From contig NC_043015.1 of NCBI RefSeq assembly GCF_006345805.1, forward strand, positions 25,482,001-25,546,000: DNA of 64,000 bases, read 5' to 3'. The position numbers were made by a program, and so were the translations under genes. The stretch's first letter is position 1. Each line of letters starts with the position of its first letter. Source of the DNA: Octopus sinensis (Eukaryota). The notes under the pieces are model-generated. The model was not told the origin of the DNA. It was given only the letters and a program-made list of their open reading frames with translations, and searched no databases. Shown here piece by piece: positions 1 to 64,000 of this stretch.

Positions 1-6
1 ACACAC

Positions 7-51
<45 letters not shown>

Positions 52-66
52 ACACACACACACACG
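1..66. repeat. (CA)n microsatellite
   Basis: Seen directly. Confidence 0.95.
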
Positions 67-739
67 CCTTATGTTGTTTTTGAGGCATTTCCATTGCCAG
101 TCCTCACCTGAATCTACCTGTCAGCATTATTGCTAACTGGCAAGGCTCACATTAATTATTCCAACATGACCTGTCAAATGGCAGATTCTAAAAGGCTGGT
201 CCCTTTACTCTCATATATTTCTTCTCATCTTAATCTTCTCTCCTACACATAATGACCAATACAGTCACTAATCCCTCATCAATTCTCATCCACACCAAGC
301 AATTATTAAAAGATATTCATGGAAAGAGGACCCAATAACACACACACACACCTATGTACTCACAACAATAAATCAAAACCACTTAACTACATCTCTTCTC
401 CCCTCATCTCTCCGTGTGCCATGTACACCTGTCCTTCAAAACTATTGAAACTGGATTAATTAAAGTATCTTTCAGCATGTTGTTAGCATATATATATATT
501 TATCTATATAAGGGTACACACACACACACCGTATTTTCTGACATACAAGTTGAATTTTTCAAGCCAAAATTCACAGCCAAAGGAAAGGTAGGTCATTGCA
601 TACACCAAGAGGACTTTGGATGACCAGTGAAATGTAGCAAGTCTTGGAACGCTAGTGAAGATGTTCAGATGCTTACACTATACACTTATAGTATATACTT
701 GGTTGACTTGTAATCTGGAAAATGTGGTGTGTATGTGTG

Positions 740-773
740 TGTGGATGGATGGATAGACAGTTAGACAGACAGT

Positions 774-805
<32 letters not shown>

Positions 806-872
806 TGGATGGATGGATGGATAGACAGATAGACAGACAGTTAGACAGGCAGACAGTTAGATAGATAGATAA

Positions 873-912
<40 letters not shown>

Positions 913-1040
913 ATAGATATACAGACAGACAGACAGACGGACGGACAGACGGACGGATGGACGGACGGATGGATGGATGGGTAGATAGGTTGATTGATAG
1001 ATAAGAAAATAGGATAGAGAGAGAGAGAGGTAGAGGTAGA
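740..1040. repeat. Compound tetranucleotide microsatellite (GGAT/GACA/GATA/GGAC) grading into (GA)n
   Basis: Seen directly. Confidence 0.95.
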
Positions 1041-1239
1041 TTAGAGTATAGTAAGGTTTAGGTTATTACTGAGTTTAATAGCACACCCTGGAGTAGTCTT
1101 TTAAGTCATGTGTTGGCATACCACAACCCACTCATGTAGGAAATTGTTGTTTGCCAAAATGTCAAGGCATCAGTGGTTTCTTGGAGGGATTTGGTTTCCA
1201 TTGGGGGAATTTGTCCAAATACCATTTGAATATTTTAGA

Positions 1240-1556
1240 GTAAAAAGCACCATCCGAATCGTGGCCGAAGCCAGTGCCGCCTCGACTGGCTTCCGTGCAG
1301 GTGGCACGTAAAATGCACCAATCCGACTGTGGCCAATGCCAGCCTCGCCTGGCACCAGTGCAGGTGGCACGTAAAAAGCACCCACTACACTCACGGAGTG
1401 GTTGGCGTTAGGAAGGGCATCCAGCTGTAGAAACATTGCCAGATAAGACCTGAGCCTGGTGCAGCCTTCTGGCTTCCCAGATCCCCGGTCGAACTGTCCA
1501 ACCCATGCTAGCATGGAGAACGGACGTTAAACGATGATGATGATGATGATGATGAT
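1240..1556 (+). mobile_element. Family A interspersed repeat (ggcacgtaaaaagcacccactacactcacggagtggttggcgttaggaagggcatccagctgtagaaac...(GAT)n)
   Basis: Near-identical to 35290-35657 and 49400-49650; two internal ~65-bp subrepeats. Confidence 0.85.
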
Positions 1557-1647
1557 TATTCTCCTTTGTTTTGTTTTTGTTTTTGTTTTTCAGGATAATA
1601 TTGAAAAAAGCAAAACCTGTTGAAGGAAAATATTTGTTCTATATATC

Positions 1648-1880
1648 AGCATCATCATCATCATTTAAAGTCTGCTTTCCATGCTGGCATGGATTGGATG
1701 GTCTGACGTGCAGCTGGCTTGCAAGAAGCTGCCCAAACTCCAATTGTCGCATGGTTTCTATTGCTGGATGCTCTTGGTAATGCCAACAGAGTGTGCCAGG
1801 TGCTCTTTACGTGCCACTGGCATGGGTGAGTTTGTGCAGCACAGGTGCAGGTCCATTTTATGAGGCACTGGCACCTGTGT
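1648..1880 (-). mobile_element. Family A copy, diverged, inverted relative to 1240-1556
   Basis: Begins catcatcatcatttaaagtctgctttccatgctggcatgg, the reverse complement of the family-A tail. Confidence 0.7.
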
Positions 1881-1934
1881 GTGTGTATACATATATATAT
1901 ATATGTATGTATGTGTATATATATGTATATATAT

Positions 1935-1978
<44 letters not shown>

Positions 1979-2097
1979 ATATATGTGTGTGTGTATATAT
2001 ATATGTATGTATATGTATGTATATATAGATATATGTATGTGAGTATATATGTATGTATTTGTACATATATATATGTATGTATATATATATATGTATG

Positions 2098-2157
<60 letters not shown>

Positions 2158-2168
2158 GTGCATATATA

Positions 2169-2227
<59 letters not shown>

Positions 2228-2248
2228 ATATATATATATATATATATA

Positions 2249-2290
<42 letters not shown>

Positions 2291-2400
2291 ATATTTATCA
2301 ATATAGGGTAGCAAAAAATTCAGTAGAAATTATTTGCCTAGTATATATATATATATGTATGTATGTGTATATGTATACACACACACACATATATATATGT
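1878..2400. repeat. Long (AT)n/(GT)n/(ATGT)n compound microsatellite
   Basis: Seen directly; source of the poly-IY ORFs. Confidence 0.95.
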
Positions 2401-2584
2401 CTACCTAGGGTATCATCGCAAATGCTGCCTCTATACCCTAACAATTGCTGACAATCGTATAAGACACATCTCGCAATCTCACCATGGAGTATTTTGTTCC
2501 TACATGATGAATAGGACTGCTGCTATGTATATTGCAAACACAGATATACATAAATTTATATTCCTACATGCACACGTACATGTG

Positions 2585-2790
2585 TGTATCATCAACATCA
2601 CCATTGGATGTCTACTTTCATTGCTGGCAGAGGGGTTGGATGGTTTGATAAGATCTGAAGAACTGCAGGACTGCATCAAGCTCCAGTGACTGGTTTGGAA
2701 TGGTTTCTATGGCTGAATGCCCTCCCTAATGTCAACGATTTTGCACCGGGTGCTTTGTTCATACCACCAGCACAAGTGAGGTCACCAAGT
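2585..2790 (-). mobile_element. Family A copy, diverged
   Basis: tggtttctatggctgaatgccctccctaatgtcaac...ggtgctttgttcataccacc is the reverse complement of the family-A core. Confidence 0.6.
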
Positions 2791-2968
2791 AACTTGCAAA
2801 ACAAGAAAAAGAAAAACAACTCCCACCCCCTACTAAATGTGTGTGTGTGTGATGGGGGGAGTGGCTCTGTGCCAATTGAAGAGGGGTTAAAGTATAAAAA
2901 TGATGAGGTGGCAGAGCAAACCCTCAAAGAGGTGAGTGTAAGAGAGAATATACACATACAGTGTGTGT

Positions 2969-3004
<36 letters not shown>

Positions 3005-4234
3005 AAATTGAAATCAAATTACAACAATATTTACCTAATTAGCTCTCAATATTTACAGAATTTTCCAAATAACAATGAATTGCCTGATGCTGCTATCTGT
3101 ACAGTTTGCGCCATTAAGTTGAGTACTTTCCAACCATTTTTAAATTGTTTCAATTTTCTGAGACAAGAGGACAGATAACCAAACCAGAAGATAAAGAATT
3201 TGCTGCCATCAGATAAGGAGCAGCTTTTAACAGATAAAACCATTCCACAATAACAACTGAATATGCACTCGATTATCTATGGTTGTGAGTGAACTTTTGT
3301 GCATGTGTGCATCTCTGTTGTATATCTGCTGGTGGGTTTGTGTCTATATGTCTTTAAGATTCTGCGTCATCAACATCATCATCATGATGCATGTGTATCT
3401 GTGTAAATGCATCAGTGGTTGTTGTGTCTGCATGTGTGTTTATGTGTGTGCGTGTGTGTGGTATGTCTATGTAGCAGTTTATGTGAATGTTCATGCATAT
3501 GTGCATCTGGTTGCTTTGAGTGTGCATGTGTGTGAGTTGCATGGACATGCACACAAGTTGCACATGCATGGGTTGCCTGCATAAGAATCACTTGATTGCA
3601 CACAATGCTGATGGGGATGTGCATGCGCATGCACATGTGTGGAAGGTGTGTGTGAGTTGTGTGCTGTGTATACACACACTCACACATACACGCATATGTC
3701 TATACATACATACACACACATCTACTTCAGCTTATGTAGAAAAAATTGCTGTGCCCTACTGTGAACATGATTGCTTCCCATCAAATACACATGTGCGCAC
3801 ACTACAATCCTAAATACTCAACCACTGAGAAATGGGTGCCTCAGAATTGCTCCCTAACACTTTGTTTATTTGTTTATTAACTTTTTTTTGTAATTTTATT
3901 TTAAGCCAAACCCTGGATAAGCTAATAAAGCTAAAATGTTAATCCTCATCTGCTAATCTTCATCTGTTAATCCTCATCTGTTATTAAGGATCTTCTTTCA
4001 TAGATTAGTCAAAGCAGAAAGGAAAACATCTCTGTCTTTTAGAGGATTCAAGATATGTGTCCTCCTCTAATTTAAGATAATAGGCTATGATGTGAGGGGA
4101 ATTTGACTACTATATGTAGCTGGTTGAGCATCCGCATAGAAGCCTTCCCTCGTTATCACAAAATAAGCATGTTGAATATTCCTAGATCAGTGTACTTGGA
4201 CAAAACTTGAATGCAAGGTATTCTAGTCAAGATA

Positions 4235-4400
4235 ATCTTTTCTACCCTAGACACAAGACCTGAAATTTTTAGGGGAGGGAGCCAATCTATTAGATCGAAC
4301 CCAGTATGCAACTGGTACTTAATTTATCGACCCCGAAAGGATGAAAAGCAAATTTGACGTTGGTGGAAGTTGAACCCAGAACGCAGAGACAGATGAATTC
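4235..4400 (-). mobile_element. Family C SINE-like copy
   Basis: acaagacctgaaattttt...cccagtatgcaactggtacttaatttatcgaccccgaaaggatgaaa. Confidence 0.75.
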
Positions 4401-4929
4401 CTAGTCAAGATAATACAATCATTTGTATGTTAGAGAAGATTTAGCTTGAGACAGGCTTTATTCTAAGCAGAAGGGGATGACTTGATAGAGTTTTAGCTGC
4501 TCTTTTTAGCACATCAAATGAGGACCATGTATTAGCTTCCTTGTCAACAAAAATTGAGAACCAGTAAACAATTCTTCCTCTTTCTTTTTCCTCTCCCTTT
4601 CTTTTCCATTCATCTCCCTCTCTCTTTTACTGTAGGCCCTACCAAAGCATCCTGAATGGATTTAATAGATGGAAACTGAAAGAATCCCATTGTGTGTGTA
4701 TCATGATCATGAACACTCCTGTTGTAAATAACAGTTGAGGGTTCTATAATTTTTATCCCAACAACCTGCACAGATGATTAGGTTCCTAGTAAGCAAATGT
4801 TTGTGCCATGCATTATCCCCTCCCTCTCTCACATCGATGTCACCTGTACGAGTGCACCGTGTTCTGGACATCAGATGTGAAAATGATTGCAGAACAACAT
4901 GAGCTTTGCTCAAGAACACAATTCAATGC

Positions 4930-5129
4930 CTGTCCTTAGAAATGAAACCATGACGCTGCAATCATAAGCACAGCATCCTAACCACCAGACCATGCTGTAT
5001 ATAAAGTCTGGTGATGGCACCAAGTAAAAAACACCCTTTGTACTCTCTGTAAAGTGGTTGGCATTAGGAAGGGCACTCAACTGTAGAAGCCATGCCACCA
5101 AAACAGACTATGGAATCAGGGGCAGGATA

Positions 5130-5165
<36 letters not shown>
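4930..5165 (+). mobile_element. Family A copy with (GAT)n tail followed by (GGT)n
   Basis: ggcaccaagtaaaaaacacc...gtggttggcattaggaagggcactcaactgtagaa...gatgatgat. Confidence 0.65.
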
Positions 5166-5177
<12 letters not shown>

Positions 5178-6719
5178 GGTGGTGGTGGTGGTGGTGGTGG
5201 CGGCGTGCGTGTGTGTGCATGTATGCACCTATGTTTATCTCCAGATTGCTTGACAATTGTTATTGATTTGTTTATTTCTGACAGAATAAGAAACTGACTT
5301 ACAAAGAATAAAGACTGAGTTTGATTTGTTCAATGAAACCCTTCAAAGATGTGCCCCAGCATGCCCAGAGTGCAGTGAAAAAAACAAGGAAAAAACGAAT
5401 ATGTGGTCAACAGGTGAGCCAATTTACGTCACATCCATTATTTCACTATCTCTCTCTCCATCTCTCTCTCTCTCTCTCTCTCGTTTCTACCTCATTCACT
5501 CTCAGTTCTCACTTTTATCTTCTCCTTCTCAGTCTCACTATCTCTTTCCTTTCTCATTCACTCTTCCTCTCACTTATAATCAGTCATTCATTTCCTCCAT
5601 CACTCAATCTCATGTCTTCATCACTCACCTGTTCCCACTCATCTTTCTCACTCACTCAATTACTGTACAAGCACAGACAAGTAGAAATAAGTCCAACAAT
5701 TATGAAATCAACACAATATGATTTATGATTTGAAATTTGGCAGCAGAAATAATAAGCGGGAAGGAGGTAGAATAGAATTAGAAGCTAAGCTAGAGCAAGG
5801 TGAGCTAAATATTTCATTTCGTTTCTCATGATTTACAGCAGTCTCTCTTCACACCATTGATGGAATGAATGGATAGTGCAACAGGAACACGGTAATCACT
5901 TAGCTATTGAAAGCCAGCCAAGCGATAGGAAAGCAACAAATTTGGATACAGCCGACAAACATTGGCACCACAGACACTGTCAGTTATCTAATGCTAAAAT
6001 AAGTAGTCTGCTACTTTCACGGTCAATTTCAAGTAGACATATGGCAATCACTCTGGGACGAGAAGAGATTCGGATGTTTTGCTCAGGCCAAATGAAACAG
6101 AAGATGTGTAAAATATTCTCAGAAAATGAAAGGGTATTGTGGGGGGGGGGAGGCGTGGGAGTGGAAATTGGTTGAAAGAAGAAAATTTAGAAAGATTGCT
6201 CCTGTAATTATGTAAACATTTGGCAATATTAAAGTAAAGATTTCTTTCTATAACACTTTCTCTTGCACACATGCCAAATTCACACACACACACACACATG
6301 TAAGTACAGGATTTCCCAACATTGTGGGAGTTATGTATTCCTGAGAAAACTCAACATATTACAAAATCCTCAAATACAACATTTTCCCATTAATTTTCAT
6401 GCTATAAAATGACAATTCATTCCGACATTTTTACAGAAGGAAACAACAAGCAGAAACCATGCAATACAACTAGTTTTATGCATGAAAATACTTGCTACAC
6501 ACAGAGTACAATGTGTTTAGAGAAGAACAATGGTAAAGAAAATGTTAGGGAACCACAATAATGTAATACGGTATGATCTTATTGTAAATGATGTCAACTA
6601 ATGTGTGAAGGGTTGAGATCCTAGACTGAAAGTTATCAGGAAAATGGAGGGTTTCTTATTTTATCAACAACTTCTGCTAAAGGGATAAAGGATTTATGCA
6701 AAACCGTTTTAATGGTGCA

Positions 6720-7300
6720 TCATCTCTTTATACAACTCAGTGTGAGAACTGAGATTTTTAAGTTACATTCATCCTCAAGGATGTTATCAGCAAAAACTTG
6801 CAGACCTTTCTCTATTAGTGCCAACTCTTTAGCAATATTCTTTGCATTCAATTGCAGTGGAGTTGGTGCAATTTCCATGTTCTTACATTGCACTTCTTCT
6901 AAAGATATCAGCACCTCATTAGATAAACTTTACAAGTCACCACCAGCTCAAATTACATCATCCTTTATGACTTCTTGAAACCTGATGTAATTTGCAAATG
7001 CCTCAAAATCATTTCAAAATTGATGTTAATTTTCTGCTGGTGAAAGAAATAAGATCGATTAAAAGAAAAAAAAAAGATCTGAGTTGTTAATGGAGTAAGT
7101 TCTTGGGCATTTAATTTTCCTTTTTGTGTTACAAATTTTTCTCGTCATAACTGTTGCATGCTTTAATGTTTTGGCAATGTGGCAGGGGTTTTTCTCTCAC
7201 AACAAACCTTTTTAATACATCAAGGTTAATGTCCATTGTAATCTTTTTGAAGTTTCTTTTGCACTCCTATCTCCAGTTCTACTTGATGGCCTCTTTTCAG
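6720..7300 (-). mobile_element. Internally deleted pogo/Tigger-like element (N-terminal HTH plus C-terminal tail, no DDE core)
   Basis: 7300-7100 reads KRPSSR...KRNFKKITMDINLDVLKRF...KTLKHATVMT (CENP-B-type HTH). 7000-6720 reads FQEVIKDDV...LSNEVLISLEE...NIAKELALIEKGLQVFADN, like the Tigger C-terminus (ELTNEDLMELE...MARGFSLFEEALLVFE). Confidence 0.65.
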
Positions 7301-10300
7301 CATCTTCAATTGAAGGTAAATCCAACAGCTGTGGCCATCAACAACAAATAAATAGTAAAAAATTTAAAAAATGGTAAGGACTGTTTTATGAGACCAAACA
7401 TTGGTCTTCCTTGTGTGGATATTAGAAGGGAAATAAGAAATGAAGGGTAGAAGGAGTGAGGTGGGAGGAAATACAATTTGATTACAGTTAGTTACAAGTT
7501 ACCAGGTTCATTAGCACTTTTAGCCATACAACTCAGGGAAGACATGTAATCAAAAGCAGAACTATGATCCAGTCATGGCCATCTCACCATATTTTTGTGG
7601 TTTTCAAATGCAAATCAACTAAAAACACATTTGTTAATGTATTCTTTGTTTATTAAAATAATTTGGAAGAACATTTTTAAGGTGTGACTACTATTTTTAG
7701 CAGATCAAACATACCAAAATTCCCATGTCGATTTGTGATCTATAGAATTAATAGTCAGCTGTCCAGAATAAGTCTAGAATAACCATCAGAACCAATATGT
7801 ATAAGAACTGAAGATCCAATGCGAACTCAACAATAAAAATGCCAAGTTATTTGTCAGCTGGTGATTAGCAGGATTTAAGCCATTTGGTGCCCCCACGAAG
7901 ATCAATTAAATAAATACCAGTTATAGGCTGATATATAAGTAAAAGTCAATTCAATAGGGAACATTTCACTGGTAGGTTGCTAATAAATCTAATAAATGGT
8001 TGATTGACTAATCTTAAGTTAAACAATGGCTTAATCAAGAACTGACCAGCGCTTTCCAATTAAAACAGCTTAAATTGTGTTAATTATAAAGAAATGCAAT
8101 CAAGGAAAATAATGAGAACACAGACATTACAATACTAATTTCGGAGATTGATTAGTAAGAACAATGAGACAAAGATAAAAATCAATCGATATTTTCAAAA
8201 GGTTACCAGATATAATGAAATTGAGAAGAGTATTGAGAAACAACCCATGACTGGTCTGAGCCATGCCAGCATGAAAGATGGACGTTAAACATGGATGAAG
8301 AAGAGGACAAGGAAATGGAGAAGAATGATACTAACCTATAAGCCCACAAAACTAAGTTTCCCTTTATTTGTTTTATAGTTGAGCCAATGGTCAAAGAGCA
8401 GTACCAATGGCTGGATTGTAGAGATTTCAAGACTGATGGAGAGAAAGTTACCCTGTGGTAACCAAAGTCCATCTTGAATGTCTGAAACAGAGTGGACTCT
8501 ACTGAAAACACCCAATGGTCAGACAGTGAGGTTAAGCCAAACAACAGATTTAATCTACTATTCAACACCAGGAACACTCCCTCACGCATGTTTCCATACA
8601 GTTTCCAGTTACCCAATTTGATTTGTAAAGCTTAGATTTTGTTCAACAGCACCAGACTACCATTTTTTGTTGTTGACATCTCTGAAAGGATGAGTAGCAA
8701 AGTCTATCTTGGTGAGGTTTGAAATCAGAGTAATAAGTAATAATAAGTTATAATAAGTAAAGTAGTAAACTGGTATGGTTGATAGAGTGTTGGACAGAAA
8801 TCAACAAGATGTTTGTCCAAATCTCTGCTCTCTGAGTTCAAATTTCCCCAAGGTCAACTTTACTCTTTGGGGATCGATAAAAGAAGTACTAACTCAGGGT
8901 GGCAGTGGATTGGTGGAACTGTGAGAGGGATTGTCAGATACCTTTTGGTGTTTGTTCTGGATCTTTGAGCTCTGTCAGCAATAGCTGCAAAAACACTAGT
9001 GCCAAGGTGTTGACATTTCTGTTCGATAAACATCAGTGGTAGGAAGACAGGAAACTGGCATAAATAGGCAACTGGGAGGTCTTCTTAAATGAAATCATGT
9101 CCAGCCCTGCCCATGTGTGTAGATGCTTGGTTGACATTACTTGATAGAGGCCCTGGAAGTCCTCAATACTTGAAGGGATAGGGTTAACTGAATTCATCCA
9201 TAATCTCAGTTACAGGATTTCTATTTAATTGGCCTCAAGAGAAATAAAACGCAAAACCTAGTCCAGTGAGATATCAAATCTGTAAAGAGTCATAGCCTAA
9301 TGGTTCGGGTACTGGCTACGTTGCTCATAAGGTCATGAGTTTAATCTTGGGATTGGTAGCATGTTATATCCTTGAACTTCATTTCAAGCTGTTCCAGTTT
9401 CATTAACTAAAAGTGAGGTCAACCAAGAGTGCTGATGCAGGCCTCTCAATGTCCAGCAATTCTTAATGTTCTGCCGGAGATTTTCAGCCATTCTCACTTT
9501 CAAGTGACGCAATTGCATGCCAGATAACAGAAGGAAGTTTATGTTCTGTGATTAGCGAAATAAAAAAAAAACTATATAATTTTGTTCCTATTTTGTTCAT
9601 TAGGAAGCCAACATAATATATATATAATTTCCATGCACATGTTCAGAACAAAAACTTGAATAAATCCATTTCAATCCACAAGATATCTCCTGACTCCCAG
9701 AGGATAAGTCAAGCATTCTATTAGATATCAGAACATTTTTTTTTATTCTCTTTTGATAGCAGAACATCATATATCTTAATCTTTGTCATCATTAGTTTAA
9801 TTCTCTTTTTGCAGAGATTCCCTCTGTTCTTACCAAACTTCCAGCTTAGTTGATGTTAATAAGGCTTATAGATTACACACAACAACTGTCAAGAAAGATT
9901 TCATATGAATTCTCTGACACGGCAATTGCAAACACTAGATAGTGAATGAGCCAATAAAGGAGACCTCTCTTTACTAGACTTACTAGAAATAGCAGCTACA
10001 TCTACCATAGATCACACCCTACTGCTGTTTAAAAAATGAAAGGCACATACTGTAACCCTAGGTAGAGTAATCTTAAACATAACATAACAAGAGTGATAAT
10101 CTTGAAAGAAATACAGAACAGATTGGACTTCTTAAACCTGGTATTCCATAGTCTAGCATCTCATATGGTCCAGCACATTTTAGATTTATATTATGAAAAA
10201 CATTGAAAAAAATCCTCCCTGAAAGCTTGGTTGTATTAAGGGTGATGCACTGGCTGAATTATTAGAGTGTTTTGCTGTATTCCAGCCGTTTACAATCTGA

Positions 10301-10472
10301 GTTCAAATCCCATTGTTGTCAACATCATCTTTCATGGTTTTCAAAATAAAAGCACCATTCAGAAAGTAGGGTCAACTTCCTCATTCCACTCAGAATTGGT
10401 AGCCTTATGCTTAGATTAGAAACAATTATTTCTAATGTTAAGCTTTATCCTAGTTTAGATAAAACATAGATT

Positions 10473-11558
10473 CCCTCATGTACCAGTGGGGAAAACTAGA
10501 AATAGTCAATAGCTTCCATTACCTAGGTGATTAAGTCAGTAGCAGGGGTGGATGCTCCAAGAGCATAGCGGCTAGAATAAGAATAGCCTGGGCAAAGTTC
10601 AGAGAGCTCCTACCTCTGCTGATAACAAAGGACCTCTCACTCAACGTGAAAGGCAAACTGTATAATGTCTGTGTGTGAACAGCTATGCTACATGGCAGTG
10701 AAACATGGTCTGTGACTGCCGAGGAAATGTGAAGGCATGAAAGAAATGAAGCTAGTATGCTCTGCTGGATGTGTAATGTCAGTGTGCATACACAAAAGTG
10801 TAAACATCCTGAGAGAAAAGTTGGACAAAAAAAGCATCAGATTTGATGTGTAAGAGAGATGACCGCACCGGTATGGTCATGTGATGCATATGGATGAGGA
10901 CAGCTGTGTGAAGAAGTGTCACATTCTAATGGTGGAGGGAACCTGTGGATGAGGTAGACCCAGAAAGATATGGAATGAGGTGGTGAAGCATGACTTTTGA
11001 ACACTGGGCCTCACAGAGGCAGTGAAAAGAGACAGAGACCTTTGGAGATTTTCCATGCTTGAGAAGACCTGTCAAGCCAAGTGAGGTCATAGTTGTGGGA
11101 GATGCCAGTGTCATGTAACTGTGGCCCATTAAAAGCATCCTTCAATTGTTGCACTTGTGAAAACCTGTCAAACCAAGTGAAACTGTCGTCATGGATGATG
11201 CCATTGTTGTCTGACTGGCACCCATGCTGGTGGCATGTAAAAAATACTGTTCAAGCTTTGGGCCTCATGGAGGCAGTGACAGGTGACCAAGACCCTTGGT
11301 AATATACCATGCTTGTGTTGACCTGTCAAACCAAATGAAGCCATAGTCAGCTGGTGTCAGGTCTATGGCACCTGTGCCGATGGCATGTAAAAAACACTCT
11401 CAGAGTAGCTGGCATTAGGAAGGACATCCAGCAGTAGAAACCTTGCCAAATTAGAAAGGAACCTGTGCAGCACCCACCCACTGGCCTACCAGTTTTCAAT
11501 CAAACCACCCAACCCATGCAAGTAAGGAAAATAGCCTTTAAGCAATGATGATGATGAT
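10473..11558 (+). mobile_element. 5'-truncated RTE-clade LINE: ORF2 C-terminus (10473-11090) followed by a family-A 3' region ending in a (GAT)n tail
   Basis: Translation GEKLEIVNSFHYLGD...ARIRIAWAKFRELLPLL...KGKLY...MLHGSETW...RWYGHV-like...GRPRKIWNEVVKHD is typical of the RTE RT C-terminal region; contains stops. Confidence 0.85.
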
Positions 11559-12155
11559 ATAATTTGTGCACAGAGCATAAGATGGCAAGACAATTTTTAT
11601 TTAGAGAGTACCGTCATGTCTTCACCCAGCCTGTTACCCCCGAAGATGACTTTTAAATGAAGTAGAACATGGTTAAAAATTGAATAAAATTTATTTAAGG
11701 ATCACCTCTCTCCTACCCAGCATCATCAGATTTTGTGAAAAGGTTGCTTTCAATGAAACTTTCCCAGAAATATTTTCTTGAGAGGGCAGATTATAAAATT
11801 TGCAAATTTTTCTTGAGAAAGAAAGTTAGTGGAGCATATTTCTATACTCTTCAACTGTTTCCTCCAGACTTTCTTAAAAAAAAACATTTTCTAATGAAAT
11901 TTTCTGGAGATTTACAAGGCTGTCCACTATGTTTCTTTTGATAACAGGAAAAATATTTCAATTGTAATTTACATCGGAAACATCTTCCTAGAATATTTCA
12001 TTACAAAATATGCATTTAGCAGTCTTTTGTAGGGGTAAAAGAGAATGATCCTCTAAATCTATTTTTTAATTTTTCCCCCACATAATCATCTAAAATATAT
12101 CCCAGAAAACTTCAGTAAAAAAAAATCCATAAAAACAGAAAAATGTCATTTTAAG

Positions 12156-12312
12156 AAAGTTATGAGGAAATAACGTCCATGAGAGAAAAAGTTATGAGGA
12201 AATAAAGTCCACGAGAGAAAATTTATGGGGAAATAATGTCCATGAGGGAAAAGTTACAAACAAATAATGTCTGTGAGGGGAAAGTTATGGGGAAATAATG
12301 TCCGTGAGAGAT
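12156..12312. repeat. Degenerate 31-32 bp minisatellite, 5 copies (aagttatgaggaaataatgtccatgagagaaa)
   Basis: Seen: unit anchors at 12159, 12191, 12222, 12253, 12284. Confidence 0.85.
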
Positions 12313-12865
12313 AGGAACACTTCAGTAGTTATCCACTCTTTAAGGGTCAGGTTCTGTCTTCTTACAATGTCTGATGGTTACTGGATTTGTCCAACACTCA
12401 GGTTCAAATCATGAAACAAATTTTACTTTTTTTTTTATAGTAAGCCCTAAGCAAAAAAAAAGGGAAACAGAAAATGAACATTTAGATCACTCCAAAGAAC
12501 ATCATGCAGATAGTTTGTCTTATCTGATGGAGGAAGAATGAAAAATTTCCATAATTAGTATTTAATTTGTAAGGTAGTTATATAAATACATTTTCTGACT
12601 GATTGCTTTAACTTAAAAAGCGTCAATAAACAAAATGTTAGAAAATATTTAGTCAAGTCTTATTTATAATAAATCTAAAACAATTTTTAAATATTTCCAT
12701 TAGAAAAATCGTTAGTTTTCTAAAGGCATTTGTTGAAATTTATAATTCAAGAAACACATTTCTAATGAGATATTGATGTATTAGTTTCACTATCTAATTG
12801 TCTGTTTGTTTACAGATACATAATAATACACATATAGACATATGCATACACATACACACATTCCA

Positions 12866-14030
<1,165 letters not shown>

Positions 14031-14304
14031 TATAATCAATAACAACAGTAAATTGAATTTGTTTTCCCACCTCAAGGGTATTTTATATAATATCACCTTT
14101 CTTTTGCAATTTAATTCTAGAAGACATGCATTATTTTTAATTTACAAAAATGTTAAATAGCTTAATAGAGATTCTGTTACGTTTAAACAGTATAATGTAA
14201 TTACTAAAACGTTAGGCATTATACAATACTTACACAATATACATCCATATGTATGTCTGTTATGTAATACATACACAATATACAGATATGTGTATGTCTA
14301 TGTT

Positions 14305-14680
14305 TCTTCTTTTACTTGTTTCACTTACTAGACTGTGGCCATGCTGGAGCACCACCTGGAGGAATTGACCCCAGGACTTAATTGTTTTTTAAGCCTGCTA
14401 CTTATTTTATTGTTCTCTTTTGCTAAACTGCTAAGTTATGAGGATGTAAACTCACCAACACCGGTTGTCAAGTGTTGGTAGGAGACAAACACAAAGACAT
14501 AGATTCACACACACACACACGATGGGCTTCTTTCAGTTTCTCTCCAGCAAATCCATTGACAAGGCTTTGGTTGGCCTGAGGCTATAGCAGAAGACAGTTT
14601 CCCCAGGTTACCAAGCAGTGGGACTGAACTTAAAACACTATGCGGTTGCTAAGTAAGTTTCTTAACTACACAACCATGTC
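14305..14680 (-). mobile_element. Family B SINE-like copy
   Basis: Reverse complement of the 34395-34806 element (ggccatgctggagcaccacc...gggcttctttcagtttc...aagtttcttaactacacaacc). Confidence 0.75.
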
Positions 14681-15602
14681 TGGGCCTGAATGATTTAATT
14701 TCATAGACATCTTTTTTTGGGGGGTTTTTGCTATGTTTTATTTAGCAAGTCAAGACAAGGAGACACAAACCCAAACATGCTTTGCAGGGCTTGTAAAATA
14801 AAAGGTCATGAATGCTGTTCATTCTTTGACTTATCCTGAAAATATTACAAAAAAGAAAATGATTGTCCTGACTCTTATTAACAGAACCAACCATACTTTC
14901 TTGTGGAAGAGGAAGCTTCTATGCACTTATGCAGCCTGCTAGAAATAGCAGCAAAATCTCACCATGATCACATCTAAAAGGTATTAGGGAAAGAAATGAC
15001 ATCATATAATGTAGCTCTATATACCCCTAAAATGAGGGATATAAAACTCCACACCTTTGGAATGCCTTTTATTTTAGGGATGATCTGGAGCAAAACAACA
15101 GTTGAACCAGATGACTGACTTTTATTTGAACATCTTAAAGCTTCAACATTTAGCAGCTGATTTGGTAGAAACACATCAGATGATCCACCATTTCTCTAAC
15201 AATTACTTTGGTCACCTTTTGGAACTCAATATCTCTACCACCCATGGATTGGAACCAAAACAAAAACATCACAGAACCCATAATTTTGAGACACACTTCT
15301 TTACATTTGGAATTGTTGAAGCATTAAATAAACTACTTACATCGATTGTTAGTTGTTAGGACATTACATCCTTCAAAAACTCCATGCTTTCCAAAATTAT
15401 CCAGTATTAATCATGATACGTTTATGAACCGTTTCCTCTTTATGGCTCTTTTGACTGATCCCTTTCCTCTCTTTTATTCCATGTCCTATACACACACTTT
15501 TAGTTTCCATTGTTGTCCTTCTTTACTTTTTGCTGTTTTTTCTCCCCTGCTACCTTTTCAAAACAAGTTATAATGCACCGAAGCACTGAGCAGAATAAGC
15601 AG

Positions 15603-15634
<32 letters not shown>

Positions 15635-15689
15635 TATTATTACTATTATTATTATTATTATTACTATTATTACTATTATTATTATTATT

Positions 15690-16098
15690 GAGTGAGCGAG
15701 CAGAGCATGCCATCAAAGTGACACTGGGGTAAAATATACGAAGCCCAGTATACCCGTCTGATAAGGGTACACGAGGCACATGCATCACAACCATATGTGC
15801 GCGACATGGTGATTTCATATCAAGATAAACAGCACATGACCTTGCAGGTGGGGCCCAGTTAGAATTTTCTTCAGATCGAGTAACCCATCCTGCTCAAAAG
15901 GTCCCTGAATAAGGGTTGTTTAAGGACGTTGAACGAAACACCCATGTTTCCAGAGGTGAATTATTCAAACCCCAAAGAATCCTTCTCAACACATGGCTAT
16001 GATGCTCCCCCACTACTTCTGCTCGTGATCAGAGATGCACATATCGTCAGCCACTAAGGGACATGCTCAACTGGTTACGGTCAAACAACTGACAAGCA
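15690..16098. mobile_element. ~410-bp interspersed repeat of unknown class embedded in (ATT)n
   Basis: GC-richer island (gagtgagcgagcagagcatgcc...caaacaactgacaagc) with sharp borders to (ATT)n on both sides. Resembles a repeat I recall from Octopus sequence; only one copy in this window. Confidence 0.55.
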
Positions 16099-16142
<44 letters not shown>

Positions 16143-16145
16143 TAC

Positions 16146-16187
<42 letters not shown>

Positions 16188-16190
16188 TAC

Positions 16191-16226
<36 letters not shown>

Positions 16227-16245
16227 CACTATTATTACTATTATT
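16099..16245. repeat. (TAT)n trinucleotide tract
   Basis: Seen directly. Confidence 0.95.
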
Positions 16246-16246
16246 T

Positions 16247-16950
16247 AAGGCAGACAGCAGGCAAAAGCATTAGTGTGCTAGGTAAAATGCTTAGCAACAT
16301 TACTTATGTTCTGAGTTCAAATTCCTTTGAGATCAACTTTGCCCTTCATCCTTTAGGGATTGATAAAATAAGTACCAGTTGAGTACTGGGTTCGATGTAA
16401 TCAACTAGTTCCCTCTTTCAAAATTTCAGGCCTTGTGCCTATAGCAGAAAGGATTATTATTATTATTAACTTTTAGACATCCTCTAATATGCATCTCTGA
16501 CTTTTGTCTTGTATTCTTCCCAATTATTCCGTCAAGACTTTCTACTAAGGTGGCAAACTAGCAGAATCTTTACCATGCTGGACAAAATGCTTAGCAGCAT
16601 TCTTTCTGGCATTCTACCGACAGAGTCCAGAGTACTGATTCTGCCAAGGTCGACTTTACCTTTTGGTCCCTTCAGAGACTGACTCCCAGTTAAGTACTAG
16701 AGTTCCTGTAATCAACTTGCCTCCTCCTCTAAAATTAGAGGCATTACACCAAAATTATAATTATAATCTGAAGCTATAAAAGCTGCTGAGTTGAACTGAA
16801 TCATTAGCACACTTGACAAAGTGCTTTGCATCATTTCTTCTGGTTTTACACTGTGAGTTAAAATTCCCACTGAGGCCAATGTAAGAGACAGGACTCTACC
16901 CACCACTGCACACATACACTTCTGACTTTGGGCTTATTGTAGAAAATTAT
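16247..16950 (+). mobile_element. Three head-to-tail family C tRNA-derived SINE-like copies following a long (TAT)n tract
   Basis: Head ggcaaaagcattag/ggcagaatc..., B box ttctgagttcaaattcc, core aactttgcccttcatcctttagggattgataaaataagtaccag, tail gaaaggattattatt. Confidence 0.75.
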
Positions 16951-17099
16951 TATATATACGTATAGTCATTGTTCAGTTTTATTTCAAAATTTCTTGCCAA
17001 AAGAGAAAGAGCTGATTTCTAACCTAGATCCAAACTCCTCCATTGAAATTTCAACATCAACAACAGGGTATTTTTGTTTGTTTGTTTGTTTGTTAGTTT

Positions 17100-17570
17100 G
17101 TTTGTTTGTATGTATGTATGTATGTATGTATGTATGTATGTATGTATGTATGCATGCATGCATGCATGTATGTGCAATTTGTATGTTTTATGTAATTATT
17201 CTCATTCTTATAGTTGCACATCTAGACATATTCATATATGTTTAAATGATCAACTACAGCATGCATACATACATACAGTTACAACTACAGCCGGCTATTA
17301 CAGATTTTACAGATTTTTACAGTTCCAGTGATGGATTGGATCTGTAGTCTTCGAATTAGCTTTCTCCTTTCTGGCTTTAAGATGCCTAATTTCTCAAGAT
17401 TGGTATTTAGGCAGTGTGTTACATATTCCAGAGCCCCAATAATTTTTGGTATAAACCTGAACTTGTAATCTGGATAGAGTAACTGCAAGATTTCTCAATA
17501 GTTCAGCATAGGTGTTTTCTTTTACATTGATCTTCAGCTTTATGTTAACATCTGCTGGGCAGTATGTATG
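17100..17570 (-). mobile_element. RLE-type LINE 3' end of a distinct family
   Basis: CPADVNIKLKINVKENTYAELLRNLQLLYPDYKFRFIPKIIGALEYVTHCLNTNLEKLG...LIRRLQIQSITGTVKICK fits the RLE C-terminus (DISCP...K...Y..L...P.IIGALG). It ends in a (CATA)/(AAAC)-type tail on the minus strand. Confidence 0.72.
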
Positions 17571-19625
17571 TAGGCATGCATGCAGGCATGTAAGTATGAA
17601 TATATGTATGTAAAGCTGGACTCAAGAGTCATCTTCATAGTCATAAAGAGAGACAGATGATTGACAACTAGGCCACTGGTGGTGGTACTACACACTATAC
17701 TAATCATATCTGTCAGGCATGTAGAAGGAAGCATAATTTGGCAAGAAGACTTAAATAACTTGCAAAGGTACATGAAGTGCAGTTACAACTACAGCTGGCT
17801 ATTGCCAGAAAAGGTTTTAGCTGCCAATTCTGTACAAGACATTGTAGATCTTTAGCTGGGCTAAAAAGTCACATTTGATCACAGCACCATTAACAGTTAA
17901 GCCTCATGCAATGGCCATACTCAATAGCGAGGGGGTAGCCATCATGTATGTATGTACGTATGCATCTATGTGCATGTATGGATAATAAGCATTGCTGTTG
18001 TATCACTCAGACACTCTAATAATTTACTTCCAAAAAACCAAACAGCCACATTCTTTGGTTAAATTCTACTGCAACTCAAACAATGCTTCTTAGTGGAATT
18101 ATTCTTTATAATTTTAAATAAACTAGTCAAGAGGGTGAGGAAGAGAGAGAGAGAGAGCTAATGGCCTTTAGAGATTCTTTCAGACACGTGAGAGAGATGT
18201 GGCTGATCCTCACCTCAAACATCTGTTGCTTGTTGTCTGCAGGAAAAGCCACCATTAATCATATAGCACGGAATAGTGTCAGCGACAAGGTCGCAGATAT
18301 ATGAGAAAATATTTTGACACTTTATATATTATACAGTATGCTATATTACAAAAACTGAAAAGAAAAAAACAGTGAATAGAAAATGGTATATATGTGTTGT
18401 GTGTATTTTAAATGGTTTTCACAGTTCTACAATAATATTAGTGTCATACAAACACATATATGCATATACACACAATCAGACATGCAAAGTTATACACACT
18501 CACACATATACAAACACACACACACATAAATTATATGTAAAATGCAATGAACAGTAAAAAAAGACAACAAACGAGACAAAATTTAATATGGTATTAGCTT
18601 AATGCTAAAAAGGAAAGAGAAAGTCTTAACTTTTTGGACATTAGTTCTTCATCAGAAGAAATAGAAAAGCAACAGACATGCACAAAACATGTATGTGTAC
18701 GCACATACACAAACACAAGTAATAGTCTTCTTCCAACATCAGCAAATATTACAATACTTGTCTCCTGCCAGAAGATTCTTTTCTTCTCTGAAGAGATAAG
18801 AGCCATAATAACTGGCCATATTGATTGAAGAAGAAATAAAATAATTATCTAATTTCTCGCTAATAGTGGATTATGTACACACACACACATTTTACATTAT
18901 ATGAATTAGATTAGTGTGATAGTTTAGAAATTCTGGTGTAGTGTAAAAAACCATTACGGGTATGTTCTCTTGAAACTTTCATTAAAACACGACTAAGCTA
19001 CTCTGATATAAAACATGCTAACATAGCTGAGAACAAATACCTCACTTTGTCCGGACTCTGGTATTCTTAGCTTCATCATGAGAATTACCATAGAATCATG
19101 CAAGTTATTCAGATAAGCATTTTTCTGACCCTCCGGATAGGCATACTTGTTCAACAAGTGCCCATCTATCAATATTCACAGGAAAAAGGTAAGGTCTATG
19201 AGCTTTGCAGGACTTTCCATACAGTTTACACTAACTCAATTGAATTCCTATCAGGACATCTATTAGCAAACATCAGTCGAAGAAACGGAGGAAGAGACAG
19301 GGTCATCATAACAGAATTGTTGGATCCTGGACAAAGCAACACACTAGGGTCTACAGTATTCTGTAATGCCTTTGTTATGGTTTTCATTGGTCTGCTAAAC
19401 CATGTCTCCTTCCCCAAGCAATACACTGGGTTCATAGTATTTTACGAAGATCAAGCTGCAACTTACACTGGGGTCCCTAGGCCATGAAACCATCCTCAAA
19501 AGAGTTCTCTGTGGCTCACAGTATTCATCAGTGCCAAGTTACCACATATTCTGAGCCTCTAGTCTGGGCAGATACCCCACCACTAGCAAAATATTTGGCA
19601 TTATATAATATTGATTGCATATTGT

Positions 19626-19822
19626 GGAACAAGGCCAGCAATTTAGGTGGAGGGGTAAGTAAATTACTTTGACCCCTGCACTCAACTTGTACTTGTTTGT
19701 CAACCCTGAAAGGATGAAAGGCAAAGTCGACCTCAGTGGAATATGAACTCAGAATGTAAAGACGGATGAAATACTGCTAAGCATTTCGCCCAGGGTGCTA
19801 ACGATTCTGCCAGCTCACTGCA
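19626..19822 (-). mobile_element. Family C SINE-like copy
   Basis: ccctgaaaggatgaaaggcaaagtcgacctcagtggaatatgaactcagaa...gctaacgattctgccagctc. Confidence 0.8.
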
Positions 19823-20427
19823 TTATACTATGACTATAATATCAATAATGACAAGCTACTGAGTACATTGGGCCTCTGGTCTGTAGAGCCAGCCCCAAGC
19901 AATACATAAAAGACTATAGTATTTATCAACAGAAAAACACAACATGCATAAGGTCGCTAAACCGTGCAGACAACCCAAAACAATGCATTGGGGTCTATAG
20001 AATTTCTTTATTGACACCAAGTCACAGCATTGATTGGATCCTAAGACCATGGGGCCTACTTTCTCTACCAGGGCAACTGCCATGTGACAGTACTGGACTG
20101 GTACAAAACCAGATGCCACAGTCTAAATGGCTGCAACAATGACCTGCACTAAAGGCACACAATGGCCAGGTGATTGTCTTTAATCTGGTGGACTGTTTGA
20201 CTAAATAATAAAGTTGCTTTGATTGGTGTAGGTTATTGAATGTCTTGTTTTAGTTTGAAGCAAGGAGCTACATTTATTTATCACCATTTATATTATATAG
20301 ACTAAAGTTTAAAAAGGTTATTAACAATTTATTACTTCCATTATAAATACACACACACAGAAGTGTGTGTGTGTATAGACATGCATAAACACATTCATAT
20401 GCATATAAATATACATATAAGTATATT

Positions 20428-20467
<40 letters not shown>

Positions 20468-20884
20468 TAGTTATATATATATACTTACACAAACACACGC
20501 ATCACATATATGTATGTTACTTGTATGTACACTATTTATGCGCGCACACACACACACACACGCGCGCGCACGCGCACACACACACACACAAACATTTGTT
20601 AATTGTGTGCACACAAGGAACTTTACTTAAGCGATTCAAATTTATCATTGTCTTTATTACGAAATGTCTGTTTAACCAGCTCTCGTTATATTTAGGCATT
20701 TATTTATTTTGTTAATCAAAATATGTAATTGATGTGTTCTTCTCTCTGAATTCTGTCAATTCCATGTAGCAATTTATCAAAAAACTAAGGAATTCAAATA
20801 TTTTGGAAAAACAAAAAAGAAAAGGAAAAATAAAAGTTACACAAAAATGGCAAAAACATAACTACAAAGAGTATCTTGTTACTG

Positions 20885-20891
20885 TTGCTGA

Positions 20892-20943
<52 letters not shown>

Positions 20944-20950
20944 GGTGGCG
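20885..20950. repeat. (GTT)n(GGT)n compound trinucleotide repeat
   Basis: Seen directly. Confidence 0.9.
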
Positions 20951-21027
20951 GTGCTGTTGTGGTTGTTAATGTTGCTGTTGTTGTAGCTGAGTCACCCCTT
21001 ACCATTCATATTCATGATTAAAATTAT

Positions 21028-21330
21028 TGGGTAAATGGTAAGAAGCTTGCTTCCCAATCACATGTCCCTGGGTTCAGTCCTACCGCATAGCACCTTGGGC
21101 AAGTGTCTTCTATTATACCAGTGGGTCAAGCAAAGCCTTATAAGTGGATCTGGTAGACAGAAACATCCTTACAACTTAGCAGTTCAGCCAAAAGAGACCA
21201 ATAAAATAAGTAACAGGCTTAAAAAACAAAATAAGTCCTGTGGTCAATTTGTTCAACTAAAATTCTTCAAGGTGGTGCCCCAGCATGGCCACAGACCGAC
21301 AGCTGAAACAAGTAAAAGACAAAAAGTTTT
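21028..21330 (+). mobile_element. Family B SINE-like copy, internally deleted
   Basis: ggtaagaagcttgcttcccaatcacatg...gggttcagtcc...ttgggcaagtgtcttc...cccagcatggccacag...gaaacaagtaaaagacaaaa. Confidence 0.75.
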
Positions 21331-23136
21331 AGTGGAGGATTTGTTTGGCCTTGCAACCTCATTTGAGGCAGAAACAAGATCTCATCGACTGAGGAGGAAC
21401 AACTGGTTCTAAAACAAAACCTGCCATTCATTATGTGATCACATGATCAACCAGACAATTGGATGTTGTTATACATCGCTGGTCACAATGCACTTTGCAT
21501 CATTTTGGCTTACAAATGATGCCACTCAGAAGCTGGCTAGTCAAGCAAGCCAACGTTCTTGCCTCTAGATCAGAAGTCTAGTCCATTGCTGGGTTAGAAC
21601 CTGTGTACAGCTCAATGGACTGAAGCAACAGGAAATGAAGTGTTTTGCGCAAGAACACAATGTGCCACTTACTGAGAATTGAACCTATAATCTAGTGATC
21701 AAGGGTGCAATACTGTAACCACTCAGCGATGCATCTTCACAAGTCATAATGTGACCCACACGAAATGGACGAGAAAGATCAAGGCACATTACAACAACTC
21801 AGAACCCATGCTAGGGATTCCATAAAAATCCTTTTGATGCCCATCCCCTAAGACTGACCCTGGATCAATGATACAAAGTTCTTGCTTTAAAGTGATCTAA
21901 ATTGAAGCCCATAATCAAAATTTCATGTTAATCTATGTTCCAAACAGCAGCTTATTAACGAGAAAGTCATCTTATTAAGTTTGTCATTGCTTTCACAGGG
22001 AATTGGAACAAAAGCAAAGTGTTTCAACAGAAATGTGTGTAGAAAAGTGTTAAAAATAATTTTAAATATTTGTTTATAAAATTGGGTCAGCGGTCAAAAG
22101 TAAACATTAGCTCAAGCCAGAACCATCTCTGATTTCACCTTTACCTAATCCATGGGTTGAGTTAATGTAGATCTCTGTATTACAAACATTTGCCTGTTTA
22201 CTTCAGTATGTATGTAACTATTTCACATTCAGTCACTAAGGTTTCTAAAAAGGGTCGTCAATGTTGTCCCTTGATTTTTACTGATTATAATGCTGGACTA
22301 CATTGTCTTAAGCAATGCTTTGAAACACTTGGATGGCTATCTTTATAGCCATCACATAGCATCGAGGGATCACCACCATCATCATCATCACTGCTGTCAT
22401 CAGTGGTGGTGGCAGCAGCTCTGTCATCCTCATCATCCTTTTCCCATGCTAAGAAAATTCATTAACCAAACTCTCATTCCTACATTTCCACTCAAAAGAA
22501 AACAAAAAAAGAAAAATGCTAAGCGCAAATTTTATCGAAATTAAATCAATAAATATAAATAATAATTAGCATTTGATTGGTTTTGCTTTTGCTTCTTTAA
22601 AATTCTCTTCTGTCAGATGTAAGATTCTGACAAACTGAATTCTGACCTTGTTTCTATTAATGTAACACCAAACTCATTTCCTAAGATTCTAACTGCTTTT
22701 TGAAAAGACAAAGGTCATCACAAAATTCTATTTCAAAGCTATCATTAAAATTATATTCATGTCTTTGTATCTAATTAAAATTGTTACAGATTTTGTGATT
22801 GATTAAAATCTTTATAACACATTTCCTGGCAAGAGCTATAAATAGAAGGAAAGACAACAGTTTAAAGACTTCTTAGGTTTTCAGTCAGTTTATCAAACAC
22901 TTCCAAGGATCCATTTTCAGTTTCTTAGTTGCTTGTTTGGAATGCTATTTAGGATTTTTTTAATATATTTTAGTTACACCTATAATGCTTTTTTGGAGAG
23001 GCATGAAGATCACAACTTCAGAGATTATATGTTCTTTAAAGTGCTTCTGTATTTTTGTCCTTCGATGTAAATTATATTTTAAGATTTTCTTAATTCAAGA
23101 ATATGAGAAAGAGAAGAAAGATGGTAGAAGAGGAAA

Positions 23137-23167
<31 letters not shown>

Positions 23168-24246
23168 TGGGGAAAGGAGGGAGAAAGTGTGAGATTGACA
23201 AAAAGACAAGAAGGAAAACAAATAGAGAGAGAAAGAAGGACAGAAAGAGAGGAAAATGGAGAAAGAACAAAATAAAAAGTGGAAGAAGAGAACTGCAAGA
23301 GAATGGAGAGACAATAAGAATAGCAAGGCTTTGTGCCAAGACAATAGGTAGAAATAATTATATAGAGTTGAGTTCTGATTACTGAACATAAATGAGACCA
23401 AAGGGAAAGAACAAGATAAACAACAACAAGAAGAACAACAACAACAACAGTATTGGATAATAAGTAAATGAGATGAAAGAATCACAAGCTGAATGGCATC
23501 CAAAGTTATAAGCTTTGAAATCTTGTGTGTTAATATTTCTTTCTTAATAATGTCCATTAACCATTACACAATATGGAAAAAATAAAAAAAGAATATTATA
23601 CAGTACATTGGAAAAGAAGTCAAAACACAAAATGATTTATATGAGGCAGAAAACAAAACAAAAAGATGAGAACCAACAATTGATTATACAATATGGTTAA
23701 TGAGGGACTTATTTAAAAACAATTTAGCGAATAAAGTTTGTTTTCCTGTATACATTATTTGATTTGATTTTTATTTTCTTGATCTGTCTTGTTTTGTTCA
23801 AGGTACAAGGCAGAAGAAAAACTACATCTACAGGACATCATCACTGTGGTTGTGAATACATATATCCCAGAATGCATCCAAAAAATGCTTCACTGAAGTG
23901 ACAAATGGTAAAACCACATTCGCCAACACATTGTAAATACTAAGGCAGATCTAGTTTCCTATCACTGCTTATTCCAGCCATTAACAGAGGCTCAATATTT
24001 CTCACATTGCAATACCCTAACATACCCTGCTTATCAACACCACCCTGTCTCAAATAATCCACCCTTTTCACAGCAAATCAGCTTCAACAAATTCCATTTG
24101 ATTTATGCAAGAATGAAAAAGTGTCTGTTAAAACAAAAATGATTCAAAGAGGAAAACTATGATACGAAGACAATGAATAAGATAACAACAATGATGATTA
24201 TAGTGGTGCTTATGACGATGATCCTCTAAAATCAACTTTTATCAAG

Positions 24247-27200
24247 GTAGGGGCCACTGACTGTATTTCATTTTCCTTCCACAGGTGGTGGCTACTGATT
24301 GCATTTCATTTTCCTTCTGCAGGTGGAGGCCACTGACTGTGATTCAATTTCCTTCCACAGGTGGGTGCAACTGATTGTATTTCATTTTCCTTCCACCTGT
24401 ATTTCATTTTCCTTCCACTGGTGGGGGCCATTCACTGTATTTCATTTTCCTTCAACAGGTGGGGCCACTGATTGTATTTCATTTTCCTTCCACAGGTGGC
24501 GCCACTGATTGTATTTCATCTTACTTTCACAGGTGAGGGCCACTGACTGCATTTCATTTTCCTTCCACAGGTGGTGGCTACTGATTGCATTTCATTTTCC
24601 TTCTGCAGGTGGAGGCCACTGACTATGATTCAATTTCCTTCCACAGGTGGGTGCAACTGATTGTATTTCATTTTCCTTCCACCTGTATTTCATTTTCCTT
24701 CCACTGGTGGGGGCCATTCACTGTATTTCATTTTCCTTCAACAGGTGGGGGCCACTGATTGTATTTCATTTTCCTTCCACAGGTGGCGCCACTGATTGTA
24801 TTTCATCTTACTTTCACAGGTGAGGGCCACTGACTGCATTTCATTTTCCTTCCACAGGTGGTGGCTACTGATTGTATTTCATTTTCCTTTCACAGGTGGG
24901 GGCCACTGACTGTATTTCCTTTTCCTTCCACAGGTGGGGTCCACAGGCTGCAATTCAATTTCTTTCCACAGGTGGGGGCCACTGACTGTATTTCATTTTC
25001 CTTCCACAGGTGGGGGCCACTGACTGTAATTCAATTTCCTTCCACAAGTGGGGGCCACTGATTGTATTTCCTTTTCCTTCCACAGGTGGGGGCCTCTGAC
25101 TCTATTTCATTTTCCTTCTGCAGGTAGGGGCCACTGACTGTATTTCATTTTCCTTCTACAGGTGGGGCCCACTGATTGTATTTCATTTTCCTTCCACTGG
25201 TGGGGGCCATTCACTGTATTTCATTTTCCTTCCACAGGTGGGGCCACTGACTCTATTTCATTTTCCTTCCACAGGTGTTGGCTACTGATTGTATTTCATT
25301 TTCCTTCCACTAGTGGGGGCCATTCACTGTATTTCATTCTCCTTCCACAGGTGGGGTCACCGACTGTATTTCAATTTGCTTCAACAGGTGGGGGCCATTC
25401 ACCGTATTTCATTTTCCTTCCACTGGTGGGGGCCACTGACTGTATTTCCTTTTCCTTCCACAGGTGGTGGCTACTGATTGTATTTCATTTTCCTTTCACA
25501 TGTGGCGGCCACTGACTCGATTTCATTTTCCTTTCACAGGTGGGGCCACTGACAGTATTCCATTTTCCTTCCACAGGTGGGGGTCACTGACTGTATGTCA
25601 TTTTCCTTCCACAGGTGGGGGCCACTGATTGTATTTCCTTTTCCTTTCACAGGTGGGGGCCACTGACTCTATTTCCTTTTCCTTCCACAGGTGGGGACCT
25701 CTGACTCTATTTCATTTTCCTCCAGCAGGTAGGGGCCACTGACTGTATTTCATTTTCCTTCTACAGGTGGGGCCCACTGATTGTATTTCATTTTCCTTCC
25801 ACTGGTGGGGGCCATTCACTGTATTTCATTTTCCTTTCACAGGTGGGGCCACTGATTGTATTTCATCTTACTTTCACAGGTGAGGGCCACTGACTGCATT
25901 TCATTTTCCATCCACAGGTGGTGGCTACTGATTGTATTTCATTTACATTTCACAGGTGGGGCCCACTGACTGTATTTCCTTTTCCTTCCACAGGTGGGGT
26001 CCACAGGCTGCAATTCAATTTCTTTCTACAGGTGGGGGCCACTGACTGTATTTCATTTTCCTTCCACAGGTGGGGGCCACTGACTGTAATTCAATTTCCT
26101 TCCACAAGTGGGGGCCACTGATTGTATTTCCTTTTCCTTCCACAGGTGGGGGCCTCTGACTCTATTTCATTTTCCTTCTGCAGGTAGGGGCCACTGACTG
26201 TATTTCATTTTCCTTCTACAGGTGGGGCCCACTGATTGTATTTCATTTTCCTTCCACTGGTGGGGGCCATTCACTGTATTTCATTTTCCTTCCACAGGTG
26301 GGGGCCACTGACTCTATTTCATTTTCCTTCCACAGGTGTTGGCTACTGATTGTTTTCATTTTCCTTCCACTGGTGGGGGCCATTCACTGTATTTCATTTT
26401 CCTTCCACAGGTGGTGGCTACTGATTGTATTTCATTTTCCTTCCACTGGTGGGGGCCATTCACTGTATTTCATTCTCCCTCCACAGGTGGGGTCACCGAC
26501 TGTATTTCAATTTGCTTCAACAGGTGGGGGCCATTCACTGTATTTCATTTTCCTTCCACTGGTGGGGGCCACTGACTGTATTTCCTTTTCCTTCCACAGG
26601 TGGTGGCTACTGATTGTATTTCATTTTCCTTTCACATGTGGCGGCCACTGACTCGATTTCATTTTCCTTTCACAGGTGGGGCCACTGACAGTATTCCATT
26701 TTCCTTCCACAGATGGGGGTCACTGACTGTATTTCATTTTCCTTCTACAGGTGGGGGTCACTGACTGTATGTCATTTTCCTTCCACAGGTGGGGGCCACT
26801 GATTGTATTTCCTTTTCCTTTCACAGGTGGGGGCCACTGACTCTATTTCCTTTTCCTTCCACAGGTGGGGGCCTCTGACTCTATTTCATTTTCCTCCAGC
26901 AGGTGGGGCCCACTGATTGTATTTCATTTTCCTTCCACTGGTGGGGGCCATTCACTGTATTTCATTTTCCTTCCACAGGTGGGGCCACCGACTGTATTTC
27001 AATTTGCTTCAACAGGTGGGGGCCATTCACTGTATTTCATTTTCCTTCCACTGGTGGGGGCCATTCACTGTATTTCATTTTCCTTCAACAGGTGGGGCCA
27101 CTGACTGTATTTCCTTTTCCTTCCGCAGGTGGTGGCTACTGATTGTATTTCATTTTCCTTTCACATGTGGCGGCCACTGACTCGATTTCATTTTCCTTTC

Positions 27201-30200
27201 ACAGGTGGGAGCCACTGACAGTATTCCATTTTCCTTCCACAGGTGGTGGCCACTGACTGTATTTCAATTTCCTTCCATAGGTGGGGGCCACTGACAGTAT
27301 TTCATTTTACTTCCACATGTGGGAGCCACTGACTGTATTTCATTTTCCTTCCACAGGTGGGGGCAAACTGACTGTAATTCAATTTCCTTCCACAGGTGGG
27401 GGCCACTGATTGGATTTCCTTTTCCTTTCACAGGTGGTGGCCACTGACTCTATTTCCTTTTCCTTCCACAGGTGGGGGCCTCTGACTCTATTTTATTTTC
27501 CTCCAGCAGGTAGGGGCCACTGACTGTATTTCATTTTCTTTCTACAGGTGGGGCCCACTGATTGTATTTCATTTTCCTTCCACAGGTGGGGCCACTGATT
27601 GTATTTCATCTTACTTTCACAGGTGAGGGCCACTGACTGCATTTCATTTTCCTTCCACAGGTGGGGTCCACAGGCTGCAATTCAATTTCTTTCCACAGGT
27701 GGGGGCCACTGACTGTATTTCATTTTCCTTCCACAGGTGGGGGCCACTGACTGTAATTCAATTTCCTTCCACAAGTGGGGGCCACTGATTGTATTTCCTT
27801 TTCCTTCCACAGGTGGGGGCCTCTGACTCTATTTCATTTTCCTTCTGCAGGTAGGGGCCACTGACTGTATTTCATTTTCCTTCTACAGGTGGGGCCCACT
27901 GATTGTATTTCATTTTCCTTCCACTGGTGGGGGCCATTCACTGTATTTCATTTTCCTTCCACAGGTGGGGCCACTGACTCTATTTCATTTTCCTTCCACA
28001 GGTGTTGGCTACTGATTGTATTTCATTTTCCTTCCACTGGTGGGGGCCATTCACTGTATTTCATTTTCCTTCCACAGGTGGTGGCTACTGATTGTATTTC
28101 ATTTTCCTTCCACTGGTGGGGGCCATTCACTGTATTTCATTCTCCTTCCACAGGTGGGGTCACCGACTGTATTTCAATTTGCTTCAACAGGTGGGGGCCA
28201 TTCACTGTATTTCATTTTCCTTCCACTGGTGGGGGCCACTGACTGTATTTCTTTTCCTTCCACAGGTGGTGGCTACTGATTGTATTTCATTTTCCTTTCA
28301 CATGTGGCGGCCACTGACTCGATTTCATTTTCCTTTCACAGGTGGGGCCACTGATAGTATTCCATTTTCCTTCCACAGGTGGGGGTCACTGACTGTATTT
28401 CATTTTCCTTCTACAGGTGGGGGTCACTGACTGTATGTCATTTTCCTTCCACAGGTGGGGGCCACTGATTGTATTTCCTTTTCCTTTCACAGGTGGGGGC
28501 ACTGACTGTAATTCAATTTCCTTCCACAAGTGGGGGCCACTGATTGTATTTCCTTTTCCTTCCACAGGTGGGGGCCTCTGACTCTATTTCATTTTCCTTC
28601 AGCAGGTAGGGGCCACTGACTGTATTTCATTTTCCTTCTACAGGTGGGGCCCACTGATTGTATTTCATTTTCCTTCCACTGGTGGGGGCCATTCACTGTA
28701 TTTCATTTTCCTTCCACAGGTGGGGCCACTGACTCTATTTCATTTTCCTTCCACAGGTGTTGGCTACTGATTGTATTTCATTTTCCTTCCACTGGTGGGG
28801 GCCATTCACTGTATTTCATTTTCCTTCCACAGGTGGTGGCTACTGATTGTATTTCATTTTCCTTCCACTGGTGGGGGCCATTCACTGTATTTCATTCTCC
28901 TTCCACAGGTGGGGTCACCGACTGTATTTCAATTTGCTTCAACAGGTGGGGGCCATTCACTGTATTTCATTTTCCTTCCACTGGTGGGGGCCACTGACTG
29001 TATTTCCTTTTCCTTCCACAGGTGGTGGCTACTGATTGTATTTCATTTTCCTTTCACATGTGGCGGCCACTGACTCGATTTCATTTTCCTTTCACAGGTG
29101 GGGCCACTGATAGTATTCCATTTTCCTTCCACAGGTGGGGGTCACTGACTGTATTTCATTTTCCTTCTACAGGTGGGGGTCACTGACTGTATGTCATTTT
29201 CCTTCCACAGGTGGGGGCCACTGATTGTATTTCCTTTTCCTTTCACAGGTGGGGGCCACTGACTCTATTTCCTTTTCCTTCCACAGGTGGGGGCCTCTGA
29301 CTCTATTTCATTTTCCTCCAGCAGGTAGGGGCCACTGACTGTATTTCATTTTCCTTCTACAGGTGGGGCCCACTGATTGTATTTCATTTTCCTTCCACTG
29401 GTGGGGGCCATTCACTGTATTTCATTTTCCTTCCACAGGTGGGGCCACTGACTGTATTTCATTTTCCTTCCACTGGTGGGGGCCATTCACTGTATTTCAT
29501 TTTCCTTCCACAGGTGGGGCCACCGACTGTATTTCAATTTGCTTCAACAGGTGGGGGCCATTCACTGTATTTCATTTTCCTTCCACTGGTGGGGGCCATT
29601 CACTGTATTTCATTTTCCTTCAACAGGTGGGGCCACTGACTGTATTTCCTTTTCCTTCCACAGGTGGTGGCTACTGATTGTATTTCATTTTCCTTTCACA
29701 TGTGGCAGCCACTGACTCGATTTCATTTTCCTTTCACAGGTGGGAGCCACTGACAGTATTCCATTTTCCTTCCACAGGTGGTGGCCACTGACTGTATTTC
29801 AATTTCCTTCCATAGGTGGGGGCCACTGACAGTATTTCATTTTACTTCCACATGTGGGAGCCACTGATTGTATTTCATTTTCCTTCCACAGGTGGGGGCA
29901 AACTGACTGTAATTCAATTTCCTTCCACAGGTGGGGGCCACTGATTGTATTTCCTTTTCCTTTCACAGGTGGTGGCCACTGACTCTATTTCCTTTTCCTT
30001 CCAGAGCTGAGGGCCACTGACTCTATTTCATTTTCTTTCCGCAGGTGGGGGCCACTAACTGTAATTCATTTTCCTTCCACAGGTGGGGGCCACCGACTGT
30101 AATTCAATTTCCTTCCACATGTGGGGGCCACTGACAGTATTTCATTTTCCTTCCACAAGTAGGAGCCACTGACTGTATTTCCTTTTCCTTCCACAGATGG

Positions 30201-30225
30201 GGGCCATTGACTGTATTTCATTTTC
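24247..30225. repeat. ~6 kb tandem satellite, 37-38 bp unit (consensus GTGGGGGCCACTGACTGTATTTCATTTTCCTTCCACAG), roughly 155-160 units, with higher-order repeats
   Basis: Seen directly, e.g. ccacagg at 24966 and 25004 (period 38). Copy number is estimated from length/38, not counted. There are no unique spacers. Confidence 0.97.
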
Positions 30226-30239
30226 TCTCTATTGCTGAG

Positions 30240-31150
30240 CAACAATCTAATGAACAAGTTTCTTACAAAATCAGATTAATTGACATGATTGTCTTCACCT
30301 TTAGAAAGTTGTTTTTACCATGATCTTTCCAAGATCTGGGAACCATTTTCATAGAATGGTTCTGCTATCCCCAACATAAAATCCTTGTTTGATTGTTTTT
30401 GTTTTTTAAAATAAAAAGGAAATTGGGATTTTTGGAGAGAAAGGCTGATCTTAGCACCTTCTTGAACCTCTCCTTGTCAATTTACATATTCAGAAAGAAT
30501 CTTTTAACCTTATTTTCAGTCTGATTTCAGCCAATATTTGTTAAGGTTCAATTTCTTTAGAAGAACCAGCATAATTCTCTCGTCCATCACATGAAGAAGC
30601 ACAGTTGAAAGCATTCACCAATATTTCTTTTCTTTAACACTCTAACAACCTACTGGCCCATTGTTTGACACAATCACTTTGACAGAAAGGAAGAAGAAAA
30701 ATTGCCCAAATGTCACTATTTTTCAATTCCTTCTCACCAGGATGTGATGGCATATTGTCAATAGAAAGGATTAGAGTTCTTCATGGATTTAACTATATCA
30801 AAATCTTTTTCTATGGATAGAAATTAATTCATTGAAAAATATCTAAATCCATTAATTCATTTTCTTCTAAACAAACAAGGTTTTAAAAAATTCCCCTGAT
30901 GTAAGATATGCATTGAAAAGCCAGTTTTAAAAATGTTTAAATGCATCCATAGCTCCATGTGGTTCACAACAAACTGGCAGAAAAGTTTCATTGAAAAACA
31001 AATTCCAGAAAATATCTAAATTTCACCAAGAAATCATTTGGTTCTCATTGAATCAAGTTTTTAAAAGTATTTCAATCTGAATAGAAAATTTATTTTATAG
31101 TAATTTTTCAGTAAGTGGGAGCTGTAATTTATACCAACCAATAACATAAT
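30240..31150 (-). mobile_element. Decayed pogo/Tigger-like DDE transposase remnant abutting the satellite
   Basis: Minus-strand translation: LPVC...AMDAFKHF*NWLF (LPVIY...AWMD..IF..WF-like), ILSIDNMPSHPGEKELKNSDIWAIFL (LLILDNAPSHP...FLPPN-like), QTMGQ*VV (QPMDQGVI-like), VPRSWK. Frameshifted. Confidence 0.72.
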
Positions 31151-31274
31151 TTACTCAATGGGAAGTTAGTTCACTCTTTCTTTATTCTGTTTATAATTAG
31201 GAATTGAAGCTTCCTGAGGGAAAGCTAAACATTTTACAAGAAACATTTTAGACTTTATTCATGATTTATTGATG

Positions 31275-31282
<8 letters not shown>

Positions 31283-31347
<65 letters not shown>

Positions 31348-31355
31348 TGTGTGTA
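31283..31355. repeat. (TG)n microsatellite
   Basis: Seen directly. Confidence 0.95.
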
Positions 31356-31599
31356 CATATTTTCCCAAGAATATCCCTCTCTTTCAAAAATATGGTAAAA
31401 TATTTTTAACTCACAAAATTCCCTAATATTTGCTGATGGTTTTTCTTCTGCAAATACCAAACTATCTTAAAATGGAGAAACAAATTAGAAGGGGTAGTTA
31501 GAGATAGACTATATCCAGAGGTTTGGGGAGACACCTTTGATCATTGATCTCGTTGACTGCAATAAATAGCAATAACAATATTTAGTGTCAATATAAAAT

Positions 31600-32720
31600 A
31601 TCATATTTATTTCTTTAATCCACATAAGTTTCTAGAAAGCTGAAAAGCTATGATGGACAATGAAGATGTGTCTAATGTCCCTTATATATAAAGAGAAAAT
31701 AATTAAAAAAGAAAAGGAGGAAAATGACCAAAAAAAAAACTAGCTAAATGATTCTGTTGAAATATCTTTTTGTAGTCACCACAAATCTAGAAGTCTCAGA
31801 GAGTTGTCCTGAAAATAATAGAAACACATTGGTCATTGGAAGTGCATATTTCTAGACTAATTCTTCCTTCAGAGCAAGGTCATATTCAAACATTTTTAGA
31901 TTTCTTCCTCCTAAAGGCTTCTCTCAGTTAATGGAGAGTTTCAGTGTACAGCTTGATGTTCAACATACAGCCACTTATCAAAAAAATCAAAGAGAATTAC
32001 ACTCTTAATCTCACAAATAGTGCCCATATCTTTCTGTGCAGTCATTGACTTTTGAACATCTCAGACTTTAGAGAGGAGGTGCATCACCATTCCATTGACA
32101 AAGTCTTCATTTCTAGATCACAAAGATATCTTCATGGTTCACCCTCTGTCATCAGTTCAGGGTAAATACATCTTGATCAGCTTCAAAAGCTTCTCGTAGA
32201 AAACAAGATTTACACCCTTCTCTCTTTCAAATCTGCTGTCAACCGATGCGGTACCAACATTGCACACACTTGCCTGTACTCAAGCTTTTTCATCATCTCC
32301 AATAATCCATTGTGACCAGAGTCCAGTTGTAACTCATTTGTGTGAGTCAATTTGTCCACTCACCAGCAATTTGTGCCGGTGTTATAACATTTCATGACCT
32401 TCCACTGTGTGGTTTATCTTCAATGCTGTGTCCCATTCTTTAAACATTCTTTTATCCATCTGTGCACATTATGGTTGTCACTGTGGCCATCTCTGTAAGC
32501 AACCTTTAGCTTTCTGTGGCTCTCAAACAGCGAGCATCCTTCTCTTATCAATAACTCAATGAAGGCATGCTGCTTCTGGTTAGAAACCATCATTATCTTA
32601 CAATAAAGAAAAACAAGAAGGATCACTTTAACCACATGTGCAGTGTGAACGACCTGTGTCTGTTAAGAAAAGTTGTGGACACTTTTGCTTCACATTTGGT
32701 TCAACATTTGTAGTTATGGT
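31600..32720 (-). mobile_element. Decayed mariner transposase remnant
   Basis: Minus-strand translation gives an N-terminal HTH-like segment (QHAFIELLIREGCS...HRWIK), LEYRQVCAMLVPHRLT (GYRKVCARWVPRLLT-like), an EPWIYLCDLEMKTLSMEW-like segment (DETWIYHYDPETKRQSMEW) and a terminal ETYVD*. Many disablements. Confidence 0.75.
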
Positions 32721-32859
32721 TTTTAGACACTTGACTGAGTTTCACTTCAAATGTTGGTAACTTTTTGAAAGCCAATTTTCAAATATTGTCTTTTCTACAG
32801 TGATTTCTTGTTTTGTTTTTAGATAGAAGAAATAAAGTTTCCAACTTCCTAGATAGTCT

Positions 32860-33035
32860 CTACAAGAACATAAAGGTGATTCCATATGACCAGATAATAA
32901 GAGAATATCATTTAAGGAAATATAGCCTTTGGCACAACATTCACAGCCAATAGAATCTTTATTAACATTGTTCAGCATCTGAGGTTTGACATGTTGAATT
33001 TGGTCGCAAAAATGGAGGATTAAAGTTTCATACAT
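32860..33035 (-). mobile_element. Possible Tc1/mariner C-terminal fragment
   Basis: QIQHVKPQMLNNVNKDSIGCECCAKGYISLNDIL loosely resembles IAAIPPEMLENVMRNF...NNGGHLEDII termini; short and degraded. Confidence 0.35.
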
Positions 33036-33039
33036 TCTC

Positions 33040-33450
33040 TGTTGATTCCTGTGTCATGTAGAAATATCAGACACATCTGAATGTTGCATTACAAACTGTT
33101 TACAGTTCACTCTACAAAGCCCTTCCCCCTGTTTCCACAACAGCCTGAAGACAGCTCCAGAACCTGGTGCATGTATTCCTTATAATGTCTATGGAAAGAT
33201 CTTTGAACATCTCTTTGATCTTGGTGTTGCAGGTAGAGGGGTTTGTGTATTTCTCAGCTCCACCCCACACATAGTAATCCATGGGATTATAACCAAGGGG
33301 ATTAGGAGGCCAGAGATAGGTGGTGGGTGAAGTCATAGAAATTCTAACAACAGCATTTGACTCTTTCTGGAGGTATGGCAAGGAGCTGAAGCCTGTTGTC
33401 CCAACCATGGCCCTCTAGCAGAAACCCTCTCCATTTAGGTTTACACCACA
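33040..33450 (-). mobile_element. maT/DD37D-type Tc1/mariner transposase C-terminal remnant
   Basis: Translation GQQASAPCHTSRKSQ...LWPPNPLGYNPMDYYVWG...CNTK...RFWSCLQAVVETGG matches the QQDSAPCH...WPPNSPDCNPMDYYVWG pattern; same family as 58748-59050. Confidence 0.8.
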
Positions 33451-33902
33451 GTCTCCAACAGTTTCACATGGTCATTGGAATTGAACCTAAGGACCTGTCC
33501 TACAGTTGCTAGAGGAATTTTGGTATGTGGACACAATCAGATCACCTGCTGTGATTCTTTCTGTTGCTCATAGCTTCATAGTCTTTGTTGCAGCCATCCA
33601 TGTCATGACTTACAGCCGTTACAGTGTTTTACAGAGCAACGAGCAGCAATCATGATGTTGGCAGTTTGATACCTGGCACAAATCATCATGATACAGGTAA
33701 CTCTTTTCTAATATTCAGATGGCTTCTGGTCCCCTCATCTCAACTGGCATTTTCTCAGCTACAGCTTTAATCTTCATGCTGTCCCATTGACAGTCCCCCA
33801 ATACATGAAGATGTTCATGAAAAGACAAGACATGAAATAATCATCAAATTTAGCCTAAACACCCTCCATGTGTACATGTGTGTGCATGTATGTATATATA
33901 TA

Positions 33903-33941
<39 letters not shown>

Positions 33942-34309
33942 CAGAACATAAACCAATCACCTGCACAATACATGCACATGCGTGCATGTGTCCTACAGCT
34001 TGCCAAACCGTGTTGGTTTGTTTACTTCTCCATAACTTAGCAAGAGACAACATTAGGGTTGATTTTGTCAAATGCTCCAGAGCAGGATCTCAGCATGGCT
34101 AAAATGCATTGAATGAGATGAAAGAAGAAATACTATAATTAAGGATATATAACGAAAGAACACTCACACACCCACCCATGCAACACTATCCCTTTGATGT
34201 CTTTTCCATTGATATCCTTCTAAGATAAATTCCCTCATTGAAGAGAATTGTCACTGTAAAAAATGATGTCAGCTGGTATATAGATGTGTATATATATATG
34301 TGTGTGTAG

Positions 34310-34359
<50 letters not shown>

Positions 34360-34394
34360 ATATATGTGTATATATATGTATATATAAATATATA

Positions 34395-34806
34395 GGAGCG
34401 GCTGTGTGGTAAGTAGCTTGCTAACCAACCACATGGTTCCGGGTTCAATCCCACTGCGTGGCATCTTGGGCAAGTGTCTTCTGCTATAGCCTCGGGCCGA
34501 CCAATGCCTTGTGAGTGGATTTGGTAGACGGAAACTGAAAGAAGCCTGTCGTATATATGTATATATATATATGTATGTGTGTATATGTTTGTGTGTCTGT
34601 GTTTGTCCCCCTAGCATTGCTTGACAACCGATGCTGGTGTGTTTACGTCCCCGTCACTTAGCGGTTCGGCAAAAAAGAGACCGATAGAATAAGTACTGGG
34701 CTTACAAAGAATAAGTCCCAGGGTCGATTTGCTCGACTAAAGGTGGTGCTCCAGCATGGCCGCAGTCAAATGACTGAAACAAGTAAAAGAGTAAAGAGTA
34801 AGAGAG
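34395..34806 (+). mobile_element. Family B tRNA-derived SINE-like element, near full length
   Basis: Pol III-like A box (tgtggtaagtagctt) and B box (ggttcaatccc); body ttgggcaagtgtcttctgctatagcctcgggccgacc...; tail gaaacaagtaaaagagtaaagag; multiple copies in the window. Confidence 0.8.
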
Positions 34807-34873
34807 TATATAAATGTATATATATATTTATATATATATGTGTGTATACATGTGTATATATATGTGTGTGTTC

Positions 34874-34925
<52 letters not shown>

Positions 34926-35657
34926 GGTGTGCAAGAGAGAAGTTTGCGCTGGTATGGTCGTGGGACGAGGTGGTGAAGCACGACCTTCGAACTTTAGGTC
35001 TCACCAAGGAAATGACCAGAGACTGAGACCTATGGAAGTATGCTGTGCGTGAGAAGACCCAGCAAGACTAGTGAGACCATAACCCGTGGCCTCTACCTGG
35101 TATGTAGCCAGTCGACTTATACATACCTTTCCTTCTTGGGACACAAAACTCCACTTGTGAAGACCCGTTGAGGCAAGTGAAAATCAAAATCAAAATCAAA
35201 TCAGATATCAGAAAGCAGAACCAAAATCGAAGTCTATCAACATCAATGGAAATTGCAGCTGTGATACCAGTGCTGGTGACAAGTAAGCGAACCATCCGAT
35301 CAAGGCCGTTGCCAGCGCCGCCCTGACTGGCCTCTGTGCCGGAGGCATGTAAAAAGCACCATCCATTCATGGCCGTTGCCAGCCTCGCCTGGCCCCCGTG
35401 CGGGTGGCATGTAAAAAGCACTATCCGTCCGTGGCCGCTTGCCAGCTCTGTCTGGCACCTGTGTGGGTGGCACGTAAAAAGCATCCACTACACTCACGGA
35501 GTGGTTGGCTTTAGGAAGGGCATCCAGCCATAGAAACACTGCCAGATCAGACTGGGCCTGATGCAGCCTTCTGGCTTCACAGACCCCAGTTGAACCGTCC
35601 AACCCATGCTAGCATGGAAAGCGGACGCTAAATGATGATGATGATGATGATGATGAT
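34926..35657 (+). mobile_element. Short RTE LINE 3' fragment ([11 protein letters not shown] / [21 protein letters not shown]) continuing into the family-A 3' region with three subrepeats and a (GAT)n tail
   Basis: Clear similarity to 10850-11090 and to the family-A copy at 1240-1556. Confidence 0.8.
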
Positions 35658-35663
35658 ATACAA

Positions 35664-35704
<41 letters not shown>

Positions 35705-36502
35705 CACATACACACATATATATATATTGTTCCTGACTCCAAATCATGTTACATTCAAACCTTGTTTACACAATTAGCTCAAATATTCTTGTTGAAATTT
35801 ATGAGCAAAATGATGATAATCCCATTTCATTTTTTTATATTTTCATTGGTTCTTTTATAATCTTATTTTTATACTTCATTTTAATTGTTGTTTTTGTTAT
35901 CATCTAATAACAAATCTGTTTTTCTTTTGTTTTTTATATTTGTTTTTTGGGTTTTTTTTATATTCTTAGCAAATTATTCTTGTGGTGGTATCATCATCAA
36001 TTTTTACAATTATCAAACTATAAGTTTTCTTTTTTTAAGTTTTTTTGATTACTGTCACTATGAACATGATCACCACCACCACTGGCGCCCCTACCATGAC
36101 CACCACCAGCACCATTTCAACATTACACACCATTATCCATTAAGAATGTGATGAATGATGCTAATGAAATGACAGAAAGATTGTTATACAGGAATATAAT
36201 AAATATTTTAATTATCTGCTTTAATTATCAACATTTTGTGACCAAATATATCACAGCAAACATCAGATGAAAAGAAGCAGAAAATACTGAGAGGCAGGAA
36301 GTTAAGGAAAAAAAACAAACACTCATATGTGCATCTCCACACTCACACTCACTTACACACACATACATGCATCTTTCCTCCACCCTATGCATGTCTCCAC
36401 ACACACACACACACACAAACCAGAAACTATAAAAAGGAACAAAAAATTCATGATTAATCACATATGCTTTTTCTTCCTTTTTGCCATTTTCTGTCGATAC
36501 TA

Positions 36503-36561
<59 letters not shown>

Positions 36562-36755
36562 TCTAATTCTGGGAAGGCTGGGAAAGGGGAGTGTGGTTAC
36601 ATTGACCCTGGTATTTAACTGGTACTTTACATTATTAATTACAAAAGGATGAAATTTGACCTTGCTTGGATTTGAACTCAGAACGTAAAAAAAAACTGGA
36701 AGAAATGAAAAGCTTTTCTCAAATGCCTTGTCAATTCTGCCAGTTGACTGCCTTC

Positions 36756-36806
<51 letters not shown>

Positions 36807-36912
36807 TATAATAATAATAATAATTATGATAATAATAATGATAATAATAATAATAACAATAATAATAATAATAATAACAATAATAATAATAATGATAATA
36901 ATAATAATAATG

Positions 36913-36949
<37 letters not shown>

Positions 36950-37583
36950 TAATAATAATAATGATAATAATCCTTTTCTACACTAGGCTCAAGGCCTGAA
37001 ATTTTAGGGGTGGAGTTTGGTCAATTACATCAATCCCATTACTTAATTAGTATTTATTTTATTGACCTTAAAGTATGAATGGCAAAGCTGATCTAGGTGG
37101 AATTTGAACTCAGAAAGTAAAACCAGAAGAAATGCTTTGCAGCACAACAATTTATGGTGATTCTAGTTTTGGTACAGCATCAACAATTCTGAGTGGGGAT
37201 GGGAAAGCTGATTGCCTCGATCCCCTGTTCTCAACTGGAACCTGACAGATTTTGAATTCAAAACTTAAAGAATCGAAAGAATTGCAGCTCAGCATTTTGT
37301 TCAACATGTTAACAATTCTACCTGCTTGCTGCCACAGCAACAATGACAACGACAACACCGCCGCCGATGACAACAACAACAACAATACTGTCTATGTAAT
37401 CTCAAATTTTAAAACAAACTCAATTTTCTTGTTTCCTTAAACATTCTCTAGAATAATACTATGTACAAAACCAAATATATGACACCCTAAGCATAACACC
37501 AACATGAACTTCTAACTTGTCTCTTGAGGTCTCTGGGTGAGACTTGGAGTAGACTTGTACAAATACAATGCAAAAGTCAAACA

Positions 37584-37657
<74 letters not shown>

Positions 37658-37667
37658 TAATAATTAT

Positions 37668-37723
<56 letters not shown>

Positions 37724-38650
37724 CAAATACCAGCTACTGCAGGATGAGGTAGGAAAGTTATGGGGCATGAGGAAAGTAATGGTGATAGCAGTGGTAATTG
37801 GAGCATTAGGAGCAGTCTCCAAGAGCTTTGAAAAATATATTAAGAATATTGGAGCTGCTGTCAGGCTCAAAGTGATCCAGAAGGCAGCATTGTTGGGTAC
37901 AGCTTGCATTCTAAGATGAGTATTAACACTTTGAGTCACATGAGAAGGCACTAATTGAAACCTTTGGTGATTTGTTATTACCTGCTTTCAAGTGAAGAAT
38001 GACCGATAATTAAGAACTATCTGAGAGGCTCTCATAATGATTATAATAATAATTACAAATTTGGTCCAAGGCCAGCAATTTTGAGGGAAGAGGAAGTTGA
38101 TTACATTAAACTCAATGTGCAGCTGGTACTTATTTCATGGACTCTGAAAGGACAAAAGGCAAAATCATCCTTGGCAGAATTTGAACTCGGAATGTAAAAA
38201 GCGGAAAAAAAAAAAGAAAGAAAATTGTTGCTAAGCAATAATGCTCCTGCCTGCTCACCATCTTAATAACAGTTATAATAATTCTTTCTGCTATAAGCAT
38301 AAGGTCTGCTCAGATGGTTTATTGACCTTGGAGGGTGGAAGGCAAAGTTGACCATGCAAGCTTTGAACTCAGAATGTAAAGACAGTCAAAGTGCCGCTAA
38401 GCATTTTGTCCTGCGTGCTGATGAGTCTGTTAGCTCATTACCTTGATTATGATTATAAGAACCATAATTAAAGTGGTCAGCAATGTTTGGCACAAGGCCA
38501 ACATTTTAAAGGGAAGGGGTTTACTTGATTCTACTGACCCCAGAAAAAGACAGCCTCTTCAGAATTTCAACTTGGAACATAAATGAGTTGGAAGGAATAC
38601 TATTAGGCGTATTTATCTGATATGCTAATGAGCCTGCCAGCTTGTCACAC
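36503..38650 (-). mobile_element. Stack of about six minus-strand family C copies interleaved with (AAT)n tracts and LINE 3' ends
   Basis: Repeated gaatttgaactcagaa / attgacc...gaaaggatgaa cores near 36650, 37100, 37250, 38170, 38360 and 38560; (AAT)n at 36503-36555, 36757-36970 and 37583-37720. Confidence 0.75.
37722..38035 (+). mobile_element. R4/Dong-type (restriction-like endonuclease) LINE 3' end
   Basis: KYQLLQDEVGKLWGMRKVMVIAVVIGALGAVSKSFEKYIKNIGAAVRLKVIQKAALLGTACILR is the KY..L..E...LW...V.PVVIGALG...QK.ALLGT..ILR RLE C-terminus; flanked by (AAT)n. Confidence 0.8.
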
Positions 38651-38950
38651 TAATGGTTATAATGGTGATTGTTTGCCACAGGGCCATAGATAATGGAGAC
38701 ATCAAGGGCAGTTTATAATTTGTGTTGGGGTTTATGTAAAAGAAAGATGTAGGGTAAGAGAGGGAAAAGGCAATGAAATGGTACAAAAGTATACATTGTA
38801 TACAAAGGACAAGAACTCACAAAAGATGCAGTCCTCTGGAGAAACACTAGGTCCAGTCAACAAATCCCCAGATTCAAGATTATCCTAATCTCCAAAACCA
38901 TGAGTCCCCACCCATGTTTTTCTCCAATCTACAGGCACACCCCTAGTGAA
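38650..38950 (-). mobile_element. Decayed RLE-type LINE 3' end
   Basis: Minus strand reads ...LDLVFLQRTASFVSS (LQKTALLGT-like) followed by a UTR-like tract. Confidence 0.45.
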
Positions 38951-39472
38951 GGTTTATTCACAATAATAATAATAATAATAATCATCTCTTTTTGTACATA
39001 TTTAGATCTGTGTATTATCTCTCAAAGAGCAATGCTTAAATATCAAAACCAAGATAGTTAGATAATTCTACATAAATAGCAAAGTAAGAAACAAACAACA
39101 GAAAGAGCTGATATGCAGCAGGCCAGACATTATTTTTCCACTGATTTTATTTATTTATATATATATTTATTCAGGAGCAGCAGCGGCAACAACCGTAGTA
39201 GTTTGTTAAAGCAAAGGTAAATGTCTGCAAACATTGTAGCTGTGATCTCTAAAACATTAGCTCATTTATAACTGTCATAAAGGTGTGTGAAAATGATGAC
39301 AACTGGCTGTGAAATCTCTCAGAAAATATCACCATCTATTAAAGATATACAGAAATAAAGACTGAGCTATGTCGTGTGTGTGTGTGTGTGTGTGGCTCTA
39401 TACATGTACACATATACTCATATGTGAATATGCATACAAATATATATGTATACACTCACACACACATGTATA

Positions 39473-39508
<36 letters not shown>

Positions 39509-40013
39509 CATGCACACTTAAACATGGATGTTCTCTTAGAACAAGCTATACTGTGGTAGTTACTGTGAGAGGTACTCTCATATTGGCTTTAGGTGCAGAT
39601 GCACTCTTGTCAATAATGCTAGTGGGGAAATAAATCCCCACTGTCTCCAGCATCAACACAACCAGATCATGTGATTTCGACCATCTTCTGTCAATGATGG
39701 ACACTTGACAGCTAGAGATAGCAGTGATCCACATGATCTGGTGGTCTCAGTGATGAAGTGGTGGTGGGGGGATTTATATCTTCACTAGTCATATAAACAA
39801 GGGTGCATTCTGCATTAAAAGCCAATAATGACAGTTTCTCTCATGATAACTACTGCAGTATAGCTTTTTCTAACGGAACGTCCATGTTTAAGAAGGGATA
39901 AATATTACCTCTCGATATATATATGTATGCATAAGCACCATCTGAATGTGGCCAATGCCAGTACCCTCTGACTGGCTCTTGTGCTGGTGGAATATATATA
40001 TATATAATATATA

Positions 40014-40044
<31 letters not shown>

Positions 40045-40061
40045 GGAATATATATATATAT

Positions 40062-40372
40062 TCTTTTAATTGTTTCAATCATTTTGAGTGTGGCCATGCT
40101 GGAACACCGCCTTTAGTCAAACAAATTGACCCCTGGACTTATTCATTGTAAGGCTAGTACTTATTGTATCGGTCTCTTTTGCCAAACCTCTAAATTACGG
40201 GGACGTAAATGCACCAACAATGGGTTGTGGGTGGGGAGGAAACACAAACACACACAAATCCACTGACAAGGATTTGGTTGGCCCGATGTTATAGTAGAAG
40301 ATACTTGTCCAAGGTACCACAGAGTGGGACTGAACACGGAACCATGTCGTTCAGCAGCAAGCTTCTTACCAC
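40062..40372 (-). mobile_element. Family B SINE-like copy
   Basis: ggccatgctggaacaccgcc...agacttgtccaagg-like...gggactgaacacggaaccatg...aagcttcttaccac. Confidence 0.75.
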
Positions 40373-40566
40373 GGATATATATATTTACATGTACACGCAA
40401 ACACATGATAAATGTGTTTGTGAATGTGTAGGTGTCATAAACATGCACTGTATATATTTATATATATACAGACATATACATACATATAAATAGGGATACA
40501 CATATATACACACATAACAATTGGGATCAATTTCTAAAGTATAGACATATATACACACTCACTCAT

Positions 40567-40608
<42 letters not shown>

Positions 40609-41764
40609 TCACTCATGCACACTCATGCACACTCATGCACACACATGCACTCACATGCGCACATTTATACACGCACACACATACACACATATATTTATAC
40701 ATACACGCACACATGTATCTCTATAGATATTTATTCCAAGTTAACTGTAAACTCTGAACGAGCAAAAAATGTTTAAAAGACAACAAAACAATGAGGAAGA
40801 AGAAAAATTGAAAGTAAGGTGATGTATATTAACTAGTTTCTATTTATTCACAAATAGACACATACACGCTCAGAAACACACACACTCACACACACATATA
40901 TTGTTACATAAATATTGAATTTTCTTTAGATAAGACACACATCTTGAGCTAAGTTTGTAGAGAAGAGGGAATTGAAGATTAAATTAACTTGAGAATCTGA
41001 CTGGAATTCATTTTATTTTATGAGCCAATTATTAGTTTAATGACAGCTATATGTACAGTTGTTCACCCTTCCTAGAAACAAAAGCCACACTTGCTCAGAT
41101 CACACCTGAAAAGAAGGACACATTTTGATTGTGTAGTCCTATGTATGCTGTGCTGTGCTTAGAAATAAGACATCTGTGTCATGGCAGGTGAAGGTACATG
41201 GCCTGGTGGTAAGAGTCTTCGGCTGACAGTCATAGGGGAATAATTCAATACCTGGCACCACATATTGGTACGGCTAACTCTCAAAAGGTTTGTTCACATT
41301 TGACAAATTTCGATTTCTAATCCTGCTGGGTGCCCACATATTCTCCTCAATAAATAATTCCAGTAAGCAACCAGATTAGCTGCCAATCATTCAGCCAGAA
41401 CAGGTGGAACTGCATTGGAGGTTACCAGTAGCAGGCTTCCATCAGTCCATCATGGAACTGGTGCTCAACCAACCATTGTCTTATACTCGTACCTACATTT
41501 ATAGGTGCAGATGTGGTTGTGTGGTTGAAAAGTTCTCTTCAAAACCACATAGCTGTGGGTTCAGTTCCACTGTACAGCACCTTGGATGAGTTTTGGATTA
41601 GCCAATAATTCTTTACCCACCACTAAACAGGGAGACACTGGTCAATCCAAAGAAATGAGGAAACCATACATTCTTGCATAATTTATTTATATTTAGCAGA
41701 TAAAATAAGTCAAAACAAGACAACTTTGTCAAAAAAACTTCACTGACTGAGTGAAATCTAGGCA

Positions 41765-42130
41765 TAGCTGTGTGGTTAAGAAATTCACTTTGTAACTACA
41801 TGACTTCAGGTTCATTCCTGCTGCATAGCACCTTGGGCAGGTGTATTCTAATAAAGTTCCAACTTGTTAGTGAATTTCATAGATGGAAACTGTATGGAAG
41901 CTTGTTGCTAATATGTGTGTGCATCTGTGTTTGTACTGCACCACCACCACCACCACCACTGCCTGACAACCAGTGTTGGTTTGTTGACAATTTCTGTAAC
42001 TTAGCAGTTCATCAAAAGACATCGATGGACTAAAAAAAAGTAAGTATTGAGTTTGCTTTGTCCAACTAACTCTACAAAGCAGTGCTCCAGCATTGCCACA
42101 AGTCTAATGACTGAAACAAGTATGAAAAAA
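41765..42130 (+). mobile_element. Family B SINE-like copy
   Basis: agctgtgtggttaagaaatt...ggttcattcc...caccttgggcaggtg...gtgctccagcattgccac...gaaacaagt. Confidence 0.65.
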
Positions 42131-44119
42131 AATATTTAAAAATTGAAAAAAAGAAAAAGCCTCGATAGCATTTGTAAATTTGTGAGAGGGAAGATAATTG
42201 TAGTGTGTGGTTGGGGGTGTTTGAAGAGAAATAACGTTTAATCAATATATTCAACTAAGCATGTTTGAAATTATCAAAACTTTGCATACAAAAGAAATAC
42301 TTGGGAAAAAGTTTAAAATGAAGGAAAAGAAAAGAAAATTTCTCTAGAAAAGATTTTGTATTTAATAGATAATTAACTTGAAATATCCAAGGTAGAAAGC
42401 TGAGCAATTGAATAAGTGAGAGAAAGAATGTGTGTGTGTGTGTGTGTGTGGTCTCTCATCATGCTAGAAATAGCAATTGAAACCCATGCAATCCAATTAC
42501 AAAGAAGAGAGTGAGAATCTCTGTATGGTCTCCCTTCTTGCTAGATATAGCAACCAAATCTCTTTTCCCCACAAAGTATTTCCTACTGCTGTAAAAAAAC
42601 AGAAGGTATATTGGTTAATGTGAACATAAATAATGTTAGCAACAAACATAGAAGGAAGAAGGATCATGGAGTTTGATTAGGAGTCAAACTAGACCAAAGA
42701 AAGTTTGCTCCAGAGTTAGACAGTGACAAGAGAATTGGTCAGGTGTTGCTGTATTTGTTTTGGCTGCTTGTGTTCTGAGTTCAAATCCTGCTGTGGCCAT
42801 CCCTGTGTGATAGGCTTAATCTATTGCTCAGCATAATACTACATTGTTGGTACCCAGGATACTTTTAGTGGAGCAAGAAATCAGGACAGGTCTTTGGCTT
42901 AAAGATACCTTACTCCATCCCACACTCACTTACCTGTGTCTGAGGCCCTAGAAAGGGTTAGGGGCACAGCCCTTCTCTCATGAGTAAGTGATAAAAAATA
43001 TCTGATCAACAATGATATGGTATATATGACTCCACCACCACCACCACATCACCTACACCACTATCATTTTAACAAATACTTCTCTATGCTTGCATCATCC
43101 AAATGGAATTTGTTTAGGCAAATTTTCTTTGCTCTGAAGCCCTTCCTGTCACCACCCCTCACCGCTCTGATCACCTGTCTGGTCACCTGTCTGATCAAGG
43201 TAATAATCCCACATGGCCAGACATGTATGACAGTGATGTTACTTTTACAACCATTACATGTGGGCAAAACAAAGACACATACATGTATAAAGGGCTTCTC
43301 TCAGTTTCTATCTACAATATCAACTCACAAGGCATTGGTTGGCCAAGGCTATAACAAAAATACTTGCCCATGGTGCCACACAGAGGGACTGAACCTGAAA
43401 CCACTTGGCTGGAAAGCAAACTTGTTTACCATATAGCACTACACCTCAAACATTTTTACCTCCTGCAAGTAATACCTGCAACAAGTAAAAATGTATTTCA
43501 AAACTACATTATCTAATTTCTTTTTTATATGCATTTAAGCTATGATTTTGAGGGAGAATTAGCTACAATTTCTTACCATTTGAATGGTTGCTGAGAGGAT
43601 CCATTGATGGTTTGTAAAGCCTGTGACTTTCAGGTTTGTGGAGGTTAAATAAATCAGTTTGCTCACATTTATCACTGCCATTTTACAATTCAATTTATTT
43701 CAATTTATTGCAGCTGTATGCAAATACAACACAAAGTAGAGTGCAGTGCTAGCTGCAATGACAACACTTTAGGCATATCAAATTACTGCAGCAACATGCA
43801 GTTAATACACAGTTGATACAATTGTCTTGTTGCCTGGCCATTACATTCTAGCAATGTTACTGATCACAGATTATCATTATGGTTGCTGATGTCCTTCTCC
43901 TCTTTGCCAGGGTCAATTATCTCCATTGTTCTTTAGGGATTCATAAAATATAAGGACCTGACTCAACAAAATCAACTCTCACTCTCCCACTAAAATAGCA
44001 AGCTATGTGCAAAGATGCTTCTTTTTATCATTATTATTGTTGTTGTTGTTGCTGCTGCTGCTGTTGCTATTGCTGTTGCTGTTGCTGTTGTTGTTGTTGT
44101 TGTTGTTGTTATCATTTTT

Positions 44120-44770
44120 ACTTTTAATCTGCACGTCTGTAAAACACACCCAGCTGTTTCTGCCAGCTTGCCACCTTAGAAAAGATTATTATTGTTACTA
44201 TTAAGATGGTGACCTGGCAGAATTGTTCCAATGCTGGACAAAATGCTTCACAGCATGTCTCCTGGTTCTTCGTGCTCTGAGCACAAATTCCTCCAGAGTT
44301 AACTTTGCTTTTCTGCCCTCTGCATTCCATAAAGTACCAAATACTAGGGTTGAAGCTATCTCCTCATAATTGCTGACTTTAGACCTGAATCAAAACAATT
44401 ATTATTGGGGGAGGTGGACGACAAAAGAGCCCCACATAAAAACCATTTAGGGCTATTTGTTTATGTCCTTTTACATTCTGAGTTCAAATCTTGGTTCAGT
44501 CCACTTTATATTTCATCATTCCAGGGTCACTAAAATAAATACATTTGAAATTACAGAATTGATTTAGTTGACTTAAAATGCTCACTCACTTCCAAAATCT
44601 CTTGGGTGATGGGCCTGGGCTAGAATTCATCAGGATGGTGGAGTGGCAAAACCATTAGTACATTGAGTAAAATACAGTCCATTGTAATCCTTTACATAGT
44701 TTCAAATCTTCCCAGAACCAACTTTGTCTTTCATCTTTTGGGTTGATGGAATAAAGTGCCAGTCAAGTGC
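44120..44770 (+). mobile_element. Cluster of family C copies (one partial minus-strand copy, then three plus-strand)
   Basis: ctggcagaattgttcc...ctgagcacaaattcc; ttctgagttcaaatc; gtttcaaatcttcccagaaccaactttgtctttcatc. Confidence 0.65.
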
Positions 44771-45784
44771 AAAGCATATTTTTCCCAATTGATACCAATA
44801 AAATAAAGGCATCAGCTTTCCAAACATTCTTTTATGGATTCATCCTGTCATTTATACAAAACTAAACTTGTAATAAAACTCTTTTACTTATATCTAAAGC
44901 TACACAAAAGATTTTATAAAGAACCCTTTTCAGCAGCAAAAGCCATCAGCACTACGTACTGTACTGTTATACTAAGTGACTGTTTCCACCACAGCTAGCA
45001 ACTAGTGCCATAAGTGTTGTTAATAGTTCATGTAAACTGGAACCAAGAGGTGTTTCTTTGAAATAAGGATGCAGGTGTATTGCAAGTTCGGCAAGTGAAA
45101 ACCCCAAAATACTGTTCTTTCAACCGTATTCCATTGGGAAGAGAGGATTTGTGGAACGAGGGAAGATGGAAAAAAAGGAAAACAAAAATAATATGAATGA
45201 CAACAAGCAATCTATATTTTACTTGATTCAGGGATAAAAATGTTAACTTTCAATAAATATTTAAGATTTAGATCATTATCCTGCATTTAATATTTATGAT
45301 AGCTATATATATATATATATATATATATAAGTGTGTGTGTGTGTGTGTGTATGTACACACACACAAAGAAACACATGCATGTGCTTATACAAACACATGA
45401 ATACACAGAAACACATAATACACACACACACACGCACACACGCATACAGATGTACATACAAATAGAGATATGCATACATATATGTGAGTGTGTGTGTGTG
45501 TGTGTGTATACATATATATATATATATATATACACATACATATATATATACATATAAATACTTATATATACACATACACACATACGCATGCATATTACTA
45601 CCAACATCAATGTGTACAAATACTCATCATGTGTTGATGTTCACACATTAAAACGCATGCACGTGTACATAAAGAAGCATATGTGTGCACCAGGCATATA
45701 TAAACACACCTACATACTTAGGAATATATACACAAGCACATTTTTGATGCAATCAGCATATTACAGATATATACAACAGATGTG

Positions 45785-45816
<32 letters not shown>

Positions 45817-46837
45817 ATGGAATATAGAGAAAAGAGGAAATAAAATAAAAATAGAAATGAAAAAAAGATGGAAAGCAGAAGGAAAAAAACAAGAGAGAAA
45901 TAAGAACAAGCAGTAAGGTAAAGAAAGAGAAAATTAAATCAGAAAGGAATAAAAAAAGAAAAATTGAAAGAAAGAAAAAAAACCATGAAACTGGGTTCAG
46001 GAATGTTAAGAAGATTCCTTGAGAACTAATTTCAATTCCATTTTGCAGTATTTTACATAAGGGAATTGTGCTATAGTTTCAGGTTAATGGCTGTGGGGAA
46101 ATTTGGTGAATGGAAACTAAGTGGAAGCCCATGTGGTCTGCATAGATGTGTATAACAAGATTCTTCTTCTATATCATCATCATTATTTTAATGTTTACTT
46201 TTCCATGTTAACACAAGGCAGAGCTTATTGAAGTAGATTTTCGGTGGGCAGATGCTGCATCCATTTTCCTACTCTCACCTGTTTCCAAGCAACATAAGAT
46301 TTCCCTGTGGCCAGACATGTTTTTGCAGAAGATTGGAAAAGGAGGGCACTGTCAGTAATAGGTCACTTAAAGCTTCATGCTATGGCACGACAACAAGACA
46401 CAAACACAAGGGACTTCTTTCAGTTCCCTTCAACCAAGATCATGTGGTTGGGTTGCAAAATGAGCTTCTTAAACACACAAACCTGTGTGGGTGGATCAGC
46501 AGATCTGGGGTATTTCTCACTGAGGAGAATAGTTCAGGTCAAAACAGCTTGGCTGGCAATCCATCAGCATTCCAAGTGAAGCCCCATGTTTTTAACACAA
46601 GAATCTTTGGGAGGTTTCACTAACACACAATTTTACAGACAGTAACCATCCCTTGTTTTTACACACTTGTTTTATAAATTCGTATAAACACTGATATTGT
46701 AATCTAAACTGTTTCAAGAGTGGTTATTGTTTAAATATCCATCCATCCAGCCATCCATCCATCCATCCAGCCAGCCAGCCAGCCAGCCATCAAGTCATCC
46801 ATCCATCCATACATACATACATACATACATACACATA

Positions 46838-48112
46838 TTGGGTCAACCCATAAATAATGCGGTATTTTCAACTGCATGAACTAAAAGTCAGATTGGGACA
46901 GGATAAACTACCTGCATCAACTTCCTATAAAAGCAAGTAGTCATTTTACCTTGTATTCTTAGTGCAAGTTTTGAAGAGTGCAGTTCTATTTTAACAGTTA
47001 TTCTTTCAAAGTTATAATGGAAGTGGCAAAGGAGCATGTTTGGCATATTTTGCTTTTTGAATTCAATAAAGCCAACAACACAACAGAAAGTGCAAGGAAT
47101 ATTAATACAGTATATGGGGATCGGTCAATAAGCGTAAACCAGTGTCAACAGAGGTTCCAGAAATTCTGAGCCGGAAACTACAGTCTAAATGATGAAACTT
47201 ATCCTGGAAGATCTGTAGAGTTTGACGAGGACATACTGCAGACTTTGGTGGAACAAGATCCCATCGTAACAGTTGAGGAACTAGCAGAGAAGATTGGATT
47301 TGGTCATTCAACCATTCATTGATACCTGCATGACATCAGAAAAGTCAGCAAATTGGATCAGTGGGTTCCTCATAAACATTTCGAGTTTAATTGCATGCAG
47401 AGAGTGAATGTGTGTTCTTCTTTGCCATCATATCTCTTGAATGAAACTTTTTTTGATCGAATAGTGACTTGTAACAAGAAATAGATTCTCTATAAAAATG
47501 TCAAGTGCCAAAGACAGTGGGTAGGAAAAGGAGAAACACTGGTACTCCAGGCTAAAGAAGGTCTTCACCCACGAAAGGTGTTGTTACCTGTTTGGTGGTA
47601 TATGAAAGGTTTAGCCCACTTTGAACTTTTAAACCCAAACCAAACGATAAAAGAGATTTACTGTGAGCAGCTTGAGTGGCTTAAGTCAGTGCTAGAAAGA
47701 ATAGCAACCATCTTTGATTTCACGTCGAAAGGTGTTCTTCCACTAGGATAATGCTTGGCAACATACAGCAAGAATGGCATTCAAAAGGCTGGAGCAGTTT
47801 GAATGGGAAACAATGCCTCACACAACATATTCACTGGACATTTCCCCATCTGATTATCATATATTCCACAGTCTTCAAATCATTTGGATGGAAAATATAT
47901 GAATCCTGTGGATAAGGGTAAAACAGTACTTGAGGAGTATTTTTTGTCACAGACAAGTGAATTTTGAAAGAGGAGCCTTGCAAGTCTACTAGATAGATGT
48001 AAGAGCATTGTAGAAAAGGAAGGCCAGCATATTTAGATTAATAAAGAATTTTATCTTAATTTTGAGAAATAAAAGAGGTATAAAAAAAACTGCATTATTT
48101 ATGGGATGACAC
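46838..48112 (+). mobile_element. Near full-length but inactive mariner (DD34D-type) DNA transposon
   Basis: Seen: TA then TIR ttgggtcaacccataaataatgcggtatttt; right end aaaaactgcattatttatgggatgac is its reverse complement. The transposase starts near 47018 (MEVAKEHVWHILLFEFNK...) and carries WVPHK (WVPHEL-like) and YSLDISPSDYHIF (YSPDLAPSDYHLF-like) motifs, with several stops and frameshifts. Confidence 0.92.
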
Positions 48113-49399
48113 ACACATACATATATATACATACATACATACATACACACACACATATATATATATATATGTAGTTACACACACACACAAGCATGCATAT
48201 ATATGTATACACATGTGTATGTTTTAATTATTGATATATATTCATATGTTAGTGTTTGTTTTTATTTTCAGTTCTAACAAAAATAATTTTACATTAATCT
48301 CCTGGGTTACTTTTGTAGAGTACAAATTTATTATTCTTAAACAAGAACACTGTTGATAGTGACTTCGAAGTTTCAGCAAATTAAGCCATCATCACATTGT
48401 GATGTATTGAACTTAGCCTTATCTTTACATAGTTTCTGTTGAGTTAAAATCTTCCTTGGATGAACAGCTTTGAATGGAGTGTCATTAAGTTTTTAGGGTG
48501 GGCTGTTATGGAGAGGTGCTTTGGAGAGATTGAAATTGATTAAATTTGTGAATATTTTATAAGAATTTATTTCATACATGTAGAACTTTGTAAACAAGTC
48601 AACATGTGTTTCTCTTTTGTTAGGTAGACAGAGTATGTGACAATAAATTTTCGTTGTGTTTGGTTTTATTGCGTTTAATCCATTAATTTTATTGCGTTTG
48701 ACAATGTAAAGATTAAAGGTTCAAAGTTCAGTATCTAAGCCCTTAATAATTGGATGTGTGGGCTTTTTTCCACAAAAGAATTTGCATAGATAATAAGTTT
48801 TGGCTGGTCAGTTTTTTGTTATTTAGGATATTTCTTGTTTCCCTTAGTAATGTAGGAGTCGTTAGTCAGGTGTGCCATGGTGTTGTTAGTAGAGAAAATT
48901 GATTCTCTTGTGTTTTGATGTTGTCAAAGACATAAGTCTGTATATTTCTCCTTTGGTGTTCATGGTTCCATAAGCAATTTCTTTAGTATACAAAGATTTT
49001 AACCCTCATGTTTTATGGAAGCAAAGTTTGTTTGCTGTTTGATTGTAAATATTTCTTCAATTCTATTCTATGCTAAAGTTGGGGGCATTATAGAAGGTGT
49101 GAGTATTTACTTCTATGAAAATGAGAATAAAAATAAAATTTGGTTTTAAAAAAAGATAAAGAAAGGGTGACTTTCAGATTGCTTACAAACAGATATATGT
49201 GTGTGTGTGTATGTGTGTGCATACGTTTGTAAGTTTGTGGACTTGTATTAGAAAATCTTTTATGAGGATTTTGGTTAGATGTAGGGAAACTTTTAGATAA
49301 TTTCCAGAGTACTTATTTAGTATAAAGCGATTATAGCTTGACTAACTGAAACTTCGAAGTTGCTATAAAAATTATTTTTGCTTAAAAATAATATATACA

Positions 49400-49650
49400 T
49401 ATGGTGACACGTTAAAAGCACCAACCGATCGTGGCCGATGCCAGACCACCACCCCCCGGCACCTGTGCAGGTGGCACGTAAAAAGCACCCACTACACTCG
49501 TGGAGTGGTTGGCGTTAGGAAGGGCATCCAGCTGTAGAAACACTGCCAGATCAGACTGGAGCCTGGTGCAGCCCTGGCTTCCCAGACCCCGGTTGAACCG
49601 TCCAACCCATGCTAGCGCGGAAAACGGACGTTAAACGATGATGATGATGA
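49400..49650 (+). mobile_element. Family A copy, well preserved
   Basis: ggcacgtaaaaagcacccactacactcgtggagtggttggcgttaggaagggcatccagctgtagaaacactgcc...cgttaaacgatgatgatg. Confidence 0.85.
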
Positions 49651-49777
49651 TATATTACTAATAATATATATATATATATATAATTAAAATCTTAGGGTAG
49701 CAAGAATATTCATCGAAAAATTCTTAGTTACCAGTGGTCTAGCGAGAAGGAAAAAATTAGTCAATAGACTATATATT

Positions 49778-49916
49778 ATTCAAAGAAGAATACAGTGTAC
49801 ATTCAAACATAAAAGAGATACCCGAAGAATAGGATATCTGACTCACTAGGAGTCAGATATTCTATTCATTGGGTATCTCTTTTGTGTTTAAATGTACACT
49901 GTATGTTTCTTTGAAT
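49778..49916. repeat. 139-bp imperfect palindrome (67-bp arms, 5-nt loop actag), MITE-like
   Basis: Left arm attcaaagaagaatacagtgtacattcaaacataaaagagatacccgaagaataggatatctgactc pairs with 49850-49916 with about 7 mismatches. Confidence 0.85.
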
Positions 49917-50271
49917 TATATATATATATATATATATGTGTGTATATGCACATACACATACACACATATACATATATACGTGTGTGTGTGTGTTTTAATT
50001 ATTGATATCGAGGAAAAAATAATGAATATTTCAGAAATTTCATATTCAAACAGACTATTGACATTTTTGTGTTTATATTTACATATCTTATTTTGTTTTC
50101 CTTCATTGATTTATTTACATGACATACAATGTGCATATCCTTTTAATTATACAACATTCAGTGTGTTTATTTACACTATATTCAATGTGTATATTTTCCA
50201 GTTTATCCATAGAATAAGGCAGTGTGTATTATCCAAATTATGTGGATAAATTTCAATGGAGTTTAAATTAA

Positions 50272-50808
50272 ACACAATATCCAGAGCATAAACCTCTGCT
50301 TTATATACACAACATCCAGAGCATAAACCTCTGCTTTATATACACAACATCCAGAGCATAAACCTCTGCTTTATATACACAACATCCAGAGCATAAACCT
50401 CTGCTTTATATACACAACATCCAGAGCATAAACCTCTGCTTTATATACACAACATCCAGAGCATAAACCTCTAATTTATATACACAACATCCAAAGCATA
50501 AACCCCTACTTTATATACACAACATCCAGAGCATAAACCTCTGCTTTATATACACAACATCCAGAGCATAAACCTCTGCTTTATATACACAACATCCAGA
50601 GCATAAACCTCTACTTTATATACACATCCAGAGCATAAACCTCTGCTTTATATACACAACATCCAGAGCATAAACCTCTGCTTTATATACACAACATCCA
50701 GAGCATAAACCTCTGCTTTATATACACAACATCCAGAGCATAAACCTCTGCTTTATATACACAACATCCAGAGCATAAACCTCTGCTTTATATACACAAC
50801 ATCCAGAG
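50272..50808. repeat. 35-bp minisatellite (acacaacatccagagcataaacctctgctttatat), about 15 near-identical copies
   Basis: Seen: ccagag at 50281 and 50316; few substitutions; one unit has a 3-bp deletion near 50620. Confidence 0.97.
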
Positions 50809-52174
50809 TGAAATCACCAATTTATATTATGCACAAACATTCGTTCATTCTATGTAAGCTTTATACATTTGAAATGAAAAGAATTGTGGAATATCCCCCA
50901 CCACCCCACCCCCATCATCTCTACTGTGTCCATCCTGCCAGTTGCTGTACTTAAACTACTTTCCTAATTATTTTTCTATGGAAGAACAACTCTCAACAAT
51001 TCTCTCTCTGCCCAGTTTTTTTCTGCAGAAATTCAAACTGAGAATCAACCGCATTAGTATTGTCTGTTTGGAAGTGTTTACTTACAGAAGGTTCCAAGGC
51101 ATTAACCACACTCTCTTCTTCTGATTATTTACTAAGAACAACGAAAAGGTTTTATTACTAGTGACACTGAAATTAAACGTACGTCATTGTCGTCTGCATC
51201 ATCATGAGTATCATTGCCATTTCAATGCCAACATTTTCATGAGATTACATGGTTCAGAAGGAATTCTTTGAAGCAAATTTTCTATAGCCAGATGCCCTTC
51301 CTGTTGCATATCCTTGCTTCCAAGCAAAATTATATTTCCCCATGAGTGGACAAGTATTCATGGAAGACTGGAAATGAAGGACATTGCTGCTGTGATGGTG
51401 ATGCTTATATGCAACAATCACACAATGTCCCTACAAGGAACACCCCCCACCAAAAGGCAACCCACTCATCTATTCACATATATACATAGAAATGTATGTA
51501 TAAGGGATCTCAATGCAGAGGGAAGATTCTGATAGGAGCTATCACCTATTTAGTTCAGTTTTTAAGGTATGAAGTAAGTGTTTCTCAAACCTGAAGATCA
51601 GCTATTTGATTCAACGGCTGCATTTCAGCGTCACACAACATCTGAGACCATGCAACAACCAAATTGTAGATATTGAACAGTGCTATTTGGTTGGACATTA
51701 TGGTGTGCACGTTACATGCTCATCTGTCACGTGAGTACATATTACAACTTGATTGTAGGTATTTGCCATAGTGTAATTCAGAGGTGTGTTAAAGAATACA
51801 GACTGAGTAATCATTTTACTGTGGCAAGGAGATGAGATACGCGATTTTGAGCAGTTTCACTGTATTGTAGTACTTTTAGTCTATTGAAGACAAGCAACAA
51901 AAGGAACTTTGAACAGAATAAAAGAGAAATGTAAAACAAATGAGGAAAATAAAAAAAAGTTTTGATGGATTAAAACAATGCAAAAATTATATATAAATGT
52001 ATAAGATGGAAGCAGGTATGTGTGTATGCTGTAGTGTTTATCATAAGCATTAAACCATTGAGGAATGTAATCAGTGAATACAAATGTAGAGACAAAAATG
52101 TATAAATGAGCTGTTGTTAGTGAAATGTGGGAATTGCATCTCATTTGAAGTGTGTGTGTGTGTGTGTGTTTAAG

Positions 52175-52235
<61 letters not shown>

Positions 52236-52739
52236 GAAGAGAGTTATAGTGTTTCCTGTAATTTAGATTATCAACTAAAAGTAAAAATAGTAAATTTACA
52301 AGAGATACCAAAATTTAAAGAAACTCAACACCACAAACAATAAGGAAACTTCCTGCTATTCTTCTCATCCGATATCTCGGCAATAAATAAGTTCAACGTA
52401 AGCAAGCAATAAAGAAGAAACGCACGTGTGCGTGTGTGTGTGTGAAGGTTAGTCGAGCGTTCATGCCGATACATTGAACTGACTGATCATGCATATACCA
52501 TTGAGTATTCAACAGCTTGTATAAATAGACTTTATTATTTTGTAGGAAAAGAATATTTCAGAACTGGGAATCTAGCCAAGTTTTATCATCTTCTGTAAAT
52601 ATGTTAAAATGAATGAACATACACAAAAAAAATAGTAAATTTCAATTTCCAGTATTAAAATGATTTTAAAATGTGTGTGTGTATGTGTGTGGTTGTGTGT
52701 CCATATACTCGAAAACACTATTAATAAGGGACGTAATAC

Positions 52740-53250
52740 ATAGTTTTCCATTTATAGTTATTCCCCTTGCATTTGATCACCTTCATTGCCTCCACCATTT
52801 GCTTTCAGGCAGCTTAACTTTTAGCGAAATTCTTTCATTGCTGAAGAGCCTTGCTTCATTGCAAATCAACTAGGACCTGAAATCCTAAGCAAGGAACAAA
52901 TTTCTTCTTGATAAAGGGTCATTCTAAGAACTGATTAAAACATCAAATATGTTTATATAGCCACACTGCCTATTTATTGGTGCTATGTATTCTGGAGTAT
53001 GGTATTCAAAATTAGAAATGAAGAGAAAAAAGGTTGCACGGAAAGCAAGAGTTCCACCGGTGGCTTCTGGCTCTGCTATTACATGCTTCCACTGCAACCG
53101 TGAATCTTGTGCCAATATTGGTTTAAGCTACCTCAGGACCCACAATATGAAATGTGGTTAATCTGGTAATCTTACAAACATGAAGGACAAACATCACTTA
53201 TCGATTATTGAAAATAATAGATTTCAAGGTAATGATTTACAGCTAGAAAG
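52740..53250 (-). mobile_element. Very decayed mariner-like remnant, possibly DD39D/plant-mariner type
   Basis: Fragments IDK-VMF, DF..VL.DL and KQMVEAMKVIKCKGNNYK resemble KVMFL, PDFNVLDLG and EIMKCKGGNNYK motifs; heavily interrupted. Confidence 0.35.
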
Positions 53251-54032
53251 GTTTCCTGTCAGACTTCAATTTTGTGACCCATTACAATATAGAGGGACAT
53301 GGGAGACTTTTTCTCAAACCAGAATAATCCAACAGATTATACTCTCTGGGTTATGACTAAATGGGGCTATTTTTAAGTCTCCAGCAACACTACAATTACA
53401 CCTTCTAAAACACTGTGTCCCTCTGTCTCTCTCCCTCATACTTTAATTCCCTCTCTTCCCTCTCTCTCAAACACACTCACACACTAACACCATGTTTTTT
53501 AACCTGTTTCTTATTACAGATATATTATAAATGTAAACAGAAAGAAATTAAAAACAATAAAAACCAAAAACATGAAATAATAATAAGACAAAAAACATCA
53601 TGATGAATAATTAATCCACAGAGATTGATATGAATCAGTGAGATATCACATGACAACAAATAAAAAAAAACAAGGACAATCAGCAATGAGAGAACAATAG
53701 GATATATTCTGCTTCAAGGGAGACACATTTTAGTCATTGAAAAACTCACAGAAATTGTTAAATTTATCATTAATTAATTAGTGTCAATATTTTCCTCACA
53801 CTCTCTGCAACCTGGTCACTGACACAGAAACACAGCAAAATTGTGTCAATGACCAAGTTGTAGTGAAGTTAACATTTTATTTTTTTCCTGTATGTTTTTG
53901 AATCATTAAAATGTTTTTTTCACACATCATATAGAATTGCTTTAGTTTCAGTAAGCAGCCTCAGATCTAAAAGCCTCGCTAGACAAGTACAACCCTGAAA
54001 TAAAAGGAATTTCCTTTCAAAATGTCTCCTAC

Positions 54033-54179
54033 CTCATCCATATTGATTTTTTCCCTAATTGCTTTTTTCTCTTTATCCATTCTGGCAATCTCCTGATTTA
54101 ATCTTTCCTTTTGTGCAACAGTGACCTTGATTAAATGGTTTTCTGTTTCATTCTCCTTTATTACAGCCAATATGAGATC
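54033..54179 (-). CDS. CCDC39: CCDC39-like internal coding exon (equivalent to human exon 3), 49 codons: DLILAVIKENETENHLIKVTVAQKERLNQEIARMDKEKKAIREKINMDE
   Basis: Seen: acceptor ttccttattcttcttcatcag|GAT, donor GAG|gtagga, 147 nt open, phase 0/0, joins in frame to the 56337-56456 exon across a 2157-bp GT-AG intron. Recalled: human aa 71-119 [49 protein letters not shown] has the same length and ends at the c.357 boundary. Confidence 0.85.
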
Positions 54180-54294
54180 CTGATGAAGAAGAATAAGGAA
54201 GATTAAAACAAATGACAAAAATAATTCTACAACAGGCACAAGGCTTGAAATATGTGCATGTGTGGGGACAAGGAGGAGGAGGAAGAGGAGGATA

Positions 54295-54640
54295 GTCAAT
54301 TATTTTAAGCCCTGCACTCAACGTGTACTTTATTTCATTGACCCTGAAAGGATAAAGGGGAAAGCCAAGCTCAGTAGAATTTGAACCCAGGACATGAAGA
54401 GTCAGAAGAAATGCTTCTAACGATTCTACCACCTCACCATCTTGAATTGACAGATTTTCTGGAGCCTTGGAAAGTTACCAGGTGGCATTTGTTCTGGTTC
54501 TTTACATTCTGAGTTCTAACCCAGCCAAGGTTGACTTTGATACTTTATTTCCTTAATCCTAAAATGATGAAGGGCAGTCAAGTGCTAGCATTGATGTAAT
54601 CTACTGACCTCCACTCCTCAAAATTGATAGCCTTATGCCT
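54295..54640. mobile_element. Inverted (head-to-head) pair of family C copies in CCDC39 intron 2
   Basis: 54295-54440 is minus (attgaccctgaaaggataaa...gaatttgaacccag); 54460-54640 is plus (ttctgagttctaacccagccaaggttgacttt). Confidence 0.65.
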
Positions 54641-54849
54641 GGAGGGTCACATCTCTGACATCCTCCCCCACCATTTTTCTCTTTTAAACCTTTCTATGCT
54701 ATGCATTTGTCCCTATTTTTCAGTATACACAGTCTAAACTTTCTTTCATTTTTTTTTATCATATGTAAACCCCCTCATTTTATGCCTGTCTTTGTATTGT
54801 CCCCCTAATGGCAAATAAATGAAATCATTATTATTATTATTATTATTGC

Positions 54850-55060
54850 TGTTATTTTGAAAAACTCTCTCAAATACTTTTTAACTAGCAGTTATTCTTT
54901 ACTTGAAAGCAGGCAATAACAAATCACCAAAGGTTTCAAGTAATGCCTTCTCATGTGACTCAAAGAGATAATACCCACCTTAGAATGCGAGCTGTACCCA
55001 ACAATGTTGTCTTCAGGATCTCTTCGAGCCTGACAGCAGCTCCAATATTCTTAATATTTT
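54850..55060 (-). mobile_element. Second copy of the same RLE LINE 3' end
   Basis: Reverse complement closely matches 37840-37995 (aagaatattggagctgctgtcaggctc...cctgctttcaag). Confidence 0.8.
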
Positions 55061-55073
55061 TATTATTATTATT

Positions 55074-55233
55074 ATTTTATTGTATCTGGGGAGAGTCGTT
55101 CTCTGTTAGTACCCTATTACTTAACACACCAGTTTGATTTAAATAAATAAGTAAATGAGTGGAAATTGAATCGTTGAGTGTGTTAAGTAATAAGGCACTA
55201 AAAGATAATGACACTCCCCAGACACAATAAAAT
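55074..55233. mobile_element. MITE-like fold-back element with ~55-bp imperfect terminal inverted repeats
   Basis: Left arm attttattgtatctggggagagtcgttctctgttagtaccctattacttaacacac; reverse complement of right arm attttattgtgtctggggagtgtcattatcttttagtgccttattacttaacacac. Confidence 0.75.
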
Positions 55234-55272
55234 ATGTTTCAACACACGTCTTCACATAAAGAATCTTGCAAA

Positions 55273-55388
55273 TGATACAGTCAATTCATCACATATGCAA
55301 ATAATAATAATAATAATTTCGTTTTTGTATTTACGAAAACGAAATTATTATTATTATTATTTGCATATGTGATGAATTGACTGTATCA
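55273..55388. repeat. Near-perfect 116-bp palindrome (53-bp perfect arms)
   Basis: tgatacagtcaattcatcacatatgcaaataataataataataatttcgtttt (55273-55325) is the exact reverse complement of 55336-55388. Confidence 0.95.
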
Positions 55389-55664
55389 TCAGAAAAAAGA
55401 AATGCCTGGTAATATTTCTTCCAGCGCTTTCCACTTTGGCTTCCAGTCCCACCTAGATCAATATTGCTTTTCATCCTTTGAAGGCTGATAAAATAAGGTA
55501 CCAGCAAAATACTGGGGCCATTCATACTGGGAAAACTCTCAAAATTGCAGTCAATAACAGAAAGAGATGTCAGTGAAATGTTACTGCTATTTCTAGCAAG
55601 TCCAACAACTGTATAAAGTGTCCTTTGTTTTTGCACATTAAGATGAATTCATAAATGAAAAATC

Positions 55665-56030
55665 TGAGGGTCTTCTATCTTTGCTATGGGAGCAAAAGTA
55701 GGATAATTACAGCTAAGGTGGAACACAGAATTCAGACGTTAGAGAACAAGACTGTGAAAATGCTGTTACACATCTCATGGACAAAATTTGAGACAAACAA
55801 CTTGTTGGGACAACAAATCATCAAATATGTTGGTGGAAAAGAAGCTTTCCTTGCTAGAATGAAACACTGAACTCTCTCTTGGTACAGATATCCTCAGATA
55901 ATTCTATGTCTAAAAAAACATTCTCCGTGACAGCTGAATGAAATTGAAGGAAAAGATACAGAAAATCTTGATTTGCTGACCTCAGGAACTGGACTGAGTT
56001 TAAAAGTCCCATCCTTCTTTATGTGATGTA
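55665..56030 (+). mobile_element. RTE (BovB-like) LINE ORF2 C-terminal remnant
   Basis: LCYGSKSRIITAKVEHRIQTLENKTVKMLLHISWTKFETN...RMKH*TLSWY resembles LLYGCETWTLTADLERRIQAFENKCYRRML.IS...RKLSWYGH. Confidence 0.65.
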
Positions 56031-56336
56031 GGACAGGAATCAGTGATGATTACTGATTGACAGAATCTCAAAAATGTCCCCCTACTCCACCCAATAATTG
56101 GTATCAATCACAAGAAATGGAAATCTATGAATCCATTCGATTATTCGTTTTTATGTCGTTTTTCATGCTAGCATAGGTTAGACAAACATATTAAGGTGGC
56201 ATTGTTTTACAGTACAACTGGATGCCCTTCCTGCTTCTAACCCTTAGGTACTTAATCAGGGAACACAAAACCAAAGCAAACTTTTGTTGTGGAGGTTTCT
56301 AAAAGTTTAATCATGTAAACTGAAATCAGAGCTAAC

Positions 56337-56456
56337 CTGAGTGTTCTGGAGTTCTTGTTCCACATTCTTCTTATGTTGGGACATAGAATACATTCTTTCT
56401 TGAAGTTCATCAAATTCCTTTTTCTTACTCTTCACCTCCTGCTTTATCTGAAATAC
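56337..56456 (-). CDS. CCDC39: CCDC39-like internal coding exon (equivalent to human exon 2), 40 codons: VFQIKQEVKSKKKEFDELQERMYSMSQHKKNVEQELQNTQ
   Basis: Seen: acceptor ttttttctcatttcag|GTA, donor CAG|gttagc, 120 nt open, phase 0/0. Recalled: human CCDC39 aa 31-70 [40 protein letters not shown] aligns without gaps (E-R..SM..H.KNV.QEL..TQ). Confidence 0.88.
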
Positions 56457-56601
56457 CTGAAATGAGAAAAAATGGTAGAATGTTAAGAAACAAGAAACAA
56501 GTCCTCCTGTAGTATTTAACACTATGGTTTTGTTTTAATGGTTGTTTATACGCACAAAGTTAACCTTGGCAGAAGTTCGTCTTACTGTGCTCTAGTAGTC
56601 C

Positions 56602-56636
<35 letters not shown>

Positions 56637-56654
56637 TTAATAACAACAACAACA

Positions 56655-57100
56655 ACAGTCCCTTCTGCTATAGGCACAAGGCCAGACATTTTGCAGAAGG
56701 ATTTAGCTGACTAAATCAGTCTCACTACTCAACTACTATTTAATATTCAAAATCCCAAAAAGATGATTGACTAAGTTGGTCTTGGTGAATTTGAACTGCA
56801 ATGATCCAGAAGAAATACCACATAGCATTTTGGTTGGCATTCTAATGATGTTTCCAACCCACTGCTCTGTTTTGTAATAGAAATATTAAAATTAATAATA
56901 ATTTTATCTACTATGGACACAAGGCCTTATATTTTGTGGTGTAGGGGTACATTGATTACATCGACCTCAGTGGCTGTCTGGTATTTATTCTGTTGATCTT
57001 GAATGGTTGGAAAGCACAATGACCTTGTTGGAATTTGAACTCAGAATGTAAAGACAGACGAATGCTGTTATGCATTTTAAGTCACTAATGATTTTTACGA
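56655..57100 (-). mobile_element. Two head-to-tail minus-strand family C copies after an (AAT)n tract
   Basis: ataggcacaaggcc...gaatttgaact occurs twice (near 56790 and 57035). Confidence 0.7.
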
Positions 57101-57189
57101 GATTGCAAGTTTAAAGATAATAATAAAAACAAGAGCACTGACAGAACACAAACCTCCACCAAGACAACATCAACATTCTCTCAAAGATT

Positions 57190-57505
57190 AGCCAGAGATG
57201 ATTTTTAAAACGAGAATATCTGAAATAAACTTGACTGCTTTCACAAACGAGAATTCTAAAAATGAACCTGACCACTCCCAAAAATTAAGTACAAAACCAG
57301 GAAAAATAACCCAGAATACTTGTCTGGTAGCATGTCGACCCCAAAATCTTATCAGTTTGTGCCAGTCACGAGCCCAAACATCCCTGAAAGTTTCATCTGA
57401 ATCCATTTAGTAGTTCTTCTGACATCTTGTCCATAGACAAACAAACAAACACACAAACACAACTGAAAATAATACCTCCGCCTTCGCTAAGGTGGAGGTA
57501 CTGAT
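57190..57505 (-). mobile_element. Helentron/DINE-1-like non-autonomous element (HINE-like)
   Basis: Terminal hairpin tacctccgccttcgctaaggtggaggta, adjacent (GTTT)n on the minus strand, then a ...tggattcagatgaaactttcaggg... body. This layout is characteristic of DINE-1/HINE-type elements (recalled). Confidence 0.5.
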
Positions 57506-57529
57506 AATAATGATGATAATAATAATAAA

Positions 57530-57850
57530 GTAAAGAAAGAGGAAGAAAAACAAAAAATACAACCCCTTAAAATCTGAAATAGGAAGAATTTGGAGCATGC
57601 AAACAGTAAATGTTGTGCCTATAATATTTGGTGTGTTGGGAACAGTAAAGAAAGATATCGAAAAACAGCTGAAGGTGATTGAAATACAATGCCCGGTAGA
57701 GTTCACACAGAAAGTTTGCCTCTTGGGGTTTTTGAGCACTTGAAAAGCAGCTGAAAACTTGTGGATAGTCAAGGTTACAGGTAGTAACTCACTACCCACA
57801 TAAATTCTACCAGAAATAAGACTGAATTTGAGCCAAACACAAAATAGTAA
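57530..57850 (+). mobile_element. Divergent R4/Dong-type LINE 3' end
   Basis: PLKSEIGRIWSMQTVNVVPIIFGVLGTVKKDIEKQLKVIEIQCPVEFTQKVCLLG shows the same RLE C-terminal pattern; AAT-rich flanks. Confidence 0.7.
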
Positions 57851-58439
57851 TAATATATTATATTCATTAATAAAAAACATAGAGAGAAAACTAGAAGTTT
57901 AAATTAAAACTCAAACAAAGTTATGAAATATTTCAAAACTCAACCCCACCACAAAATTCAGAATTATTTAACTGAGAATACAAATTATTGAAACAAATTT
58001 ACTACATTTTATTTTATTATAGTCATTTTAATTTTTTTTTTGCCTCTCTTTGTGTGAGGGTATGTGTAGGTGTGAAGGCATGTGTATGCTGGAGTTTTCT
58101 TCTCCTGAAAAACAAATGCTAAAAAAATTCCCAAATGTATGGAAACCAGGATGTGTTTAAGTATAATCTGCAGAAGGTAGGAGATTATATTGTTTTCAAC
58201 AAAACATAAACTTGACAAATAGCATTATTTTTTTCTTAAGCACGAATAAAGTGGTTTGCCACAAAGATGAAAACATTATTCCATGGTGATAATGGAGCTG
58301 ACAGCTTGCATGTGTTAAGGTATAAAAGCAAAGCAACTTTACGTTTAATATAACAGTTTTAAGAACATACTCAAGCATATTATTAAACACACACACACAC
58401 ATATAAACACCACCCTGACTATGAGAATATTTTATATAT

Positions 58440-58514
58440 ACATAGAAGTGTATGTGTATATGTATATAATATATACATGCTTAAAAATATACATACATGC
58501 ATATATATATATAT

Positions 58515-58546
<32 letters not shown>

Positions 58547-58690
58547 TAAATATATATATATACATAAATATATATATACATAAATATATATATATACATA
58601 CATACATATCTATATATACATACATACACACATACATATCTATACATACATACATACATACATACATACATACATACATACATACAAACA

Positions 58691-58724
<34 letters not shown>

Positions 58725-58745
58725 CATATCTATACACACACACAG
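58440..58745. repeat. (AT)n/(CATA)n compound microsatellite
   Basis: Seen directly. Confidence 0.9.
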
Positions 58746-58747
58746 TA

Positions 58748-59050
58748 CAGAGTGCGGTGAATCAATTGTCTAAATTAAGCAAAAATGAAAATAAGACTGA
58801 CATTTTATTTTAGCAGATGCATTTACCAAAATTGCATAAAAATATCTTGAAATACGAAAGAGTAAATTTATTCAATAAAATCGCCATTGGCTTCAACCAT
58901 GGCCTCCAGACGACTTTGGAATCTCCAGCAACTCTTCTGGACAGGCTCCTTGTTTAAATTGGTGAATGCTGCCATAATCCTTGCCTTCAGTTCATCTTTG
59001 GTGTTACAAGGAGTTTTTCTGGTCTCTCACTCAACTGCGCCCAACACATA
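58748..59050 (-). mobile_element. maT/DD37D-type mariner 3' end with terminal inverted repeat
   Basis: Minus strand reads YVLGAVE*ETRKTPCNTKDELKARIMAAFTNLNKEPVQKSCWRFQSRLEAMVEANGDFIE*. It is bounded by TA plus cagagtgcggtgaatcaattg at 58746-58768 and truncated on the right by (TA)n. Confidence 0.85.
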
Positions 59051-59060
59051 TATATAATAT

Positions 59061-59106
<46 letters not shown>

Positions 59107-59936
59107 TATATATATATAATGTATATTTACATGTGTGTGTGTGTATGTGTATATATACACACACACACAAACATTTTCTAAACTCTCATGATTGAGAGAT
59201 CATGGTTTTGATTCATGAACTGAGCAGTGCATTGCATTGCATTCTTGAGCAAAACACTTCATTCCACTCAGCTGTAGATGAGTCATCCTGGAGTTCCATC
59301 CCATTCAGGGGACATGTTGTCTTCTCAGCCAAGGTAACTGGGTAACTGGCCCTTTGAGGCCCTCTGAGCTTCATGACTAAAGACAATACTTATCCATATA
59401 TCGTGTGTCCATAAAGTCTGGATGCGATTTTCAAAAAGTTTACATCAAGAAATAGTTTTCAAATGCTGCCATCACTCTATGGATACACTGTGTGTACGTA
59501 TATGCATACACACACACACATACACACATATATATATAAACATTAATGTATGTATAGAAACGGGTGTGTTTGTGTGTTAAAGCAGCAAAACCATGATGTT
59601 ATAGAAGTTTGAATAAACAGAAACACTTTAAAAACAAACTTTCCTGGAAAAAGTTATTTCTAAGATTTGTTTTTATATTTTGAACATTTCTGAAAACAAA
59701 ACAAAGCTCAATGTGCTTCGTGTTGTTACTTGATTTGGGAAAGCAAATAAAAGAATTCACTTATTATACATGTGTATACATGTGCATATATATGTGTGTG
59801 TGTGTGTGTGTTTATATGTACATAGGTGTATGTGTGTATGAAACTGCATTTCCTAAGTTACAATATAGTTCTTAGTTGTGATAAAGCGTAAATTAAATAG
59901 AAGCATACACAAGAGTTTGTATGCATGCATGCTCAA

Positions 59937-59976
<40 letters not shown>

Positions 59977-60489
59977 GGTGTATTATTTGTATGCGTTATA
60001 TGCACACATGTATAATATCAACATAGGCATACATGTATCTCAAAGATATCAGTAATGAATCCTTTTTATTTTGATAATAATAAAGTATACAAATACACAT
60101 GTCTATCAAAATAAGACCTAGAAACCTGTTCCTGAAGCCATTACACCTAAAAAGATAACTAATGCCTCTTATTTTCACAAAGATTCTAATCTGGGGTAAA
60201 TTTAATTTTCAGGTATTTTTGTTTCTGTTCATTTAATGGCTTTTTTTTAATGTTTTGTGTTTTCCATTCAAATCTCTTGTAAACAGAGAATGAAGATATA
60301 AGAAGTGGATGCTCTTGTAAACCAATCCAATATCACAGATTTGTATTGAGGGGAAAAAAAAACTCGAGGAAGAGAATTAAAGAGCCAGGGAAGGCCAACA
60401 ATCATTGACACGACCATAAAACTTGAAACCCTAACAAACCTCCTGTTTGTGTTAATATCTAGTCATCTACTGGTTGGCAAATAGGAAGC

Positions 60490-60740
60490 CTCACTAGTTT
60501 ATATGGATGTAAGTACATATGTTTGGATAAATGTGGGTATATGTGCTACTGTACACACACATATGTATATATTTACATATATACATATACACTTGTATAC
60601 ATACATATATCCATACACAGAAGTATGTGCATGCACAAATGTATATGTTTATACATATATGCATATAGATATACATATATATATATATACAAACACCAAT
60701 ATATGTATATATACAAGCATGCACATATATGTACACAGAG

Positions 60741-60807
<67 letters not shown>

Positions 60808-60963
60808 ATATATACATATATAAATATACACACACAATTATATGCATGAAAAAGTGTATATGTTTGAGTGTGTATGTATATATATATACACAGACACATT
60901 CACATACATATATGTATGTATATACACACAAACACCCATATATATATATATAATATATATATA

Positions 60964-60996
<33 letters not shown>

Positions 60997-61090
60997 ATAT
61001 GCATACATATTCACATACATCAAACCACACACATCTATATCTACATGCACACAAATGTATCTTTACATACACACACACGTATGTGTGTTT
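60490..61090. repeat. Long degenerate (AT)/(AC) microsatellite field
   Basis: Seen directly; source of the 237-aa low-complexity ORF. Confidence 0.9.
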
Positions 61091-61621
61091 AGATATATAC
61101 ACATTATAGAGCTGCGTAAGAAATGTCAGATATTCTGAACCTCTCACTGTCAAACATCTATAATAATAATAATGATAATAATAATAACAACAACAACAAA
61201 TATTCATTAAGAAGACAATTAATATAAAAAATAGAACAAGTTCTAATGATAGAAAAGCACTGGAACAAAAATGTAAAAAGTAAAGTCAGAACATAAAAGA
61301 TTTCCATAATAACAACAACAATTATAACTACTACATATGTTTTGAAATGATAACACAGTAACAGATTACTCTATCACCTTTTAAATTTAAGTTTTGAAAC
61401 AAATGGTTAAGGAAAAAATAAAACAAAAGTGTAAAAAAGAAAAATAACAAGAGCAAAAGTTAAAATAAATAATGAAAGTTTCTGAGTGAGAAAATTTGAA
61501 AGCTTGTTGAATGGTTGCAGATTAGGTTTTACCTATCATTTTGACAGAGGTTGGTGGTGCCAGGGCTTGTGCCAGTTTGTAATGTTATCAGAAATATTTT
61601 AATAAGATATAGTTTAATACT

Positions 61622-61689
<68 letters not shown>

Positions 61690-62871
61690 TTTATATATGT
61701 GTGTGTGTGTATATATGAATTTATAACAATGAATATATAACAATGCATACATATACATGTGTATATATAATATATAGATATATAATTTTGAATACACACA
61801 CACATCTGCACACACATTTCCAACAGCTACAATAAAAATGGCTTGTGATTTTGTCATTTACAAATTTTACAATAACTTTTTAAGTTACAAACTCTTTTTA
61901 CATTTTTTGTTAGTTATTTTTTGCAATATGTTTTTGCCACATTATTTTCCATATATATATATATATATATATGCAACAACAGAGGGGGAAAAAAATCAAA
62001 AATTTCCTTTCATTTTTGTATTTCATTTAGTTGGTTTTGGTTTTCAAGAAATATATTTCTGTATTCATGTGTCTGTTTTAAAATATTATTCAGTATTCAA
62101 GGAATACATTTATCACACCATATGCTATAGTTTTCTTATCAGCTGAAACAAATTATTTATATTCTATTTCTTCAAACTCATCATCAACATGGGTTGTAGA
62201 ATGTCTTGATTTCTTTAAGTGACAATAAAAAAAAAAAGGAATTAATACAATCTCTCAAGGAGGTAAGTAAAGACAAAGCTAAACAAGTGACGAGTGGTTC
62301 CATTCTTGCTGAAGCTAAGTTGCTTATTTCTTTGAACTGACAAATATTGTATTTTCTGGCATACAAGGCATTGTGGTATTTTGTGCAAAGATTCAAGCAT
62401 TGTCACTGTCTTTACAAATTTTGCTATATTTCACATGGAATTTTTGGTCTGCCAAAGTCAGTTTGGTGTATAGGTCAACCTACCTGTTTTAATGGTAAAT
62501 TGGGGTCTGAGATATCCAACTTGTAAATTGGAAAATACGATACAAAATATTAACTGTCTTATTTGCCTAAACGAACCTGTACAGTCTTCACACTGAAACA
62601 CTCCCAGTATATATTGAAGACGCTTTCATTACTAATGACTCATCAAATATTGCACGCTTTATGTGACATTGGCATATTCTTCCTTCATAATATATATTTT
62701 ATTTTTTATCCATACCAGTCACAGGACTGAGGCCCTGATGGAGCAGAGTCTTGAAGGATTTAGTCAAACAAACTGATCTGCATTACTTATCTAAGTCTCT
62801 TGTTGAAGCACTAAACTACAAGTATGTAACAAAATTATCATCAAGTGCTTGGGGGAATGTGATTATGTATA

Positions 62872-63060
62872 TCATCTTCATCATCATCATTTAGTGTCTG
62901 TTTTCTATGCTGGCATGGGTTCTCCAGTTTGACTGAAAACTGGTAAGCTGGAGAGCTGAACCAGGCCCCATCTGATTTTGGTTTGGCTTCTACATCTGGA
63001 TGCCCTTCCTAATGCCAACCACTCCATAGAGTGTAGTGGAAGACTTTTATGTGTCCCCAG
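62872..63060 (-). mobile_element. Family A copy
   Basis: catcatcatcatttagtgtctgttttctatgctggcatggg...tggatgcccttcctaatgccaaccactcc. Confidence 0.75.
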
Positions 63061-64000
63061 GGTGTACACACACACACAGATACATAACAGTTTCTACCCA
63101 GCTTCCATCAACCAACTTCAATGGGATTGAACCTGAAATCAAGTGGTTGCAAAGCAGGTTCTTCCCCACCCAACTATTTTTTATATAAGAACTGAAGATT
63201 TTGTGAGCAGAGTTAACGAGTAAGTTATAACATTCTACTTGACTTACTTGAAAAAGCAGCTAAGATCCCTACACAGATTAGTGGCTGGACTATATATCTC
63301 TGGATAGATTATTGTATAGAATTATGGAAGAGGTGTAGAGTAAATGGTTCTGAGTTGTCTTTTGAAGGATTTGATTTAAAAACCATTAAAACTGAAACAA
63401 TGAATTTGGATTCAATAAAATAAAGTGAATTTAACAGCTTTGTACTTCAATGAGTGGCTCTTTCACAGTATGGTCATTATTTAAAGATGTCTTTGAGTTA
63501 TGTCATTAACTTAAGGACATTTCTTTAATGCAGAAAATGAGCAAACCAAGCTGAATGCTAAAACAAAAAAGAAAAAAATCAGTTTGGCTCCACATTGTTC
63601 TGAATTATTCAAATCCTGAAGAAAACTGAGTGAGCTTTCTGTTCAAACAGGCCACAAAGCAAAAATGCACACACACACACACACCTACATCTACCCACCA
63701 ACTATTCCTGTGAGGATCATTGGGGTAGAATTACTCCTGTATGGGTTAGTATCAGAAGTAACCATCATTAGACTTTCAAGCTGGATTCCCAAGTGGGACC
63801 AACTAAGGCTATGGACATTCTTATCCAACTGTCTTGCTCTTGGTTTACCCTTGGTCTCCTGTCAATTAACTCGGTTTGAGGAATCTGTTTTGTGCCACAG
63901 CTGTGACCCCTCAATGCAGAGCAGTACCAGCTCAACCTGGTGAGACCCCTAGGTCTCTGAGCTATGCACCGTTTTGGGAAACACTGCTCCAGAGATCCTT

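What the first reader, a model, noticed from the sequence alone, without database searches (positions are those of the whole stretch)
24247..30225. Satellite whose every unit is a complete miniature intron / AG|GT splice module
Seen: read from GT, the plus-strand unit is GTGGGGGC-CACTGAC-TGTATTTCATTTTCCTTCCA-CAG. That is a GT start, a CTGAC branch-point match with its A 24 nt before the end, a pyrimidine tract with no intervening AG, then CAG followed at once by the next GT. Some variants give better donors (CAG|GTGAGG near 24531 and 24818; CAG|GTAGGG near 25121). Established: branch point + polypyrimidine tract + YAG directly followed by GT is the layout of recursive (ratchet) splice sites, and tandem duplication of AGGT is a proposed route to intron gain. 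Inference: ~155 such modules in a row could be a recursive-splicing ladder, a U2AF/SF1/PTB decoy array on a plus-strand transcript, or an amplified intron-exon junction. The modules point antisense to CCDC39, the orientation harmless to that gene. Caveat: 38 nt is below usual metazoan intron size, and the match could be coincidental.
Basis: partly seen in the sequence, partly recalled or inferred. Interest (0 to 1): 0.75.

Follow-up and report, generated by a model that had tools for sequence, protein, structure and literature searches.

The report
Intronic 38-bp satellite with splice-like units
A 6-kb run of about 157 copies of a 38-base unit sits antisense in what is probably a CCDC39 intron; each unit does look like a strong splice acceptor joined to a donor, but nothing shows these signals are used or protected, so it is most likely an ordinary minisatellite.

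Summary
The array is real: 38-bp period, window 24245-30225, about 157 units, all on the + strand, and found nowhere else in the window.

With approximate splice-site weight matrices, the unit junction ranks in the top 0.1-0.2% of all AG and GT sites in the window. It scores above the two real CCDC39 exons. Random 38-mers rarely match it (0.02-0.17% at the 99th percentile). The CCDC39 sense strand of the array has no strong sites.

"Every unit" overstates it. There are 117 AG|GT junctions and only 60 complete single-unit modules. AG and CTGAC are no better conserved than other positions. AG is lost in 23% of units, mostly through one variant spread by block duplication. Only GT and the branch A are near-invariant, which partly fits an A/T-favouring mutation bias.

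A 38-nt unit is shorter than validated short introns. No plus-strand gene, RNA family, homologue or second locus was found, and RNA data were not available.

Verdict: a recently expanded, neutrally evolving minisatellite with splice-like units, tolerated in antisense orientation. Plus-strand splicing is not excluded.

The parts
24245..30225 (+). 38-bp tandem array of about 157 units. The + strand consensus is GTGGGGGCCACTGACTGTATTTCATTTTCCTTCCACAG. It holds 117 AG|GT junctions. GC is 47% against about 33% in the flanks, and the + strand is T-rich.
   Evidence: TRF; register alignment; all 107 near-consensus 33-mers lie here on the + strand; composition
26354..26904 (+). Example of an internal multi-unit block duplication. 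This 551-bp block recurs at 28776-29326 with 99.5% identity. Other pairs are 26918-27468 / 29453-30003, 27745-28251 / 28500-29006 and 24760-25243 / 25820-26303.
   Evidence: Lag scan of the array
24934..24971 (+). Rearranged unit (GTGGGGTCCACAGGCTGCAATTCAATTTCTTTCCACAG) that my alignment splits into two truncated rows (13 nt + 25 nt). It recurs at 25994 and 27661 and marks copied blocks.
   Evidence: Register alignment
56337..56447 (-). CCDC39 coding exon, aligning to about residues 34-70 of human CCDC39. Its donor is CAG|GTTAGC. It has two in-frame acceptors 9 nt apart.
   Evidence: phmmer against PDB chains: 8j07_h1 E=3.1e-06, FAP59 E=5.6e-06; tblastn; sequence
54048..54182 (-). Next CCDC39 coding exon, aligning to about residues 71-115. 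Acceptor ...cttcatcag|GA, donor GAG|GTAGGA.

Best explanation
This is a non-coding minisatellite or small satellite lying antisense inside, or at least downstream within, the CCDC39 transcription unit.

A seed of about 38 bp was amplified head to tail. The seed either came from a splice-acceptor-like stretch (branch-like CTGAC, pyrimidine tract, CAG|G) or resembled one by chance. The array then grew by unequal exchange or replication slippage that copied blocks of 7-15 units.

Because the unit ends in CAG and begins with GT, tandem repetition creates an AG|GT junction every 38 nt on the + strand. The host gene is transcribed from the other strand, so its pre-mRNA carries the purine-rich complement, which has no strong splice sites. 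The array is therefore invisible to CCDC39 splicing and is tolerated.

The splice-like signals are not maintained by selection and decay like the rest of the unit.

Shown: the anatomy, strand, site strength, lack of constraint on AG and CTGAC, and the block duplications. Inferred: the intronic position, the growth mechanism, the origin of the seed and the neutrality.
For: - The array and its consensus are established.
- Irregular internal duplications of 283-551 bp at 98.5-99.8% identity occur at lags of 20-95 units, with no regular higher-order period. This is typical of recent unequal exchange.
- AG is lost in 35 of 151 units.
- In 19 of the 23 alignment rows that carry the A37T change, it is linked to the TTCAC variant of the next unit. 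This points to one dimer variant that spread by copying.
- AG (P = 0.81; base-matched 0.76) and CTGAC (P = 0.95; base-matched 0.93) are not conserved above the array average.
- A/T positions are more conserved than G/C positions (0.949 vs 0.887, P = 0.009), and C>T changes dominate. This accounts for invariant T2, A14 and T32.
- The minus (CCDC39 sense) strand of the array has no GT or AG at or above the window's 99th percentile. The + strand has 114 such GT and 110 such AG.
- CCDC39 exons are on the minus strand upstream of the array.
- There is no Rfam family and no homologue of the array ORFs.
- Folding is no better than shuffles.
- There are no copies elsewhere in the window.
- A known precedent exists: the human F7 intron 7 minisatellite of 37 bp repeats a donor site that normally stays silent (PMC1557585).
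Against: - The junction is far better than random. Scores as high as observed occur in only 3e-6 to 3e-5 of random 38-mers. None of nine other minisatellite units in the window comes close. Pure chance is therefore a weak account of the unit's origin.
- GT is almost invariant (149 of 151 units; base-matched P = 0.017) and the branch A is invariant.
- Within-array conservation is a low-power test under concerted evolution.
- No RNA data were examined, so plus-strand use cannot be excluded.
- Exons downstream of the array were not found, so the intronic position is inferred from the gene's orientation and the roughly 820 residues still to be encoded.
Confidence: 0.7

Rival explanations
1. A plus-strand (antisense or independent non-coding) transcript crosses the array and is spliced at the unit junctions. 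Single units are too short, so introns would span two or more units (76, 114 ... nt). Each splice to a unit's AG would regenerate a donor from the following GT, giving stepwise (recursive) removal of the array.
For: - On the + strand, 114 donors and 110 acceptors score at or above the window's 99th percentile. The consensus scores above the real CCDC39 sites.
- The layout equals the YAGGT plus polyY definition of recursive sites (PMC10156609).
- GT and the branch A are nearly invariant.
- A two-unit intron would place the branch A 52 nt from the donor, which is feasible (inference).
Against: - There is no evidence of any plus-strand gene, exon or RNA family.
- AG and CTGAC are not conserved.
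- Known recursive sites are single, conserved sites in the sense strand of long introns, not arrays.
- With a 6-kb target, one ordinary splice would suffice.
Confidence: 0.1
2. The unit is a copy of a genuine 3' splice-site region (intron end plus the first bases of an exon) that was amplified. This would parallel the F7 intron 7 minisatellite, which spans an exon-intron boundary. The GT after AG is incidental. This rival concerns origin only and is compatible with present neutrality.
For: - Branch motif, pyrimidine tract and CAG|G together are too good for random sequence.
- They resemble the real acceptors of this gene, such as tttttctcatttcag|GT and cttcttcatcag|GA.
- A real exon here also starts with GT after cag.
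- Precedents: PMC1557585, and tandem duplication of AGGT-containing segments creating introns (PMC3265369 and PMC4974935).
Against: - No plus-strand exon adjoins either edge of the array.
- The flanks show no unit-like sequence.
- No source junction was found in the window.
- The rest of the genome could not be searched.
Confidence: 0.12
3. The array acts through protein binding rather than splicing. One form is a plus-strand RNA decoy for pyrimidine-tract proteins (U2AF, PTB). Another is a DNA cluster of 107 CAGGTG E-boxes for bHLH, Snail or ZEB factors acting as a regulatory element.
For: - There are 107 CAGGTG motifs in 6 kb.
- A conserved T/C-rich core spans unit positions 19-32.
- The pyrimidine tract is somewhat better conserved than average (P = 0.04).
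Against: - The E-box as a whole is not conserved: A37 86%, G38 90%, G3 80%.
- Conservation of the T-rich core fits the A/T-favouring mutation bias.
- No transcription or binding data were available.
- High motif counts are automatic in any tandem array.
Confidence: 0.06
4. The array's length or internal structure is an assembly artefact, either a collapsed or an inflated repeat.
For: Near-identical blocks of 0.3-0.55 kb are hard to assemble from short reads.
Against: - There are 70 distinct unit types.
- Block boundaries are irregular and both flanks are clean and unique. This looks like real long-read sequence.
- The unit itself would still exist.
Confidence: 0.02

Closest known systems
Human F7 intron 7 37-bp VNTR minisatellite (repeated 5' pseudo-splice sites; PMC1557585)
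   Same: A minisatellite of almost the same unit length whose every unit carries a consensus splice signal. The repeated sites are functional in principle but normally silent.
   Different: F7 units repeat only a donor. They lie in the sense strand, and the first unit spans a real exon-intron boundary. Here each unit carries acceptor, branch and donor signals, the array is antisense to the host gene, there are about 157 units rather than a handful, and no adjoining exon was found.
Recursive (ratchet) splice sites of long introns in Drosophila and vertebrates (YAG|GT with polyY tract; PMC10156609 and references there)
   Same: The sequence layout is identical: a pyrimidine tract, then CAG, followed at once by GT.
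   Different: Known sites are single and evolutionarily conserved. They lie in the sense strand of very long introns and are supported by saw-tooth coverage, junction reads or lariat reads. Here there are 117 tandem copies, antisense, with an unconserved AG and no RNA evidence.
Intron gain by tandem duplication of an AGGT-containing segment (PMC3265369, PMC4974935)
   Same: Tandem duplication is what puts a GT...AG pair in register.
   Different: Those cases are one duplication inside a coding exon, giving an intron of workable length that is spliced. Here there is no coding exon, the period is 38 nt, and no splicing has been shown.
Ordinary intronic minisatellites and small satellites evolving by unequal exchange
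   Same: Head-to-tail units of 10-100 bp, many variant types, recent multi-unit block duplications, sharp boundaries and no coding capacity.
   Different: The unit's unusually good match to splice signals on one strand only.

Membership tests
Minisatellite / satellite DNA | Head-to-tail repetition of a 10-100 bp unit in many copies | tested here: met
   Period 38, about 157 copies, 79-84% matches; in-register alignment
Minisatellite / satellite DNA | Variant units shared in blocks, the signature of unequal exchange or slippage | tested here: met
   Blocks of 283-551 bp at 98.5-99.8% identity at irregular lags; linked dimer variant
Minisatellite / satellite DNA | Family present at several loci or in related genomes (satellite in the strict sense) | not testable with these tools
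   No eukaryotic genome collection was available. Metagenome scans gave 0 hits and 3 chance hits. No copies outside the array in the window.
Recursive (ratchet) splice site | Pyrimidine tract plus YAG directly followed by GT | tested here: met
   117 AG|GT junctions. Consensus acceptor 13.5 bits and donor 11.3 bits, at the 99.9th and 99.8th percentile of the window.
Recursive (ratchet) splice site | Lies in the sense strand of a long intron of an expressed gene | tested here: not met
   The only gene identified, CCDC39, is on the minus strand and the sites are on the plus strand. No plus-strand gene was found.
Recursive (ratchet) splice site | RNA evidence: saw-tooth coverage, junction reads or lariats | not testable with these tools
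   No RNA-seq access
Recursive (ratchet) splice site | Site bases under purifying selection | tested here: inconclusive
   AG P = 0.81 and CTGAC P = 0.95 (not conserved), but GT P = 0.02 and A14 invariant. The test has low power under concerted evolution and with an A/T-favouring bias.
Spliceosomal intron (one unit = one intron) | GT...branch...Y-tract...AG in order with no internal AG | tested here: met
   True of the consensus and of 60 units bounded by AG|GT on both sides
Spliceosomal intron (one unit = one intron) | Length compatible with the metazoan spliceosome | tested here: not met
   The unit is 38 nt with the branch A 14 nt from the donor. The shortest validated human introns are 43, 49 and 56 nt (PMC4463651). 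The species-specific minimum is unknown.
Splice-site minisatellite of the F7 intron 7 type | First unit spans a genuine exon-intron boundary of the host gene | tested here: not met
   The array edges abut non-coding, unique sequence and the array is on the strand opposite the host gene
Intron gain by tandem duplication | Duplication lies within a coding exon and the new GT-AG interval is spliced out | tested here: not met
   Array ORFs have no homologue. No exon was found at the site. Splicing is untested.

The most novel reading that the evidence does not exclude
An antisense or independent plus-strand RNA runs through the array and the spliceosome works along it in multi-unit steps. Each splice would regenerate a donor at the next CAG|GT. 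That would make this a natural ladder of about 117 zero-length recursive sites, with the array acting as a timing device, a sink for splicing factors, or a generator of many small lariats.
Probability: 0.05. Interest if true: 0.75.

Novelty: new member of a known kind. Interest (0 to 1): 0.28.

Why it matters
If neutral, as I judge most likely, it is a curiosity. It shows that tandem repetition of a short acceptor-like seed produces a dense array of consensus AG|GT junctions without any selection. It also shows that such arrays can persist in genes when they point antisense.

That point is a useful caution for scans that score splice motifs in repeats. It suggests a testable genome-wide prediction: splice-site-rich repeats should be depleted in sense orientation within introns.

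If the plus strand were transcribed and spliced, the array would be a natural substrate for studying donor and acceptor choice among more than 100 near-identical sites, and for studying recursive splicing outside flies and vertebrates.

Tried and rejected
1. Mapping further CCDC39 exons to prove the array is flanked by exons.
- Long concatenations of minus-strand ORF pieces searched against PDB found nothing. They did not even recover the two known exons, so those negatives are uninformative.
- tblastn with the pieces of human and another mammal's CCDC39 printed recovered only the two exons.
- Single exons are too short for the Pfam CCDC39 model PF24161.
- A regex for a W...W motif recalled from memory found nothing.
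- The protein database holds no close relative of this species' CCDC39 and only fragments of mammalian ones.

2. Other loci.
- Two metagenome scans gave 0 hits and 3 single chance 20-mer hits with unrelated flanks.
- A protein search with a 117-aa array ORF found nothing.
- Prokaryotic and viral collections were not scanned because they are irrelevant.

3. RNA family or structure. Rfam gathering search gave 0 hits in the whole window. Folding of three units on either strand is no better than shuffles, with z-scores of 0.36 and 0.95.

4. Transposon origin.
- The flanks have no terminal inverted or direct repeats.
- Only one 65-bp, 77% match to another place in the window was found.
- Pfam found nothing in 10 nearby ORFs.

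5. Regular higher-order repeat. TRF's alternative period of 189 is not supported by the lag analysis. The duplications are irregular blocks.

6. CTCF-site reading of CCACAGGTGGGGGCC. By eye it is one base out of register with the consensus as I remember it and lacks the GGC core spacing. I did not score it because no matrix was available.

7. Coding. The + strand ORFs of up to 117 aa arise only where the TTCAC variant removes the unit's TGA. They have no homologues.
Full report
**What is there**

Tandem Repeats Finder reports a 38-bp array from 24245 to 30225. It appears as three adjoining rows of 4.0, 7.6 and 146.4 copies with 79-84% matches.

This gave 151 near-full units of 70 distinct types. 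The rest are partial rows: two 14-nt-deleted units and, recurring three times, a rearranged unit that the alignment splits into two truncated rows.

A search for the 33-mer core with up to 3 mismatches gave 107 matches. All lie inside the array and all are on the + strand. A relaxed search found no solo copies elsewhere in the window.

The array has 47% G+C against about 33% in the flanks. Its + strand is strongly T-rich, with AT skew about -0.4. It has almost no CpG: 23 observed against 328 expected.

**Context**

Two minus-strand ORF pieces, at 56447-56337 and 54182-54048, align to residues 34-115 of CCDC39 from solved axoneme structures. The matches are 8j07_h1 at E = 3.1e-06 and Chlamydomonas FAP59 at E = 5.6e-06. 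tblastn confirmed both. Both have ordinary splice sites.

CCDC39 therefore runs on the minus strand, and the array lies 24 kb downstream of these N-terminal exons. About 820 residues remain to be encoded further down, so the array is very probably inside a long intron. I could not find a downstream exon to prove this. The negatives are uninformative because single exons are too short and too diverged for the available queries.

**Is the splice resemblance real?**

Yes, at the level of the consensus. I scored every GT and AG in the window on both strands with approximate donor and acceptor weight matrices.

| Site | Score (bits) | Percentile in window |
|---|---|---|
| Consensus acceptor ATTTCATTTTCCTTCCACAG\|GT | 13.5 | 99.9th |
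| Consensus donor CAG\|GTGGGG | 11.3 | 99.8th |
| Real CCDC39 acceptors | 11.1 and 12.6 | 99.6th and 99.8th |
| Real CCDC39 donors | 8.0 and 8.4 | 98.5th and 98.9th |

- On the + strand the array holds 114 GT and 110 AG at or above the 99th percentile. On the minus strand it holds none.
- None of nine other minisatellite units in the window has such a junction.
- Among random circular 38-mers, 0.02-0.17% have an AG|GT junction with both scores above the 99th percentile. Only 3e-6 to 3e-5 reach the observed scores.
- A rule-based version requires AG|GT, at least 75% pyrimidines, CTRAY 15-32 nt upstream and no intervening AG. It gives 0.05-0.11% of random 38-mers, or 1.3-1.7% with loose rules.

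The unit is therefore not a typical random sequence. These are post-hoc probabilities from one window of a genome-wide scan. A large repeat-rich genome with thousands of tandem-repeat families would be expected to contain a few such units.

**How complete is the "every unit" claim?**

It overstates the case.

- There are 117 AG|GT junctions.
- The unit ends in AG in 116 of 151 units. The others end in TG (20), AT (9), AA (5) or TA (1).
- The branch motif is CTGAC in 74 units, CTGAT in 44, TTCAC in 25, CCGAC in 7 and CTAAC in 1.
- Only 60 units are complete modules bounded by AG|GT on both sides.

**Is there constraint on the signals?**

- Mean conservation per position is 91.8%.
- A37 and G38 stand at 86% and 90%. 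The probability that a random pair of positions does as well is 0.81, or 0.76 when matched for base.
- CTGAC as a whole gives P = 0.95, or 0.93 base-matched.
- GT is nearly invariant, at 149 and 151 of 151 units (P = 0.02).
- A14 is invariant.
- Taken together, G1, T2, A14, A37 and G38 give a base-matched P of 0.10.
- A/T positions are generally better conserved than G/C positions (0.949 vs 0.887, Mann-Whitney P = 0.009), and C>T is the commonest change. This accounts for invariant T2, A14 and the unrelated T32.
- The commonest AG-destroying change, A37T, is followed by the TTCAC variant of the next unit in 19 of the 23 alignment rows that carry it. It is essentially one dimer variant that spread.

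I conclude there is no detectable selection for the acceptor or the branch motif, and a weak, uncorrected signal for GT. The test has limited power because variants spread by copying rather than independently.

**How the array grew**

There is no regular higher-order period. Identity by unit lag is flat at 0.85-0.89. Instead there are irregular block duplications of 283-551 bp at 98.5-99.8% identity, at lags of 20 to 95 units. Examples are 26354-26904 = 28776-29326 and 27745-28251 = 28500-29006. This is the pattern of recent unequal exchange or slippage.

The edges are sharp. The flanks are unique, share no repeats with each other and do not resemble the unit.

**Can a unit be an intron?**

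Geometry argues against it. A unit is 38 nt with the branch A only 14 nt from the donor. The shortest human introns validated experimentally are 43, 49 and 56 nt, and even these raise steric problems (PMC4463651).

Introns of two or more units (76 nt and up) would be feasible. A splice into any unit's AG would regenerate a donor from the next GT. That is the formal property of a recursive site, defined as YAGGT plus a polyY tract (PMC10156609). This would need a plus-strand transcript, and I found no evidence for one:

- no Rfam family in the window;
- no homologue of the array ORFs;
- no Pfam hit in neighbouring ORFs;
- no fold beyond shuffles.

**Comparison with what is known**

The nearest precedent is the 37-bp minisatellite of human F7 intron 7. 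Its units each repeat the authentic donor site, and these pseudo-sites are functional in constructs but normally silent (PMC1557585).

Tandem duplication of AGGT-containing segments is a demonstrated route to new introns (PMC3265369 and PMC4974935). Those cases are single duplications inside coding exons.

The present array has the recursive-site sequence. It fails the location criterion because it is antisense to the only identified gene, and it cannot be tested for RNA evidence here. I therefore file it as a new member of a known kind: a minisatellite whose unit carries splice consensus. It is unusual in carrying acceptor, branch and donor together and in its size.

**Verdict**

The best explanation (confidence about 0.7) is a neutrally evolving, recently expanded intronic minisatellite. 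Its seed was, or resembled, a 3' splice-site region. It is tolerated because the host gene reads the other strand, where no strong sites exist.

Plus-strand splicing remains possible, at about 0.05-0.1, and would be interesting. It needs stranded RNA data from the source species. From a SINE-like element recalled from memory, I suspect the species is a cephalopod. I did not verify this.

Noticed in passing
window 50272-50808: A second, well-preserved minisatellite: 35-bp unit ACACAACATCCAGAGCATAAACCTCTGCTTTATAT, 15.4 copies, 96% matches. It lies between the array and the CCDC39 exons. It has no splice-like junction.
   Followed up: partly
window 1240-1806 and 35068-35600 (also near 63.4 kb): A dispersed SINE-like element with an internal 62-63-bp tandem duplication. 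Its translations carry the string PCQHGKQTLNDDDD. From memory it resembles an octopus or other cephalopod SINE. The source organism was not verified.
   Followed up: no
whole window: Extreme microsatellite load. TRF gives 95 rows in 64 kb, mostly TA, AAT, GATA and CA runs of up to about 400 bp, in a genome of 36% G+C.
   Followed up: no
window 32213-33408, minus strand: Several ORF fragments that look by eye like a decayed Tc1/mariner-type transposase. Pfam found nothing at E <= 0.01.
   Followed up: partly
window 56448-56458, minus strand: The real CCDC39 exon has two in-frame candidate acceptors 9 nt apart (tttcag|GTATTTCAG|ATAAAG). The first is itself an AG|GT junction, which shows that such junctions occur at ordinary exons.
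   Followed up: no
window 24069-24133 and 43067-43131: A 65-bp stretch just left of the array matches the opposite strand at 43.1 kb with 77% identity. It may be a small dispersed repeat, and no link to the array is evident.
   Followed up: no
window 12156-12311: A 31-bp tandem repeat of 5 copies at 80% matches.
   Followed up: no
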